Source: Candidatus Magasanikbacteria bacterium UBA922 | GTDB lineage: Bacteria; Patescibacteriota; Patescibacteriia; Magasanikbacterales; UBA922 | Assembly: GCA_002293825.1 (NCBI GenBank) | Contig: DBDW01000003.1 | Location: 1-61,383 of the forward strand | DNA length: 61,383 nucleotides | Direction: 5' to 3' | Notes under the pieces: generated by a model | Database searches by the model: none | What the model was told of the DNA's origin: nothing | Seen by the model: the letters and a program-made list of their open reading frames with translations, nothing else | Shown here: piece after piece, positions 1-61,383 of the stretch | How the letters are laid out: each line of letters starts with the position of its first letter | How positions within the stretch are numbered: position 1 is the stretch's first letter | Translations under genes and position numbers: made by a program

Positions 1-19
1 AGATGTGTATAAGAGACAG
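1..19. other. Tn5/Nextera mosaic-end adapter remnant (library artefact, not genomic)
   Basis: Bases 1-19 read AGATGTGTATAAGAGACAG, the 19-nt Tn5 mosaic-end sequence, at the very contig edge. Confidence 0.9.
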
Positions 20-20
20 G

Positions 21-2624
21 GGGGTACATCGTGTCGTACTCTCTACCTTATCTCCGAGTACGACCTACTATTTCCGTGTACGATCAGCTGATGTGAATAA
101 CAATGAAGGAATTGATCTCGGTGAATCTGAAGACGGATACTCATTTACCACACTCAATGGTCCTGTTATTAGTGATGTTGCGGTAGGACAGGTACTCAAT
201 ACTCGTGCAACCATTACCTGGACCACGGATGAACTCAATGATTCGTTTGTACACTATTCGACTGATCCTACGTTTGCGACCTACAGTACCGCAGGTACTG
301 CTGACGCGGTGACTGATCACGCGGTCACGGTTACTGGACTCACTCGTGGTACCACCTACTATTTCTACGTCTCAAGTGGTGTGTCGAGTGACCGCAATAT
401 TGTTGACGGGGTCATGGAGTATTACCGATTCACCACCACCGAAGATCTGAGCGCTCCCTCGATCACCTTTGATCCAGATACCGTAGGTGCTACTGATACC
501 ACGATCACGGTCTCATGGGTGACTGATGAAGTGGCTACGTCGACACTCGAGTATGGTACGAGTGATTCATATGGCACCATACTTCAGAATACAAATTACA
601 ATTCGAATCACACCTACACCCTTACCGATCTCTTGCCTGGTACGCTCTACCATCTACGCATCAAGGTCGCTGATGTGAATCACAATATTTCTGGTGCGAT
701 TCCATTCACTGCCACCACTATTGATACTGCCGACTATGACGCTCCCGTGATTACAAACGTTACGACGAGTGTGATTACTGACACCAATGCCATGATTGTC
801 TGGACCACGGACGAACCAGCTGACGGACAGGTGTATTACGGCATACAAAGCGGGGAGTACACAGCATCTTCCACTCCCGTCTCTTCCTACAACCGTGATC
901 ATGCGATCTTACTCTCTGGTCTCACCACCTCTACTCAATATTACTATTACGTGATCTCACGTGATGCGACGGGCAACACGGCTACCTCTACTGAATACAC
1001 CTTCACCACACTCGAAGAACTCTCAGAAGAATCTGAAGTCCTGCTTCGTGAAGAGACTGCTCGAGCTGAAGGATTGACCCAAGGACAATCCCAGTCACGT
1101 GGTGGATGGCGGGGAAGTAGTGAAGCTGATGTGGTGCCTCCGAATGTGAGTGCTCTTGAAGTGCTTGATATTACACAGAATTCAGCTCGTATATCGTGGC
1201 GTGCTGATGAAATTTCTGTCGGTGTTGTCGAATTTGGCACAAGTACGGTGTATCACAAAAGTGCACTACAAGTTCCACTTACGTTTACACTTACTCATGA
1301 AATTGTGCTTACCGATCTTCAGCCTTCGGTGACGTATTATGTGAGTGCGACTGCATTGGATAAATCGTTCAATCGTAGTAATCCATTAACGATTTCATTT
1401 ACCACACAAGAATTGTCTGATGAGATCGATTCTGAAGATCCTATTGCTAATCCAGAAATCGATGATCCTGAAGAAATACCTGATTCTACACTGATCACTA
1501 CACCTGAACAGGCTGAAGAAATTCTTGCTGCATCGCTCAAACAAGCAGGAGATTTATTGCGTTCATTGTCAACGCAAGTTGGTGTCGCTACTCTTGAGAC
1601 CAATTTGGTAGAACAGGCAAACCTGATTCAGGAATTATCTGAATTACTTCCACTGCCTTTGATTGGGGGGGTTCCTCAGGTGGAAATCGGTACTACCTAT
1701 GTGACGATTCTCTGGACTACGGATAAGGAGACTAATTCACTAGTATCATATGCTCCGGCTAATAGCTTTGCCTTGACTAATGAGTATGAGCAGACCGTCG
1801 GAGTTTCTGATCGATTCTCGAGAGATCACTCGGTCACGATTAGAGGATTATTGCCTGGTACGGTATATCATTATCAGCTTATTTCACGGACTGTTGCTGG
1901 TGCTGAAGCGCGTTCGAGAGATTTTACTTTTAGAACTTCTCCTGAGTTTGCTGAAATTTCTACCTACAAAGTAACACCAGTGTCTCCAACTGAAGCTACT
2001 TTTTCATGGATTACGACCGTGCCTACTGATGCTGCGATTACCTATACACCATATCGCAATGGTGTTCCTGATCGAGCATTCACACGTACGATACAGCAAT
2101 CGCTTATGGGGACTACTCATTCATTTGATCTCACTGATCTTGAAGTGGGGGTCGTGTATGATGTTGAATTATTAGGAACTGATCTTGGGGGAAATGTGGT
2201 ATCAAAAACAATTCAAGGGTTTGCAAATGATGGAATAGATCGTGCACCGATTATTTCTATGGTCTCTACTGATTCTTCTATTATTCCAGGTGCCAAAGAA
2301 CGTATTCAGACCATTATCTCGTGGACCACGAATGAATTGTCTACGAGTCGGGTGTATTACCGCAAAGGGTTTGCGAAAGGAGTTGAAGAATTTACTGAAG
2401 CTACTCCACTGGATCAGAATTACACTCGTCGTCATATTTCGGTACTTACGAATTTTGAACCAGGGCAAGTGTATCAATTCCAAGTAGAGAGTATTGATTC
2501 GAGTGGTAATGTAGGACTTTCTCAGGTAATGACGATTCTCACTCCACAAAAAGAGCAATCAGTATTTCAAGTAATTTTCAGTAATTTCGAACAGATATTT
2601 TCATGGGTCGGAAAAGTGAGGTGA
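21..2624 (+). CDS. Large fibronectin-type-III repeat surface protein, 5'-truncated by the contig end
   Basis: About 8 tandem ~95-aa units share Fn3-like strands (ITWTTDE, VSWVTDE, IVWTTDE, ISWRADE, ILWTTDK, FSWITTV, ISWTTNE; TTYYF/TQYYYYV/VTYYV/GTVYHYQ). They are separated by acidic linkers. The apparent ATG at 3 lies inside the adapter. Confidence 0.7.
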   Translation, partial: GVHRVVLSTLSPSTTYYFRVRSADVNNNEGIDLGESEDGYSFTTLNGPVISDVAVGQVLNTRATITWTTDELNDSFVHYSTDPTFATYSTAGTADAVTDHAVTVTGLTRGTTYYFYVSSGVSSDRNIVDGVMEYYRFTTTEDLSAPSITFDPDTVGATDTTITVSWVTDEVATSTLEYGTSDSYGTILQNTNYNSNHTYTLTDLLPGTLYHLRIKVADVNHNISGAIPFTATTIDTADYDAPVITNVTTSVITDTNAMIVWTTDEPADGQVYYGIQSGEYTASSTPVSSYNRDHAILLSGLTTSTQYYYYVISRDATGNTATSTEYTFTTLEELSEESEVLLREETARAEGLTQGQSQSRGGWRGSSEADVVPPNVSALEVLDITQNSARISWRADEISVGVVEFGTSTVYHKSALQVPLTFTLTHEIVLTDLQPSVTYYVSATALDKSFNRSNPLTISFTTQELSDEIDSEDPIANPEIDDPEEIPDSTLITTPEQAEEILAASLKQAGDLLRSLSTQVGVATLETNLVEQANLIQELSELLPLPLIGGVPQVEIGTTYVTILWTTDKETNSLVSYAPANSFALTNEYEQTVGVSDRFSRDHSVTIRGLLPGTVYHYQLISRTVAGAEARSRDFTFRTSPEFAEISTYKVTPVSPTEATFSWITTVPTDAAITYTPYRNGVPDRAFTRTIQQSLMGTTHSFDLTDLEVGVVYDVELLGTDLGGNVVSKTIQGFANDGIDRAPIISMVSTDSSIIPGAKERIQTIISWTTNELSTSRVYYRKGFAKGVEEFTEATPLDQNYTRRHISVLTNFEPGQVYQFQVESIDSSGNVGLSQVMTILTPQKEQSVFQVIFSNFEQIFSWVGKVR

Positions 2625-2680
2625 TAAATTGTTTATGCACATTTATTTGATCCTGAATTATGTGTATATCGTTTCGGATG

Positions 2681-2689
2681 TGATATACT
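2681..2689 (+). promoter_or_regulatory. Extended -10 promoter candidate (TGaTATACT) for the ABC operon
   Basis: TG-n-TATACT lies 32 nt upstream of the ATG at 2721. There is no good -35. Confidence 0.35.
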
Positions 2690-2720
2690 AATTGTATTAT
2701 TTTGAATATCAACTTTTCTC

Positions 2721-4103
2721 ATGTCTGTCATTGATATCAAAAATTTGTCGGTTACGTATTTTTTGGGAAAAAGTAATGAGGTCAAGGCGCTTGCGGACGT
2801 CAATCTTCAGATTGAGCCTGGCGAATTTATTATTTTTTTCGGCTCATCTGGATGTGGTAAATCTACCTTATTGTACACAATTGCAGGACTCGAGCGTCCT
2901 ACCACAGGTACGGTGCAGGTTGCGGGGATCGATCTTGCGCACATGAAGAACAAAGAGCTTGAACATTATCGACAGAGTACGATTGGGATGGTGTTTCAGG
3001 CATTTCATCTTATCCCATCTCTTTCGGTGGTAAAAAATATCATGCTTCCACGAATGGCGATTGGTGCTGATCCAAAAGAACGTCGCGTCGAAGCTGAGCG
3101 TCTCATGAAATATTTTGGTGTATATGAACAGCGAAATAAACTACCTACGGAATTATCAGGAGGTCAGCAGCAACGTGTGGCGATTTGTCGAGCACTTGTC
3201 AATAATCCTGATATTATTTTTGCCGATGAGCCGGTAGGAAATCTTGATTCCAAGTCAGCGCATGATGTACTGGGTCTTATTCAGGAATTGAATGTGAAGG
3301 GTAAAAAAACTGTTATTTTGGTTACTCATGATCCGTCTCATCTTGATATTGCTGATCGAGTTTTTTTTATGAAAGATGGAAGAGTGCTTGATGTCAAGGT
3401 TAATGCCCAGACACGAAAAATCACTCCGCTTTCTACGGGAACTACTCAGACCACTCCTGGGGCACTATTATCTTCTTCAGCTGAAGATAAAAAAGAAGAT
3501 TCTGAATTTGCACGTGCCTTACTTGAATATAAGGCAAAGGAGGTGGCTCTCGAAGCGCTCACTGGACTGAATAGTGATGAGATTACACATATCGAACGAT
3601 ATGTGAGAGATATTTTATTGCGTCATCCTCGAGCTGCTACAAAAGAACTTGAGCAGTATTTGGTGGCTGATTTTGAGCATGGGGGTGGTCCTGAACTGAA
3701 TCGTAAAGTAGCACGTCGACTTGTCGAAAAAATACGTACTACGACAGAAGAGATTCGACGTCTAAGTGCGTCACTTACTCATACTGAATCACGCTCGACT
3801 GCCACTATTCGTCGACTTCGTATGTATTTGCTTGAAACGTTTAATGTTACGGTACACAGTACAGATGCATTGTCTGCAATAGATGAAGCAATCAGTGATC
3901 GTATGAATGGCTCTACTGATCGCAAGGGTGTGCAGGCAAAACTTGATATTTCAATTGCTGAGGGTGGTGCGGGTATTAATCGCAGAATTGCAAAGAAAAT
4001 GGCAAAACATCTTGATTTGATTGTGCGAGGGCGCTATCCGTCACCGATCGAGCATCCTTCTTTGGAGAAGCCGATTTCTAAAAAACATTCTCATCATTCG
4101 TAG
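2721..4103 (+). CDS. ABC transporter ATP-binding protein (MacB/LolD-like) with a ~230-aa non-ABC C-terminal extension
   Basis: Walker A GSSGCGKST, signature LSGGQQQRV, Walker B IIFADEP, H-loop VTHD. Residues ~231-460 are a helical, charged extension with no ABC motifs. Confidence 0.85.
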   Translation: MSVIDIKNLSVTYFLGKSNEVKALADVNLQIEPGEFIIFFGSSGCGKSTLLYTIAGLERPTTGTVQVAGIDLAHMKNKELEHYRQSTIGMVFQAFHLIPSLSVVKNIMLPRMAIGADPKERRVEAERLMKYFGVYEQRNKLPTELSGGQQQRVAICRALVNNPDIIFADEPVGNLDSKSAHDVLGLIQELNVKGKKTVILVTHDPSHLDIADRVFFMKDGRVLDVKVNAQTRKITPLSTGTTQTTPGALLSSSAEDKKEDSEFARALLEYKAKEVALEALTGLNSDEITHIERYVRDILLRHPRAATKELEQYLVADFEHGGGPELNRKVARRLVEKIRTTTEEIRRLSASLTHTESRSTATIRRLRMYLLETFNVTVHSTDALSAIDEAISDRMNGSTDRKGVQAKLDISIAEGGAGINRRIAKKMAKHLDLIVRGRYPSPIEHPSLEKPISKKHSHHS

Positions 4104-4104
4104 T

Positions 4105-5385
4105 ATGAAACGCTCTTCACGATCACATAGTTCTCCTGCGAATACGGTCCCTGCTAATATGCAGGGTCATCGTATGACGTTTGGTGATATTTTTGCGCTT
4201 TCTACTCGTATTTTTCGTACCCGCCCACTTCGTACCTCACTCACGATTTTGGGTATGAGTGTGGGTATTGGTGCCGTATTGTTTCTTGTTTCCCTTGGGT
4301 ACGGTTTGCAGGAAACAGTATTGAATCGTATCACTACGGCTGATGCGCTTCTCAGTCTCGATGTTACTGCCGGAGAATCTGAATTGATTGCCCTTGATCC
4401 GGTGAGTGTGGATAAAATTGCCACATTACCACATGTGGCTGAAGTGAGTCCGGTTGTTGCTATGCCAGCTGAAACTGCGCTCAATGATGTTGCAGGTTCG
4501 TTGATATTGTATTCGGTCAAACCTTCTTTTTTTAATTTGAGCGGCCTTATACCTTCATATGGACGATTGTTTGGCGAAGCTGAAGGTGGTGTGGTTGCGC
4601 GAGAAATTGTGGTGTCGTCAGCGTTGGCAAAGATTTTCAATATTGAACCCGACCAAATTTTGGGTAAAAGTATTTCTCTCACAGCTTTTGTCTCTAGCGC
4701 AACTTCGACCGAAGAGGATACGATATCAGTGGTCCAACTTCCTGAACCTTTTACGATTGTGGGAGTTATTGATGACGATAAGGAAGGTTTTGTATATGCT
4801 CCATTATCCCACATGACAGAGGTCCCTGTTGGAAGATATATTGGGGTAAAAGTAAAAGTCGAATCATCTGAATACATGGAATCTCTTCGTGAACAGATTA
4901 TTGGTATGGGATTTTTTGTTTCAGTACTTCAAGATACGATTGATCAGGTTACCAAAATTTTCGTAGTGATACAGGTGGTGCTTGGTCTTTTTGGACTTAT
5001 TGCGTTGATTGTCTCTGCGATTGGAATGTTTAATACGATGACGGTGGTATTGCTTGAGCGTACCAATGAAATTGGTATTATGCGGTCAATTGGTGTTACC
5101 AAGGGTGATGTGCGAAAATTATTCTTGTTTGAATCATTGATTATGGGTTTTTTGGGTGGGTTAGGTGGCGTAGTTCTTGGTGTGTTTGGTGGATTTGTAG
5201 CGAATTTAGGTATCAATATTCTCGCAAAAAGTTTCGGTGGACAAGCGCTTGATTTGTTTAGCAGACCGCCTTCCTTTATCATTATCATTATTGTTTTTTC
5301 AACTGTGATTGGTTTTTTGACAGGAGTGTTTCCTGCGCGCCGTGCAGGAAAATTGAATCCACTTGATGCGTTGCGATACAAGTAG
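4105..5385 (+). CDS. ABC transporter permease, MacB/FtsX family
   Basis: N-terminal TM, large extracytoplasmic domain, C-terminal FtsX-type 3-TM module (ERTNEIGIMRSIGVTKGDVRKLFLFESL). The ATG at 4105 follows the upstream stop by 1 nt. The track start at 4021 overlaps the ATPase gene. Confidence 0.8.
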   Translation: MKRSSRSHSSPANTVPANMQGHRMTFGDIFALSTRIFRTRPLRTSLTILGMSVGIGAVLFLVSLGYGLQETVLNRITTADALLSLDVTAGESELIALDPVSVDKIATLPHVAEVSPVVAMPAETALNDVAGSLILYSVKPSFFNLSGLIPSYGRLFGEAEGGVVAREIVVSSALAKIFNIEPDQILGKSISLTAFVSSATSTEEDTISVVQLPEPFTIVGVIDDDKEGFVYAPLSHMTEVPVGRYIGVKVKVESSEYMESLREQIIGMGFFVSVLQDTIDQVTKIFVVIQVVLGLFGLIALIVSAIGMFNTMTVVLLERTNEIGIMRSIGVTKGDVRKLFLFESLIMGFLGGLGGVVLGVFGGFVANLGINILAKSFGGQALDLFSRPPSFIIIIIVFSTVIGFLTGVFPARRAGKLNPLDALRYK

Positions 5386-5438
5386 AACGTGGCAGTCTGT
5401 ACGCATTTTTTTGAGGAGTGTAGTGAGTGTTGTATACA

Positions 5439-5467
5439 TTGACAAAAAGGCTTTTCCCGAGTACACT
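5439..5467 (+). promoter_or_regulatory. Sigma70-type promoter TTGACA-17-TACACT for the glyQS leader
   Basis: TTGACA at 5439-5444, a 17-nt spacer, TACACT at 5462-5467. Confidence 0.6.
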
Positions 5468-5473
5468 ATTGAT

Positions 5474-5620
5474 ATGAGTATCTGTGTCTCACAATGAAGA
5501 AAGATGGCACTTTCTGAGTGGGTAAGATATTTCCAAAAGTGCCCCATTGTATAGTGGGGAACTTGGGTGGAACCTCCTGTCGAATGATGGGACCCAAGAC
5601 CTCGTACAGGTCTTTTTTTA
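5474..5620 (+). promoter_or_regulatory. T-box leader (tRNA-Gly-sensing riboswitch) with antiterminator/terminator
   Basis: Antiterminator helix A1 is CUUGGG (5562-5567) paired with CCCAAG (5593-5598). The 7-nt bulge is UGGAACC (5568-5574). Helix A2 spans 5575-5592 with a GAAU loop. The terminator is AAGACCT-CGTAC-AGGTCTT plus a T7 run (5596-5620). A GGCA (Gly codon plus purine) sits at 5505-5508. The element lies directly upstream of glyQS. Confidence 0.75.
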
Positions 5621-5632
5621 TTCAAAATTTAT

Positions 5633-7018
5633 ATGAAAAAACAAACTGGTTCCATGGATACGCTTGTATCTTTGGCAAAACGCAGAGGCTTTATTTTTCC
5701 GGGTAGTGAAATTTACGGCGGACTTGCAAACAGCTGGGATTACGGTCCCTTGGGTTCGCGTATGCGCATGAATCTGAAGAAATTGTGGTGGAAGCGATTT
5801 GTAGAATCTCGTGATGATATGGTCGGACTTGATGGTGCGATTCTTATGAATCCACGTGTGTGGGAGGCGAGTGGTCATGTGGCAACGTTTAGTGATCCTA
5901 TGGTCGAGGATGTGGTGACACACAAGCGATATCGTGCTGATCATATCATTGAAGAAAAGACCGGTGTCAACACTTCTGGAATGACACTTCATGAGATGTC
6001 TCAGATTATTTCTGATAAAAAAATACTAAGTCCAGATGGAAATCCGTTGTCAGAACCTCGACAGTTTAATCTCATGTTTGAGACAACGATGGGAACGGTG
6101 GCTGGAGAAGGGAATCGAGTATATCTCCGTCCTGAAACTGCGCAAGCGATGTTTGTGGATTTCAAATCAGTCGCTACCACGAGTCGTAAGCGATTACCAT
6201 TTGGTATTGCGCAAATTGGAAAAGCATTTCGTAATGAGATTACGCCTGGGAATTTTATTTTTAGAACGCTTGAGTTCGAACAAATGGAAATAGAATATTT
6301 TCTTGAGGAAAGAGATTGGGAAACATTGTTTGATACGTGGCACCGAGAAATGTATGCGTTTGCACGTGAAGTAGGGATTAGTGCTGAGCTATTACATGAT
6401 TTTGAAGTTCCGGATACTGAGCGAGCGCATTATTCCAAGCGAACCGTGGATATTATGTTTGATTTTCCGTTTGGACAAAAAGAATTGTGGGGGATTGCCT
6501 ATCGTGGAGACTTTGACTTAAGACAGCATCAAGAACACTCGGGGCAATCGCTTGAATATACTGACCCTGAGGATAATAAGCGAAAAATTCTTCCTCATGT
6601 GGTCGAACCCACCTTTGGTGTCGATCGTACGATATTGGCAATTCTGGTTTCTGCGTATGAAGAACAGGTGGTCGGTGAAGGTGATACACGAGTAGTGCTG
6701 CATCTAAAGCCTGAGATAGCACCATACCAAGTCGCAGTGTTGCCGCTTATGAAGAAAGATGGGCTTGCAGAAGAGGCGCGAGAAATTCATCGTGCACTTT
6801 TGAAACATTTTAGGTCTGATTATGATGAGACCGGTAGTGTGGGCAAGCGATACCGACGTCATGATGAGATCGGTACGCCGTATTGCATCACTTTTGACTA
6901 TGATTCAAAAAATGATCGTTGTGTGACGGTTCGAGACCGTGATACAATGGTACAAGAACGGGTGAATATAGAAGAATTATCTGCATATCTCGATCGTAAG
7001 ATGAATCAACATTCTTAA
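5633..7018 (+). CDS. glyQS: Glycine--tRNA ligase (alpha2, GlyQS type)
   Basis: 461 aa. N-terminus is LAKRRGFIFPGSEIYGGL. Class II motif 2 is FRNEITPGNFIFRTLEFEQMEIEYF. A C-terminal anticodon-binding domain is present. Confidence 0.92.
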   Translation: MKKQTGSMDTLVSLAKRRGFIFPGSEIYGGLANSWDYGPLGSRMRMNLKKLWWKRFVESRDDMVGLDGAILMNPRVWEASGHVATFSDPMVEDVVTHKRYRADHIIEEKTGVNTSGMTLHEMSQIISDKKILSPDGNPLSEPRQFNLMFETTMGTVAGEGNRVYLRPETAQAMFVDFKSVATTSRKRLPFGIAQIGKAFRNEITPGNFIFRTLEFEQMEIEYFLEERDWETLFDTWHREMYAFAREVGISAELLHDFEVPDTERAHYSKRTVDIMFDFPFGQKELWGIAYRGDFDLRQHQEHSGQSLEYTDPEDNKRKILPHVVEPTFGVDRTILAILVSAYEEQVVGEGDTRVVLHLKPEIAPYQVAVLPLMKKDGLAEEAREIHRALLKHFRSDYDETGSVGKRYRRHDEIGTPYCITFDYDSKNDRCVTVRDRDTMVQERVNIEELSAYLDRKMNQHS

Positions 7019-7032
7019 AAGAATACTGATAT

Positions 7033-8292
7033 ATGTTTGAACACTATACACTTTCCAATGGTGCTGAAGTACTCCTTGTCCCTTTGAAGGATGCACAGTC
7101 TGTGACCACACTGATTATGTATCCGGTGGGTTCTCGATATGAGTCACAGAAATTAAACGGGGTATCACATTATGTCGAACATCTCATGTTCAAGGGTACC
7201 AAAAAAAGACCGTCAACACTCAAACTCACGAGTGAGATTGATCGACTGGGTGCTGAATATAATGCGTTTACCAGTAAAGAATATACTGGATATTACATCA
7301 AAACTGCCGCGAAATATTTGCCCACCAGTCTTGATATCCTTTCGGACATGTTGTTCAATTCGTTGTTTGATCCAAAAGAAATGGAGCGCGAAAAGAATGT
7401 GATTGTCGAAGAAATTCGCATGTATCATGATAATCCATTGATGCATATTGATACCTTGTGTGAGCAATTGTTGTTTGATGGAAGCCCGCTTGGTTGGGAT
7501 ATTGCGGGAACTGCAAAACATGTGCTTTCGTACAAGCGAGATGAGGTGCTTCGGTATCGTGATAATTATTACCAGCCGAGTGGCATGAAGATTGTGATTG
7601 CAGGAGCGATTGGGGATGATGTGCGTGAGCTCGTACAGCAGTTTTTTGGCACATATACTGATCGACAGAAAGTGCAATCGTCGTACAAGCCTGTGCAGTA
7701 TGGATCTACTGCAAAATCAAAACGACTTATTATTGAGTCAAAACCAACAAATCAGGTGCAGATGATGGTAGGTTTTCCTGGGTTTACACATACTGACAAG
7801 CGTCTGCCAGCACAGACCGTGATGAATACGATTCTTGGGGGGTCGATGAGTTCTCGATTGTTTATCCAGATCCGTGAACGAAGAGGGCTTGCGTATATGG
7901 TTCGATCGGGTGCTCAGGAGTTTCGAGATGGTGGATATGCTTTTGTTCGCGCGGGGCTTGAAGCAAAGAATATCAATAAAGCACTTTCGGTCATTCAGTC
8001 TGAAATTGAAAAAATAATTGAAAAAGGTGTAACTCCTCGAGAACTTGAAAATGCAAAGACTCATATCAGAGGATCCTTTACACTTGATCTCGAGGATTCG
8101 AGTACTCAGGCAAATTATTATGCACGTGAATTATTATTCCAGCCAAAAATAGAAACACCTGGAGAAATTTTGGATCGCGTGGATCGTGTGACTCAGGATG
8201 AAGTGCGTGCAGTGGCAAAGAAGCTGTTGAATTGGAATCAGGCACGTGTAGCTATTATCGGAAATGTGGAAACAGAAGATGTGGTGTTTTAA
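7033..8292 (+). CDS. M16 family (pitrilysin/insulinase-like) zinc peptidase
   Basis: Inverted zinc motif HxxEH (HYVEHLMFKGT) and a two-domain length of 419 aa. Confidence 0.8.
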   Translation: MFEHYTLSNGAEVLLVPLKDAQSVTTLIMYPVGSRYESQKLNGVSHYVEHLMFKGTKKRPSTLKLTSEIDRLGAEYNAFTSKEYTGYYIKTAAKYLPTSLDILSDMLFNSLFDPKEMEREKNVIVEEIRMYHDNPLMHIDTLCEQLLFDGSPLGWDIAGTAKHVLSYKRDEVLRYRDNYYQPSGMKIVIAGAIGDDVRELVQQFFGTYTDRQKVQSSYKPVQYGSTAKSKRLIIESKPTNQVQMMVGFPGFTHTDKRLPAQTVMNTILGGSMSSRLFIQIRERRGLAYMVRSGAQEFRDGGYAFVRAGLEAKNINKALSVIQSEIEKIIEKGVTPRELENAKTHIRGSFTLDLEDSSTQANYYARELLFQPKIETPGEILDRVDRVTQDEVRAVAKKLLNWNQARVAIIGNVETEDVVF

Positions 8293-8416
8293 ATTTTGTT
8301 GAGATAGTGTGATGTCCGTAATGGATAGGAAGATTGTTGTTATTAATGCTAAAAATTTTCGAGATATATCGAAGTGTCTGTGTGTGTCTGGTATTAATTC
8401 GACTAATCAATGGTAT

Positions 8417-9148
8417 ATGCGTTATATATTTGGCAATTGGAAGATGTATCTCAATGAGGAGGAGAGCGTTCGCCTGGCTCGAGAGGTTGGGGAGCTTTCG
8501 GTGGCTCCAGGATTTTCGTGCGCAGTGTTTCCAAATACGCTTTCGTTTCTTCCGGTACGTGACGTGCTACGAAACTCGTCATTTTCGGTCGGGGCACAGA
8601 ATGTGTCATGGGTTCCGAGAGGTGCGTATACGGGTGCCACATCTGCTGAATTGTTTCGTGAATCAGGTGCTGCATATGCATTGGTGGGACATTCTGAAAG
8701 ACGATATATCTTTGGAGAAGATGATAGTGCGGTACGCAAAAAAATTGAGGCATGTATCGATGTGGGATTGGTGCCGGTAGTGTGTGTGGGTGAAGAGAAA
8801 CATGATCGTGATAATGGAAAAGCTGAATATCGTGTAAAAAAACAATTGATGAAAGTGTTTGAGGGGCTTTCCATCGGTACCCAGTCTGTGATAGTTGCGT
8901 ATGAGCCGATATGGGCAATTGGCACGGGAGATGCGTGTTCTGATACTGAGGCTGCGCGAATGATTGGAGTTATTAAAGAATATGTTGCACCGTATCATTC
9001 TGGAGAGATCCCGGTCTTGTACGGAGGAAGTGTCGATGCTCAGAATGTGCATACGTATCTCTCGCATGGGATTATTGACGGGGTTTTGATTGGTAAGGCG
9101 TCGACTGATGTAACAATCTTTGAAAAGATTGTTACTGAACATACATAG
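8417..9148 (+). CDS. tpiA: Triose-phosphate isomerase
   Basis: N-terminus is MRYIFGNWKMY. Catalytic motifs are GHSERR and AYEPIWAIGTG. The 36-codon upstream extension in the ORF track has no TIM counterpart. Confidence 0.9.
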   Translation: MRYIFGNWKMYLNEEESVRLAREVGELSVAPGFSCAVFPNTLSFLPVRDVLRNSSFSVGAQNVSWVPRGAYTGATSAELFRESGAAYALVGHSERRYIFGEDDSAVRKKIEACIDVGLVPVVCVGEEKHDRDNGKAEYRVKKQLMKVFEGLSIGTQSVIVAYEPIWAIGTGDACSDTEAARMIGVIKEYVAPYHSGEIPVLYGGSVDAQNVHTYLSHGIIDGVLIGKASTDVTIFEKIVTEHT

Positions 9149-9152
9149 TACT

Positions 9153-10058
9153 ATGTTGCTTATTATTTCTATTATTTTGGCAGTGATATCGCTCATCGTA
9201 ATGGGGTTGATAATTTCAAAGCATTATCATCAGATTTTGCTTTTGAATGTAGACTCATTGCCGTTTATGCGTGAAGAACAGAAGAAAGATGAATTAATTC
9301 GTAAAAAAGCGGCGCAGAAAAGTTCTGCGGTACATGCACAGGTCCATTCAACTGTGGTTGCTCCAATCGTGATGTATGCTCGGTCTATTCAGAAAACCTT
9401 TCGACAGTTTGTAGGAAAGATTGAACGAAGAGCGATGATGAATGACTCTAAGAAGAAAATATCTGAATCTCCCGAAGAAGAGACTCGTCGTGAATTGGCA
9501 ATTCGTGAGCTTATGATCGAAGCCAAGCATGATGCTACGCAGGAAGATTATGATACTGCGGAGAAGAAATATCTTGCGATTTTGCGTCAAGATCCTAAGC
9601 ATATCGATGCGTATCATGGTCTTGCTGATGTGTATCAAAAACAAGGTCAGCTTATCGAAGCAAAAGAGACGTATCAATTTATTTTACAACTTAATCAGTC
9701 CGATGATCAGGCATTGGTGAAACTTGCCCAGATGTATGAAGATGAGGGAAGACTTGAAAAAGCTGTAGAATATTACGAGCAGGCGGTATTAGGTAATCCA
9801 CATAATCCGATTCGTTTTGTGAAGCTGTATGACCTTTTGTTCGAATTGAAGCATTATGAAGTTGCACTTGAAGCGATTCAGCAGGCACTTGAAATTGAGC
9901 CACAAAATCCGAAATATCTTGACAATTTTATTGAAGTAGCTATACTATTGAAGCGCAAAGATTTGGCGGACAAGGGATATCGTGAATTACGCATGATTAA
10001 TCCTGAGAATCAGAAGCTTCAATTATTCCGTCAGCGTATTGATGAAATTCAAGGGTGA
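9153..10058 (+). CDS. Membrane-anchored TPR-repeat protein
   Basis: N-terminal TM (MLLIISIILAVISLIVMGLII) followed by TPR-like repeats (AEKKYLAILRQDPKHIDAYHGLADVYQKQGQLIEAKETYQFIL...). Confidence 0.6.
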   Translation: MLLIISIILAVISLIVMGLIISKHYHQILLLNVDSLPFMREEQKKDELIRKKAAQKSSAVHAQVHSTVVAPIVMYARSIQKTFRQFVGKIERRAMMNDSKKKISESPEEETRRELAIRELMIEAKHDATQEDYDTAEKKYLAILRQDPKHIDAYHGLADVYQKQGQLIEAKETYQFILQLNQSDDQALVKLAQMYEDEGRLEKAVEYYEQAVLGNPHNPIRFVKLYDLLFELKHYEVALEAIQQALEIEPQNPKYLDNFIEVAILLKRKDLADKGYRELRMINPENQKLQLFRQRIDEIQG

Positions 10059-10124
10059 GGGGTGAAATCATATACTCCTCAGTCTGTACCAGTATTTCGC
10101 ATTTGAGAAATATATTTCTCTACT

Positions 10125-10197
10125 GCCGTCTTAGCTCAGCTGGTAGAGCAACGGTTTTGTAAACCGTCGGTCCGGGGTTCGAATCCCCGAGACGGCT
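10125..10197 (+). tRNA. tRNA-Thr (anticodon UGU); CCA not encoded
   Basis: Cloverleaf read by eye: acceptor GCCGTCT/AGACGGC, anticodon stem ACGGT/ACCGT, loop TTTGTAA, T-arm CGGGG-TTCGAAT-CCCCG. Confidence 0.9.
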
Positions 10198-10215
10198 CGT
10201 ATCTACAATTACAAA

Positions 10216-10297
10216 GGGTCGATTCCCGAGCGGTCAAAGGGGGCAGACTGTAAATCTGCTGGCTCAGCCTTCGTAGGTTCGAATCCTACTCGGCCCA
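10216..10297 (+). tRNA. tRNA-Tyr (anticodon GUA), long variable arm; CCA not encoded
   Basis: TTCCCGAGCGGTCAAAGGGGGCAGACTGTAAATCTGC closely parallels bacterial tRNA-Tyr. T-arm is GTAGG-TTCGAAT-CCTAC. Confidence 0.9.
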
Positions 10298-10300
10298 CAC

Positions 10301-10328
10301 AAAAAAACACTGCCATAGTGTTTTTTAT
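10301..10328. terminator. A/T-flanked hairpin after the tRNA pair
   Basis: AAAAAAACAC-TGCCATA-GTGTTTTTTT. The GC core is short. Confidence 0.45.
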
Positions 10329-10414
10329 TGTATATGTAAGATTTGATGCCTATGTTCGTCATATATGGAGTGTCTACTGTAGGAATGGTGTTCGTATGTG
10401 GAAGTTGGTAAGAT

Positions 10415-10939
10415 ATGAGTAGTAGCTGCGTCATATATATGGACAGTGAGAAACAGCAACAATTTCTCGGGTGTTATCATGAGACTGTTGAAACTCTGTT
10501 TCGGCATTGTTTTTTCCGAGTACACGATCGAGAGCGTGCAAAAGAATTGGTTCAAGAAGCGTATTGTAGGCTATGGGCACAACTTGTCGATGGGAAGGAT
10601 ATGCAGAATATGCGGGCGTTTTTGTATCGTATTGTGCATAATTTGATCGTTGATTATTCTCGAAAGAAGAAGATGATTTCTCTTGATGAGTTGATTGAAC
10701 AAGGTCTTTCTTTGAAAGATCATAGGATTGAACAGGGGGCTGATGTGTTTGATACACGTCGTATATATGAATTCCTTCGCACACTCTCAGTAGAGAATCA
10801 GACCCTTGTTATTATGAGATTTGTTGATGACTTGGGGCCGTCTGAAATTGCTACCGCACTAGGGATGAGTGAAAATGTAGTATCGGTGAGACTTAATCGT
10901 GTGATTAAAAAAATGAGAGCATATTTCCTACAAACTTGA
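10415..10939 (+). CDS. ECF-type RNA polymerase sigma factor (sigma-70 family)
   Basis: Region 2 is AKELVQEAYCRLW...FLYRIVHNLIVDY. Region 4 HTH is PSEIATALGMSENVVSVRLNRVIKKMR. An alternative start is at 10439. Confidence 0.8.
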   Translation: MSSSCVIYMDSEKQQQFLGCYHETVETLFRHCFFRVHDRERAKELVQEAYCRLWAQLVDGKDMQNMRAFLYRIVHNLIVDYSRKKKMISLDELIEQGLSLKDHRIEQGADVFDTRRIYEFLRTLSVENQTLVIMRFVDDLGPSEIATALGMSENVVSVRLNRVIKKMRAYFLQT

Positions 10940-10944
10940 TCTAT

Positions 10945-12141
10945 ATGAAAAAAATGTTTCAACACATGTATACGCAGATTGGATATACTCCACTTTCATC
11001 TCACGAAAAGGAAGTGATGAAAAATTCTATTTCTTCGTTTGCTGAAAATTATTCCAACGCACATCGTACACGAATGTACGTTCCCATATCTAATATATTA
11101 ATTTTTAAATTACGTCCTATGATTATTGCGTTATGTATCGCCTTAGCGCTCAGCGGTAGTGCTGTGTTTGCTGCTGAGAATGCTGTCCCAGGTGATGTGT
11201 TGTATCCAGTAAAGATTCATGTGACTGAACAAATTAGAGATGTTATTGAAATTTCTCCAGCAGAGCAGGCTGAGTGGGATCTCAAAAAAGCAGAGCGACG
11301 ATTGGTGGAGGCGCAAAAACTTGCTCAGAGAGGTGTCTTAACTTCAGATGAAGCTACTAGTCTTTCTGAACGCATTGAAATCTTTCTTGCTCGTGCAGAA
11401 GATGCGGATGGTTCAAAACGAGATGTGCGTGCAGTTCCTGTAGGGGCACATGTTCGAGCATTACTTCATGCTCAGAGTGATATTTTTGATTCGGTAGTTA
11501 CTACCACGGTTACGGGTACTTCTTGGATTGAGCTCAAGACTCTTCTGAACACGCTTAAAGAAAAACATGTGTTATCGGTCACTGGTACTACGAGTACGAT
11601 TGATGTGGGTACAGATTCTGAAATGGCAGCACGTGGTAAGGAGCGAGCAGCAGAACAAAAATTTGCTGAAGTACAATCATATATTACTCGAAAATTTCCA
11701 GATTTTTCGGTGAGTTCTACTGTGCAAGGCTCGGTATCGAGTACTTCTCTTGAAGCTCGGGTTCGTGCACAGATTGTACAGGCTCGCACATTGCTTTCTC
11801 AGGGAAAACAAGCTATTGAGCAGGGTGTGTATATGCGAGCTTTCTCATTGTTTAGTGAGTCAATGAATGTGGCACAGGAAGCAAAGATTTTAGTCTCGAC
11901 TGCTCGCGAACTTAATATTGAACTACGTCGTGAGCGCGCAGAGGAGCGAAGTACGACTTCTACTCGTGATGTTCCTGAGCGTGGTGCGGGCAATGCTAAA
12001 GACGATACCGTGTCTGATAAAGAAAAGGATGACCGTAATACTCGTTCCAGTACTCCTGACACACGAGGAAGTGAGCGTTCAGCTGAAATGAGAGTAGAAA
12101 CACCTGTAGGTGAAAGCTCGGTACATCTCCGAATTCGTTAA
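10945..12141 (+). CDS. Membrane-anchored DUF5667-like protein (putative anti-sigma partner)
   Basis: Overlaps or abuts the sigma gene stop. Has a single TM (MIIALCIALALSGSAVFA) then GDVLYPVKIHVTEQIRD and a long helical, charged tail. The track start at 10936 is TTG; the first ATG is at 10945. Confidence 0.55.
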   Translation: MKKMFQHMYTQIGYTPLSSHEKEVMKNSISSFAENYSNAHRTRMYVPISNILIFKLRPMIIALCIALALSGSAVFAAENAVPGDVLYPVKIHVTEQIRDVIEISPAEQAEWDLKKAERRLVEAQKLAQRGVLTSDEATSLSERIEIFLARAEDADGSKRDVRAVPVGAHVRALLHAQSDIFDSVVTTTVTGTSWIELKTLLNTLKEKHVLSVTGTTSTIDVGTDSEMAARGKERAAEQKFAEVQSYITRKFPDFSVSSTVQGSVSSTSLEARVRAQIVQARTLLSQGKQAIEQGVYMRAFSLFSESMNVAQEAKILVSTARELNIELRRERAEERSTTSTRDVPERGAGNAKDDTVSDKEKDDRNTRSSTPDTRGSERSAEMRVETPVGESSVHLRIR

Positions 12142-12144
12142 CAT

Positions 12145-12172
12145 AAAACCCCTCCAGAACGGAGGGGTTTTT
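12145..12172. terminator. Bidirectional intrinsic terminator between convergent genes
   Basis: AAAA-CCCCTCC-AGAAC-GGAGGGG-TTTTT. Confidence 0.8.
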
Positions 12173-12174
12173 AT

Positions 12175-12639
12175 TTATGATAGCTCTTCTATGTCTTTCA
12201 GGACTTCTTCTACGTGGGTGTCTGGTTTTACCTCAGTATAATGTTTTACGATTTTCCCTTTAGGATCTATGAGAAATGATTCACGGTTGATGCCCATATA
12301 TTTTTTTCCAAACATTGATTTTTCTTTCCATACACCGTAGGCCTCGATCACGTGTTTATCAGTATCTGCAAGAAGTGGGAAATTGAGCTTGAATTTTTCT
12401 GCAAATTTTTTGTGTGATTGTTCATCGTCTGCGCTTATTCCGAGTACATGTACATTTTTTTCTTTTAGCTCGTTTAGTCGGTCGCGAAAATTACATGCTT
12501 CGATAGTGCATCCAGGTGTATTGTCTTTTGGGTAAAAATATATAAGTACGTACATGCCTCTATATTGGGCGAGACTATGTGCTGTGCCGATTTGGTCTGG
12601 TAGGGTAAAATCAGGTGCTTTGGTGTGAAGGAGTGACAT
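12175..12639 (-). CDS. bcp: Thiol peroxidase / peroxiredoxin Bcp
   Basis: APDFTLPDQ and FYPKDNTPGCTIEAC (peroxidatic and resolving Cys). The start at 12639 gives a typical 154 aa. Confidence 0.85.
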   Translation of the reverse strand: MSLLHTKAPDFTLPDQIGTAHSLAQYRGMYVLIYFYPKDNTPGCTIEACNFRDRLNELKEKNVHVLGISADDEQSHKKFAEKFKLNFPLLADTDKHVIEAYGVWKEKSMFGKKYMGINRESFLIDPKGKIVKHYTEVKPDTHVEEVLKDIEELS

Positions 12640-12672
12640 AATAGGTAAATGTACTAACATGTTATATATGTA

Positions 12673-12701
12673 ACTCTATCACAGTGTTGTGGTGCTTGCA
12701 A
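12673..12701 (-). promoter_or_regulatory. Promoter candidate TTGCAA-17-TAGAGT for bcp
   Basis: Read on the minus strand in the 45-nt divergent intergenic region. Confidence 0.45.
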
Positions 12702-12705
12702 AAAA

Positions 12706-13317
12706 GTGCTTGAATATGTTATTTTCTCAGATATGAATAATGAAATCTATCAGCAATTGTGCATTTCACTTGAGGGTCTGAGAAGTGCAGGGAATCCCTA
12801 TTGGAATGCGGGACCTGCAACTATTGAGTTGCTTATTCGTTTTATTGAAAAAATTCCTCAGTGTCGTGTGCTTGAGATTGGTACTTCAAATGGATATACG
12901 GCACTTAGATTGGTGCCTGTGTTGAATAGGGTGAATGGTACTCTTGTTACCATTGAGTCGAATGGAGTACGTGGAGATCTTGCGGAGCATCATATGAAGA
13001 CGGCGGGAGTTAGTCATATGATACGCTTGATTCGTGGTCATGCTCCGGAGGTGTTTTCAGAGTTTACAGGCACCTTTGATATTGTCTTTCTCGATGCGAC
13101 AAAATATGAACACGAGGCATATGTGAAGGGCCTTATTCCATATCTTCGTGTAGGTTCTGTTATTGTGGCTGATAATGTACTATCTCATCACCACGCGATG
13201 GATTCCTTTGTTCGATATATGCAGGAATCACCATTATTTTCTACTGAATTAGTGTCGATCGAGACAGGAGTTTTGGTGAGTCGGGTTATTTCTATTTCTT
13301 CACAGATTTCCTATTGA
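12706..13317 (+). CDS. Class I SAM-dependent O-methyltransferase (caffeoyl-CoA OMT/YrrM-like)
   Basis: SAM motif VLEIGTSNGYTA, FDIVFLDATK and ADNVL. GTG start at 12706, alternative ATG at 12733. Confidence 0.7.
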   Translation: MLEYVIFSDMNNEIYQQLCISLEGLRSAGNPYWNAGPATIELLIRFIEKIPQCRVLEIGTSNGYTALRLVPVLNRVNGTLVTIESNGVRGDLAEHHMKTAGVSHMIRLIRGHAPEVFSEFTGTFDIVFLDATKYEHEAYVKGLIPYLRVGSVIVADNVLSHHHAMDSFVRYMQESPLFSTELVSIETGVLVSRVISISSQISY

Positions 13318-13342
13318 CAGGGGTGTGATAATTCAGTATACT
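13314..13342 (+). promoter_or_regulatory. Promoter TTGACA-17-TATACT for the tRNA-Val/tRNA-Thr pair
   Basis: TTGACA at 13314-13319 (overlaps the OMT stop), TATACT at 13337-13342, 18 nt before the tRNA. Confidence 0.65.
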
Positions 13343-13360
13343 ACTTTTCGCTATTCTATA

Positions 13361-13437
13361 GCGCGCCTAGCTCAGTTGGTTAGAGCATCTCGTTTACACC
13401 GAGAGGGTCGGGGGTTCGAATCCCTCGGCGCGCACCA
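13361..13437 (+). tRNA. tRNA-Val (anticodon UAC), CCA encoded
   Basis: Acceptor GCGCGCC/GGCGCGC, anticodon stem TCTCG/CGAGA, loop TTTACAC, T-loop TTCGAAT, 3' ACCA. Confidence 0.9.
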
Positions 13438-13520
13438 CTCGAACATGAACAATTAGCAATATTCAATTAACAGAAATCTTTTGTTAATTGCTCGTTGATA
13501 GTTGTTCATTTTTCATTCAT

Positions 13521-13593
13521 GCCGTCATAGCTCAGTTGGTAGAGCGCGTCCATGGTAAGGACGAGGTCTCCAGTTCAATCCTGGATGGCGGCT
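13521..13593 (+). tRNA. tRNA-Thr (anticodon GGU); CCA not encoded
   Basis: Acceptor GCCGTCA/TGGCGGC (one G-U), anticodon stem CGTCC/GGACG, loop ATGGTAA, T-arm TCCAG-TTCAATC-CTGGA. Confidence 0.88.
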
Positions 13594-13598
13594 CAGTT

Positions 13599-13628
13599 AA
13601 AACATCGTTAATTTAAACGATGTTTTTT
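13599..13628 (+). terminator. Intrinsic terminator after tRNA-Thr
   Basis: AACATCGTT-loop-AACGATGTT followed by TTTTT. Confidence 0.75.
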
Positions 13629-13705
13629 GTTGTGCATAGCATAGGTTCGGACCACTTCTCTTCCATACCTCTTTTCTGTTATCATTGAGGTATATTTTTT
13701 ACCCT

Positions 13706-15046
13706 ATGGCAGAATACCGCGAACACGATCCAAAACGAGTTGAATCTCTCCGAATGCAGATTGACTCCCTTATTCAGAATTACCTCAATCAGAAACCAAT
13801 TCCTGGTATTGCTGACTTTGCTGAAGTGTTTGGAGCAGAGTCCTATGTTGTCGAAATGAGGCGTCAGAAGGCGATAAAAATAGATATTAAGTCTTTTCGA
13901 GAAGAGATGGTTACACGTCTTCTTGAACAATCTGAATCAAGTGGTACAAACGTTGTACTCCCTAAAGTTTTTGAAATGCTTCCTCAAACTATTCTTCCCC
14001 CAGATGAAGGAGAAATTAAAACAGGAAGTGGAGAGGGGGTTGAAAAGAAGAAATACATTCCTCGAACTCAATATCTCATTGAACTTCTTTCTGAAATGGG
14101 GGAGCAATACGAGATTATCGGTGGTAAGAATACTTCAGACATGATGCGTGAGAGAACTTATTTTATTTTTCATCTTCCAAATTCAGAGAAAGCTATATTT
14201 GTAAATAATGAAGAGGGGAATACCACGTTTATCATCTACCAGATAAATTCAAAACAAGAAGCTATCGATCTTGCTGCGTTAACCAAAGATGAGATTCGGG
14301 CTAAAGAACTTCATTCGCATTCATTTGTTCAGGTTGATTGGACGGGGGATGAAGAAAGTTGGAAGGGGAAACTCTTTAAATGCTTGACAGGATCACCACA
14401 AGAAATAATAGAAACAAATTCAGAAGAAGGATTGACTCTTTTTGGTCTTTCAAAAGAACTTGGTATAACCAGACAATCGGCGCAGTTTTATGTTGATAAA
14501 ATTCTCCTTAACCATCCTGAGTTGAAGCCGAAGGAGGGTGTAGGTCTTAATAAACGCAACGTATTGCATTATTCTCGGAAACTTGTAGATAAAATAAAAG
14601 AAATTAAAAATCAAGAAGAAATTGCACCTGAAGACTGGGTTACTATAAAATTTATTTCAGAAAAAATTGGACGCTCAGATGTGTGGATTGTATCGCGTAT
14701 GCCTGTTATTTTGGAAAATCATCCGGAATGGAAGCCAAAAAAGAAAAGGATTGCAGGGCAGACAAGAGCGGGATTGCATTATCCGCCTAAAATTATTTTA
14801 GAGCTCGAAAAGCTTGCTAAAATTTTTGAAAAAGCACCTGATGGGTGGTTGCCTTTTGAGCGTATAAGTAAAGAATTGCATAAAAGTAAGTCGTGGGTTA
14901 AATCCCATGTTACCAAGATATTGGCTATTCATCCTGAATGGAAGTCTGAATTTTTTTTATCTATTTTCGACAGTCGGGTTTTGCAGCACTATCCACCAGA
15001 ACTTGTAGCTGAATTGAAAAAAAAGTTAGAAAATGAGGTTAAATAA
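13706..15046 (+). CDS. Hypothetical protein with three tandem 70-aa HTH-like repeats
   Basis: No recognisable family. The C-terminal half has 3 units of exactly 210 nt (see the repeat feature). The first ATG is at 13706; the track start at 13685 is TTG. Confidence 0.6.
   Translation: MAEYREHDPKRVESLRMQIDSLIQNYLNQKPIPGIADFAEVFGAESYVVEMRRQKAIKIDIKSFREEMVTRLLEQSESSGTNVVLPKVFEMLPQTILPPDEGEIKTGSGEGVEKKKYIPRTQYLIELLSEMGEQYEIIGGKNTSDMMRERTYFIFHLPNSEKAIFVNNEEGNTTFIIYQINSKQEAIDLAALTKDEIRAKELHSHSFVQVDWTGDEESWKGKLFKCLTGSPQEIIETNSEEGLTLFGLSKELGITRQSAQFYVDKILLNHPELKPKEGVGLNKRNVLHYSRKLVDKIKEIKNQEEIAPEDWVTIKFISEKIGRSDVWIVSRMPVILENHPEWKPKKKRIAGQTRAGLHYPPKIILELEKLAKIFEKAPDGWLPFERISKELHKSKSWVKSHVTKILAIHPEWKSEFFLSIFDSRVLQHYPPELVAELKKKLENEVK
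14426..15043 (+). repeat. Three in-frame tandem coding repeats (period 210 nt / 70 aa)
   Basis: Units start at 14426, 14636 and 14846. The shared pattern is W/L-x-[TP]-x3-IS[KE]E[LI]-x3-S-x2-W/F-V-x6-IL-x2-HPE[WL]K-...-LHY[PS][PR]-x4-EL-x-KL. Confidence 0.8.
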
Positions 15047-15104
15047 CTCATGTTTTTGTACAGTCTCAGTTCTAATGTCGTTGATTAATTTTATATAAAA
15101 AGTA

Positions 15105-15131
15105 ATCCCGAAGACATGGCGCCTTCGGGAT
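15105..15131. terminator. Hairpin between convergent genes (bidirectional terminator candidate)
   Basis: ATCCCGAAG-9 nt-CTTCGGGAT, with a T-run on the minus-strand side. Confidence 0.6.
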
Positions 15132-15140
15132 GTGTGGGTT

Positions 15141-16100
15141 TTAGGGTTCGTTCGCGTTATGTGGACGTAACGCGTCGTACCACTGTGCTTTTGTTTCTAG
15201 GATTTTATGTGGATCACCTGCGTAACGACGTTCGATGAGTGTGAATTGGGCGTGTATGTGAACGTGTGTTTGGCGCAGGTCTCGCTCTTGTTGCGTGAGC
15301 GCTTTTTCGAAAATGTTGTCGAGTTCGTGGTTGTAGTCAGTTCTGCTTACAACAATCATTTGATTGTGCTTCAGCTGCTGACTATCCTCGATTTCTTTGA
15401 TTCGCACTACCTCTTTTTCCAGAAATTTTTTGTATGCTTCGCCACCGAGTTTGGTGAGTAGTCTGTTTTCGAATTCATGTACTCTCACTTCTTCACGTGC
15501 GTACGCTTGACGATGTGCTGGATTGTGGTCGGGTGTGCGTGTCAGTAAAAGAGCGTGTGACCCCTCGTGCAGTAGTGTGATTCCTCGCCAGATGGCACTC
15601 ATCTTGATCGGGTACAGGATGATTGTCGGTGGGTCTTCACTGAATGTTGCGGTTTCTGTGAATCTTTCGACTCGTTCCTTGAGTACGACATCTTTTTCGA
15701 GGTCGTTTTTGGTGAGAATGAGCAGGGCGATTGGATATTCAGCTTCGATTCCCTCGAGAACTTTGAGGCTGTTTGGGCCGAAAGATTCTACGAGGAATGA
15801 ATTTTCACTGAGAAATTGGTATATCGCGCGTGCTTCAGGATCTTGGGTCATCTCGACTACCTGCCGGACGGCAGACATCCATTTTTGTTTTGCATCCTTT
15901 CGGCCTTGAAGTCCTTCTGACGGGAATTCCGCCTCAGATGTGGGAAGATCAGTGATTGGCTTTTTTGTCTGGATCGTCGCAGAGCTTTTGGTCTCTGTGT
16001 TCACGGGAGGGACACTTTCGTCTTTCTCTCGTGTCAGCATGTAGACAGTGAGTACCATGACACTGATTACTCCTATGATCCATCGTGTGTGCTGTTTCAC
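15141..16100 (-). CDS. Membrane-anchored hypothetical protein with HExxH motif (putative zinc metallopeptidase-like)
   Basis: N-terminal TM is WIIGVISVMVLTVYMLT. HEGSH is encoded at 15555-15569, followed ~25 aa later by VHEFEN. No family recognised. Confidence 0.55.
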   Translation of the reverse strand: MKQHTRWIIGVISVMVLTVYMLTREKDESVPPVNTETKSSATIQTKKPITDLPTSEAEFPSEGLQGRKDAKQKWMSAVRQVVEMTQDPEARAIYQFLSENSFLVESFGPNSLKVLEGIEAEYPIALLILTKNDLEKDVVLKERVERFTETATFSEDPPTIILYPIKMSAIWRGITLLHEGSHALLLTRTPDHNPAHRQAYAREEVRVHEFENRLLTKLGGEAYKKFLEKEVVRIKEIEDSQQLKHNQMIVVSRTDYNHELDNIFEKALTQQERDLRQTHVHIHAQFTLIERRYAGDPHKILETKAQWYDALRPHNANEP

Positions 16101-16176
16101 TACCTATCTCCTTGAATTTTGTTTTCTGTCGATTACCCTCGACCAGGATCCCTGAACCCTTTTCAGGGAATTGCCT

Positions 16177-16205
16177 ATACTAAACTGTGTAAGACTTTTT
16201 GTCAA
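16177..16205 (-). promoter_or_regulatory. Promoter TTGACA-17-TAGTAT for the HExxH gene
   Basis: Read on the minus strand. A 7-bp hairpin (16151-16169) lies in the leader. Confidence 0.55.
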
Positions 16206-16303
16206 TATTTCCTTCTATTTTAGAATTTTTAATTAGGACTCTGTAACGTGATGCATGATTTACTAATCAAAACATCCGTTTAAAGTGCGTTTTTTTGCTT
16301 TAC

Positions 16304-16332
16304 TTGACATTTTTTGTCTATTCAGGTACTAT
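16304..16332 (+). promoter_or_regulatory. Promoter TTGACA-17-TACTAT for rpmG
   Basis: TTGACA at 16304-16309, TACTAT at 16327-16332. Confidence 0.6.
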
Positions 16333-16362
16333 TTCCTTACTTCATTTTTTAGTATCGGTTCT

Positions 16363-16530
16363 ATGGCTTCCAAGTCAAAAGAGCGACAAAATAAGGTTAA
16401 GCTTTCCTGTACTGAATGCAAAACGGTAACTTATTTCAAAAATAAGAATAAGGCTATCAAAGAACGACTTGAAATCTCAAAGTTCTGCAAACACTGCAAG
16501 AAGCATGTAACCCACAAGGAAACCAAGTAA
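16363..16530 (+). CDS. rpmG: 50S ribosomal protein L33
   Basis: 55 aa: MASKSKERQNKVKLSCTECKTVTYFKNKNK...KFCKHCKKHVTHKETK, with a CxxC...CxxC zinc ribbon. The track ORF has a spurious 26-codon N-terminal extension. Confidence 0.9.
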   Translation: MASKSKERQNKVKLSCTECKTVTYFKNKNKAIKERLEISKFCKHCKKHVTHKETK

Positions 16531-16594
16531 TGTTGTCTCAAAAAAACGGCTCCCATCTGGGTGCTGTTTTCTATTATTTTAGATATGTATCTGT

Positions 16595-17446
16595 ATGAAT
16601 TATTATTTGCATGCATTGTATAAGAGTATTGTTGAGCCGTCGTGGCTTGCTCGACAGTCTCGTGAGATGGGAAAATCAAGTGTGTTGTTTGTGCTCACGG
16701 TGCTTGTATTATCGATTGGGGTTTCGGTGAGACTCGCATATGTCGATATCCCTCGTACAATTCCTATGCTTCAGGAAGTGATCGGTCGAGAAATTCCTGA
16801 TTTTACCGCACAGATTTCTGATGGAACATTGTCTGTTTCTCAATTGGAGCAGCCGTATGTAAAATATTTTGAATATGAAGATAGTGATGTAGTTATAGTG
16901 ATTGATACGACGACAAATACTACACGATTGGATACTTTTTTTACCACATCAACTGAGGTTGGTTTTTTGATCACTGCTAAAGGTATCGTGTCAAAAACAT
17001 CAAGTACGTCAGAAATTATGAATGAGCAACTTACTCGTTTTCCTAATATGACGATTTCAAAACAGGAAGTGGTAGGTTTTCTTGATTCCTTTAGTGGGCG
17101 TGGACAAGTGGTGCTTGCGGTAGTGACTACGGCATTTACGTTTTTGGTGTGGGGAATTGGTTTGTTGTTATTCATCATGATTTTCGCATCCATTGTGTAT
17201 GGATTATATCGGGCACTCAGTTCTCATGATCAGAAAAATCGGTATACCTGGCGACAGATTGTAGTGCTTTCATTATTTACATTTGTGTTGCCCAAACTTT
17301 CTGTCTCGTTTGCGATGTTGTTGTTTCCTGGAGTTTCACTTCCGTTTATTGTTTCTGGGGTTATGGGTTTTGCGGTTGCACGAGCCCTCGGAATACCTCC
17401 TACTCCTCGAGAAGAATCTCAGTCTGCGACGACACTTCCGTCATAG
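16595..17446 (+). CDS. Polytopic membrane protein of unknown function (possibly DUF1189-like)
   Basis: 283 aa: a TM, an extracytoplasmic segment, then 4-5 C-terminal TMs. The family assignment is from memory only. Confidence 0.4.
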   Translation: MNYYLHALYKSIVEPSWLARQSREMGKSSVLFVLTVLVLSIGVSVRLAYVDIPRTIPMLQEVIGREIPDFTAQISDGTLSVSQLEQPYVKYFEYEDSDVVIVIDTTTNTTRLDTFFTTSTEVGFLITAKGIVSKTSSTSEIMNEQLTRFPNMTISKQEVVGFLDSFSGRGQVVLAVVTTAFTFLVWGIGLLLFIMIFASIVYGLYRALSSHDQKNRYTWRQIVVLSLFTFVLPKLSVSFAMLLFPGVSLPFIVSGVMGFAVARALGIPPTPREESQSATTLPS

Positions 17447-17456
17447 TTTTCCACAC

Positions 17457-17485
17457 TTGAATAGTCTTTGGATATTCGTTATACT
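17457..17485 (+). promoter_or_regulatory. Promoter TTGAAT-17-TATACT for the GST-like gene
   Basis: Hexamers at 17457-17462 and 17480-17485. Confidence 0.5.
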
Positions 17486-17529
17486 GACTTTTCATGTATT
17501 TTAGATTAGTTTTATTGTTCTTGTAGCTT

Positions 17530-18135
17530 ATGATTACATTGTATGGATCTGCGAATTCAAGTGCGGGAAGATGTGTATGGTTATTGGAAGAATTGAATGT
17601 GCCGTACGAGCAGAAAGAATTGAACATGAAAAATCGCGAGCATAAAAGTGAGTGGTTTTTGAAATTGAATCCAAATGGGAAAATACCAGTATTGGTCGAT
17701 GGTGAATTTGTGTTGTGGGAATCAAATGCAATCAATCAATATTTGGCAGAAAAATATAAGCCAGAGCTTTTGGGAAGAACGCTTGAGGATCGTGCAAATG
17801 TTTCCCGATGGGTGTGGTGGAGTACGTTACATGTTCAGCGGTATTTTGATACTATTTTGTATTTTGTATTGTTTAATGTAGGTTCTCAAGATATGGCGAT
17901 TAAGGCAGGTGATGAGGTGAAACCGTATCTTGCAATTCTCAACGATCATCTTGAAAAACGTGATTTCATGGTCGGAACCGAATTTACACTCGCTGACCTT
18001 AGTGTGGCATCAGTTATCAATCTTGGGTTTGGACTCGAGTATGATTTTACAGCATATCCATCGATTGTCTCGTGGATGGGACGCATGAAGACCAGACCTG
18101 CAATGATCAGTCTTCTTACCAAGATGGGGAGATAG
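17530..18135 (+). CDS. Glutathione S-transferase family protein
   Basis: Thioredoxin-like N-domain (MITLYGS..S.AGRCVWLLEELNVPYE; GKIPVLVDGEFVLWESNAINQYL) plus a helical C-domain. Confidence 0.75.
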   Translation: MITLYGSANSSAGRCVWLLEELNVPYEQKELNMKNREHKSEWFLKLNPNGKIPVLVDGEFVLWESNAINQYLAEKYKPELLGRTLEDRANVSRWVWWSTLHVQRYFDTILYFVLFNVGSQDMAIKAGDEVKPYLAILNDHLEKRDFMVGTEFTLADLSVASVINLGFGLEYDFTAYPSIVSWMGRMKTRPAMISLLTKMGR

Positions 18136-18172
18136 TGAAATTACAAGGCATACACGCCATGCACACTACTCG

Positions 18173-18201
18173 AACTCAAGGGTGAAAACCTTTGAGTTTT
18201 T
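18173..18201 (+). terminator. Intrinsic terminator after the GST gene
   Basis: CTCAAGGG-TGAAAA-CCTTTGAG followed by TTTTT. Confidence 0.7.
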
Positions 18202-18238
18202 AGTTTTAACTTTTGTATTTTCGGCTATCATTACACTC

Positions 18239-18267
18239 TTGACAAGTGTGTGACTTTCGTCTATACT
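18239..18267 (+). promoter_or_regulatory. Promoter TTGACA-17-TATACT for typA
   Basis: Hexamers at 18239-18244 and 18262-18267. Confidence 0.65.
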
Positions 18268-18318
18268 CAGCCCATATTTCGCCTCGAGTGTTGAGCTTTG
18301 AGGCTTTTGTCTTCAAAT

Positions 18319-20109
18319 ATGGAAATTCGAAACATTGCAATTATCGCACACGTTGACCACGGTAAGACCACCTTGACCGATGCGTTGCTTCGTGAATGTG
18401 GAATGATTACTGAAGAAGGTCAGACGATGGATTCAAACACACTTGAACGAGAGCGTGGTATTACGATTTACGCAAAAAACACTTCTTTATTTTACAAAGG
18501 AACTAAGGTGAATATTGTAGATACTCCGGGTCACGCAGATTTTGGTTCAGAAGTAGAGCGTGTGTTGCGATCGATTGATTCAGTGTTATTGGTAGTCGAT
18601 GCGCAAGAAGGTCCGATGCCTCAGACAAAATTTGTATTGAAAAAATCTCTTGAAATTGGGCTCAAGCCGATTGTGGTTTTGAATAAAATTGATAAGCCTG
18701 CTGCGAGACCACAGGAAGTGCATGACATGGTTTTGGAATTGTTTATGGATCTCGGAGCAAATGATGAACAACTCAACTTTGTTACGGTGTACGCCATTGG
18801 TAAACTTGGAATTGCAAAAAAGAATTTGACTGATGAATCAAGTACTCTTGAGCCGTTGCTCGACACAATTTTAGAATGTGTTCCACCTGCTCCACATGAT
18901 ATTACAAAACCACTTCGCATGCAGCCATTCAATCTTGCGTATGATAATTATCTTGGTCGTCTTGCGGTCGGACGTATTTATGAAGGTGTGGTAAAACAAG
19001 GTGATAAAGTGTTTGTAAAAAATATTGACGGGAGTACTCGTAGTGGCAACATTACCAAAATTCAAAATTTCAAAGGATTTGCACGTGAAGAAGTGGCGAG
19101 TGCTGAAGCGGGGGATATTGTGATGATTGCAGGAATCCCTGATATTTATATTGGAGAAACAATTTGTGCGTCGAGTGATCAAGAACCATTGCCTGCGATC
19201 AAGGTAGATGATCCTACTATTAGTATGGATATTCTTGTCAATAATTCTCCTTTTGCAGGTAAAGAAGGAACATTTGTGACGAGTCGACAGATTCGCGAAC
19301 GATTGGAAAAAGAACTTGAAGTCAATGTGGGATTACAAATTGATTTTTCGAATTCTGATCGATTTACGGTATATGGACGTGGAGAAATGCATATTGCGAT
19401 TTTGCTTGAAAACATGCGACGTGAAGGATATGAACTTCAGGTTAGTCAGCCTAAAGTTATTATCAAAGAAGAAAATGGTGAGAAAGTGGAACCATTTGAA
19501 GAGGTGACGATTGATGTGCCTGATACCTACACCGGAGCGGTGATTGAAAAGATGAGTAAACGAAAAGGAATGATGGTAAACATGATGCCAGAAGGCGGAC
19601 ATACTCGAATTATTTTTGAAATTCCCACTCGAGGATTGCTCGGATATCGTGGTGAATTTGTCATGGATACTCGAGGAGAGGGAATTATGTCATCACGTGT
19701 GATCGGATTCCGTCCTCATGTGGGTGCGATCGAAAAACGTGAAGTAGGCAGTATGATTTCTGGTGAGACTGGCAAAGCACTTGGATACTCACTCTTCAAT
19801 CTTCAGGATCGTGGTGTACTGTATATTGGGCCAACTACTGAAGTGTATGAAGGAATGGTTATCGGAAATGTATCCAAAGGTCAGGACATGACCGTGAACC
19901 CAATCAAGGGAAAGAAACTTACCAATATGCGTGCGAGTGGAAGTGATGATGCGATTATTCTTACCCCGCCATTTGAAATTACACTTGAACGTGGAATGGA
20001 AATTATGAGTGATGATGAATATCTTGAAATTACGCCTACAAGTACTCGTCTCAGAAAGAAATGGTTGACTGAGGTTGAAAGAAATAGAAACAAGAGAACT
20101 GTTGCGTAA
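18319..20109 (+). CDS. typA: Translational GTPase TypA/BipA
   Basis: MEIRNIAIIAHVDHGKTTLTDALL, DTPGHADF and NKID motifs; length and C-terminal domain are typical of BipA. Confidence 0.92.
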   Translation: MEIRNIAIIAHVDHGKTTLTDALLRECGMITEEGQTMDSNTLERERGITIYAKNTSLFYKGTKVNIVDTPGHADFGSEVERVLRSIDSVLLVVDAQEGPMPQTKFVLKKSLEIGLKPIVVLNKIDKPAARPQEVHDMVLELFMDLGANDEQLNFVTVYAIGKLGIAKKNLTDESSTLEPLLDTILECVPPAPHDITKPLRMQPFNLAYDNYLGRLAVGRIYEGVVKQGDKVFVKNIDGSTRSGNITKIQNFKGFAREEVASAEAGDIVMIAGIPDIYIGETICASSDQEPLPAIKVDDPTISMDILVNNSPFAGKEGTFVTSRQIRERLEKELEVNVGLQIDFSNSDRFTVYGRGEMHIAILLENMRREGYELQVSQPKVIIKEENGEKVEPFEEVTIDVPDTYTGAVIEKMSKRKGMMVNMMPEGGHTRIIFEIPTRGLLGYRGEFVMDTRGEGIMSSRVIGFRPHVGAIEKREVGSMISGETGKALGYSLFNLQDRGVLYIGPTTEVYEGMVIGNVSKGQDMTVNPIKGKKLTNMRASGSDDAIILTPPFEITLERGMEIMSDDEYLEITPTSTRLRKKWLTEVERNRNKRTVA

Positions 20110-20143
20110 CTGTGTTCGAGTGCTAGATTAGATTTTTTACTCT

Positions 20144-20186
20144 AAAGATTGGAGATTCTGAATTACGGTCTCCAATCTTTTTGTTT
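20144..20186 (+). terminator. Intrinsic terminator after typA
   Basis: 12-bp stem AAAGATTGGAGA/TCTCCAATCTTT, 13-nt loop, T-rich tail. Confidence 0.8.
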
Positions 20187-20208
20187 TAACCCATGAGTGA
20201 GGTAGACC

Positions 20209-20237
20209 TTGAAAATATTTCAATAGTTCGTTATACT
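20209..20237 (+). promoter_or_regulatory. Promoter TTGAAA-17-TATACT upstream of the tRNA-Trp locus
   Basis: Hexamers at 20209-20214 and 20232-20237, 21 nt before the decayed tRNA copy. Confidence 0.55.
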
Positions 20238-20258
20238 GCGTTGGCAAATACAGATTAT

Positions 20259-20294
20259 GGGCGCGTGGTGAAATGGTGAGACTTTGGTCTCCAA
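20259..20294 (+). pseudogene. Decayed 5' half of tRNA-Trp (acceptor strand to anticodon CCA)
   Basis: 21/21 nt (20257-20277) and 9/9 nt (20286-20294) are identical to the intact tRNA-Trp 348 nt downstream. The 8-nt block between them breaks D-stem and anticodon-stem pairing. No matching 3' acceptor strand follows. Confidence 0.7.
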
Positions 20295-20643
20295 CCCCAC
20301 CCTTCGCGAAGGGTGGGACGATTCCTGTTGCTAGTCTATTGATTAAGGGGGAATTATGTATTATGTTTATTTGCTCAAGAGTGCTAAAGATAATGGGCTC
20401 TATATAGGTTATACGCACGATCTGCGTCGGAGATTTCATGAGCATACTAATGGAAAAGTTGATGCGACAAAACATCGCAGACCATTGAAACTTTTCTATT
20501 ACGAAGCTTATGAAACTGATAGTTTAGCGCGAGAAAGAGAAAGAAAGTTGAAACAATTTGGTTCAGCGTATATTGCACTTTTGAAACGTTTGCATGTGAA
20601 ATAAATGGGCGCGTGGTGAAATGGTATCACTAGGGTCTCCAAA
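20295..20643 (+). mobile_element. Candidate GIY-YIG cassette inserted in tRNA-Trp (palindrome + nuclease ORF + replacement tRNA 5' half)
   Basis: The segment is bounded by the two copies of the tRNA 5' half. It contains a perfect 22-nt palindrome (20296-20317), an SD and an 82-aa GIY-YIG ORF. The boundaries are inferred. Confidence 0.4.
20356..20604 (+). CDS. Stand-alone GIY-YIG nuclease domain protein (82 aa)
   Basis: YYVYLLKS...GLYIGYTHDLRRRFHEH...E matches the GIY-(10)-YIG, Arg and Glu pattern. SD AAGGGGG lies 5 nt upstream of the ATG. Confidence 0.8.
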   Translation: MYYVYLLKSAKDNGLYIGYTHDLRRRFHEHTNGKVDATKHRRPLKLFYYEAYETDSLARERERKLKQFGSAYIALLKRLHVK

Positions 20644-20680
20644 ACCTTCGTCGTCGGTTCGATTCCGGCCGCGCCTGCCA
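20607..20680 (+). tRNA. tRNA-Trp (anticodon CCA), CCA end encoded
   Basis: Acceptor GGGCGCG/CGCGCCT (G1-U72), D-arm GTGA-AATGGTA-TCAC, anticodon arm AGGGT-CTCCAAA-ACCTT, T-arm GTCGG-TTCGATT-CCGGC, discriminator G plus CCA. Confidence 0.85.
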
Positions 20681-20820
20681 GTTATTGCAAAAATTTTCAA
20701 TCTCGATTTTCACAAAAGGTGGAACGATTCTTACTACGTGTGTTTTGTATGCGTGCCTGGTAGGTATCGCATTTTATTATAAAATTTTACTTTTGTTACA
20801 AAATTATATATTTTGACAAT

Positions 20821-22932
20821 ATGAATGTGGATATTACTATTATTGTTCCGGTATATAATGAGAAGGATACTATTTTGGAATTACTTGATCGTCTCAAGAC
20901 TGTTTTTGATCAACAGCGTTTTCAGAGTGAGATATTGGTAATTGACGATGGTTCTACTGACGGTACGGTGCAATTATTACAACAATCGTTATTTGTTCGT
21001 GATCCTTTATTCACCTTTTTTTATCAAGAAAAAAATCAAGGTAAAGGATCTGCGATACATGCTGGATTGAAACAAGCAAAAGGGGAATACACTATTATTC
21101 AGGATGCTGATCTTGAATACGATCCTCGTGATATTGTCTCCTTATATCAATATGCGGTTTCGCGTAATGAATCGGTGGTGTATGGATCACGTAATTTGCG
21201 CGAAGGCCAGCAAGGTTCGTTTATGTTTTATTGGGGCGGACGTCTACTCACTTGGATCACGAATGTACTGTTTCGCCAAAAAATAACTGATGAAGCTACG
21301 TGCTACAAGCTTGCCAAAACCTCTCTTCTTCGTTCGTTTCATTTGAGAGAGCAAGGGTTTGGCTTTTGTCCCGAGGTTACGGCTCACATTGCTCGAAGTG
21401 GAATTCGAATTAAAGAACTTCCTATTTCCTATACACCCCGATCAAAACATGATGGAAAAAAAATAAATTGGCGAGATGGTATTATCGCAATTGCAATATT
21501 GATAAAATTTAAATTTTCTAATTTTCGTAAACATATTCCAGCTATTGTACTTGTTGTTTTTGGCTTGTTTGTGTACTTGCTGACTTGGCAACATCATTTC
21601 GGTGGATATGAAGCAGAAACTGCCGAATCAGCGATAAAACTATTTCATGGGGAGTATGATATACGACGGGCAGGAATATCTTCACTCATATTGTATGCTC
21701 CATTTATTGTGTTGTACGAGATTTTTGGGTTGAGTGATTTTTCTCATTTATCTTTTGTTCCTTTATTTTACACTGCTCTTACGGGAGGATTGTTATATTA
21801 TGTTTTATTGTATCTTACAGATAAAAAATCAGTGAGTATCGTGATGAGTGCAATTATCATGGTGGGGTCGATCATGTGGCCATATACAAATATTGGCATG
21901 GAGTATCAGGTGATGTTTTATCTGACTTTACTTTTGTTGTCTTTACTTAGGTGGAAGCTGGGTAAGGGAACATTGTTGTTTCCGGCACTTGTTTTTTCAT
22001 TGTTGTGTATTGCAAAATCATATGGTCCCATGTTTGGTCTCCCTGTAGTAATGTTTATTATTTTTTCTCGCACACATATTATATTGGATCATGTCAAAAA
22101 TATTGCACGAGTTCTTATTCCTGCAGGAATTGTTTTTATATCATATATTTTTTTACAGTGGCATGTGTATGGTTCTGTTACGGGTGTTTATTCTCTGAGT
22201 CATGAGTTTCAGATTTGGAATTGGTGGGAAGGTTTTTATGGTATATTTTTTTCTATTGGGAAAAGTATTTTTTTATTCAGCCCACTTCTTTTTTTGGTGG
22301 TGTATTATATTCCTCGTTTTTGTAGAGAACACCGTGAGACTGCGTGGTATATTTTTTCGTCATTTATTCTATTATTTATCATGACAGCGCCTTTCAGTTA
22401 TTGGACTGACGAGACACTTGGAGTTCGTAAACTAGTGCCTATTATCCCACTCCTTCACATACCACTTTTGTATTTATTTGAATCTATTTTTGTCGGGGGA
22501 AAAATTCGTATCTGGTTATTTGCGTTGTTTCTTGGTGGAGCTATATATATACAAATACTTGGAGCCTCATATTATTATGGTACCCAATTGAGTGTATTGC
22601 GTAAGGCAGATTTAGATTCACTACATCATATGCGCTATACCCCCGAACTCTCGGTGCTTTCGCTGCATAATACACTTTTATATAATTTTATTTTTACTCA
22701 GGATAAAAAATTGTTGTACCATGAAGAAACGTGGTTTCGGTGGACTGTACCTTCACCTGATATGATTTTGAATCATGCAAAAATTGATTTGGCAGAACAC
22801 ACAATACCTGACATTGTGTGGTTTCGCGGGTCTCCTGTGCATTTTGTTGTTTTTTGGGCGTTATTATCTGGCACGTTATTATCTAGTTATTTAATTTTTT
22901 GTTTGGTTCGAAACGATAATACATATAAATAG
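20821..22932 (+). CDS. Fusion protein: GT2 polyprenol-phosphate glycosyltransferase-like domain + ~470-aa polytopic membrane domain (GT-C/ArnT-like?)
   Basis: N-terminus has [20 protein letters not shown] and QDADLEYDP (GT-A fold, DxD), as in Dpm1/ArnC. It is followed by more than 12 predicted TMs with a loop after TM1 ([20 protein letters not shown]). Confidence 0.65.
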
Positions 22933-22933
22933 A

Positions 22934-23269
22934 ATGTTATACTACATGATGCGTATGAAACATAATTTTTTTTATAGTTTACTTTTTCTTTGCGTGGTTG
23001 GCATGATTGGTGTCTATTATTTTTTATATACACCTTCTGTGGTTACAGGTAATGTTGTTAAACATTCTGAAATTGTGGATCAATGGGGCGTACAGTCAAA
23101 AGGCATGTTATTTTCTCGCGATATTGTATATATACATGATTTACCAACTTCACTTCAAAAAGAAGGATTAGTGGTTGAGTGTAAGTATAAAGATAATTTT
23201 CGAGATGTAATTGGATTGGGAGATTGGGGAGTGGTAATTGATGGAAAGAATTGCATTTTCAAAGAGTAG
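22934..23269 (+). CDS. Small membrane-anchored hypothetical protein
   Basis: Begins 2 nt after the GT fusion gene. Single TM FFYSLLFLCVVGMIGVYYFLY. Confidence 0.45.
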   Translation: MLYYMMRMKHNFFYSLLFLCVVGMIGVYYFLYTPSVVTGNVVKHSEIVDQWGVQSKGMLFSRDIVYIHDLPTSLQKEGLVVECKYKDNFRDVIGLGDWGVVIDGKNCIFKE

Positions 23270-23319
23270 TGTGACAATTTCAAATTTTTTATAATAGTTT
23301 GTATATACAGAGTGCTTCC

Positions 23320-23348
23320 TTGACAAACTATCCTTTTTCTGCTATACT
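23320..23348 (+). promoter_or_regulatory. Promoter TTGACA-17-TATACT for the DEAD-box helicase (about 100-nt leader)
   Basis: Hexamers at 23320-23325 and 23343-23348. The leader contains the hairpin AGACG-10 nt-CGTCT (23365-23384). Confidence 0.65.
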
Positions 23349-23451
23349 AGCTTTTCATTTATGTAGACGGTTTTTTGATCGTCTCTCAGACTCGAATCTC
23401 TTGTTCCATACTTTAGTGGCTTCGAAGATATTGGGTCACTAATTTTTTTAT

Positions 23452-24879
23452 ATGGAACACACTCCTCCAAAGGTGGGCTTTGAAAGCCTGCCTATTGCGC
23501 CAAAGCTTTTAGAAGTTTTGACACGTTATTCATACACTTATCCGACTCCAATCCAATTGAAGTCTATTCCTGTTGCCCTTGAAGGAAAGGATATGGTCGG
23601 AATTGCACAGACTGGTACAGGCAAAACGCTTGCCTATGGTATTCCGATGATTCAGCGATTGAGTGCACTCAAGGCTCAGGGACTCGTATTGGTGCCTACT
23701 CGAGAATTGGCATTGCAAGTAGACGAAACATTGAAAAAAATCGGTGGAGCATTTGGGCTCCGCACGTCGGTGATTATTGGCGGGGCTTCGATGCATCGTC
23801 AGGTCGCAGAGCTTCGGGGTAATCCGCATGTGATTGTGGCTACTCCGGGACGATTGGTCGATCATGTGGAGCAGAGAACTGTTTCACTCGATCGAGTGAA
23901 ATTGGTGGTGCTCGATGAAGCTGATCGTATGTTTGATATCGGATTTGCGCCACAGATCAAGCGAATTCTTTCATTGATATCTTCAGAACGACAAACATTG
24001 CTTTTTTCGGCTACTATGCCTGCTGAAATCGCCAAGATGGCTGCACAATATATGCGAATGCCATTGCGTATCGAGGTAGCGCCTCAGGGAACGAGTTCTG
24101 CGAATGTAGAGCAGGAAATTTTCTTTATACAAAAAGAATCAAAGATGCAATTATTACAGAAATTACTTGATGATAATAAGGGAACGGTATTGGTATTTTC
24201 TCGTACGAAATTTGGTGCAAAACGAATTGCAGCTGCTGTGCGACAGATGAATCACACTGCCGTTGAAATTCACTCCAATCGTACGCTCGCACAGCGAAAA
24301 GCAGCATTAGCTGGATTCAAATCTGGTCAATATCGTATTCTTGTGGCTACTGATATTGCTGCACGAGGTATCGATGTGACGGGGATTTCATTGGTAATCA
24401 ATTTTGATCTTCCGGATAATTCTGAAGACTATGTGCATCGTATCGGTCGCACCGGACGTGCGGGCCATACTGGAAAAGCTGTGTCATTTGCTACACATCA
24501 AGAAAAATCGCAGATTCGACAGATTGAGCGATTGATCAAGAAAACATTGCCGATTATTGGGTTGCCGACATTGCCTCCAAAAATGGATACACCAGCTCCA
24601 GAACGTGATTCTGATGATTTTTCTCGACACGGAAATAATCGTGGTAGAGGGCGATCGTATCGAAGTGCAGGTGACCGAGGATATGGACAATCAGGCTCTC
24701 GTGATCGAGTGTCTGATGGATCGTCATCTCATGATCATTCTTCTCGTCGACGAAATCGTACGCATCGATATGGGAAAAGACGTGCAGAAGCTCGTGATCG
24801 TGGTGAAGCGTTTGGTAATTCAAGTCAGAAACCATCATTCCATACCACGTTTGGGCGACGAGGCACTACTCACTCATAG
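23452..24879 (+). CDS. DEAD-box ATP-dependent RNA helicase with Arg/Ser/Gly-rich C-terminal tail
   Basis: Q-motif YTYPTPIQ, AQTGTGKT, DEAD, SAT, HRIGRTGRAG. The tail is RGRGRSYRSAGDRGYGQSGSRDR... Confidence 0.92.
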   Translation: MEHTPPKVGFESLPIAPKLLEVLTRYSYTYPTPIQLKSIPVALEGKDMVGIAQTGTGKTLAYGIPMIQRLSALKAQGLVLVPTRELALQVDETLKKIGGAFGLRTSVIIGGASMHRQVAELRGNPHVIVATPGRLVDHVEQRTVSLDRVKLVVLDEADRMFDIGFAPQIKRILSLISSERQTLLFSATMPAEIAKMAAQYMRMPLRIEVAPQGTSSANVEQEIFFIQKESKMQLLQKLLDDNKGTVLVFSRTKFGAKRIAAAVRQMNHTAVEIHSNRTLAQRKAALAGFKSGQYRILVATDIAARGIDVTGISLVINFDLPDNSEDYVHRIGRTGRAGHTGKAVSFATHQEKSQIRQIERLIKKTLPIIGLPTLPPKMDTPAPERDSDDFSRHGNNRGRGRSYRSAGDRGYGQSGSRDRVSDGSSSHDHSSRRRNRTHRYGKRRAEARDRGEAFGNSSQKPSFHTTFGRRGTTHS

Positions 24880-24885
24880 AGTATT

Positions 24886-24915
24886 AAAAATTCCGCATAC
24901 TGCGGAATTTTTTTT
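24886..24915 (+). terminator. Intrinsic terminator after the helicase gene
   Basis: AATTCCGCA-TAC-TGCGGAATT followed by T7. Confidence 0.85.
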
Positions 24916-24922
24916 GATGTTC

Positions 24923-24952
24923 TTTACAAGGTGAGAAAATTTCATGTATAGT
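24923..24952 (+). promoter_or_regulatory. Promoter candidate TTTACA-18-TATAGT
   Basis: Lies upstream of the YceI-like gene. Confidence 0.4.
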
Positions 24953-24977
24953 ATACAAATTCTTAATTATATCGTAT

Positions 24978-25655
24978 ATGAATTCTCGTATTTTTTTAGT
25001 GTTAGCATTGGTAGTCGTGGGTGGTGGAATTTTTGCATATTCATATGTGCAGCAGGATATGGCCACACCTTCTGTGGGTGAAAATACCGGATCTCCTTCT
25101 TCGTCTCAGGCTGCTGTAGAAGCGGTGGTATCTACTGAGACAGAAGTATCTGGTGATGCGTATCGAATTTCAGATGAGTCATTGGTACGTTATCATGCGC
25201 AAAAACGATGGCTCAAAAAACCTACTGAAGTCGTAGATGCTACTAATACGGATGTTTCAGGTACCGTTTATTTTGATACCGAACAATCATCGCTTACTGG
25301 ACTGGTGGTTACTATTGATTCTCAGTCATTTGTCTCAGGGAGTGGTATGAGAGACGCTGATGTGAAGAAAATGTTTTCAGAAAATATTACGATCAGATTA
25401 TCAGAATCTATTGCGGTGACTGATACTGCGTCGTTTAATGGATCTGTGGAACTCGATGTGATGATTAATGGAGTTACTAAACGCGTACCTTTTACCACCA
25501 CTGCTTCAGTGGTTGATGGGGTTATTACTGCAAAAGGAGAGGGAAGTATTATGCTTGGAGATTTTGGTATTGATGCTCCGTCAGTTTTGAACTTGTATAC
25601 GGTTGATGAGAAGTTGGGTGTCTCATTTGATATTAGCGCACGACAATCATCTTAA
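24978..25655 (+). CDS. YceI-like domain protein with N-terminal signal anchor
   Basis: TM is IFLVLALVVVGGGIFAY. The motif after a beta-rich segment (VTIDSQSFVSGSGMRDADVKKMF) resembles YceI family proteins. Confidence 0.5.
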   Translation: MNSRIFLVLALVVVGGGIFAYSYVQQDMATPSVGENTGSPSSSQAAVEAVVSTETEVSGDAYRISDESLVRYHAQKRWLKKPTEVVDATNTDVSGTVYFDTEQSSLTGLVVTIDSQSFVSGSGMRDADVKKMFSENITIRLSESIAVTDTASFNGSVELDVMINGVTKRVPFTTTASVVDGVITAKGEGSIMLGDFGIDAPSVLNLYTVDEKLGVSFDISARQSS

Positions 25656-25671
25656 TCAATAGTATCTGATT

Positions 25672-25701
25672 AAAAAAACCACCTGAAATGGTGGTTTTTT
25701 T
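25672..25701. terminator. Bidirectional intrinsic terminator
   Basis: A7-CCACC-TGAAAT-GGTGG-T7, between convergent genes. Confidence 0.8.
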
Positions 25702-25718
25702 AATTTTATTGCGAAGTG

Positions 25719-26795
25719 TTATTGAAATATTTTTTTGAAAAAACCCGATACTATTTTTCCAATTTTTTGTTTTTCCTGCTCTGTTTTTGGGGTTGCTCCC
25801 TCTATTCGTACTGAGTACTCCTCTTTTTTTTGCGTCTGAGGTATGCGTAGTAATCCTGGTTTTTTATCTTCTTTATTTGAATGTATGCGTTTTTCTATCA
25901 TTGGACCAATACTTGTTTTGAGTACTTGCAGTGCTTCTTCTATATACTGTTCATAGTATGAATCGAGTTGCTCATTGAGCGTGTGTCGTATGTCAGGATT
26001 TTGTATGCTTTTGATTTTTTTCTTTATTGCTCGCAATTCAGTAGTGTGCGGTGGTTCGATGAATGGTTCGTATTCGAGTAGTATTTTATTGAGTGCGTGG
26101 TCGTATACGAGCTGATATTCTGATGTACCGTTGTCCATTGCTGAATTAATTCCATTTTCCGTTTTAATTTTTGCTGAATAATAGTCCGAGGTCATTTGAT
26201 CTACGATCTCATGTGTGAGTGCAATGATACTAATTCCTGCGTCAGCTCCTCTTTGTAAGAGGTGTCCAATTTCAGGCTTGGTGCGTTCTTGAAGTGCATC
26301 AATTTCTTCACTGATACTGATTGATTCTTGTATGTATTCTTGCGAAGTATTGAGGTGTTCGTTTTTTTCTATTTTTTCTCGAGCGTGTGCTTCTTTTCGT
26401 GCCATGCGGTCGACCTTTAGATCTTCAAGTATTCCTTGTTTTTGTGCTGTCTGTGTTTCAATTGGTAGATCTTGAAGTGTTTTTTCATCAATACGACTCA
26501 GTATAATATATTTGATTTGTTCGGTGTTTTTTCGTTGCATGAAATCGTGTGGAAACTGATCGATGGTTTCTTCAATCGCCCGATCGAGAGCAGTAGAGAT
26601 TTCTTTTTGTTTTGTTTCTGATAATTCGCGTACATCATCGAGAATTAATTGTTTGATATGTTGTAGCATTTCTGATTTGTGTTCATGTTGTACATCTTTC
26701 ATGGTTTCCTCCATATAGAGATCGGGGGACGTGATTTCTCGAGGGTTTTCATTCCCTCGTCTCATAATTTTTCGTGTCTTAGGTAATTCACTCAT
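25719..26795 (-). CDS. Hypothetical acidic, helical protein (358 aa)
   Basis: A long ORF with coherent codon usage and clean boundaries. No recognisable motifs. Confidence 0.5.
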   Translation of the reverse strand: MSELPKTRKIMRRGNENPREITSPDLYMEETMKDVQHEHKSEMLQHIKQLILDDVRELSETKQKEISTALDRAIEETIDQFPHDFMQRKNTEQIKYIILSRIDEKTLQDLPIETQTAQKQGILEDLKVDRMARKEAHAREKIEKNEHLNTSQEYIQESISISEEIDALQERTKPEIGHLLQRGADAGISIIALTHEIVDQMTSDYYSAKIKTENGINSAMDNGTSEYQLVYDHALNKILLEYEPFIEPPHTTELRAIKKKIKSIQNPDIRHTLNEQLDSYYEQYIEEALQVLKTSIGPMIEKRIHSNKEDKKPGLLRIPQTQKKEEYSVRIEGATPKTEQEKQKIGKIVSGFFKKIFQ

Positions 26796-26811
26796 AGTTA
26801 TGGGTTAAATA

Positions 26812-26820
26812 TGATATACT
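26812..26820 (+). promoter_or_regulatory. Extended -10 promoter candidate (TGaTATACT) bracketed by a 7-bp inverted repeat
   Basis: TGATATACT at 26812-26820. The repeat is TGGGTTA (26801-26807) / TAACCCA (26820-26826). Confidence 0.35.
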
Positions 26821-26840
26821 ATAACCCAACTACTATTACT

Positions 26841-28202
26841 ATGGCAATTACACGAAAAAAATATAAGAATGCATATATTGTGACCGTCGACATGGGGTAT
26901 GGTCATCAGCGAGCAGTGTATCCACTGAATGATATTGCTGCTTCTCCGGATGGATGGCAGGAGGCTACGGTAGTAACGGCAAACACCTACGCAGGAATTC
27001 CAAAGAGTGATCGGCTCAAATGGGAAGGAAGTAGGAAATTGTATGAAACCGTATCTCGATTGAAAAAAATACCTTTAATTGGGCCACTTTCTTTTTCAAT
27101 CATGGATTACATTCAACGAATCGATCCGTTTTATCCTAAACGTGACCTATCTCGTCCCATTTTACAAGTAAAACAAATTTATCGGATGATTGATAAGGGG
27201 TGGGGTAAGCATCTTATTGATACACTTAATCAGAAACCATTGCCATTACTTACATCTTTTTTTGCTGTTGCATTTTTTGCAGAGGAGCATGGATATACTG
27301 GAGATATTTATTGTCTATGTACTGATACGGATATTAGCCGTGCGTGGGCACCGCTCAATCCTCGTACTACGAGAATCAAGTATTGTGCGCCGAATAAGCG
27401 AGTAAAGCAACGACTTGAGCTGTATGGGATCCCGAGCAAACAAATATATGTAACTGGATTTCCATTACCCAAAGAAAATACAGGTTCTGTTGATCTTGAG
27501 ATACTTCGACAATCTTTGGGGTGTCGTATTGCGAATCTGGATCCACATTTTCGTTATCAAAAGAAATATCGTGCAATGATTGAAGAGTATTTGGGCGTGA
27601 AGTATTGTGATATTCGAAATGCACACCCGCTTACGATTACCTTTGCTGTCGGGGGTGCAGGAGCACAGCGAGATATTGGAATTACGATTCTCGAAAGTCT
27701 GCATGATCATATTGATGCGGGGAAGGTACGACTCAATCTCGTGGCAGGTTCTCGTAATGATGTATATTCGTACTATGAAGATAAGGTGAAAGAATTGCAT
27801 GTGGATGCGCATCATACTGGCAAGGTGAATATTATTTATGCTGCGAATAAGATGGAATATTTTCGAAAGTTCAATGAAGCTTTATTGACTACTGATATTT
27901 TGTGGACCAAACCTTCTGAGCTTTCGTTTTATGCTGGTTTGGGTCTGCCTATTATTATCGCTCCTTCTATTGGTTCCCAAGAAGACTATAATCGTGCGTG
28001 GCTTCATGCGATCGGAGCAGGATTTGAGCAAGAAGATCCTCGATACACGCATCAGTGGTTATTTGATTGGCTTGAGTCAGGGTGGCTTGCAGAAGCTGCG
28101 ATGAGTGGGTTCCTTCATGCTCCAAAGAGTGGAACGCACCATATTGAAGAGGTGTTGCTCAAAGGTAAACGAAGTGAAATAGAAGATGTACACTTACTTT
28201 AA
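26841..28202 (+). CDS. GT-B fold glycosyltransferase-like protein (MGDG synthase/MurG-related)
   Basis: N-terminus is VDMGYGHQRA. The C-terminal half (FAVGGAGAQ ... TKPSELSFYAGLGLPIIIAPSIGSQEDYN) resembles the GT28 donor-binding region. The ATG at 26841 is preferred over 26811. Confidence 0.5.
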   Translation: MAITRKKYKNAYIVTVDMGYGHQRAVYPLNDIAASPDGWQEATVVTANTYAGIPKSDRLKWEGSRKLYETVSRLKKIPLIGPLSFSIMDYIQRIDPFYPKRDLSRPILQVKQIYRMIDKGWGKHLIDTLNQKPLPLLTSFFAVAFFAEEHGYTGDIYCLCTDTDISRAWAPLNPRTTRIKYCAPNKRVKQRLELYGIPSKQIYVTGFPLPKENTGSVDLEILRQSLGCRIANLDPHFRYQKKYRAMIEEYLGVKYCDIRNAHPLTITFAVGGAGAQRDIGITILESLHDHIDAGKVRLNLVAGSRNDVYSYYEDKVKELHVDAHHTGKVNIIYAANKMEYFRKFNEALLTTDILWTKPSELSFYAGLGLPIIIAPSIGSQEDYNRAWLHAIGAGFEQEDPRYTHQWLFDWLESGWLAEAAMSGFLHAPKSGTHHIEEVLLKGKRSEIEDVHLL

Positions 28203-28205
28203 GAT

Positions 28206-29126
28206 ATGACGTGGCTTGTTATTGCTCTCATTGGGTATGCATTGTTAGCTCTCACTTTTATTCTCGATAAGTATATTTTGTCGTCGACCACGATTGCTCG
28301 TCCGAGTGTGTATGCGTTTTATTCGACGATTATTTTATGGCCCGCGTTGTTACTCCTCCTCGTGTTTCCAGAAGCATTTTCATTGATGCATATTGGAATT
28401 AGTCTTTTGTCTGGCGTTGCCTTTGGGCTCGGATTATTGACCTTGTATATCGCCCTCAAAGGGACTGAGGCTTCGCATGTGACACCGCTTAATGGGGTAG
28501 TAGTTATTTTTACTACGTATGTTCTTTCATATACATTTTTAGCAGAGCAATTGTCACGTGCTCAGTTTTTTGGAATTTTACTTTTTAGTATCGCGTCTAT
28601 TGTGTTGTCGTATCAGGAAACTCGAGGAAAGAGTGGGTATTCTACGGTATATTGGTGGGCAGTGATTTCTGGGATTTTTTTTGGAGTGTCACATGTTACT
28701 GCAAAGTATATTTATATGTTCCATGAATTTATTCCGGCATTTGCGTGGACGCGAGCGGGTGCAGGGATCGTAGGGTTGGCTTTATTACTGTATCCTCCGG
28801 TATGGCACGAGCTACGTCTTCGTTTTACTGTACGTAAAAAAACAAAAAAGAAAGCCCATACAAAACTTACCTCTCTCGTGTTGGTGTGGGTGACCAAACT
28901 ATGCGGAGTGTTGGCGGTAGTAGCGATACAATATGCTGCAGCATTGGGATCAGTATCTGTGGTACAGGCGATGAGTGGGTTACAGTATGCGTTAATGTTT
29001 ATAGGGGTATATGTCTTGAGTACATGGTTTCCACGAGTATTTCGTGAATATTTTACTCGACGTGAAATTATAATGCAGAGTATTGGTATTATATTAGTTA
29101 TTATTGGATCACTATTTTTTGTATAG
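28206..29126 (+). CDS. DMT superfamily (EamA-like) transporter, 10 TM
   Basis: 306 aa made of two 5-TM halves. Adjacent to glycosyltransferase genes. Confidence 0.55.
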   Translation: MTWLVIALIGYALLALTFILDKYILSSTTIARPSVYAFYSTIILWPALLLLLVFPEAFSLMHIGISLLSGVAFGLGLLTLYIALKGTEASHVTPLNGVVVIFTTYVLSYTFLAEQLSRAQFFGILLFSIASIVLSYQETRGKSGYSTVYWWAVISGIFFGVSHVTAKYIYMFHEFIPAFAWTRAGAGIVGLALLLYPPVWHELRLRFTVRKKTKKKAHTKLTSLVLVWVTKLCGVLAVVAIQYAAALGSVSVVQAMSGLQYALMFIGVYVLSTWFPRVFREYFTRREIIMQSIGIILVIIGSLFFV

Positions 29127-29130
29127 GCTT

Positions 29131-30135
29131 ATGCGTATGAGTTGGTTTGGTCTCCTGATTGGTTTATTAGTATTAGCATATGGTGGCTTGTGGTGGTATG
29201 GTAGGTCTACGCATCCACTCTCGTATGGAATTAGTTTTAGCTCATCGTATGCAGCGTGGTTACATATTGATTGGAAAAATATATATACAGAGATGTTGCA
29301 GGATTTGCAGCCAGCGTTTATTCGTATTTCAGCTGATTGGGATGAGGTCGAGAAAGAGGAAGGCGTGTATGATTTTTCTTCAGTCGATTTTATGATGGAT
29401 ACTGCACAAGCGTATGGTACGCAGGTAGTACTCGTTTTTGGACAAAAAACTCCGCGGTGGCCAGAGTGTCATATTCCGAAATGGGCAACATCATATGGAG
29501 AAGAGGAGTACCGTACTCGTTTTTTTGCGTATGTTGAGACCGTTGTGAATCGATATCGTGCACACCCTGCACTTGAATATTGGCAAGTAGAAAATGAGCC
29601 TTTTATTACGTTTGAATTTGGTGAGTGCGCACATTTTCGTCCTCATTTTTTTGACCAGGAACTTGCTGTGGTGCGAAAACTTGACACCGAGCACCCTGTC
29701 GTCGTGACTGATAGTGGCGAACTTTCTCTTTGGAGAAAGGCTGCTCAGGCAGGAGATGTGTTTGGTACTACCATGTATCGTGTAATTCGTACTCCAGGTG
29801 GTCGGGTGCTTACTTATGACTGGCTTCCAATGGGTTGGTATCGCTTTCGCGCCATGTTATGGGGTGTGCCTCATGATAAGTTTTTTATTTCTGAATTACA
29901 GGCTGAGCCATGGGTACATACAGGAGGTATTCCCGCATCCTCAGTTGAGGAACAGATGAAAACAATGGATATTGAGCGAATGAAAAAGAATCTTGAAGAT
30001 GCACGACATAGCGGTGCTTCTCGGGCATATGTTTGGGGGGTTGAATGGTGGTATTGGATGAAGTATGAACAGGGAAATGTATCGTTTATTGACACTGCAC
30101 GAGCGTATGTTCAGAAAAATTCTGAACAACAATAG
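29131..30135 (+). CDS. Membrane-anchored clan GH-A-like glycoside hydrolase
   Basis: N-terminal TM. WQVENEPF is a candidate acid/base NEP motif and ISELQAEPW a candidate nucleophile Glu. The track TTG start at 29104 overlaps the upstream gene. Confidence 0.5.
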   Translation: MRMSWFGLLIGLLVLAYGGLWWYGRSTHPLSYGISFSSSYAAWLHIDWKNIYTEMLQDLQPAFIRISADWDEVEKEEGVYDFSSVDFMMDTAQAYGTQVVLVFGQKTPRWPECHIPKWATSYGEEEYRTRFFAYVETVVNRYRAHPALEYWQVENEPFITFEFGECAHFRPHFFDQELAVVRKLDTEHPVVVTDSGELSLWRKAAQAGDVFGTTMYRVIRTPGGRVLTYDWLPMGWYRFRAMLWGVPHDKFFISELQAEPWVHTGGIPASSVEEQMKTMDIERMKKNLEDARHSGASRAYVWGVEWWYWMKYEQGNVSFIDTARAYVQKNSEQQ

Positions 30136-30176
30136 TAATGAAAATTTTAGATTAGGTGTTTAATTATCATCGGTGT

Positions 30177-31370
30177 ATGCAGGGAATAGGGTCAACAAAA
30201 AGTCGAGCACGTGAAGAATTGGTGCAGGTGCGGGGCATATTTCAGAGACGTATCACATTGATGCAGGGAATTGCGCTGATTGTAAGTAGTACGATTGGTG
30301 CGGGTATATTGAGCTTACCCTATGCGATTTCAAAATCAGGTGCGCTGATTGGGTTTATGTATATTTGTGTGCTCGGACTTCTCATGATTACGCTCAATCT
30401 TATGTTAGGACAGATGGTATCTGTACAACCACATCCATTGCAAATTACAGGTCTGGCGAATAAGTATTTGGGTAAGGTTGGGGGCATATTTATGACGTGT
30501 ATTCTTTATACCATGTTTACGGGTGTGTTATTGGTGTATTTGATTGGTGAAGGAGAGTCATTATCTTCATTATTAGGTGGTAACCCATTCTATTGGACGT
30601 GTGGTTTTTTTGTACTTGCACTTATATTTCTTTCGAGTGGCATGCGATTGATCAAACGAATTGAGTCAGTATTGGTTATTGGTGTATTGATGGTCGTTTT
30701 TTTGATTGTACTTGCGAGCGCTCCTCATGCTCAGGTTTCCAATTTATTATCATATGATTTTGCCCAGTTACTTTTTCCATATGGAATTATCCTGTTTGCA
30801 TTTCATGGTACGAGTGCGATGCCCGAGGTGTATTCAATTATGAAAAAAGAAAATGGTTCATTTAAAACTGCAATTGTTTCGTCTGGGGTTATCGCGATTT
30901 TGGTTTACGCTGCATTTGCACTCATGTCGGTAGCTGTCATGGGTGTGGAGACGACCGAGCTTGCTACCACGGGACTTGAACATTTTGTAGGTCGTCAAGC
31001 ATTTGTGTTTGGAAATATTTTTGCTTTTCTTGCAATGGGGATGAGTTTTCTTATTACTGGGCTTTCTTTTCGTGATTCTTTGGTATGGGATCATCATATT
31101 CCTGAATGGATGGCGACTATTGGAGTTTGTGTGGTCCCATTTTTGTTATTTTGTTTTGGGCTTCGAAGTTTTGCAGGTGTGATTGATATTGTTGGTGGTG
31201 TGCTGGTGAGTCTGGAAACTTTATTGATTGTTGCAATGTATTGGCGAGCATATCGGAGTGGTGATTTGAATCATCATACCTATCAGCTGAGGTTTATTGG
31301 GTATATTATTATTCCATTGGTTATTGCACTTGGAATTGGGGCAGTGTATAGTGTGGTGAAGTTATTTTGA
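30177..31370 (+). CDS. Amino acid permease (aromatic/AAAP-like family)
   Basis: 11 TMs. N-terminal motif is ALIVSSTIGAGILSLPYAISKSG. Confidence 0.6.
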   Translation: MQGIGSTKSRAREELVQVRGIFQRRITLMQGIALIVSSTIGAGILSLPYAISKSGALIGFMYICVLGLLMITLNLMLGQMVSVQPHPLQITGLANKYLGKVGGIFMTCILYTMFTGVLLVYLIGEGESLSSLLGGNPFYWTCGFFVLALIFLSSGMRLIKRIESVLVIGVLMVVFLIVLASAPHAQVSNLLSYDFAQLLFPYGIILFAFHGTSAMPEVYSIMKKENGSFKTAIVSSGVIAILVYAAFALMSVAVMGVETTELATTGLEHFVGRQAFVFGNIFAFLAMGMSFLITGLSFRDSLVWDHHIPEWMATIGVCVVPFLLFCFGLRSFAGVIDIVGGVLVSLETLLIVAMYWRAYRSGDLNHHTYQLRFIGYIIIPLVIALGIGAVYSVVKLF

Positions 31371-31380
31371 TGGTATCTAT

Positions 31381-32187
31381 ATGTCTATTGTTCAAGCGTT
31401 GGTTCTGGGGGTGGTGCAGGGAATTTCTGAATTTCTTCCTATTTCTTCATCAGGACATCTGATTTTGGTACCCGTCTTGTTTGGTTGGGATGTGCAGAGT
31501 CAGTTATTTGATATTATGGTGCATGTAGCGACGTTGGTCGCGGTGGTGATTTTTTTTCGCACCAAGCTTGTACGTATTCTAAAAGCACTTATTCAGTATC
31601 GTACGTCGTCACCTGATCGTACGCTTGGTATTGCTCTTATTGTCGCTACAGTTCCGGCAGCGTGTATTGGGTTTTTTTTCGGGGATGTGATTGAAAATGC
31701 AGTACGATTGCCTGTGTATGTGGCACTGAGTTTGATTATCGGTGCGATCGTATTGTGGAGTGCCGATCGATATCACGTGACACGGGTAGCCACTCCATAT
31801 GAGGTAAAGGATATGAAAATTTCTCATGCCCTCGTGGTAGGGATTGCCCAGGTAATCGCATTTATTCCGGGTATGAGTCGTTCGGGAATGACGATAGCTG
31901 CAGGATTATTTCAGAAGTTTTCCAGGACAGCTGCTGCGGAATTTTCATTTTTGATGAGTATTCCTGTGATCGCGCTTGCCGGAGCATCGGCAGTTCGTGA
32001 GCTTGTTCGTAGTGGGGTGGGCGAAACATTGTCTCTGAGTGTGCTTGTGGTAGGGTTTGTATCAGCTGCACTTTCGGGACTATTATCCATTTGGCTCACT
32101 CTCGCGATTGTTAAAAAGTTGAGTTTTGCTCCCTTTGTAGTTTACCGTATTATTATTGGCAGTGTGATTTTGTATCTATTTGTATAG
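31381..32187 (+). CDS. uppP: Undecaprenyl-diphosphate phosphatase
   Basis: GISEFLPISSSGHL and PGMSRSG motifs; 268 aa, 8 TMs. Confidence 0.9.
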   Translation: MSIVQALVLGVVQGISEFLPISSSGHLILVPVLFGWDVQSQLFDIMVHVATLVAVVIFFRTKLVRILKALIQYRTSSPDRTLGIALIVATVPAACIGFFFGDVIENAVRLPVYVALSLIIGAIVLWSADRYHVTRVATPYEVKDMKISHALVVGIAQVIAFIPGMSRSGMTIAAGLFQKFSRTAAAEFSFLMSIPVIALAGASAVRELVRSGVGETLSLSVLVVGFVSAALSGLLSIWLTLAIVKKLSFAPFVVYRIIIGSVILYLFV

Positions 32188-32188
32188 C

Positions 32189-32217
32189 TTGACCGATCGG
32201 CATCTATTTGGTATGAT
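32189..32217 (+). promoter_or_regulatory. Promoter candidate TTGACC-17-TATGAT
   Basis: Hexamers at 32189-32194 and 32212-32217, immediately upstream of a terminator-like hairpin. Confidence 0.4.
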
Positions 32218-32245
32218 AAGTATGAAAAAACATACTTATTTTTTG
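32218..32245 (+). terminator. Hairpin + T-run between uppP and the AbrB-like gene (terminator or leader attenuator)
   Basis: AAGTATG-AAAAAA-CATACTT followed by ATTTTTT. It ends 1 nt before the ATG at 32247. Confidence 0.5.
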
Positions 32246-32246
32246 T

Positions 32247-32474
32247 ATGAAAAAAAAGACTACTCTTGATATGTGTGCGTTTCATGGCACCGCTTCGGTG
32301 GGTGAACGTGGCCAGATTGTAATTCCCAAAAAAGCTCGTGCAAAATTGGGCATTCAAAAAGGCGACGATTTTTTGGTAATTGAAAAAGAATCGATGATTT
32401 TACTGGTTCCGACCGATGTTGCAGAGACGATGCTTCACACACTTACAACTACACTTAAAAAAATACAAAATTAA
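32247..32474 (+). CDS. AbrB/MazE/SpoVT family DNA-binding protein
   Basis: GERGQIVIPKKARAKLGIQKGDDFLVIEK is a swapped-hairpin barrel motif. 75 aa. Confidence 0.7.
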   Translation: MKKKTTLDMCAFHGTASVGERGQIVIPKKARAKLGIQKGDDFLVIEKESMILLVPTDVAETMLHTLTTTLKKIQN

Positions 32475-32489
32475 TTTCTTATACGTTTT

Positions 32490-34145
32490 ATGACTACTCC
32501 GTCAGCTGGGCTTCCGTTACAGAAAAAATGGTACAAAAAAAAGTGGATTTATATTATTTTCATTCTTGTTTTTGTGATTGGTGGAACGGTGTTTACGCAA
32601 TCTCGAAATACACAACAGCAACCACTATATGATACGGTGCGTGTAGAAAGAGGTGAGCTTACTCAGACGGTGGATGCTACTGGTAATATTCGTTCAGCAG
32701 ATGAGCTTGATCTTAGATTTGAGTCTGCAGGAAAGATTGCAAAAGTATATGTGACTACGAATCAGGAGGTTCGTGCAGGGACGGTATTGGCTGATCTTGA
32801 TTTGAGTGAGCTTAATGCGCGAATTGGGCAGGCTTCTGCGAGCGTGGGACAATCACAGGCAGTGCTTGAACAGATCAAAGTTTCTGGAAATGACGCGATT
32901 GCAAATGCAGAAGCTGCACTTCAAAAAGCTGAATTGAATTTGAAATTATCTGAGGGTGGAAGTGATAGTCAGATTATTCGTGATGCATACGCAGATGCTG
33001 TGGGACTTTTGATACAAACACAGACGTCAATTGCACAGGCGCTTACGCAGGCAGATAATATTCTTGGTATAGATAATTCATTTGCAAATGATTTATTTGA
33101 GGATGAGTTGGCGGTTCATAATATTGGACTGTTGTCTACTGCAGAGAGTCAATATGGGGTGGCGAGTGCTGATATGCGTACGTTTGATCAGCGTGTTAAT
33201 ACACTGTCTCTTCAATCATCACATAGTGACATAGATTCAGCGCTTTCAGTGGCTGAACGTGCGCTTACCTCTAGCCGATCATTATTATATAGTGTTGCGG
33301 AAGTGCTCAATGCTTCTCCGGTGGTAGGTGATCTGACACAGACACTTCTCGATGGATTCAAGTCTACTATTTCTGCAGAAAGAGCATCTCTCAGTACTCG
33401 ATTTTCTGCACTGATTACTCAACGACAGTCAATTCAGAATGCAAAAAATAGTTATACTACTAATCGAGTATTGTTTGAGCAGGCAGAGCAAAATCTTCGA
33501 AATGTAAAAGAAAAAGTTGCTGCAGATATCGCAGCGTATGAAGCGTCGCTTCGTGGATCTCAAGCATCGGTCGGCGCTGCGGTTGCTACACGAAATCGTT
33601 CACGTATCATTGCTCCTATCTCGGGAACCGTTGCCAAAGTTGCGTTTAAGGCTGGTGAATTTGTAAGTTCACAAGATGCAGTGGTGAAATTAGTAAGTCC
33701 TCGATTTGAAGTAAAAGTGGATATTCCTGAAACGGATATTGTGAAGATTGTGACAGGTGTCTCGACAACGGTCACTCTCGATGCATATGGAAGTGAAGTT
33801 AAATTCAATGGCGTGGTGACTGAAATTGAAACAGGTGAAACGATCATACAGGATGTAGTGTATTATACTGTTACCGTAGTGATTGAAGAGAAAGATGGAT
33901 ATGAAATTTTGAATGGAATGACGGCTGATGTGGTATTTTATACTGAGAAAAAAGAAAATACATTATTTATTCCACAGCGTGCGTTGCGCACAGAAGATAC
34001 CCGTAGATTTGTACGTGTACTTGAAGGTCTTGAAATTCGGGAAGTAGATGTCGAGACTGGTCTTCGTGGAGACGGTGGTATGATTGAGATTCTCTCTGGA
34101 TTGGTTGAGGGTGATGAAGTGATAGTACGTGAGCGGGCTGAATAA
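32490..34145 (+). CDS. Efflux transporter periplasmic adaptor (HlyD/MacA-like membrane fusion protein)
   Basis: N-terminal TM, a lipoyl-like motif (GKIAKVYVTTNQEVRAGTVLADLD ... APISGTVAKVAFKAGEFV), a long coiled-coil insert and a C-terminal beta-barrel. Confidence 0.8.
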   Translation: MTTPSAGLPLQKKWYKKKWIYIIFILVFVIGGTVFTQSRNTQQQPLYDTVRVERGELTQTVDATGNIRSADELDLRFESAGKIAKVYVTTNQEVRAGTVLADLDLSELNARIGQASASVGQSQAVLEQIKVSGNDAIANAEAALQKAELNLKLSEGGSDSQIIRDAYADAVGLLIQTQTSIAQALTQADNILGIDNSFANDLFEDELAVHNIGLLSTAESQYGVASADMRTFDQRVNTLSLQSSHSDIDSALSVAERALTSSRSLLYSVAEVLNASPVVGDLTQTLLDGFKSTISAERASLSTRFSALITQRQSIQNAKNSYTTNRVLFEQAEQNLRNVKEKVAADIAAYEASLRGSQASVGAAVATRNRSRIIAPISGTVAKVAFKAGEFVSSQDAVVKLVSPRFEVKVDIPETDIVKIVTGVSTTVTLDAYGSEVKFNGVVTEIETGETIIQDVVYYTVTVVIEEKDGYEILNGMTADVVFYTEKKENTLFIPQRALRTEDTRRFVRVLEGLEIREVDVETGLRGDGGMIEILSGLVEGDEVIVRERAE

Positions 34146-34257
34146 GTGTATCTGCATATTTTGTGATTTTTTGTTGATGATATGGAGCATGCTTAAAAGA
34201 CTGTGGAAGTGAGTTTTTTTATGATGCAATCTCCTTGCTTTCGGACCAATTTATTAT

Positions 34258-35745
34258 ATGTTTGATCTTGGGAAAATTTACACGGTGATTGGAGGAATTG
34301 CCGAAGAGCGGGGAATTCGTGCGTATGCTGTGGGTGGTTTTGTACGTGATCTTTTGATGCGTCGTGAATCAGTGAAAGATCTTGATGTGGTCGTAGAAGG
34401 AAGTGGGATTGAATTTGCACGATGGTTTGATGAGAAGGTGGAAGCTGAAGGGAGTTTGGTAGAATTTTCTGATTTTGATACTGCGCGGTATGTGTATACG
34501 ACTGAGGATGAAGAGGGTCATAAGCACACTGTTTTCGAGCTTGAATTTGCAGGAGCACGGAGTGAGATATATGATGAACTTTCTCGTAAGCCAAAAGTTT
34601 CAACCACTACTCTTCATGAAGATTTAACGCGACGTGATTTTACTGTAAATGCGATTGCACTTCCTATTGGAGTCAATGGATTGGGAAGTGAGGTAGTCGA
34701 TCCTTTTGATGGGGCTATTGATATCGAGAAGAAGATTTTGCGTACTCCACTTGATCCAGATATTACCTTTTCTGAAGATCCCCTTCGTATGATGCGGGCG
34801 GCCCGTTTTGCTTCTCAGCTTGGTTTTACGATTGAACATCATACCTATGATGCGATTGCTCGGAATCGGTCACGATTGAAGATTGTCTCAAAAGAACGTA
34901 TTTGTGAAGAATTTTTCAAACTTCTTGCAACACCTGTCCCCTCGGTGGGCTTGTATATTCTCTATAACACAGGACTTATCAATGAATTTTTGCCTGAAGT
35001 AAGTGAATTGAATGGTGTCGAGGAATTGTATGGACATCAACATAAAAATAATTTGGTGCATACGTTCAAAGTGGTTGATAATATCGCTGAGCGAACTGAT
35101 AATGTGTTATTGCGTTTTGCTGCTTTGATGCATGATATTGGAAAACCAGGAACCAAATCGTTTGTACCTGGTCGTGGGTGGGCATTTGATATGCATGAAC
35201 ATTTGGGAAAAAAAATTGTACGTGATGTGGGGCGCAGGCTTCGTATGAGTCGTGATGATATCGAGTATGTGGCGTTGCTTGTTCGCTGGCATCAACAGCC
35301 TATTTCTTTGATGGATGAGGGGGTTACCGATAGTCCGGTACGTCGTCTTATTGTAAATTTGGAAGATCATCTTCAGGATTTACTTACTCTTTGTCGGAGT
35401 GATATCACCACTGGGAATCCGTATAAACTCAAGAAGCGTCTGAAGAATTATGATTATCTTGAGAAACGAATTGCAGAGGTGATTGAAAAGGATAAACTTC
35501 GTGCGTTTCAATCTCCGGTTCGAGGAGAAGAAATAATGGAGCGTACCGGTTTGCGAGCTGGTCCCACTGTGGGAAAGATCAAGAAACGGATCGAAGATGC
35601 TATCCTTGATGGAGAAATTCCACATGACTATGATGCTGCACGTGTATATTTTGACACGATAAAAGATGAGTATTTGCGTAATGCTGAAGAATGGGAACGG
35701 GGTGAGACGGAACTTAAAATTCAAAATTCAAAACCCAATGTGTAA
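34258..35745 (+). CDS. cca: CCA-adding tRNA nucleotidyltransferase with HD domain
   Basis: GGFVRDLLM..DLDVVVEG, RRDFTVNA and HDIGKP motifs. Confidence 0.85.
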   Translation: MFDLGKIYTVIGGIAEERGIRAYAVGGFVRDLLMRRESVKDLDVVVEGSGIEFARWFDEKVEAEGSLVEFSDFDTARYVYTTEDEEGHKHTVFELEFAGARSEIYDELSRKPKVSTTTLHEDLTRRDFTVNAIALPIGVNGLGSEVVDPFDGAIDIEKKILRTPLDPDITFSEDPLRMMRAARFASQLGFTIEHHTYDAIARNRSRLKIVSKERICEEFFKLLATPVPSVGLYILYNTGLINEFLPEVSELNGVEELYGHQHKNNLVHTFKVVDNIAERTDNVLLRFAALMHDIGKPGTKSFVPGRGWAFDMHEHLGKKIVRDVGRRLRMSRDDIEYVALLVRWHQQPISLMDEGVTDSPVRRLIVNLEDHLQDLLTLCRSDITTGNPYKLKKRLKNYDYLEKRIAEVIEKDKLRAFQSPVRGEEIMERTGLRAGPTVGKIKKRIEDAILDGEIPHDYDAARVYFDTIKDEYLRNAEEWERGETELKIQNSKPNV

Positions 35746-35783
35746 ACTAAAAATTTTAGTTACAGTTTTGAATTTTATGTTTT
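35723..35783 (+). terminator. Long AT-rich nested hairpin at the cca 3' end
   Basis: 12-bp arms AAAATTCAAAAC (35723-35734) / GTTTTGAATTTT (35765-35776) enclose ACTAAAAATTTTAGT. They are followed by ATGTTTT. Confidence 0.45.
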
Positions 35784-35802
35784 GAGCTTTGAACTTATTT
35801 GT

Positions 35803-36528
35803 ATGCCTAAACTTATTGAAGTTAAAAATTTAAAGAAGCACTATCAAAACGAAGAGGTGATTACACATATTCTACATGGTGTCACGTTTGATATTGATAA
35901 AGGTGAATTTGTCTCTATCATGGGACCGTCGGGTTCAGGAAAATCCACCTTGATGCATATTTTGGGTTTTCTTGATACCTTGTCGGAAGGCTCTTTTTTC
36001 TTTGAAGGTGTGGATGTAGGTATGCTGTCTGGTGATCAATTGGCGTATATGCGTGGTAGAAAGATTGGGTTTGTTTTTCAGGCATTCAATTTGCTCAATC
36101 GCTCGACTACACTTGAAAATGTCATGCTTCCACTTCTGTATACTGATGTACCTAAAAAAGAACGTATTCAGCGTGCTACTGAATTGCTCGAACGAGTAGG
36201 GCTTGGTCATCGTCTCAATTATACTCCAGGCAAGCTTTCTGGAGGAGAAAAACAACGTGTAGCAATTGCACGTGCACTTGTGAATAATCCTGAAGTTATA
36301 TTTGCTGATGAGCCTACAGGAAATCTTGATTCAAAATCTGGTCAGCAAGTCATGAAAATCTTACAAGAATTGAATGATGCAGGTCATAGTATTATTTTGG
36401 TTACTCACGAGAAATACACTGCTGAGCATGCAAAACGTATTATTCGATTAAAAGATGGTTTGATTGAATCTGATCGTGTGGTTGCACAGCGACAACGTGC
36501 AGTCGAGGGTAATGATCTCATGAAGTAA
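35803..36528 (+). CDS. ABC transporter ATP-binding protein (MacB-type)
   Basis: [36 protein letters not shown] and VTHE motifs. Confidence 0.9.
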
Positions 36529-36531
36529 TGT

Positions 36532-37770
36532 ATGAATATTATTGAAAGCACGACGAGTGCCTGGAATATTATTACTCGGAATAAGGCTCGATCTTTTTTG
36601 ACCATGCTGGGTATTGTTATTGGTGTCATGGCAGTAATTATTGTAATGTCTGTTGGTGCTGGTGCGCAAAGTCTTATTATTAATCAGGTGAAAGGGTTGG
36701 GTTCAAATCTGGTTGTGGTGTTGCCAGGTGCGTCTGAGGAGGATGGTCCACCTGCTTCTGCGCTAGGGATTGTAATCACTACGTTGACATATGAAGATGG
36801 GCAGGCGATTATGCGAGATGCCTGTCAGTGTATTGAAGATTTGGCGGTGTATACTACCGGTAACGACATTATTACTGCAGATGACACGACAATTCGTGGA
36901 AATTATACTGGTACGAGTGCTGCGTATATTGATGTTGAAGATACGGAAGTGCTTACCGGTAGATTTTTTTCAGAAGATGAGGAGAAAAGTTATGCGACTG
37001 TTGCAGTACTTGGTTCAGGTATTCGTGATGAATTATTTGGAGATGAGGATCCACTTGGTAAACGTATTAGAATTGGTAAGGTAAATTTTACCGTTATTGG
37101 CACGATGAAAGAGCGTGGAGTAAGTGGTTTTCAGAATCAGGATAATCAGTTATTTATTCCGATTAGTACTGCACAAAAATTGTTATTAGGAATTAATCAT
37201 GTGAATTACATTCGCATGAAAGTGGATGTTCCAGAAAATGTGGAGGTCGCTATGGAAGATGTGCGACAAATACTTCGTGATCGACACGATATCAAGCCTG
37301 ATGAATCGCCTGATTTCTCGGTACGTTCGATGGCACAAGGGTTGGATGCGCTCACGAGTATTACCAATGCTTTGAAATTCTTTTTGGTGGCGATTGCAAG
37401 TATCGCATTGGTGGTCGGTGGATTTGGTATTATGAATATCATGCTTGCTACGGTGCAGGAACGTACTCGTGAAATCGGACTTAGAAAAGCAGTTGGTGCT
37501 ACTTCACGACAAATTACATTTCAATTCTTGATTGAGTCGATGGTTATTACATTTGTCGGTGGAACTATCGGTATTCTATTGGGTGTATTGATTTCGGTGC
37601 TCGTCGCAGTAGTTGCTCAGCAGATGGGTTATTCATGGGATTTGGTAATTACGACAAGCTCGATTTTATTAGGATGGGGGGTATCGGTAGGTATCGGACT
37701 TGTATTTGGTATTATACCTGCTCGTCGAGCGAGTATGCTCAATGCGATCGATGCATTGCGTTACGAATAA
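36532..37770 (+). CDS. ABC transporter permease, MacB/FtsX family (paralog 1)
   Basis: TM1, a periplasmic domain and a C-terminal FtsX module (ERTREIGLRKAVGATSRQI). Confidence 0.85.
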   Translation: MNIIESTTSAWNIITRNKARSFLTMLGIVIGVMAVIIVMSVGAGAQSLIINQVKGLGSNLVVVLPGASEEDGPPASALGIVITTLTYEDGQAIMRDACQCIEDLAVYTTGNDIITADDTTIRGNYTGTSAAYIDVEDTEVLTGRFFSEDEEKSYATVAVLGSGIRDELFGDEDPLGKRIRIGKVNFTVIGTMKERGVSGFQNQDNQLFIPISTAQKLLLGINHVNYIRMKVDVPENVEVAMEDVRQILRDRHDIKPDESPDFSVRSMAQGLDALTSITNALKFFLVAIASIALVVGGFGIMNIMLATVQERTREIGLRKAVGATSRQITFQFLIESMVITFVGGTIGILLGVLISVLVAVVAQQMGYSWDLVITTSSILLGWGVSVGIGLVFGIIPARRASMLNAIDALRYE

Positions 37771-37776
37771 TTCTAT

Positions 37777-39018
37777 ATGGTATTCAAAGATTTATATAGC
37801 ATGGCGTTTGGTGCGCTCTTGCGTCAAAAGATGAGAACTGTGCTTACGGTTATTGCGCTAAGTATTGGTATTGCTTCGGTTGTGATTATCGTGTCTGCTG
37901 GCAAAGGGCTTGAGTCTATGGTATTGGGTGAGCTCGATATTTATAGTCCTAATACATTGAACATTGAAGTCCGTGTTCCAGGCAAGGGAGGGGGAGGCAG
38001 TGCTACAAGTATGGCAAGTGGTGTGACCATAACCACACTCAAGAATTCTGATATGGATGCGATTATGAGGCATCCAAATATTTCTGTTGCGTATAATTAT
38101 GTTACGAGTCAGCAGGTGATTAAGTATCGGGAACAAAATAAAACTGTTACGGTTTTTGGGTATGGAGCATATGCGGCAGAAGTCGATACTATCAAAATTT
38201 CTGAAGGTAGATTTTATACTCCTGAAGAAGAGGCTGCCTTGGCACAGGTAGTATTTATCGGGGCAAAGATAAAAGAAGATTTTTTTGGTGATGACACTGC
38301 GGTGGGGAAAAGCATTTTTATCAAAGGAAAGTCATTTCGAGTGGTAGGTGTACAAGAGCCAATGGGTGCGAGTTTTGGTTTTGATATGGATTCGGTGATT
38401 TATATCCCTACTCAGACATTGCAAAAGAGGTTTTTGGGTACTGATTATGCGATGGGTATCAATGCGCATGTGATTGATATGAATCAGATTGATACGACCA
38501 AAGAAGATGTCGAAATTCTTCTTCGTGAGCGTCATGATATTACCGATCCTGATAAAGATGATTTTGAAGTTTCGACGATGGTCGAGATTCGAAGTACACT
38601 TGAGACGGTGATTGGTGGAATCACCTTATTATTGATTGCACTAGTGTGTATTTCTCTCGTAGTAGGTGGGGTAGGTATTACGAATATCATGTACGTTACG
38701 GTAGCTGAACGAACATTTGAGATCGGTCTTCGTAAATCTCTCGGTGCTCGATCAAAAGATATTTTACTTCAGTTTTTGACTGAAGCAACTCTGCTTACAT
38801 TTAGTGGTGGAGTGGTCGGTGTGATTGTGGGTATATTGATTTCGTATCTGGTGTATATTGTTGCTACAAATATTGGACTAGATTGGGTGTTTTCTATTCC
38901 ACTGTATTCAGTTGTTCTTGCGCTTGTGTTTTCTACTGCAGTTGGTCTATTTTTTGGACTATATCCTGCGCGCAAAGCTTCACTACTTAATCCAATTGAT
39001 GCGCTGAGGAAGGAATAG
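37777..39018 (+). CDS. ABC transporter permease, MacB/FtsX family (paralog 2)
   Basis: Same architecture as paralog 1 (ERTFEIGLRKSLGARSKDI). Confidence 0.85.
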   Translation: MVFKDLYSMAFGALLRQKMRTVLTVIALSIGIASVVIIVSAGKGLESMVLGELDIYSPNTLNIEVRVPGKGGGGSATSMASGVTITTLKNSDMDAIMRHPNISVAYNYVTSQQVIKYREQNKTVTVFGYGAYAAEVDTIKISEGRFYTPEEEAALAQVVFIGAKIKEDFFGDDTAVGKSIFIKGKSFRVVGVQEPMGASFGFDMDSVIYIPTQTLQKRFLGTDYAMGINAHVIDMNQIDTTKEDVEILLRERHDITDPDKDDFEVSTMVEIRSTLETVIGGITLLLIALVCISLVVGGVGITNIMYVTVAERTFEIGLRKSLGARSKDILLQFLTEATLLTFSGGVVGVIVGILISYLVYIVATNIGLDWVFSIPLYSVVLALVFSTAVGLFFGLYPARKASLLNPIDALRKE

Positions 39019-39039
39019 TTGATTGCGGGAGTAGATGTT

Positions 39040-39069
39040 TTGACTTTATGATAGAATTTCGGCTATACT
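39040..39069 (+). promoter_or_regulatory. Promoter TTGACT-18-TATACT for yidC (very short or no leader)
   Basis: The -10 ends 9 nt before the ATG at 39079. A second TATACT abuts the ATG. Confidence 0.45.
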
Positions 39070-39078
39070 GTATATACT

Positions 39079-39786
39079 ATGTTATCCTATATTTGGAGTG
39101 AATTATTGTACCAGCCACTATTTAATGTACTTATTTGGTTATACAATAATGTTACCGATCATAATATGGGATGGTCGGTAATTCTTCTTACCGTGGCATT
39201 GCGTGTAGTCATGCTTCCGCTGTCTGTTATTTCTGAATATAATACGGTCAAAAATCAAGAACTCAATGCTGAAATCGAGAAGATGACTGCTGATTTCAAA
39301 TATGATCCTGTTTTACGAAAAGAACAGATACGAAAGTTGATTAAAGCTCGACGAGTGCATCCGTGGTCAAAGACGCTTGGACTCGCACTTCAATTACTTG
39401 TTTTGCTGTTGTTGTATCAAGTGTTTTGGCGTGGAATTACGGGAGAAAAATTGATTACCTATTTGTATGATTGGGTGGATTTTCCAGGAACGATCAATGT
39501 CATGTTTTACGGCTTTAATTTGGGGGCGTATCATGATATAGTGTGGTCGGGAATTGTTGCGATTCTCATTTTGGTCGAAATCTATTTAGAGGTTCGTCGT
39601 AGTAAGAAAGTTCCTACGAAATCAGATTTACTGTATTTTATCTTGTTTCCGCTTGCAACATTCTACATACTATGGCTCCTTCCAATGGTAAAATCACTCT
39701 TTGTATTGACCTCAATCGTTTTTTCTGCTATAGTCAATCCTTTATTGCATGCTGCAATGAAGCCTAAAAAAACAGAACACACCTAG
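39079..39786 (+). CDS. yidC: YidC/Oxa1 family membrane protein insertase (short form)
   Basis: LLYQPLFNVLIWLYN...GWSVILLTVALRVVMLPLS, and 5 TMs. Confidence 0.8.
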   Translation: MLSYIWSELLYQPLFNVLIWLYNNVTDHNMGWSVILLTVALRVVMLPLSVISEYNTVKNQELNAEIEKMTADFKYDPVLRKEQIRKLIKARRVHPWSKTLGLALQLLVLLLLYQVFWRGITGEKLITYLYDWVDFPGTINVMFYGFNLGAYHDIVWSGIVAILILVEIYLEVRRSKKVPTKSDLLYFILFPLATFYILWLLPMVKSLFVLTSIVFSAIVNPLLHAAMKPKKTEHT

Positions 39787-39807
39787 TGTCATCATTAATA
39801 TCACTTT

Positions 39808-40428
39808 ATGGCTGAATCATCGCTCGACAAACTCATGTATTCATTTGTAATGGAGGATGTACTTAAGGGTTTGTTTATTTATGTACCACCAGGATATGTG
39901 GCGTGTGTGTATGATCTTGGTCGTGGGGTATTGAAAAAGGTATTGACCCCCGGTCTTCATTTCAAGATTCCATTTTGGCAGAAGGCAAAATTGTTTAATA
40001 CCCAGACACTTGAGTATGGTATTTCTCGACAGTTTAATAGTAGCAATCAGAAAGCGATGGGGGATATACCGATTGCTGCGGTGACTCATGATAATCGACG
40101 CATTGCGGTCGAGGGTACGATTTTGCTTCGTCTTGATATACATCAAATTCCGATGATTTGGCAGACGATTGGTGAAGATTTTGTGGAGAAAATTATTCGT
40201 CCTACTATCCGCAGTCGTATGCGTATGGTGGCGACCCGATTCAATTATGAAGATTTGGTAGGAGGTAAGCGTGATGCGGTAGAAACTGAAGTGAAAAATG
40301 AACTTGAGCGAATTTTCTACCCACGAGGGATTTATGTAGAAAATATTCTTCTGTCTGAGATTTCTCAGGTGAGTGGATCTAGTGGTGGAGATGGGGCGAA
40401 GAAAGAAGAGCATGGAGGAAATTTTTAA
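39808..40428 (+). CDS. SPFH/Band 7 (prohibitin-like) domain protein without an evident TM anchor
   Basis: VPPGYVACVYDLGRGVLKKVLTPGLHFKIPFWQK...; EKIIRPTIRSRMR. Gly-rich C-terminus. Confidence 0.65.
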   Translation: MAESSLDKLMYSFVMEDVLKGLFIYVPPGYVACVYDLGRGVLKKVLTPGLHFKIPFWQKAKLFNTQTLEYGISRQFNSSNQKAMGDIPIAAVTHDNRRIAVEGTILLRLDIHQIPMIWQTIGEDFVEKIIRPTIRSRMRMVATRFNYEDLVGGKRDAVETEVKNELERIFYPRGIYVENILLSEISQVSGSSGGDGAKKEEHGGNF

Positions 40429-40437
40429 TATTTCTTT

Positions 40438-41298
40438 ATGAGTGAGAACGTGATTCAGAGACGGAATGAGTCAGTGTATCATACTGAGGAGTTGTCAAAA
40501 GACCATGATACAAAAGAAGAAGAGAAAATTTTAGAAAATTTGCGTTCCAATTCTTATTTTATTCGTCTTTGTAAAGGTTTTTCTCGTTATCAAGAACTAC
40601 TTGGTTCGTCGAGTGTGCTTCCTGAAGAAAAAAAAGTGATTTTGGAACGAATGCATATATTACATGGAGTTGGAGAGATTAATGTTGATAAGCATAACAA
40701 AAATGTTTTAAATGTAGAGCCTCTAAATGTAGACGATATATTTAAGTATGCGTTACAGCACGCAGAAGATGGTACATTTGATCAAGAAAACTTTCTTCAA
40801 TACATACGTAAAAATAATGATATTTTATTGGGTCTTTCTGATGAATGGAATCCTAAAAGTGGGGATAGTAAACTAGGAGAGTATGAGTATGTAAACAGTC
40901 TGGTTGCTTTTACCAGGAAAGATGAGCAAACGATATCTCTTCATATTCTTCCTGCTGGAACTTTGCAATCCACTGAACTTGTTTTTAAAATTGTGCAAGG
41001 TTTTAAAGAAATTGCTCAACAGATTAAATCAGGTGCTATCTCTTGTGAGTTTGTAGAAATGAAATCATGGATGTTGGGCAGAGGTCTTGAAGGTAAAATT
41101 AAGCCTTTGTTTGCTAAACTTGGTAATGTTGATATTGAAGATATTGATCAGAGCGATGATGATGTGGTCGATATTCAACGATTAGCTTTATTGTTCAATA
41201 CCAAATCTCTTGATACTTATTTACGCACCGGAGAGAAGCCAGAAGTTAGAGCTGCTTACATAGAAAGTCAGAAATTTGTCCAAGCTTTTACGGTTTAA
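40438..41298 (+). CDS. Hypothetical protein (286 aa)
   Basis: Clean ORF 9 nt after the SPFH gene, followed by a terminator. No recognisable motifs. Confidence 0.5.
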   Translation: MSENVIQRRNESVYHTEELSKDHDTKEEEKILENLRSNSYFIRLCKGFSRYQELLGSSSVLPEEKKVILERMHILHGVGEINVDKHNKNVLNVEPLNVDDIFKYALQHAEDGTFDQENFLQYIRKNNDILLGLSDEWNPKSGDSKLGEYEYVNSLVAFTRKDEQTISLHILPAGTLQSTELVFKIVQGFKEIAQQIKSGAISCEFVEMKSWMLGRGLEGKIKPLFAKLGNVDIEDIDQSDDDVVDIQRLALLFNTKSLDTYLRTGEKPEVRAAYIESQKFVQAFTV

Positions 41299-41316
41299 CT
41301 AGAATTTATTTTTCTT

Positions 41317-41343
41317 AAAGAGGCTCTTGACAGCCTCTTTTTT
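41317..41343 (+). terminator. Intrinsic terminator whose loop carries the hrcA -35 hexamer
   Basis: AAAGAGGCT-CTTGAC-AGCCTCTTT followed by TTT. Confidence 0.7.
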
Positions 41344-41356
41344 ATAATGCTATATT
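41327..41356 (+). promoter_or_regulatory. Promoter TTGACA-18-TATATT for the hrcA operon
   Basis: Hexamers at 41327-41332 and 41351-41356. Confidence 0.55.
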
Positions 41357-41381
41357 ATCACTCAGAGAATAAGAGTGCTAA
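41355..41381 (+). promoter_or_regulatory. CIRCE operator (HrcA binding site)
   Basis: TTATCACTC-N9-GAGTGCTAA against the consensus TTAGCACTC-N9-GAGTGCTAA (1 mismatch). It ends 1 nt before the hrcA ATG. Confidence 0.85.
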
Positions 41382-41382
41382 T

Positions 41383-42066
41383 ATGCTTACCCCTCGAAAA
41401 GAAGAAATTCTTACCTATATTGTAGAGACCTATATACGCGATGCCGAACCTATCGGCTCGAAATTGATGTCTGAGGATGCTGCGCTTGGTGTTTCTGGTG
41501 CCACACTTCGCAATGAGATGCGTGAGCTTGAGGAGGCTGGACTCCTGACCCATCCCCATACTTCATCGGGAAGAATTCCCACAGAGGCAGGGTATCGGTA
41601 TTATGTAGAGCAGCTTATGAAGCCAGAGGTAATTGGCAAGCGTGTATTTGATAAGATTACTACAATGCTTGAACAGTATGATGAGCGTGAACGAAGATTG
41701 AAATTATTTGCACGCATGGCTTCTGAGATGTGTGGTACCGCAGTAATTGTGTTGTCAAAAAAAGATTCATTGTATTATACGGGCATTTCACAGTTCTTTT
41801 CGCAGCCAGAGTTCAAGGATTATTCGTTTACGGTATCTATGTCTGGAATATTTGATGCGTGTGAAGAGGTGATTCCCGCTTTGTATGTAGAATACAGAGA
41901 TACTCAGCCGAAGATTATGATTGGTTCTGATAATCCATTTGGGGCAATGTGCAGTATTGTGGGTAAGAAATTAGAAGATGGTGCGTTTATTGCAGTATTA
42001 GGCCCTCTTCGCATGAGATACAGTAGGGCATTTGCATTACTGGATCATACTAATGAATTATTTTAA
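41383..42066 (+). CDS. hrcA: Heat-inducible transcription repressor HrcA (short, 227 aa)
   Basis: MLTPRKEEILTYIVETYIRDAEPIGSKLM...GVSGATLRNEMRELEEAGLLTHPHTSSGRIPTEAGYRYYV is the HrcA wHTH. The protein is shorter than the ~340-aa canonical form. Confidence 0.8.
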   Translation: MLTPRKEEILTYIVETYIRDAEPIGSKLMSEDAALGVSGATLRNEMRELEEAGLLTHPHTSSGRIPTEAGYRYYVEQLMKPEVIGKRVFDKITTMLEQYDERERRLKLFARMASEMCGTAVIVLSKKDSLYYTGISQFFSQPEFKDYSFTVSMSGIFDACEEVIPALYVEYRDTQPKIMIGSDNPFGAMCSIVGKKLEDGAFIAVLGPLRMRYSRAFALLDHTNELF

Positions 42067-42085
42067 TTTTGTATCTAAATATAGT

Positions 42086-42631
42086 ATGAGTGATGAATCA
42101 CACGGAACAACTAATCATGAAGAATCTCTGAATACGCAGCCACAATCTGATCTTGAAAAATTGATGCAGGAGTGTCAGGAATACAAATCGGGTTGGCAAC
42201 GAGCAGTGGCTGATTATCATAATCTCAAGAAGGAAACAGAGGCTCGAAAAGTAGAGCTTTTCCAATGGAGTGAAGAACAGATCGTGAATGAATTTATCCC
42301 TGTATACGATAATTTCAAGAAAGCATTTGAACATCATCCTGAATTGGATATTTCTGATGAATTTCATAAGAAGGTTAAGGGTTGGGTTGATGGGATCGGA
42401 TTTATCAAAAAACAATTTGAAGATGTGTTGAAGAATCATGGAGTAGAAGAGATCAAGACCGATGGTGTGTTTGATACGCAGTATCATGAAGTGGTCGCTG
42501 AAGAAGAGCATGAATCTGAATCAGGGTCGATTATTCGTGTAGTGGATTCTGGATATTTGATGCGAGGAAAAGTGATCAAGGTTGCGAAAGTGGTTGTTTC
42601 GAAAGGAAAAAGCTCAAACGAAAAGGTATAA
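42086..42631 (+). CDS. grpE: Nucleotide exchange factor GrpE
   Basis: WQRAVADYHNLKKE, FIPVYDNFKKA and GYLMRGKVIKVAKVVV motifs. The ATG at 42086 avoids overlap with hrcA. Confidence 0.85.
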   Translation: MSDESHGTTNHEESLNTQPQSDLEKLMQECQEYKSGWQRAVADYHNLKKETEARKVELFQWSEEQIVNEFIPVYDNFKKAFEHHPELDISDEFHKKVKGWVDGIGFIKKQFEDVLKNHGVEEIKTDGVFDTQYHEVVAEEEHESESGSIIRVVDSGYLMRGKVIKVAKVVVSKGKSSNEKV

Positions 42632-42655
42632 GAAATTATAGATATAATTTTTAAG

Positions 42656-42685
42656 CTCAACGCATATCGAACGGTATGTGTTGAG
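42656..42685 (+). promoter_or_regulatory. 11-bp inverted repeat immediately upstream of the hsp20 SD
   Basis: CTCAACGCATA-8 nt-TATGTGTTGAG (one G-U as RNA). The SD AGGAGA is at 42689-42694. Confidence 0.4.
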
Positions 42686-42701
42686 AACAGGAGAACAGCA
42701 T

Positions 42702-43148
42702 ATGTCTCTCACACGCTGGATCCCTATGGATCCATTTGCCGAGATGGACGAGCTCATGCGCTCTCTTCCATCGCTTCCCGGCTCATCACTTGCATCACAG
42801 CGCGCATTTATTCCACCGGTCGATGTCTATGAGACCAAGGATATGGTCGTCGTAGAAACCCAGCTTCCAGGCATCAATCCCGATGAAGTCGAGGTGAGTG
42901 TGGAAAATGGTATGCTCCATATCAAGGGTGAGCACAAGCGAGAGCACGAGGTCGAGGAGAAAAATTATTATCGAAAAGAGGTGCGCAGCGGATCATTTTA
43001 TCGCCAAGTTCCTCTCCCGACAGAGGTGCAGGAGGCAAAGGTTGCTGCTGAATTTGCAAATGGGATATTGAAGATTACATGTCCCAAGGCGGAGACGGCA
43101 GAGAAAAAGAAAGTGAGTGTAAAAATACACACTAAGGATAAAAATTGA
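42702..43148 (+). CDS. Hsp20/alpha-crystallin family small heat-shock protein
   Basis: PVDVYETKDMVVVETQLPGINPDEVEVSVENGMLHIKGE ... ANGILKITCPK. Confidence 0.88.
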   Translation: MSLTRWIPMDPFAEMDELMRSLPSLPGSSLASQRAFIPPVDVYETKDMVVVETQLPGINPDEVEVSVENGMLHIKGEHKREHEVEEKNYYRKEVRSGSFYRQVPLPTEVQEAKVAAEFANGILKITCPKAETAEKKKVSVKIHTKDKN

Positions 43149-43153
43149 TAGAA

Positions 43154-43254
43154 ACTAATAGGAAGAAGGTTCAGCTTTCTATTAGTACTTGAGCCGCTTT
43201 GCTTGACTGTCTCACAGAAGCGCTCTGTACAAGTGCTTATACAGTCGAGCAAAG
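43154..43254 (+). ncRNA. Two strong stem-loops in the hsp20-orphan spacer (structured RNA candidate, function unknown)
   Basis: A 12-bp stem pairs 43154-43165 with 43175-43186. A 14-bp stem pairs 43197-43210 with 43241-43254 and has a nested 5-bp hairpin. Neither is followed by a U-tract. Confidence 0.3.
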
Positions 43255-43287
43255 GGTTCTGGTTCTATTTATGTCTATTTTAATATT

Positions 43288-44076
43288 ATGAGTAAGAATC
43301 GTGATTTTGGAAATTCTCAGGAAATTCAGTCTTCAAAAGAAATTAAGAATTTTCGTGAGTTTGTTTTGAATAAATGGACAGCACTTTTTACCGCCATGAC
43401 TGCACTTACTGGATATAGTGTTTCTTCTCCTGAAAAAAAAGTTTTCATTGAATCAAAAAATTTGTCAGATAATCCAGAATTATTGAAAAATGTTGACATG
43501 TCTTTAAATGTTATTGGTGAGGCTTTTTTGGATAAAAAAAATAGAGAAACATTTTCTAAAACTAATCAAGAACGTTTAGAGCTTGAAGAAATTTTTAAAA
43601 TTATTCAGCGGGAACACGGATGGTATGGTCAAGCTGGTTCTGAAGAAGAGATTATTGATTTTTCATTAATTAAAGAAAACACTAATCGTGTAGAAGAATT
43701 GGCTGTTGATCAGGCATTAAAGGAGACATATCAAAAAATTTTTGATGTACTTCCTAATAAAAATTTTAATCTTACACCTAAAAATTATGGTGTCGAAGAA
43801 TTTCTTATTTCTGATACAAAAAATAATTTTAAAGCAGAGTTAGTTGTAGAACATGAAGAGGGTGACACGGGATATGATGTTTCTTCTAAAGAAAGTTATA
43901 CTTTGTCGGTTGATTTTGAAGGCCAAAAAGAATATTTTAATGTTGATTCTTTGCCTGAATTTTCAAAAATGCTTTCTCATATTTATGACTTGTTTTGTTT
44001 ATGGACACAATATAAAGATGGGCTTATAACTAAAGAACAGTATGAATTAAATAAAGAGAATATGAAAAATCGTTAG
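43288..44076 (+). CDS. Hypothetical protein (262 aa) embedded between hsp20 and dnaK
   Basis: Clean ORF, Lys/Glu/Asn-rich, with one weakly hydrophobic N-terminal segment (WTALFTAMTALTGY). No recognisable family. Confidence 0.5.
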   Translation: MSKNRDFGNSQEIQSSKEIKNFREFVLNKWTALFTAMTALTGYSVSSPEKKVFIESKNLSDNPELLKNVDMSLNVIGEAFLDKKNRETFSKTNQERLELEEIFKIIQREHGWYGQAGSEEEIIDFSLIKENTNRVEELAVDQALKETYQKIFDVLPNKNFNLTPKNYGVEEFLISDTKNNFKAELVVEHEEGDTGYDVSSKESYTLSVDFEGQKEYFNVDSLPEFSKMLSHIYDLFCLWTQYKDGLITKEQYELNKENMKNR

Positions 44077-44088
44077 TTTTATTTTTAA

Positions 44089-46059
<1,971 letters not shown>

Positions 46060-46070
46060 TGATAGACTGT

Positions 46071-46103
46071 ACTAGCTGGGAATAATCCCGGCTAGTTGTT
46101 TTT
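46071..46103 (+). terminator. Hairpin + T-run between dnaK and dnaJ (partial terminator/attenuator)
   Basis: ACTAGCTGGGA-ATAA-TCCCGGCTAGT followed by TGTTTTT. Confidence 0.6.
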
Positions 46104-46110
46104 CTATAAT

Positions 46111-47214
46111 ATGTCCTCAAAAGATTATTACAAAATATTGGGAGTAGAGAAGAGTGCGAGTGCTGAAGAGATCAAGAAAGCGTTTCGTAAGCTTGCACAT
46201 AAATATCACCCAGACAAACAAGGTGGGGATGAGGCAAAGTTCAAAGAAGTGAACGAGGCTTTTCAGGTGCTCGGAGACGAGGGTAAGCGAAAGCAATATG
46301 ATCAATTTGGTGCTGATTTTAATCAGCAAGGTGGATTTGGTGGAGGGATGAGTTGGGAAGATTTCATGCGAGCTACTCGTGGACAGGGGGCGGGAAATGG
46401 TGGTTTCAGTGGAAACTTCGGTGGATTTGATTTTGGAGATATTTTTGGCGACATGTTTGGAATGGGAGGTAATCGTGGTGGTCGTCAGCGGAGAGGTGGA
46501 GATATACAGGTCGATATTGAGCTTGATTTCAAAGAAGCCGCGTTTGGTGTGGAACGTGAGATTAAGCTTACTAAAAACAATGCCTGTGACGTGTGTGATG
46601 GATCAGGTGCTGAACCAGGGACGCGATTGAGTGAATGTGGTGAATGTAAAGGTCAGGGACAGGTGCGACGGGTACAGCAAACTATTTTAGGTGCAATGCA
46701 GTCGGTCGTAGTGTGTCCAAAGTGTAGCGGTGCTGGGAAATTTCCTGAAAAAAAATGTAAGCATTGTGGAGGAGATGGAATTGTCCGTTCTGAATCAAAA
46801 TATACGGTAAAGATTCCCGCTGGAATCTCTTCTGGTGAGGCAATTCGATTGTCTGGAAAAGGTGAGAGTGCGGGTGCAGGAGCACAACCAGGTGATCTCT
46901 ATGTACGTGTGCATGTGCGAGATCATGCAGGCTGGGAACGAGATCAGTATGATGTACATAGTGAAATCACGATTACATATCCTCAGGCTGTTCTTGGTGA
47001 TACTGTTCCTGTCGAGACACTGGATGGTGAGAAAAAGATTGCGGTTCCCGAGGGTGTCCAGCCAGGACAAGTGATTCGTCTTAAGGGTTTGGGAATTACC
47101 AGACTTCATGGGTCTGGTAGAGGAGATCATTACGTGCATGTAAAACTAGATGTTCCAAAGAAAATTTCTAAATCTGTGAAGAAATTGATCGAGGAACTCA
47201 GGAATGAGTTGTAA
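46111..47214 (+). CDS. dnaJ: Molecular chaperone DnaJ
   Basis: J-domain (DYYKILGV...HPD), a G/F region, and four CxxCxGxG zinc motifs ([32 protein letters not shown]). Confidence 0.95.
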
Positions 47215-47226
47215 GTTTTGTAGGAT

Positions 47227-47258
47227 AAAAAATCCTCCCAATTACGGGAGGATTTTTG
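47227..47258. terminator. Bidirectional intrinsic terminator
   Basis: AAAAA-ATCCTCCC-AATTAC-GGGAGGAT-TTTT. Confidence 0.85.
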
Positions 47259-47615
47259 TTATTGTTGATTGATTGCATTGACTACTGGATCGATATTGAG
47301 CATGCCATAGCTGAATACGTGTTGCTGGCCATTATCGAGTGTGAGAATTGCTTTTTTTGAGAAGAAACTTTTCTTTGCCTCGACTGATTTGATTTTTTCT
47401 TTTGGAATCACGATATAGGCTTCTGATCCTGATTTTACATAGAGTACTTCGTCTACAATGCCTTGTGCAGATACATCAAATTTTGCATCATAGATTAGGC
47501 GTTTGTTTGTCACGGTGAGTTTGCCATTGTATACACCACCTGTTGGCGGGGTGTATACGAGTGTCCATGAATTAATGATCGATTCTCCTTGTCCGAGTTC
47601 TAGTTTCATAGCCAT
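47259..47615 (-). CDS. Small PH/GRAM-like domain protein
   Basis: GKLTVTNKRLIYDAKF resembles the bacterial PH/GRAM core strand pattern. 118 aa. Confidence 0.35.
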   Translation of the reverse strand: MAMKLELGQGESIINSWTLVYTPPTGGVYNGKLTVTNKRLIYDAKFDVSAQGIVDEVLYVKSGSEAYIVIPKEKIKSVEAKKSFFSKKAILTLDNGQQHVFSYGMLNIDPVVNAINQQ

Positions 47616-47694
47616 GTGTATTAAGTGATAAATCTAGGTATATCTATTTCTAGGTATTTGAGAATATTGTATCGATCATTTTTTTGACTGTCAA

Positions 47695-48099
47695 CTAGTA
47701 CATACCATGATCGAGCACTCGATTCACTTCTGCATCAGCGTCTTTATTGTGTGCACGAAGCACATGAGAAACTCGAACACGTTTGAATTTCTGCATTTCA
47801 TTCCATGCGTCGATAAACAGTTTTTGTAGTGTGGGTTCTTTTACTTTCCAGCGTCTATTGAGTTGTTCTACTACGAGTTTACTATCTGCAACACAGTCCA
47901 CTTCATCTGCACCCAATTCGTGTGCTTTTTTCAGACCTGAAATAATTGCCATATATTCTGCATAATTGTTGGTCTGTTTGCCGAGATAATCACCGAATGC
48001 ACTTACGGTTTTCCCGTGTTCGTCTTTGATGACGACTCCGGTCGCTGCTGGTCCTGGATTTCCTCGAGCACCTCCGTCGGTATAGATGGTTAGTTTCAT
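47695..48099 (-). CDS. rnhA: Ribonuclease HI
   Basis: KLTIYTDGGARGNPGPAA, NNYAEYMA..GL, DSKLVV and N..AD match the DEDD pattern. Confidence 0.85.
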   Translation of the reverse strand: MKLTIYTDGGARGNPGPAATGVVIKDEHGKTVSAFGDYLGKQTNNYAEYMAIISGLKKAHELGADEVDCVADSKLVVEQLNRRWKVKEPTLQKLFIDAWNEMQKFKRVRVSHVLRAHNKDADAEVNRVLDHGMY

Positions 48100-48110
48100 A
48101 GGTTTTCTGA

Positions 48111-49898
48111 TTAATTCGGTTTGTGAATACCTGTCTCTGGTTTTCGTAAGTCGACAATTGTTAATTGTAATTCTCGATTACCATTCCACTCATTCACATC
48201 GATTTCAAATACTATGTCAATTGTATCACCTGGGCGTAATACGGTACACCAATTGGTCGAAGCGTTCTCACTACATAGACTCCAGCCGATGGTTTTGCGT
48301 ATTTTGTGCGTACGGTGCTTTACCATGAGACGGAGATGTTTTCCTTCTTTTCCTACGGGTTGCATTTGGTGAATGGTGACGCCACGTGCCATGTATTTTG
48401 GTTTTTCATTTGCCACACCGAATGGTTTGAATTTATCGAGAATATCGAATAATTCCCAGTTTACGTCTTCGAGATCGATTTCTGCGTCAATTTGTACTGA
48501 AGGCTCTATGTCGACATCTTTGGTCTTTTTTCTAAACGCTTCATTGAGTGCTTCTTTGAATTCTTTTAGTTTCTCTTTTGCGATGAGTGTAAAACCGCAT
48601 GCCATAGGATGGCCTCCAAATTTCAAAAAAAACTGAGGCATTTCTTGGAGTGTTTCGATCATGTTGAATCCGGGAACACTTCGACCCGATGCTACGACGA
48701 CACCTTCATTTTCAGCACAAACAATGGTAGGTTTGTGATATTTTTCTTTGAGTCTGCTTGCGATAAGTCCTACGAGTCCTGGTGCCCAACCATGTCCACA
48801 GACGACGATGACAGGGCTGTCCATATCTTCTTCTGCTTTTTTGATACTTTCTTTGACGAGTTCATCCGTAAGTTTTTGTCGGTCTTTGTTATTGGTATTT
48901 AGTTCAAAAGCTAGGTCAATTGCATCTGTACCCTTGTCTGCAATCATGAGATGAAAAGCAGTGTTTGCGTGGTTCATTCTTCCCGCAGCATTGATTCGTG
49001 GGGCGATTTGAAATCCAATTGTTTCGGTTGTGATTTCTCGTTTTTTACCTTCACCTTCTTCTATAAAACGAGCCTCGAGAAGGAGTTTTTGTAGACCCAG
49101 TCTACGAGTGTGGTTCAATACGATTAGACCATATTTGGTCAGGGTGCGTGATTCTCCAATTAGTGGTACCATGTCGGCTACGCTTGCGATAGCGACCATA
49201 TCAAGTAGCCATTTTTCGTGCGACTCATGTGTTTTTCCATTTGGAAGAGTGGGGTGTTTTTCTTTGTGTGTTCGCATGATACCTTGCACCAATTTGAATG
49301 CTACTCCTCCTCCTGCGAGGTTTTTGTCGGGATATTGTTCTCCTGGTACACGAGGATGAATGATGGCGTATGCTTGTGGAGGTGTCTCGGGAACTGCGTG
49401 ATGATCGGTAATGATGACGTCGATTCCAGCTTCCTGTAGTCTTTGTACTTCTGCTACATTACTCACACCACAGTCACAGGTAATGAGTAGTTGTACGTTG
49501 TTTTTTATGAGTGTCTCTGCAGTATTCATGTTGAGACCATACCCATCGAGTTCGCGGTGGGGGATAAATACGTCTGTTTTAGTGGACCCAAGTGCTCGTA
49601 GGGTAGATACTAAAATTACTGACGCTGACACACCGTCTGCATCATAGTCACCGTGAACAATTATAGATTCCTGATTTTCTATTGCTCGTAAAATTCGTTC
49701 TATTGCACGATTCATGTCTCGAAAGAGGAATGGGTCATAAATGTCTCTTTCATAGTCAGGATTGAGAAATTCATCGATCTGTTGCTGCGTTCTCATGTTT
49801 CGGTGATACAGTAACCGTGCGACAATGGGAGGTAGTTCGGGGTGCTCTTCCATGAATTGTAGTGGAGGATCAGGTAGTACTACCCATTTTTTTTGCAT
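48111..49898 (-). CDS. recJ: Single-stranded-DNA-specific exonuclease RecJ
   Basis: HGDYDADGVSA, the DHH motif (ITDHHAV) and DHHA1 (GGHPMACGF). Confidence 0.92.
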   Translation of the reverse strand: MQKKWVVLPDPPLQFMEEHPELPPIVARLLYHRNMRTQQQIDEFLNPDYERDIYDPFLFRDMNRAIERILRAIENQESIIVHGDYDADGVSASVILVSTLRALGSTKTDVFIPHRELDGYGLNMNTAETLIKNNVQLLITCDCGVSNVAEVQRLQEAGIDVIITDHHAVPETPPQAYAIIHPRVPGEQYPDKNLAGGGVAFKLVQGIMRTHKEKHPTLPNGKTHESHEKWLLDMVAIASVADMVPLIGESRTLTKYGLIVLNHTRRLGLQKLLLEARFIEEGEGKKREITTETIGFQIAPRINAAGRMNHANTAFHLMIADKGTDAIDLAFELNTNNKDRQKLTDELVKESIKKAEEDMDSPVIVVCGHGWAPGLVGLIASRLKEKYHKPTIVCAENEGVVVASGRSVPGFNMIETLQEMPQFFLKFGGHPMACGFTLIAKEKLKEFKEALNEAFRKKTKDVDIEPSVQIDAEIDLEDVNWELFDILDKFKPFGVANEKPKYMARGVTIHQMQPVGKEGKHLRLMVKHRTHKIRKTIGWSLCSENASTNWCTVLRPGDTIDIVFEIDVNEWNGNRELQLTIVDLRKPETGIHKPN

Positions 49899-50022
49899 AT
49901 ACAATAAATAACAACACTTCACATGTCATCCCTGCGAACGCAGAGAGTGTACTTTTTGTGTTTCTAGATTTTCGTTTCCCAATGATGTTGAGGATATGTT
50001 TCGCAGGAACAAGTGCCATGGT

Positions 50023-50124
50023 TTAGTAGTAGAACGCTGGCATTACTGTAAAGAAGAGCATGGCAAATACGGCAATGACACTGATGATCGTCCAGAGTAT
50101 TTTCATTTTTTTACTTCCGTACAT
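50023..50124 (-). CDS. Small hydrophobic peptide (33 aa) between lepA and recJ, not in the ORF track
   Basis: The minus-strand ORF reads MYGSKKMKILWTIISVIAVFAMLFFTVMPAFYY*, with one TM. An alternative start is at 50106. It lies in an otherwise unexplained 285-nt gap in a co-directional gene string. Confidence 0.35.
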   Translation of the reverse strand: MYGSKKMKILWTIISVIAVFAMLFFTVMPAFYY

Positions 50125-50207
50125 ATATATTGATTTAGACTAATTAAAATTGATTGCGTAGATGTTACACATATCCGATACATCTCGAAGTATCTGTGGG
50201 GTCACTG

Positions 50208-51992
50208 TTAGCGTTTCAGTACAGCGAGATATGCATCGGTCGGAATATTCACTTTTCCCTTACTCATACTCAACATTTTTTTCTTTCCCTTCTTTTGTCG
50301 GTCGAGCAGTTTGTTTTTTCGAGTTACATCACCACCGTATAGTTTTGCGGTAACATCTTTTCGAAGTGCTGAAATGCGTTCGCTTGCAACAATTTTTCCT
50401 CCGATTGCAGCTTGAATTTTGATTACAAATTGTTCACGATCGAGGGTGTCTTTGAGTACCTCGACAATTCTTTTTCCTGCTCGATGTGCATCATCTTCCC
50501 ACACGAGTGTAGCAAGTTCTTCCACGATCTCATCTGCGATGAGAATATCGAGTTTTACCACGTTTGCTTTTCGATATTCTTTGTAGTCGTAATTGAGACT
50601 TGCGTATCCGCTCGAAACAGATTTTAGTTTATCATAAAAGTCAGTGATAAGCGATGCGAGAGGCATGTCATAGTGGAGCATGGCACGAGTCCCTGCGCCT
50701 GTGCTCAAATATTCGGTATTTTTGTATATTCCTTTGCGCTCTGCAATAAGCCCCATGATATTTCCAATATATTCTTGTGGGGTGATAATGTCGACAGTCA
50801 TCCACGGCTCTTCGATGTGTTCTATTTTTTGGACTTCGGGCAAGTCTTGGGGACTTTTGATGATAAGACTTTCACCATTTGTCTTGAATACATGATATGC
50901 AACACTTGGAATGGTGGCGATGATCGATAATCCGAATTCACGCTTGAGGCGCTCCTGAAAAATTTCGAGATGAAGCATTCCGAGGAGTCCGCATCTGAAT
51001 CCAAATCCTAATGCTTGCGAATGTTCGGGTTCATAATATAGTGCTGAATCACTGAGTTTGAGCTTGTCTACTGCCTCACGAAGTATTTTGTAATCATCTC
51101 CTTCGCGTGGAAAAATACCTGCGAATACCATTGGTTTTACTTCTTTGTATCCGGGCAATGCTTCGGTTGCAGAAAATTTTCCGTGTGTAATGGTGTCACC
51201 TACGCGCACTTCGCCCAATTCTTTCACTCCACTTGTGATGTATCCGATTTGTCCGTTTTCGAGTATACCGTCTGAGGTCATCTGTGGTGCGTAGTGTCCG
51301 ATATCGAGCACTTCTCCTTCGGCGAGTGTACCCATGAATTGTATCGGATCACCTTTTTTCAACTCTCCGTCTTTCATACGGATCGCAGCTACGATTCCAC
51401 GATAGTCGTCGTAGAATGAATCGAAAATCAGGGCACGTGGAGGCTGTTCTTTTGTTTCTTTTGGTGGGGGGATACGTGTGATTACTTCATCGAGTAGTTC
51501 TGGTACACCTACACCAGTTTTTCCAGAACAGGTAAGAATTTCTTCACGTGTACAGCCGAGTAGATGAATAATTTCCGCTGCAACCTTGTCTGGGTCAGCG
51601 TTTGGTAAATCAATTTTATTCATCACTGGAATAATAGTGAGGTTTTGATCAATTGCTAAATATAAGTTTGCAATTGTTTGAGCTTGCACACCCTGGCTTG
51701 CGTCAACGAGGAGTATTGCTCCTTCGACTGCAGCAAGAGATCGAGATACTTCGTAGGTGAAATCTACGTGGCCTGGGGTATCAATAAGATTGAGTGTGTA
51801 GCCTTTGTATTTCATTCTTACGGGCTGGAGTTTGATCGTGATACCACGTTCTTGTTCCAATTCCATCTGATCGAGGAGTTGTGCACGCATGTTGCGTTTT
51901 TCTACGGTATTGGTAACTTCAAGCAATCGATCTGCAAGGGTCGATTTGCCGTGATCAATGTGGGCGATGATACAGAAATTCCGGGTTTGCAT
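50208..51992 (-). CDS. lepA: Elongation factor 4 (LepA)
   Basis: RNFCIIAHIDHGKSTLADRLL, DTPGHVDF, NKID and the LepA C-terminal domain. Confidence 0.96.
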   Translation of the reverse strand: MQTRNFCIIAHIDHGKSTLADRLLEVTNTVEKRNMRAQLLDQMELEQERGITIKLQPVRMKYKGYTLNLIDTPGHVDFTYEVSRSLAAVEGAILLVDASQGVQAQTIANLYLAIDQNLTIIPVMNKIDLPNADPDKVAAEIIHLLGCTREEILTCSGKTGVGVPELLDEVITRIPPPKETKEQPPRALIFDSFYDDYRGIVAAIRMKDGELKKGDPIQFMGTLAEGEVLDIGHYAPQMTSDGILENGQIGYITSGVKELGEVRVGDTITHGKFSATEALPGYKEVKPMVFAGIFPREGDDYKILREAVDKLKLSDSALYYEPEHSQALGFGFRCGLLGMLHLEIFQERLKREFGLSIIATIPSVAYHVFKTNGESLIIKSPQDLPEVQKIEHIEEPWMTVDIITPQEYIGNIMGLIAERKGIYKNTEYLSTGAGTRAMLHYDMPLASLITDFYDKLKSVSSGYASLNYDYKEYRKANVVKLDILIADEIVEELATLVWEDDAHRAGKRIVEVLKDTLDREQFVIKIQAAIGGKIVASERISALRKDVTAKLYGGDVTRKNKLLDRQKKGKKKMLSMSKGKVNIPTDAYLAVLKR

Positions 51993-52145
51993 AATTCGGG
52001 CTTCAAAGGTCTAAAATGCGTATAATACTTATTTAGCTTAATAGAGCTAAATTTTTGTTATTTTTTCTAGACTTATAGTAGCGAATTCTTATAGAAAAAG
52101 CAAGGATTGACAAAATGGTGTAGGGTTTTTGTTTAGGACTAATTA

Positions 52146-53756
52146 TTATTTTTCTACACTACCGATTTCTACGTCAGCAGATTTGAGTTTGAACCATTTT
52201 CGTTTGAAACTTTCCATAAAGATTTCCATTTCTTCCACACGGAGGAGGTGGCAGATGAATCCGTAGATTAGAATGCCGGCTATTCCTGAAATAATTCCTT
52301 GAGTGAAAATACCGACGAAGGTGTTTATGTTTAACATATTGCCAAGCGTATATTTGAATCCCTGAATTACAATTCCCATGCCAATCACTGCAATAGATAC
52401 TTTTGCAAGTAGATTCACGATGGTCGACTCTTTGAGTGAGCCGATTGATCGGTGGAGGAGCATCCAGAGTACAGCAGTTTGTATGACTGTACTCAGTGAG
52501 TAGCCAGCGACTAATCCTACGATTCCATAGCGTGGGGTGGCCCAGATACCAGCTCCTAGATTTACGAGAGTTGAAATAATGCTCACCACAAAAGGTGTCC
52601 ATGTATTTTGTAATGCATAAAAAGAACGTGCGAGCATCGGCGTGAGAGATTGTGCAAAGATAGAGATCGAAAAGAATGCGAGACACTGTGCTGTGAGAAT
52701 GGTGTCTTTCCAATCGAATTGTCCGGTGCCGAGTACGACACGTACAATTTGTGCTCGCAAGAGGAGGATGGTGATTGCGAGAGGGATGATGAGCCACATG
52801 ATTTGGCGAGCGGTGCGTGCGATTTGCGTGCGTAGTTCCGTGATTTGAGATTTTCCTGCTAGCTCAGACAAGGTAGGGAAGATTGCTATTGCAAACGCGA
52901 TACCGACCATGCTCACTGGCACTGATTGTAGATTGTCTGCAAATGAAAATACTGATAATGATCCGGTACCAGCGGTCGACGCAAGAATGGTGATTACGAT
53001 AATATCGATTTGTTTGGTAGCCATTCCGAGCATTCGAGGAATCATGAGATGTCCGATTTTTCTTACAGATTTATTTTTCCAATGAAAATTTGGTCGATAT
53101 CGATACCCGTATTTCACTACGAGTGGTAATTGAATTGCGAGATGTAGAACTGCCCCAAGGATAACTCCGTACGAAAGACCGATTGTCCCAAAGAATGGAA
53201 CGAGGATCGTGATACCGATAATAATGCCAAGGTTATACATGATCGGTGTCATTGAATAAATGGCGAACGCTTTATACGATTGTAGTACACTCCCAAAAAT
53301 GCTCGAGAGACCGAGTATGAGGGGTGAAAAAAACATGACACGTGAGAGCTGTATGGTGAGTGCTAATTTTTCTCCAGTGAAACCAGGTACGAGCCAGCCT
53401 ACAAGTCTAGGTGTTTGCCACAGTGCGATAATTGAAACTATGATGAGGGAGAGACCGAGTGTGTTTACTACGCCGTTCACGATATTCCATGATTCTTTTT
53501 TATCTTTTTGCATTGCCTCGATAAATACAGGAATGAATCCTGCTGAGAGTGCGCCTATAATGAGGAGATTGTATACAAAATCAGGAATTTTGAATGCTGC
53601 ATAATATGCATCCATGATGGTACCTGCTCCGTATTCATGAGCCAATAATCGATCTCGAATGAGACCGATTATTTTACTCATGAGCGAGGTGGCTCCTACG
53701 AGAATCGCAGCTCCGGTGATGCTGTGTATTTTTGACGAGAAGATACGCGTAATCAC
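52146..53756 (-). CDS. murJ: Lipid II flippase MurJ (MviN family)
   Basis: 536 aa, 14 TMs. The N-terminus (LMSKIIGLIRDRLLAHEYGAG...DAYYAAFKIPDF) is typical of MurJ. Confidence 0.88.
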   Translation of the reverse strand: MITRIFSSKIHSITGAAILVGATSLMSKIIGLIRDRLLAHEYGAGTIMDAYYAAFKIPDFVYNLLIIGALSAGFIPVFIEAMQKDKKESWNIVNGVVNTLGLSLIIVSIIALWQTPRLVGWLVPGFTGEKLALTIQLSRVMFFSPLILGLSSIFGSVLQSYKAFAIYSMTPIMYNLGIIIGITILVPFFGTIGLSYGVILGAVLHLAIQLPLVVKYGYRYRPNFHWKNKSVRKIGHLMIPRMLGMATKQIDIIVITILASTAGTGSLSVFSFADNLQSVPVSMVGIAFAIAIFPTLSELAGKSQITELRTQIARTARQIMWLIIPLAITILLLRAQIVRVVLGTGQFDWKDTILTAQCLAFFSISIFAQSLTPMLARSFYALQNTWTPFVVSIISTLVNLGAGIWATPRYGIVGLVAGYSLSTVIQTAVLWMLLHRSIGSLKESTIVNLLAKVSIAVIGMGIVIQGFKYTLGNMLNINTFVGIFTQGIISGIAGILIYGFICHLLRVEEMEIFMESFKRKWFKLKSADVEIGSVEK

Positions 53757-53768
53757 ATCAAGAGTATG

Positions 53769-54686
53769 TTATAAGTAGCGTTTTTTCTTCAGGAGGTAGA
53801 TTGCGAATATGATACCTACTGCAAGTATCAAGAGAAGTCCGTGAATAAATATTGGATGATTTTGTAGGGGGAGTTGTAGATTCATTCCGTAAAAACCAGT
53901 TACTACGATGAGTGGTGTAAATGCAGCTGAGACGATGGTCAAGGCACTGATGATTTTGGTGGTGCGTTGATTGATAAGGGATTCGATCGTCCAATGGAGT
54001 CCGTCTGATGTTTCATTGTATGATTCTACGATTACCCAGAGCCGGTCGAGCAAGTCTCTAATGTCGTCGAAATAAATTGACAATGATTCATCGAGAAATG
54101 AACGTCGTGTGTGTGAGAGTGTGGAGATGATAAAGCGTTGTGGGTCGAGAATACGGCGTACTGCAAAAATATTTCGTCTGTGTTGTGCCAGCTCCTTGAT
54201 TTCATTTACTGTTTGTAATTCATCTTTGTATACTTCATTTTCAATTTCGTTTAATTCAATACCGATTTGATTGAGTGTTTTTTGTACTTCCACAAATAAT
54301 TCTTCAAGAATGTGGTAGAGTAATAATCCTGAAGTATTTGCAAACCATTCACTTCTCATTTTTCGATTGTTGACACAGCGATAGAATAAATTTTTTATTT
54401 CACGACTTTTTGATTCTTGTATGGTGATTAGGAAGCCGTCGCCTGCAAAAATGAAAATTTCATGTGCAATCATTTTTCTCGTAGATTTGATGTAGGGAAT
54501 TTGGGTGATGAGAAAAAGATAGTTTTTGTACACGTCTAATTTGGGGCTGTGGTGAGCTGTTTTGATATCTTGCAGATCGAGTGCGTGAAATTTGAATGTT
54601 TTTTTCAAATATTCGATTACCTCGTCATTGATTTTGCTAATATGGATCCAGGTGAGGGAACCATGTTTGATTTCTTTGACAGACAT
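53769..54686 (-). CDS. corA: Magnesium/cobalt transporter CorA
   Basis: GMN motif (GFYGMNL) before the last TM. ATG at 54686. Confidence 0.88.
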   Translation of the reverse strand: MSVKEIKHGSLTWIHISKINDEVIEYLKKTFKFHALDLQDIKTAHHSPKLDVYKNYLFLITQIPYIKSTRKMIAHEIFIFAGDGFLITIQESKSREIKNLFYRCVNNRKMRSEWFANTSGLLLYHILEELFVEVQKTLNQIGIELNEIENEVYKDELQTVNEIKELAQHRRNIFAVRRILDPQRFIISTLSHTRRSFLDESLSIYFDDIRDLLDRLWVIVESYNETSDGLHWTIESLINQRTTKIISALTIVSAAFTPLIVVTGFYGMNLQLPLQNHPIFIHGLLLILAVGIIFAIYLLKKKRYL

Positions 54687-54712
54687 AGTACAAAGTAAAA
54701 AAGGCAAAAGGC

Positions 54713-54734
54713 AAAAGTAAAAATTTTTACTTTT
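54713..54734 (-). terminator. AT-rich perfect palindrome downstream of the 54748-55455 gene
   Basis: AAAAGTAAAAA/TTTTTACTTTT (22 nt, one G-C pair per arm). Confidence 0.3.
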
Positions 54735-54747
54735 TTCGTCTTACTTT

Positions 54748-55455
54748 TTATTCTGTTGGCACAACCACCGTCAATGATACGTAGTCTGTACCAGGGGCAA
54801 TGTTTTCATCTACGATTCGTACCGTACCTTCAATTTTTCCAGACGACTCTCCTTTGTTGAAGAAAAATTGTGTGTGTGTTTTGTCTTTGGTTTCGGTAGT
54901 GAGTGTAAATCCAAGTTTTTCTAATCCTTTACGATAGTATTCTTCGATAAAAAGTCCCTCAGCTGTTAGACCTTGCCATTCAAGCAGGTATACGTCACGA
55001 TGATCAGTGATTGGCTCTTTTACGAATGCAAAAAATTTTTCCCAAAAACCGGCAGTGTTTCGTTGTTCTTCTGGTAGGGGAATATAGGCGTATTCTTTGT
55101 CAATAAAGATGATGAATGGAGCGATAATGAGTTTTGGGACATATCCCGCAGTCTCAATAACTCGTCCGCGCTCTCGACCCGGAGTATAGGTTATTTTTTC
55201 CACTCCGTCAAAGTCGTAAATTGTGACCGATGCTTTGAATGTGTCTGGTATTTCTTTTAGTTCTTTGGTCTGTGGTCCGATCGCAAAACGGAGAATAACC
55301 AATGAAACAATAAATGCAAGTATAAAGCATCCGCATCCTGTAACTACAAAACGACTCAGGCAAGATCTTTTTTTGCTGAGTTCTTCAATTGGCGGTTCTT
55401 TGATTTCTATTTTATCGATATCTACACGCATAATTATGCGTATTGAGTATACCAA
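54748..55455 (-). CDS. Membrane-anchored hypothetical protein (235 aa)
   Basis: Single TM (FVVTGCGCFILAFIVSLVILRF) followed by a soluble domain. No recognisable motifs. Confidence 0.5.
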   Translation of the reverse strand: MVYSIRIIMRVDIDKIEIKEPPIEELSKKRSCLSRFVVTGCGCFILAFIVSLVILRFAIGPQTKELKEIPDTFKASVTIYDFDGVEKITYTPGRERGRVIETAGYVPKLIIAPFIIFIDKEYAYIPLPEEQRNTAGFWEKFFAFVKEPITDHRDVYLLEWQGLTAEGLFIEEYYRKGLEKLGFTLTTETKDKTHTQFFFNKGESSGKIEGTVRIVDENIAPGTDYVSLTVVVPTE

Positions 55456-55523
55456 AAAAAGAGGGAAACGTATAGTGGTCGTGGGGGAGGAACTGTGATA
55501 TGATGTATTTAGCTTAAGACTGA

Positions 55524-55549
55524 AAATTCAAATTTTGAAATTTGAATTT
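55524..55549. promoter_or_regulatory. Perfect 12-bp inverted repeat with a 2-nt spacer in a divergent intergenic region (operator candidate)
   Basis: AAATTCAAATTT-TG-AAATTTGAATTT, 37 nt upstream of the ATG at 55586. Confidence 0.35.
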
Positions 55550-55585
55550 AGATGTAAAATTTAGTTATTGTTTTGAGTTTTAACT

Positions 55586-56938
55586 ATGCATTTACAATTT
55601 TGTGGCGCCAATCGAGAAGTTACTGGATCGTGCCACCTTCTTCAGACCAAGCATAAGCGGATTTTAGTTGATTGCGGAATTTTTCAAGGTTCTGATTTTA
55701 ATGCGGGTAAAAATTTTGATGATTTTCCGTTTGACCCTCGTAGTATTGACGTGCTTTTGGTTACTCATGCGCATCACGATCATGTGGGCAGGATTCCGAA
55801 ATTAGTTCGAGATGGATTTGAAGGGCCGATCTATATGACGAGAGCAACGACTGAGCTTGCTCCTTTGATTTGGGAAGATGCATTGTCTATCATGTCTCAT
55901 GATCGAGAAAAATTTGAATACCCTATGTTGTATGAGGCGGAAGACGTTGCACGCGCACGATCATTGTGTCGTGGGGTTGAGTATGATCAGATCGTAGATC
56001 TTTCTGGTGGGGTAACTGCGATTTGGAAAGATGCGGGACATATTTTCGGTTCAGCGTTTATCGAAGTTATGGCTGATGGAACACGAATAGGATTTTCTGG
56101 AGATATAGGGAATGATGGAGTACCGATTCTTCGGGAGACCGATATACTTGATCCGGTAGATGTATTGTTGTGTGAATCTACCTATGGAGACCGGGTGCAT
56201 GAGCCGATAGAGTCTCGTCGAGCAGTGATTTTGCAGGCACTCAGGCGAGGAATTGCTCGTGGAGGCACGATTATGGTTCCTGCGTTTTCTCTTGAGCGCA
56301 CACAGGAATTGTTGTACGAATTGAATACGCTTTCCGAGTATGATCGTACGCTTCCCAATATTCCTGTGTTTGTGGATAGCCCTTTGGCAATCGATGCGAC
56401 AGAAGTATATGAAAAATATCATGAATATTACGATAGTGAAGCTCAGAAGAAATTTCGAGCAGGTGATAATTTTTTTGACTTTCCTAATTTACATCTTACG
56501 TATACCAAAACTGAATCACAGCAATTGAATACCTTGAAAGGTCCTAAGATTATTATTGCCGGCGCAGGCATGATGAATGGTGGTAGAATTCAGCATCACG
56601 CGATTCGGTATTTACCGGATCCACATTCCACGGTATTGTTTATCGGATATCAGGCTGCTCATACGCCTGGTAGACGTATTCTTGATGGTGAAAAACAGGT
56701 TACTTTACTTCGTCAAAATATTCAGGTAGAGTGTGCAGTCGAGTATGTGTCTGCATTGTCTGGACACGGAGATCAGGAAAAACTCGCCCGCTGGATCAAG
56801 AGTGCGGGGAGTGCGCCTGATCGAGTGTTTTGTGTTCATGGTGAGGAACAAGCATCACTTACTTTTAGGAGTCTTATTGAACGAGATATTGGAGTTTCTG
56901 CCTATGTTCCTGCGTACGAAGAAATTATTGAAATTTAG
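55586..56938 (+). CDS. MBL-fold beta-CASP ribonuclease (CPSF/RNase J-related)
   Basis: HAHHDHVGRIP (HxHxDH), beta-CASP motifs and a C-terminal HGE. Confidence 0.8.
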   Translation: MHLQFCGANREVTGSCHLLQTKHKRILVDCGIFQGSDFNAGKNFDDFPFDPRSIDVLLVTHAHHDHVGRIPKLVRDGFEGPIYMTRATTELAPLIWEDALSIMSHDREKFEYPMLYEAEDVARARSLCRGVEYDQIVDLSGGVTAIWKDAGHIFGSAFIEVMADGTRIGFSGDIGNDGVPILRETDILDPVDVLLCESTYGDRVHEPIESRRAVILQALRRGIARGGTIMVPAFSLERTQELLYELNTLSEYDRTLPNIPVFVDSPLAIDATEVYEKYHEYYDSEAQKKFRAGDNFFDFPNLHLTYTKTESQQLNTLKGPKIIIAGAGMMNGGRIQHHAIRYLPDPHSTVLFIGYQAAHTPGRRILDGEKQVTLLRQNIQVECAVEYVSALSGHGDQEKLARWIKSAGSAPDRVFCVHGEEQASLTFRSLIERDIGVSAYVPAYEEIIEI

Positions 56939-56948
56939 TGTATACGTG

Positions 56949-57710
56949 ATGGTTTTTTGTGCAGTTTCGTGCGGTGTGTTTTTTTATTCACCGATTGTAT
57001 TACACTCTGAACAGACGAATGATGCTGATGGGGATGGTCTTAGTGACGAAGACGAAGTCATGTATTATACGGATCCGTTTAATGCTGATACTGATGGTGA
57101 TAGTTTTTTTGATGGTGATGAGATTGTGCATGGGTATTCTCCCTTGGCACCAGACAAGACGACGATGGAGCAGCATGATTATGATCGTGATGGACTGTAT
57201 GATGCACAGGAAATTTTGTTTGGTAGTGATATTGGAAAACTTGATACTGATGGAGATGGATTTTCTGATTTTCAAGAAGTGGCTCATGGGTATAGTCCAA
57301 TTGATATCTCGACTACTACTCGATTTGTTCGTGAAATCAAGGTTGATCGCACCAATCAGCGTTTGTATTTTGTGGTAAATTCGGTGAAAATATTTGATTT
57401 TCCGGTATCCACAGGTAATCCGTGGACACCGACACCTGCCGGGCAATTCACGATTGATTGGATGATACCTGAAAAGAGTTATATTGGTCCTGATTATCAT
57501 ATTCCGAATGTGAAATGGAATATGCGTTTTAAACCTTTGTATTATATTCATGCTGCGTATTGGCATGATAGTTTTGGTGTCCGAACTATGTCGAGAGGGT
57601 GTGTGAATATGCGTGAAGATGATGCTGAACTTTTGTATCAGTTTGTTGAACCAGGTATGACTGTCGAGATTTTTGGGGATACACCACAGCGACGGGTGGT
57701 GGAGGTTTAG
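56949..57710 (+). CDS. L,D-transpeptidase (YkuD domain) with four thrombospondin-type-3-like Ca-binding repeats
   Basis: DADGDGLSDEDE, DTDGDSFFDGDE, DYDRDGLYDAQE and DTDGDGFSDFQE. The catalytic region is HAAYWHDSFG...SRGCVNM. The track start at 56733 overlaps the RNase gene. Confidence 0.8.
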   Translation: MVFCAVSCGVFFYSPIVLHSEQTNDADGDGLSDEDEVMYYTDPFNADTDGDSFFDGDEIVHGYSPLAPDKTTMEQHDYDRDGLYDAQEILFGSDIGKLDTDGDGFSDFQEVAHGYSPIDISTTTRFVREIKVDRTNQRLYFVVNSVKIFDFPVSTGNPWTPTPAGQFTIDWMIPEKSYIGPDYHIPNVKWNMRFKPLYYIHAAYWHDSFGVRTMSRGCVNMREDDAELLYQFVEPGMTVEIFGDTPQRRVVEV

Positions 57711-57769
57711 GATGGAATTTATCTGAAATTATTAGTATACTATAAGATATTTAACGATTTTTTTGTTTT

Positions 57770-59830
57770 GTGAAATTTAGATTAGTATCTTCATATAAAC
57801 CATCAGGAGATCAACCGAAAGCCATCGAAGCTTTGGTTTCTGGTATTGAAAAAAAGTTTGATCGTCAGGCACTGCTCGGTGTTACTGGTTCTGGAAAAAC
57901 GTTCACTATTGCGAATGTGATAGAAAAAATTCAAAGACCCACACTCGTGATTGCACACAATAAAACACTTGCCGCACAATTGTGTAATGAATTTCGTGAA
58001 TTTTTTCCAGATAATGCAGTTGAATATTTTGTGTCCTATTATGATTATTATCAGCCTGAAGCATACGTGCCTTCGAGTGATACCTATATCGAAAAAGAGG
58101 CACAGGTCAATGAAGAAATTGATCGATTACGTCATGCGTGCACCCAAGCATTACTCACTCGTGAGGATGTGATTATCGTAGCTTCGGTTTCTGCGATTTA
58201 TGGCCTCGGTTCACCGACTGAGTATGAAAAGATTGTGCTACATCTAAAAAAGGATCAGCCAATGCAACGGACCGAGATGATGGAGCAGCTAATTGAAATG
58301 CAGTTTGAGCGCACCAACGCAGATTTGAAACGTGGAAGTTTCCGTATGCGTGGACAGGTTTTTGAAATCATGCCTGTCAATGAGGAGCGGATTTATCGTT
58401 TTGAAATTAGTAATAAAATCGATCGGATTGAAGTCGTCGATGCTGTTACTCGAAACGTATATCGTGAAATTGAGGATGCGTGGTTTTTTCCTGCAAAACA
58501 TTATGTTACGAGTGAGAGTTCTCGTGAACGAGCATTTACGACGATTAAAGAAGAGTTGAAAAAACAATTAGAATTATTTAAACAGCAGGGAAAAGTATTG
58601 GAATACGAGCGACTGAAACGTCGTGTGTCGTATGATTTGGAAATGATCAAGAATCTTGGTTATTGCAATGGTATTGAGAATTATTCAAGACATTTTGAAG
58701 AACGCGCTGAAGGCGAGGCTTCGTTTACATTACTTGATTATTTTGCACATGCTGGACGAAAATTTCTTACGGTTATTGATGAATCTCACGTGACTGTTCC
58801 TCAGATTCGGGGGATGTATCGCGGGGACCGTGCACGTAAAGATGTGTTGGTAGAGCATGGTTTTAGACTTCCATCAGCTCGCGACAATCGTCCGCTTACA
58901 TTTGATGAATTCACTGATCGAATTCAGCAGACTGTTTTTGTATCTGCTACCCCAGCTGAATATGAGCTCTCAGAAAGTTCTCAGGTGGTCGAACAGATCG
59001 TACGACCTACTGGATTGGTAGATCCTGAGGTGATTATTAGACCTGTTACTGGAAAAGGTCCAGATGTACTTTCTCAGGTAGATGATGTGATAATTCGTAT
59101 TCAGGAACGTATTACAAAAGGTGAGCGTGCGTTGGTGACCACGTTGACCAAGAAAATGGCAGAAGATCTGACTGAATTTCTCAAAGAGAAGGGGATCAAG
59201 GTTCATTATTTGCATAGTGATATTTTGACGATTGAGCGGATTGAAATTATTATGGCTCTTCGAAAAGGCGAGGTAGATGTAATTGTTGGTGTCAATTTAC
59301 TTCGTGAAGGATTGGATATTCCAGAAGTTTCATTGGTGGCGATTCTTGATGCTGATAAAGAAGGTTTTTTGCGCAATGAGACTAGTCTGATTCAGACGAT
59401 CGGACGCGCTGCTCGTAATGCCAATGGGCTGGTCGTACTGTATGCGGATCATATAACGGAATCTATTACCAACGCAGTGGGCGAGACAGAGCGTCGTCGA
59501 GAAATTCAACTTGCATATAATACAAAACATGGAATTACTCCTAAAACTATTGAAAAAACAATTCGAAACATGCTCGAAGAATTTGGGCTTACGGCTGGAA
59601 AAGGAAGTTCACGAGGTGCTAAACAGAAGAAAACACGCAGAGAAAGTGTGCTCGAACTCGATTTGAAGGGAGATGGACGTCCGCTTGAAGAAATTATTCG
59701 TGATAAACAATCTCAGATGAAAGAGGCTGCTAAAAATCTCGAATTTGAAGTGGCAGCATTACTACGTGACGAGATTCGTGAATTATCATTGCGTGTGAAG
59801 TCTTCGGACTCTACGAAGAAAAAGAAGTAG
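57770..59830 (+). CDS. uvrB: Excinuclease ABC subunit B
   Basis: GTG start. FRLVSSYKPSGDQPKAI, GVTGSGKT, DESH and a C-terminal UVR domain (AALLRDEIREL). Confidence 0.96.
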   Translation: MKFRLVSSYKPSGDQPKAIEALVSGIEKKFDRQALLGVTGSGKTFTIANVIEKIQRPTLVIAHNKTLAAQLCNEFREFFPDNAVEYFVSYYDYYQPEAYVPSSDTYIEKEAQVNEEIDRLRHACTQALLTREDVIIVASVSAIYGLGSPTEYEKIVLHLKKDQPMQRTEMMEQLIEMQFERTNADLKRGSFRMRGQVFEIMPVNEERIYRFEISNKIDRIEVVDAVTRNVYREIEDAWFFPAKHYVTSESSRERAFTTIKEELKKQLELFKQQGKVLEYERLKRRVSYDLEMIKNLGYCNGIENYSRHFEERAEGEASFTLLDYFAHAGRKFLTVIDESHVTVPQIRGMYRGDRARKDVLVEHGFRLPSARDNRPLTFDEFTDRIQQTVFVSATPAEYELSESSQVVEQIVRPTGLVDPEVIIRPVTGKGPDVLSQVDDVIIRIQERITKGERALVTTLTKKMAEDLTEFLKEKGIKVHYLHSDILTIERIEIIMALRKGEVDVIVGVNLLREGLDIPEVSLVAILDADKEGFLRNETSLIQTIGRAARNANGLVVLYADHITESITNAVGETERRREIQLAYNTKHGITPKTIEKTIRNMLEEFGLTAGKGSSRGAKQKKTRRESVLELDLKGDGRPLEEIIRDKQSQMKEAAKNLEFEVAALLRDEIRELSLRVKSSDSTKKKK

Positions 59831-59842
59831 ATTTTATAGCAC

Positions 59843-59871
59843 AAAAAAGATCCCTCGACAAGGGATTTTTT
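59843..59871 (+). terminator. Intrinsic terminator after uvrB
   Basis: AAAAAGATCCCT-CGACA-AGGGATTTTTT. Confidence 0.8.
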
Positions 59872-59951
59872 GTTATAAAATAGGGTCTTTTGTGTATAAG
59901 ATTTTGTGTGGATAAAATAGCTTTATAAAGCTTAAAACAGATATATTTTTG

Positions 59952-59960
59952 TGGTATACT
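59952..59960 (+). promoter_or_regulatory. Extended -10 promoter candidate (TGgTATACT) for the terminal surface-protein gene
   Basis: Followed by an 8-bp inverted repeat TTTGTACA-5 nt-TGTACAAA (59964-59984). Preceded by the 14-nt palindrome AGCTTTATAAAGCT (59919-59932). Confidence 0.4.
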
Positions 59961-59996
59961 TACTTTGTACATTTTTTGTACAAAAAACATTTTCAA

Positions 59997-61383
59997 ATGA
60001 GCTTGTCGTATTTGAAAAAAAATAAAAGTGGTCTACTATTTTTTTTGATTACCATCCTGGCTGTAGGATTGGGAATTTTGTATACCCAATTCAGTGTAGA
60101 TGCGGCAGCTCCAAAGATTATCAATCATCAAGGTCGTCTGCTTAATTCTGGAGGAAATTTATTGGGTGGAGTAGGAACTAATTATTGTTTTCGTTTTTCT
60201 TTGTACGATAATGCTACCGTTGGTATCGGTACCAAAGTGTGGCCGGTGGGAACGCCTGCTACGATGACTGTGATGGTTCGACAGGGAATTTTCAATGTTG
60301 GAATTGGAGATACTGCTGCTGGTGGAGATGTGCTTGATTTTAATTTTGAAGATGTTGAGAATGTATTTCTCAATGTGGAAGTTGCACCTTCGATTGCTGG
60401 CTCTTGTGTTGGGGTGAGTTCTTTTGAGACGTTGAGTCCTCGTCAGCGCGTGGCGTCTTCTGGATATGCTATTAATGCAAACACACTTCGCGGTTTTTCT
60501 CCTAGTCAGCTTGCACTTGGTAATCAGATTCCGGTTTTGAATTCTGGAAATTTGACTTTGGGAGGTACGAATCCCCAGGTCAATGCTACAGGTACTAATG
60601 CACTTGTGTTGCAAGGAGGTGGTGGTACGGGTGATGTACAATTTTTCAATGGATTGAATAAAATTACGTCGAGTGGTGCTTTGACTTTGGTAGGGCCTAT
60701 TACTGCCGCAGGTCTCACGGTAAATACGGTAACTACTACCAATGTAGTCGCTGTTGCGATTGGGTTTCATTCAGCGTCTGGCACGTCGATTACGAGTACT
60801 AATATTTTTGGTACGAGTTTGTCGGTAGGTGCGACGACTACGCTTAATAATATGATGGTGACTGGAAATTTCTTCCAGAGTGGATTAGGTGATTGTAGTT
60901 CTGAAACACAAAATATTTTATATAATGCAACAACAGGAAAATTTTCATGTGGAATTGATAATGCTAGCATGAGTTCTAGTACGGCTGGTGGTGCGGACAC
61001 GTATATTCAATTCAATGATGGGGGTGTGTTTAATGGAAGTTCGGCTCTCACGTTCAATTCTTCAACCAATGTACTTGCGGCCACAAATATCCAAGTAGGG
61101 AATGCACTTTCGTTTTTTACTGCATCAGGAACTTCGATTACTTCTACAAATGCGTTTTTTGCTACTGCTGGTATTACTAATTTGACTCTTGGTGGGGAGA
61201 CGGTTACTGATTTTACTGGCGCAGGACTTACGATCAATGCGGGTTCGTTGGAGCTTGCGGCAAATTATTTGGATGGTTCGGTATTTGATAGTCGTTTTCT
61301 CACACTCGCACAATGGAATGCAACTACGACTGACGCACTCGACGAAGGATTAACTAACCTCTACTTCACGGATACTCGTGCAC
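59997..61383 (+). CDS. Large secreted/surface protein, 3'-truncated by the contig end (not in the ORF track)
   Basis: I translated the frame starting at the ATG at 59997 to base 61382 without meeting a stop (462 codons). The product has an N-terminal signal anchor (LLFFLITILAVGLGILY), then Gly/Thr/Asn/Ser-rich beta-type repeats (TSITSTN.F..., LTLGG...). Confidence 0.75.
   Translation, partial: MSLSYLKKNKSGLLFFLITILAVGLGILYTQFSVDAAAPKIINHQGRLLNSGGNLLGGVGTNYCFRFSLYDNATVGIGTKVWPVGTPATMTVMVRQGIFNVGIGDTAAGGDVLDFNFEDVENVFLNVEVAPSIAGSCVGVSSFETLSPRQRVASSGYAINANTLRGFSPSQLALGNQIPVLNSGNLTLGGTNPQVNATGTNALVLQGGGGTGDVQFFNGLNKITSSGALTLVGPITAAGLTVNTVTTTNVVAVAIGFHSASGTSITSTNIFGTSLSVGATTTLNNMMVTGNFFQSGLGDCSSETQNILYNATTGKFSCGIDNASMSSSTAGGADTYIQFNDGGVFNGSSALTFNSSTNVLAATNIQVGNALSFFTASGTSITSTNAFFATAGITNLTLGGETVTDFTGAGLTINAGSLELAANYLDGSVFDSRFLTLAQWNATTTDALDEGLTNLYFTDTRA

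Follow-up and report, generated by a model that had tools for sequence, protein, structure and literature searches.

A nuclease gene and a tRNA gene are closely associated downstream of typA in a 61,383-nt stretch of contig DBDW01000003.1 of Candidatus Magasanikbacteria bacterium UBA922, which is referred to as the window. A promoter-like site is followed, in order, by a disabled copy of tRNA-Trp, the ORF of a GIY-YIG nuclease, the intact and only tRNA-Trp gene and the decayed tail of a second disabled copy (Table 1), with the stop codon of the ORF ending 2 nt ahead of the first nucleotide of the tRNA. The repeats, palindrome, ORF, tRNA and promoter listed in a preliminary description of this DNA were all recovered at the coordinates given there, and no further copies of the arrangement were found elsewhere within the 61,383 nt. 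The arrangement lies far beyond chance. Four to five syntenic relatives have it as well, and its outline recurs at dozens of unrelated loci. Ahead of the promoter, the 3' arm of the typA terminator hairpin contains GGTCTCCAA, which is identical to the tRNA-Trp anticodon arm; this hairpin is common to the relative L085 and is absent from L001 and L002.

Table 1. Coordinates of the features at the tRNA-Trp locus, numbered from the first nucleotide of the window.
Feature	Position	Strand	Remarks
typA terminator hairpin	20144-20180	+	12-bp stem, then T-run; context
Promoter-like site TTGAAA-17-TATACT	20209-20237	+	10/12 matches
Disabled copy, 5' arm (tRNA-Trp nt 1-37)	20259-20294	+	repeat of intact tRNA
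Palindrome P, 24-nt family frame	20295-20318		perfect 22-mer at 20296-20317
Disabled copy, 3' arm CGATTCC (tRNA nt 56-62; T loop and 3' strand of T stem)	20319-20325	+	
Shine-Dalgarno-like AAGGGGGA upstream of ORF	20345-20352	+	
Gene for 82-aa GIY-YIG nuclease, putative UPF0213/Slx1 type	20356-20604	+	PF01541
Intact tRNA-Trp(CCA), CCA encoded	20607-20680	+	ARAGORN, Rfam, fold
Remnant of second, downstream disabled copy	20714-20737	+	comparison with intact downstream copies

The downstream tRNA-Trp(CCA) is complete, as had been proposed: it was recovered by ARAGORN, it matches the Rfam tRNA model (57.7 bits, E=1.3e-11) and it folds into a cloverleaf. The sole promoter-like site on the + strand ahead of it is indeed the one that lies upstream of the disabled copy; it is conserved in L085, L001, L002 and L003 and has an orthologue in L091, and no promoter-like site was found between the ORF and the tRNA in the window. 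The tight spacing of the two genes is consistent with a predicted nuclease-tRNA co-transcript; the median gap between ORF and tRNA is 14 nt in the 51 loci in which the tRNA lies downstream of the ORF. An Rfam scan of positions 19900-21000 at E<=10 returned the tRNA alone, with no match to an intron, ribozyme, T-box or other known RNA, on which grounds a group I intron, a T-box and other known RNAs were rejected as candidates. In agreement with the earlier claim that neither an integrase nor an intron is involved, the interval holds no recombinase gene and no match to an intron model.

Parts of the intact tRNA gene are repeated 348 nt upstream, within a repeat family (D1) that spans 38 nt: positions 20257-20277 are identical to 20605-20625 (21/21), and 20286-20294 to 20634-20642 (9/9). 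Between these matching parts the upstream copy has the 8-nt block GAGACTTT (20278-20285), where the downstream copy has ATCACTAG; GAGACTTT substitutes for the 3' strand of the D stem and forms a small hairpin with GUCUC. The block is a derived change, common to four relatives (L085, L001 and L003 among them) and absent in L002. The upstream copy had been judged not to be a functional tRNA, and no tRNA or intron match was obtained there in the Rfam scan at E<=10. Its description as a decayed 5' half did not stand, however, as the upstream copy of L002 is a full-length tRNA copy in which nt 38-55 alone are swapped for the palindrome, and in which the 5' half, the D arm and the 3' end are all intact, along with 5 nt of flank. 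Comparison of these sequences indicates that the disabled copy represents tRNA-Trp over its whole length, with a palindrome of 22-24 nt (P) in place of nt 38-55. The 3' strand of its acceptor stem, kept in L002, has been lost in the window, in four of the five close relatives and at most loci. The core of the copy is nearly invariant among relatives at a dS of 0.7-1.3 (synonymous sites saturated) and the flanks are unalignable; the disabled copy is therefore constrained or continually homogenised, and not decaying.

A T-arm-like box, GGTGGGACGATTCCT (20312-20326), had been reported to recur beyond the intact tRNA. The recurrence is real (13/15 at 20718-20732), but the box is the continuation of the tRNA copy after the palindrome, its nt 56-62 (CGATTCC). 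The downstream box corresponds to the right arm, in decayed form, of another palindrome, joined to tRNA nt 56-65: the arm, AAAAGGTGGAA, is followed by CGATTCTTACTAC, which comprises nt 56-65 and a tail that is also found in the upstream disabled copies of L085 and L001. This downstream box is the remnant of a second disabled copy 3' of the tRNA, and intact downstream copies are present in L001, L010, L015, L023 and L086. The predicted fold of the disabled copy of L002 (z -3.6) comprises an acceptor stem, a D arm and a single long arm. Conservation of a tRNA-like fold in the disabled copy was considered and rejected, because such a fold holds only with a surviving 3' acceptor strand. The tail GAUUCCU of the window's disabled copy is predicted, in a fold of the window sequence, to pair with the Shine-Dalgarno-like sequence; a Shine-Dalgarno sequence is absent at many loci.

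The perfect 22-nt palindrome was confirmed by repeat analysis. P is GC-rich, with a hairpin energy in the window of -16.6 kcal/mol (z -3.2), and, like a palindromic insertion element, it is a multi-copy, hairpin-forming sequence: 74 copies, with 44 distinct sequences, were found in 51 loci, copies having been ascertained only near the homologous ORFs. Seven of the ten stem pairs covary across the 44 distinct copies, the centre TCGCGA is conserved, and in a comparison of RNA and DNA hairpins both C:A and T:G mismatches were common in the arms. Among the 74 copies, the left junction falls after tRNA nt 37 in 42 and after nt 36 in 10, and the right junction before nt ~56 in 40 and before nt 33 in 10. 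The dominant class (42/74), in which P joins nt 37 to nt 56, is found at Trp and Cys tRNAs and has no flanking duplication; the Glu copies have only the nt-56 junction in common with it. Direct duplications of 3-5 nt flank ~20 copies, all outside the dominant class (TCCA in nine copies, TGG in three, and GTCTC, CTAA, TCA, TAA and CAA in one each). P is located in the D loop, the anticodon loop or the T loop, and it also occurs nested within a further P (L039) and, as a solo element, between genes.

The ORF encodes a GIY-YIG domain, as had been recognised (PF01541; E=1.9e-16, 60.6 bits against a cut-off of 22.6), and the gene is free-standing, with no intron model matched and the ORF alone between the disabled copy and the tRNA. 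No variation was seen among 40 homologues at residues Y5, Y16, G18, R26, H30 and E62, and the catalytic residues are equivalent to Y6, Y17, R27, H31 and E75 of I-TevI. The AlphaFold model (pLDDT 95) has the GIY-YIG fold, a three-stranded sheet flanked by helices; Foldseek matched it to 1ZG2 first and then to Slx1 (7CQ3; TMq 0.71, rmsd 1.6 Å), and also to I-TevI (TMq 0.48) and UvrC. The sequence matches the UPF0213 structures 1ZG2 (E=1.1e-5) and 1YWL (E=4.3e-5), and by sequence and predicted structure together the nuclease is assigned to the UPF0213 (YhbQ/YazA)/Slx1 branch. According to both the domain profile and the model, the protein consists of the catalytic domain only, without a DNA-binding module. 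Among relatives, dN/dS is 0.11-0.20, which indicates purifying selection, and the ORF looks functional because of this ratio, the invariant catalytic residues and a model close to UPF0213 and Slx1. A search for SegB/Seg-family homology by tblastn of 50,697 phage records gave nine weak matches only (to records of Listeria and Staphylococcus phages and of one unclassified phage), and the PHROG matches of the nuclease stood at E about 1e-3, with no detectable SegB homology. With two matches in viral contigs and only these weak ones in phage records, a phage origin was rejected.

It had been proposed that a cassette delimited by positions 20295-20643 inserted into an ancestral tRNA gene, rebuilding the locus and orphaning the resident 5' half. 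One part of this account is borne out by L091, which shares the DUF1189-GST-typA synteny (TypA 86% identical) and in which tRNA-Trp comes immediately after the orthologous promoter, with no disabled copy, P or ORF. Since L091 keeps an empty site, the cassette in the window constitutes an insertion or replacement at a tRNA gene. Presence and absence differ between lineages: L091 is empty, and the window, L085/L089, L001, L002 and L003 are occupied, as are all relatives with a TypA identity of at least 90% and all five close relatives. The other part of the account fared less well. The D arm of the disabled copy is of the window's own tRNA type, not the L091 type, as an orphaned resident half would be. 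Insertion into the resident gene is thus only one candidate route; co-conversion, or import of the entire block of disabled copy, ORF and tRNA, would account for this D arm equally well, and the proposed limits are one among several parsings that are alike compatible with the data. The tRNA body of the window differs at ~14/74 nt from that of the syntenic L091 but at only 2/74 nt from that of the non-syntenic L084, a contrast that counts in favour of the selfish cassette considered below. A second empty tRNA-Trp occurs in L083/L084, and in L084 a serine recombinase adjoins it. In L092 and L093 (TypA ~80% identical) synteny with the window is lost downstream of typA. The contig of L089 (TypA 94%) ends within the disabled copy, presumably because the assembly broke off at the repeat.

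Further cassettes abutting tRNA genes, which the preliminary description had suggested might exist, are numerous across Patescibacteria and have the same layout of disabled copy, ORF and tRNA. In a locus search built on an alignment of 14 sequences, a same-strand tRNA was found within 100 nt of the ORF in 60/80 homologous loci, 43 of the 60 being tRNA-Trp, and the background tRNA density is 0.08 per kb; about 20 of the 80 homologues are without a nearby tRNA, and P is missing from the 120 nt upstream in about half of the homologous ORFs. The broken copy has the isotype of the neighbouring tRNA in the loci examined (Trp, Cys, Ser and Glu), with an exact match of 35-37 nt from tRNA +1 in ~16 of the ~28 loci that have a recognisable broken copy. 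Clades of the ORF follow tRNA identity, Cys and Glu being nested in the Trp clade, and host taxa are mixed; the anticodon arms of the Trp and Cys tRNAs are 1 nt apart. Tandem cassettes occur at several loci (e.g. L014, L055 and L081), and the SAG AM-312-K06 has two copies on separate contigs, adjoining tRNA-Glu and tRNA-Trp. The interval in the window is one instance of a stereotyped, apparently mobile cassette at the tRNA genes of many CPR bacteria, and no account of such an architecture turned up in the literature searched on GIY-YIG proteins in connection with tRNA, CPR or palindromes.

Several known systems share features with this cassette. In organelles, free-standing endonuclease ORFs such as the GIY-YIG ORF at Allomyces atp6 bring a replacement gene end: the ORF arrives together with a second copy of a portion of the gene that it targets, this gene is regenerated, and the displaced piece is left as a remnant. 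Those cases affect the 3' ends of mitochondrial protein genes, whereas the target in the window is a tRNA, and the displaced organellar copy decays, whereas the copy retained here is full length, palindrome-disabled and conserved. The closest known analogue is phage SegB, a protein of ~220 aa whose C-terminal region binds DNA. SegB of phages T4 and T6 is a free-standing GIY-YIG homing endonuclease located in a tRNA gene cluster (PMC2330249; PMC13096335). Its cleavage motif within tRNA genes is RAWTSGAAC, which is the T-loop sequence read as its reverse complement, and it has been shown to cause segB and tRNA to be inherited together and amplified in tandem, in a manner that depends on both the nuclease and recombination; the protein extends C-terminally past its GIY-YIG domain, and a C-terminally truncated variant has been described (PMC13096335). 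The window nuclease is likewise encoded by a free-standing GIY-YIG gene linked physically to tRNA genes, but SegB is phage-borne, whereas the window protein has 82 aa, is of the putative UPF0213/Slx1 type and is chromosomal in CPR bacteria; SegB loci also lack the palindrome-disabled tRNA copy that is present here. As a precedent, SegB lends weight to the homing proposed below, and the junction between P and CGATTCC falls within the T-loop motif that SegB cuts.

UPF0213 has been presented as the Slx1 family, whose members are structure-selective nucleases (PMC7017083), and no link of UPF0213 to tRNA genes or mobility was found in the literature searched. Slx1 requires Slx4 and has a zinc-finger domain, whilst the window protein has no zinc finger. 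With regard to the palindrome, short GC-rich elements of this kind are found in AT-rich genomes as yeast mitochondrial GC clusters, bacterial REP elements and MITEs, to which P is similar in being short, GC-rich, hairpin-forming and multi-copy. It differs from them in having only 24 nt and in its association with a GIY-YIG gene and with loops in the surplus copies of tRNAs; moreover, the enzymes that mobilise REP elements are of the HUH (RAYT) type and not of the GIY-YIG type. Integrase-borne islands and group I introns are similar in that a tRNA gene is targeted yet remains functional, with the break at the anticodon loop, but the window has neither an integrase nor a ribozyme, the 5' part is the one duplicated and the functional tRNA is uninterrupted.

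Taken together, we consider it moderately probable that the locus is a selfish tRNA-locus cassette of CPR/Patescibacteria, which spreads by nuclease-stimulated recombination via tRNA-derived arms. Entry of the cassette would be a form of homing, through homologous recombination or gene conversion stimulated by the nuclease, with the tRNA-derived sequences that flank the ORF acting as portable homology arms, and the intact tRNA would be regenerated, or replaced by the incoming copy. Disabled copy, ORF and tRNA would be transcribed by read-through from the old tRNA promoter, and RNase P/Z would free the tRNA from the nuclease mRNA. P may be a hairpin or cruciform cis-element, itself insertion-prone, that is recognised by the structure-selective nuclease; by eliminating nt 38-55 along with one half of the T-loop motif, it would render the disabled copy both non-functional and non-cleavable. 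Several points stand against this selfish cassette: a nuclease that has no DNA-binding domain offers no evident basis for target specificity; the adjacent intact tRNA keeps any tRNA-borne target, so that self-cleavage would have to be tolerated or avoided; the disabled copy is of the window's tRNA type and not of the L091 type; and a share of the homologous ORFs has no nearby tRNA or no P. Circular-intermediate (Campbell-type) and gapped-repair models would explain both orders of ORF and tRNA, and the data fit them and double-strand-break-repair homing alike. It is also possible, if doubtful, that the cassette represents a new class of autonomous element, in which a minimal Slx1-type nuclease acts on its own 24-bp palindrome (as hairpin or cruciform) as the cis site, uses tRNA-derived arms as universal homology into tRNA genes across species, carries or overwrites the host tRNA and so drives horizontal turnover of tRNA-Trp and tRNA-Cys in CPR.

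The constraint on ORF, disabled copy and P over a dS of ~1, with all five close relatives occupied, is as compatible with a function acquired by domestication as it is with a selfish element that cycles. The nuclease could be long-resident or useful to the host, the disabled copy having arisen locally by nuclease-driven tandem amplification of tRNA plus ORF, as with SegB, and serving now as a cis-acting 5' leader (in RNase P/Z processing, mRNA stability or translational control of the nuclease) and not as an insertion scar or homing arm. The near-invariance of P and the core of the disabled copy between unalignable flanks, the low dN/dS, the fold predicted for L002 and the predicted pairing of the leader with the Shine-Dalgarno-like sequence all speak for it, as do the tandem arrays in this family, since amplification of the SegB type gives rise to tandem nuclease-tRNA repeats. 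Against this, the acceptor 3' strand has been lost so widely and the Shine-Dalgarno sequence is so often absent, and the patchy distribution, the empty syntenic site, the many tRNA partners, the several copies per genome and the mixed host taxa do not suit a domesticated leader, which we regard as fairly unlikely. A further explanation, overlapping in part with the selfish cassette, takes P as the primary mobile agent, a 24-bp insertion element with the GIY-YIG protein as its nuclease and surplus tRNA copies as tolerated places of insertion. The short duplications outside the dominant class, the range of sites from tRNA loops to nested and solo copies, the covarying arms with their conserved centre and the similarity of the protein to Slx1, a type of nuclease known for structure-selective cutting (PMC7017083), are in line with this; but the same replacement of nt 38-55 without duplication in 42/74 copies points to inheritance of the disabled copy as a whole unit, no mechanism for copying a 24-bp palindrome is known, and P was ascertained near these ORFs only, so that primacy of P is judged to be unlikely.

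Two other readings carry far less weight. In one, the transcript of the disabled copy is a guide-like RNA, whose tRNA-derived arms pair with the target tRNA gene and whose P hairpin is the protein scaffold, thereby directing a nuclease that has no DNA-binding domain of its own. The match of the arms to the local tRNA and the position of a conserved hairpin directly 5' of the ORF, in the same transcription unit, would fit such a role; it is nevertheless very unlikely, given that an RNA-guided GIY-YIG enzyme would have no known precedent, that P is palindromic through its centre, as is more typical of a DNA-level element, that the arm mismatches have no clear strand bias towards G-U pairs and that the adjacent intact tRNA would be a self-target. 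The other treats the locus as a tRNA-gene island of the classical, integrase-mediated kind, or as an anticodon-loop group I intron with a homing endonuclease, which might be suggested by an upstream copy broken at the anticodon loop, by the standing of tRNA genes as classical integration sites and by the serine recombinase of L084. With no intron or ribozyme match between 19900 and 21000 at E<=10, no recombinase in the interval, a downstream tRNA that is complete by itself and a duplicated part that is 5' (nt 1-37 plus 56-62) and not the 3' end, this is extremely unlikely.

If the selfish-cassette reading is true, the widespread and as yet functionless tiny nucleases of the UPF0213/YhbQ type would gain a testable context, namely parasitism of tRNA loci, and the recently shown relationship between SegB and tRNA would reach from phages to the chromosomes of ultra-small bacteria. 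A palindrome within a disabled tRNA would then be a compact cis-element with stereotyped junctions, open to direct biochemistry. The broken tRNA copies and the assembly breaks at these loci are of relevance for annotation, and the cassette bears on how streamlined genomes tolerate mobile DNA. Under the same reading, essential, single-copy tRNA genes of CPR bacteria would be expressed from inside a selfish element and might undergo horizontal replacement.

All features that the preliminary description gave for the tRNA-Trp locus were confirmed at their coordinates: behind the only promoter-like site on the + strand ahead of the tRNA lie a disabled tRNA-Trp copy (T*) containing a GC-rich palindrome (P), a GIY-YIG nuclease ORF and an intact tRNA-Trp(CCA). 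The two repeat pairs matched as described, with a differing 8-nt block between them. The intact tRNA was recovered by both ARAGORN and Rfam (57.7 bits) and folds into a cloverleaf, whilst the 82-aa ORF carries the GIY-YIG domain (PF01541, E=1.9e-16) and ends 2 nt before the tRNA. tRNA and intron models gave zero matches on the upstream copy, even at E<=10. A search of the window for a second ORF or cassette copy found none. The window tRNA-Trp has an encoded 3' CCA (…GCCTGCCA); the tRNAs of the relatives L001, L002 and L003, which share the typA context, have none (…GCCTGCTG, GCAA and GCTA, respectively).

Positions of features in the window and in homologous loci
Locus	Position	Feature
Window	13361-13594	tRNA-Val/tRNA-Thr pair, 83 nt apart, without ORF
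Window	20144-20180	typA terminator hairpin
Window	20209-20237	Promoter-like site
Window	20257-20277 / 20605-20625	Repeat pair, 21/21 identical
Window	20286-20294 / 20634-20642	Repeat pair, 9/9 identical
Window	20296-20317	P, perfect palindrome
Window	20312-20326	'T-arm-like box'
Window	20356-20604	GIY-YIG ORF
Window	20607-20680	Intact tRNA-Trp(CCA)
Window	20718-20732	Second box
Window	20821-23269	Interval between tRNA-Trp and DEAD-box helicase
L002	4465-6347	Corresponding interval
L003	6029-6054	Solo P
L063	2264-2289	Solo P
L073	2075-2098	Solo P
L039	2885-2945	P within P
L014		Array T*-ORF-T*-ORF-tRNA
L055		Array tRNA-(ORF-fragment)x2
L081		Array ORF-tRNA-ORF-3' half
L024		Array of tRNA then three T*
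L071	2557-2864, 3270-3698	Intact tRNA-Ile and tRNA-Val, each nested in an older copy of the same tRNA
L071	2680-2790	Inverted repeats around tRNA, 11 nt
L021	3250-3370	Inverted repeats around tRNA, 17 nt (GCAGTCGACAACGCTCT / AGAGCGTTGTCGACTGC)
L084	2778-3272	79-aa ORF between tRNA-Val(TAC) and tRNA-Thr(GGT)
L084	3895-5466 (- strand)	523-aa serine-recombinase-like ORF
L087	144-529	ORF, hairpin, tRNA-Lys(TTT)
L089	4289-4430	Contig end inside T*

The anatomy of T* is clearest in L002, where the upstream copy duplicates tRNA-Trp over its whole length, with an exact match at nt 1-36 and again at the 3' end together with 5 flanking nt. The palindrome CCCCGCCCTTCGCGAAGGGCGGGG takes the place of nt 38-55 alone, a stretch comprising the 3' strand of the anticodon stem, the variable loop, the 5' strand of the T-stem and the first two bases of the T loop. 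The 'T-arm-like box' of the preliminary description is therefore true tRNA sequence, nt 56-62, resuming after the palindrome. The second box comprises the right arm of a further P, now decayed, and tRNA nt 56-65, and intact downstream T* copies are present in L001, L010, L015, L023, L086 and others. The 8-nt block GAGACTTT is common to the window, L085, L001 and L003, is absent from L002, and is a derived change.

The upstream copy had been described as a decayed 5' half, a view that is contradicted by its conservation. Among five relatives, with the near-identical pair L001/L003 excluded, the ORF has a dS of 0.7-1.3 and a dN/dS of 0.11-0.20, long-term purifying selection that may reflect either continued cycling or domestication. 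At this divergence the intergenic flanks are unalignable, but hardly any change is seen in the promoter hexamers or in the T* core (ATGGGCGCGTGGTGAAATGGT...GGTCTCCAA-P-CGATTCC), so that T* is constrained or constantly homogenised rather than decaying. The only difference within P is compensatory, with A/T replaced by G/C in both arms, and since the tRNA holds no template for P, at least P is selected or actively symmetrised.

P was found 74 times in 51 loci and lies <=120 nt upstream of the start codon in 40/80 loci. Across the 74 copies its left junction falls after tRNA nt 37 in 42 and after nt 36 in 10, and its right junction before nt ~56 (CGATTCC) in 40 and before nt 33 in 10; copies outside the 37|P|56 class have 3-5-nt direct duplications at their flanks. 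The centre TCGCGA is conserved, and the arms covary, with double changes in 7/10 pairs and a covariation score of 0.441 against 0.151 in shuffles, a comparison that favours pairing because P was ascertained by requiring self-complementary arms. Further sites of P are the D loop and the T loop of surplus tRNA copies, the inside of another P, and, as solo copies, the spaces between genes. In L039 one P interrupts the centre of another within the D loop of a broken copy of tRNA-Trp, and CGAG is duplicated on its two sides. Solo copies away from any tRNA or GIY-YIG ORF were seen in L003, L063 and L073, that in L003 lying 3' of a gene and preceding a T-run, resembling an intrinsic terminator.

A scan with one genome per species found 334 relatives, and the best 80 of these were examined, nearly all from Patescibacteria (CPR) MAGs. 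The ORF lies <=100 nt from a tRNA in 60/80 loci, always on the same strand, against a background of 0.08 tRNA per kb; in 51 of these best 80 loci the tRNA is downstream, with a median gap of 14 nt. Trp(CCA) accounts for 43 of the adjacent tRNAs, the others being Cys, Ser, Leu, Glu, Val, Ala, Gln and Arg. In at least 28 loci the other side of the ORF holds a broken copy of this tRNA, in many cases an exact match over 35-37 nt from tRNA +1, and several loci form arrays. The closest ORF homologues (78-87% identical; L001/L004, L002, L003 and L085) share the window's DUF1189-GST-typA context. In a rough NJ tree, ORF clades follow tRNA identity (Trp forms a large clade within which Cys and Glu are nested, and Ser-GCT and Gln/Lys form one clade each) and host labels are mixed within them. 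The anticodon arms of tRNA-Trp and tRNA-Cys are one base apart (GGTCTCCAAAACC vs GGTCTGCAAAACC), so a target switch between the two is easy to envisage. The older copies in L071 are split at all three loops, at nt 36/37 in the anticodon loop, and their D and T loops hold pairs of unrelated GC-rich hairpins. Inverted repeats bracket intact tRNAs in L021 and L071; paired, they would form a long stem around the tRNA. The IMG/VR viral contig L087 carries a 51%-identical ORF, then a long GC-rich hairpin and a tRNA, so the architecture is not strictly confined to cellular chromosomes.

The ORF protein belongs to UPF0213 (YhbQ/YazA; 1ZG2 and 1YWL match at E ~1e-5), a family that PMC7017083 refers to as the Slx1 family of structure-selective nucleases. 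Its catalytic residues are invariant and it has no DNA-binding domain. The AlphaFold model (pLDDT 95) matches 1ZG2 best, then the Slx1 nuclease domain (TMq 0.71, rmsd 1.6 A), and I-TevI less well (TMq 0.48).

Sites without the cassette were sought via TypA, and the predicted empty site was found in L091 (TypA 86%, GST 64% identical, same synteny), where the orthologous promoter leads directly into tRNA-Trp without T*, P or ORF; relatives with TypA >=90% are all occupied. A second empty tRNA-Trp lies behind rpmG in L083/L084. These two loci carry a 43%-identical GIY-YIG ORF within a tRNA-Val/tRNA-Thr pair that lacks it in the window, a second presence/absence contrast. Compared with the syntenic L091 tRNA, the window tRNA differs at ~14/74 positions, but compared with that of the more distant L084 at only 2/74, and the D-arm strand of T* is of the window type rather than the L091 type. 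These comparisons suggest that the cassette brought the tRNA body with it or co-converted it; they do not establish T* as the orphaned 5' half of the resident gene, as first proposed. In L084 the serine-recombinase-like ORF adjoins the 3' end of the empty tRNA-Trp and looks like an integrated element, and L083, from the same site, diverges from it right after the tRNA. The contig of the closest TypA relative (L089, 94%) stops exactly inside T* (...GGTGAAATGGT); the tRNA repeat apparently breaks assemblies, and cassette loci may be under-represented in MAGs.

The typA terminator hairpin of the window includes GGTCTCCAA, identical to tRNA-Trp nt 29-37; L085 has GGTCTTCAA at the equivalent position, and L001 and L002 have an unrelated terminator. 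The match may be a coincidence, or what is left of an earlier T* fragment that was recruited. Downstream of tRNA-Trp lies a variable hot spot: compared with L002 and L003, only the window has a 703-aa GT2 glycosyltransferase together with a 111-aa ORF between tRNA-Trp and the DEAD-box helicase, and the interval holds DUF1761 in L002 and PDZ and other genes in L001.

A classical integrase or intron origin was rejected, with no recombinase gene in the interval and no intron-model match at E<=10. Other readings considered were a local duplication that was domesticated for a leader function, P itself as the main mobile agent, and an RNA-guide role of T*. The best-supported reading is a selfish cassette, resident in tRNA loci, that would spread via nuclease-stimulated recombination. 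The tRNA-derived sequences either side of the ORF would supply homology portable between species, and the intact tRNA would be regenerated or imported during spread. The old tRNA promoter would drive T*-ORF-tRNA, the tRNA being released by RNase P/Z. P would act as a hairpin or cruciform cis-element, plausibly one that the Slx1-like enzyme recognises or uses as its substrate. The surplus copy also loses nt 38-55 and half of its T-loop motif to P.

A precedent for such a selfish cassette exists in phage SegB (PMC13096335; PMC2330249). It is significantly associated with tRNA genes, cuts within these at RAWTSGAAC, which is the T-loop sequence in reverse complement, and drives recombination-dependent tandem amplification of segB and tRNA. 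The P|CGATTCC junction falls within this T-loop motif. Searches of phage records and PHROG detected no homology of the ORF protein to SegB. The architecture was not described in the literature searched. Free-standing GIY-YIG endonuclease genes with a link to tRNA genes are a known kind; the new features are the minimal Slx1-type enzyme, the tRNA copy that a palindrome with stereotyped junctions has disabled, and the residence in chromosomes across the CPR.
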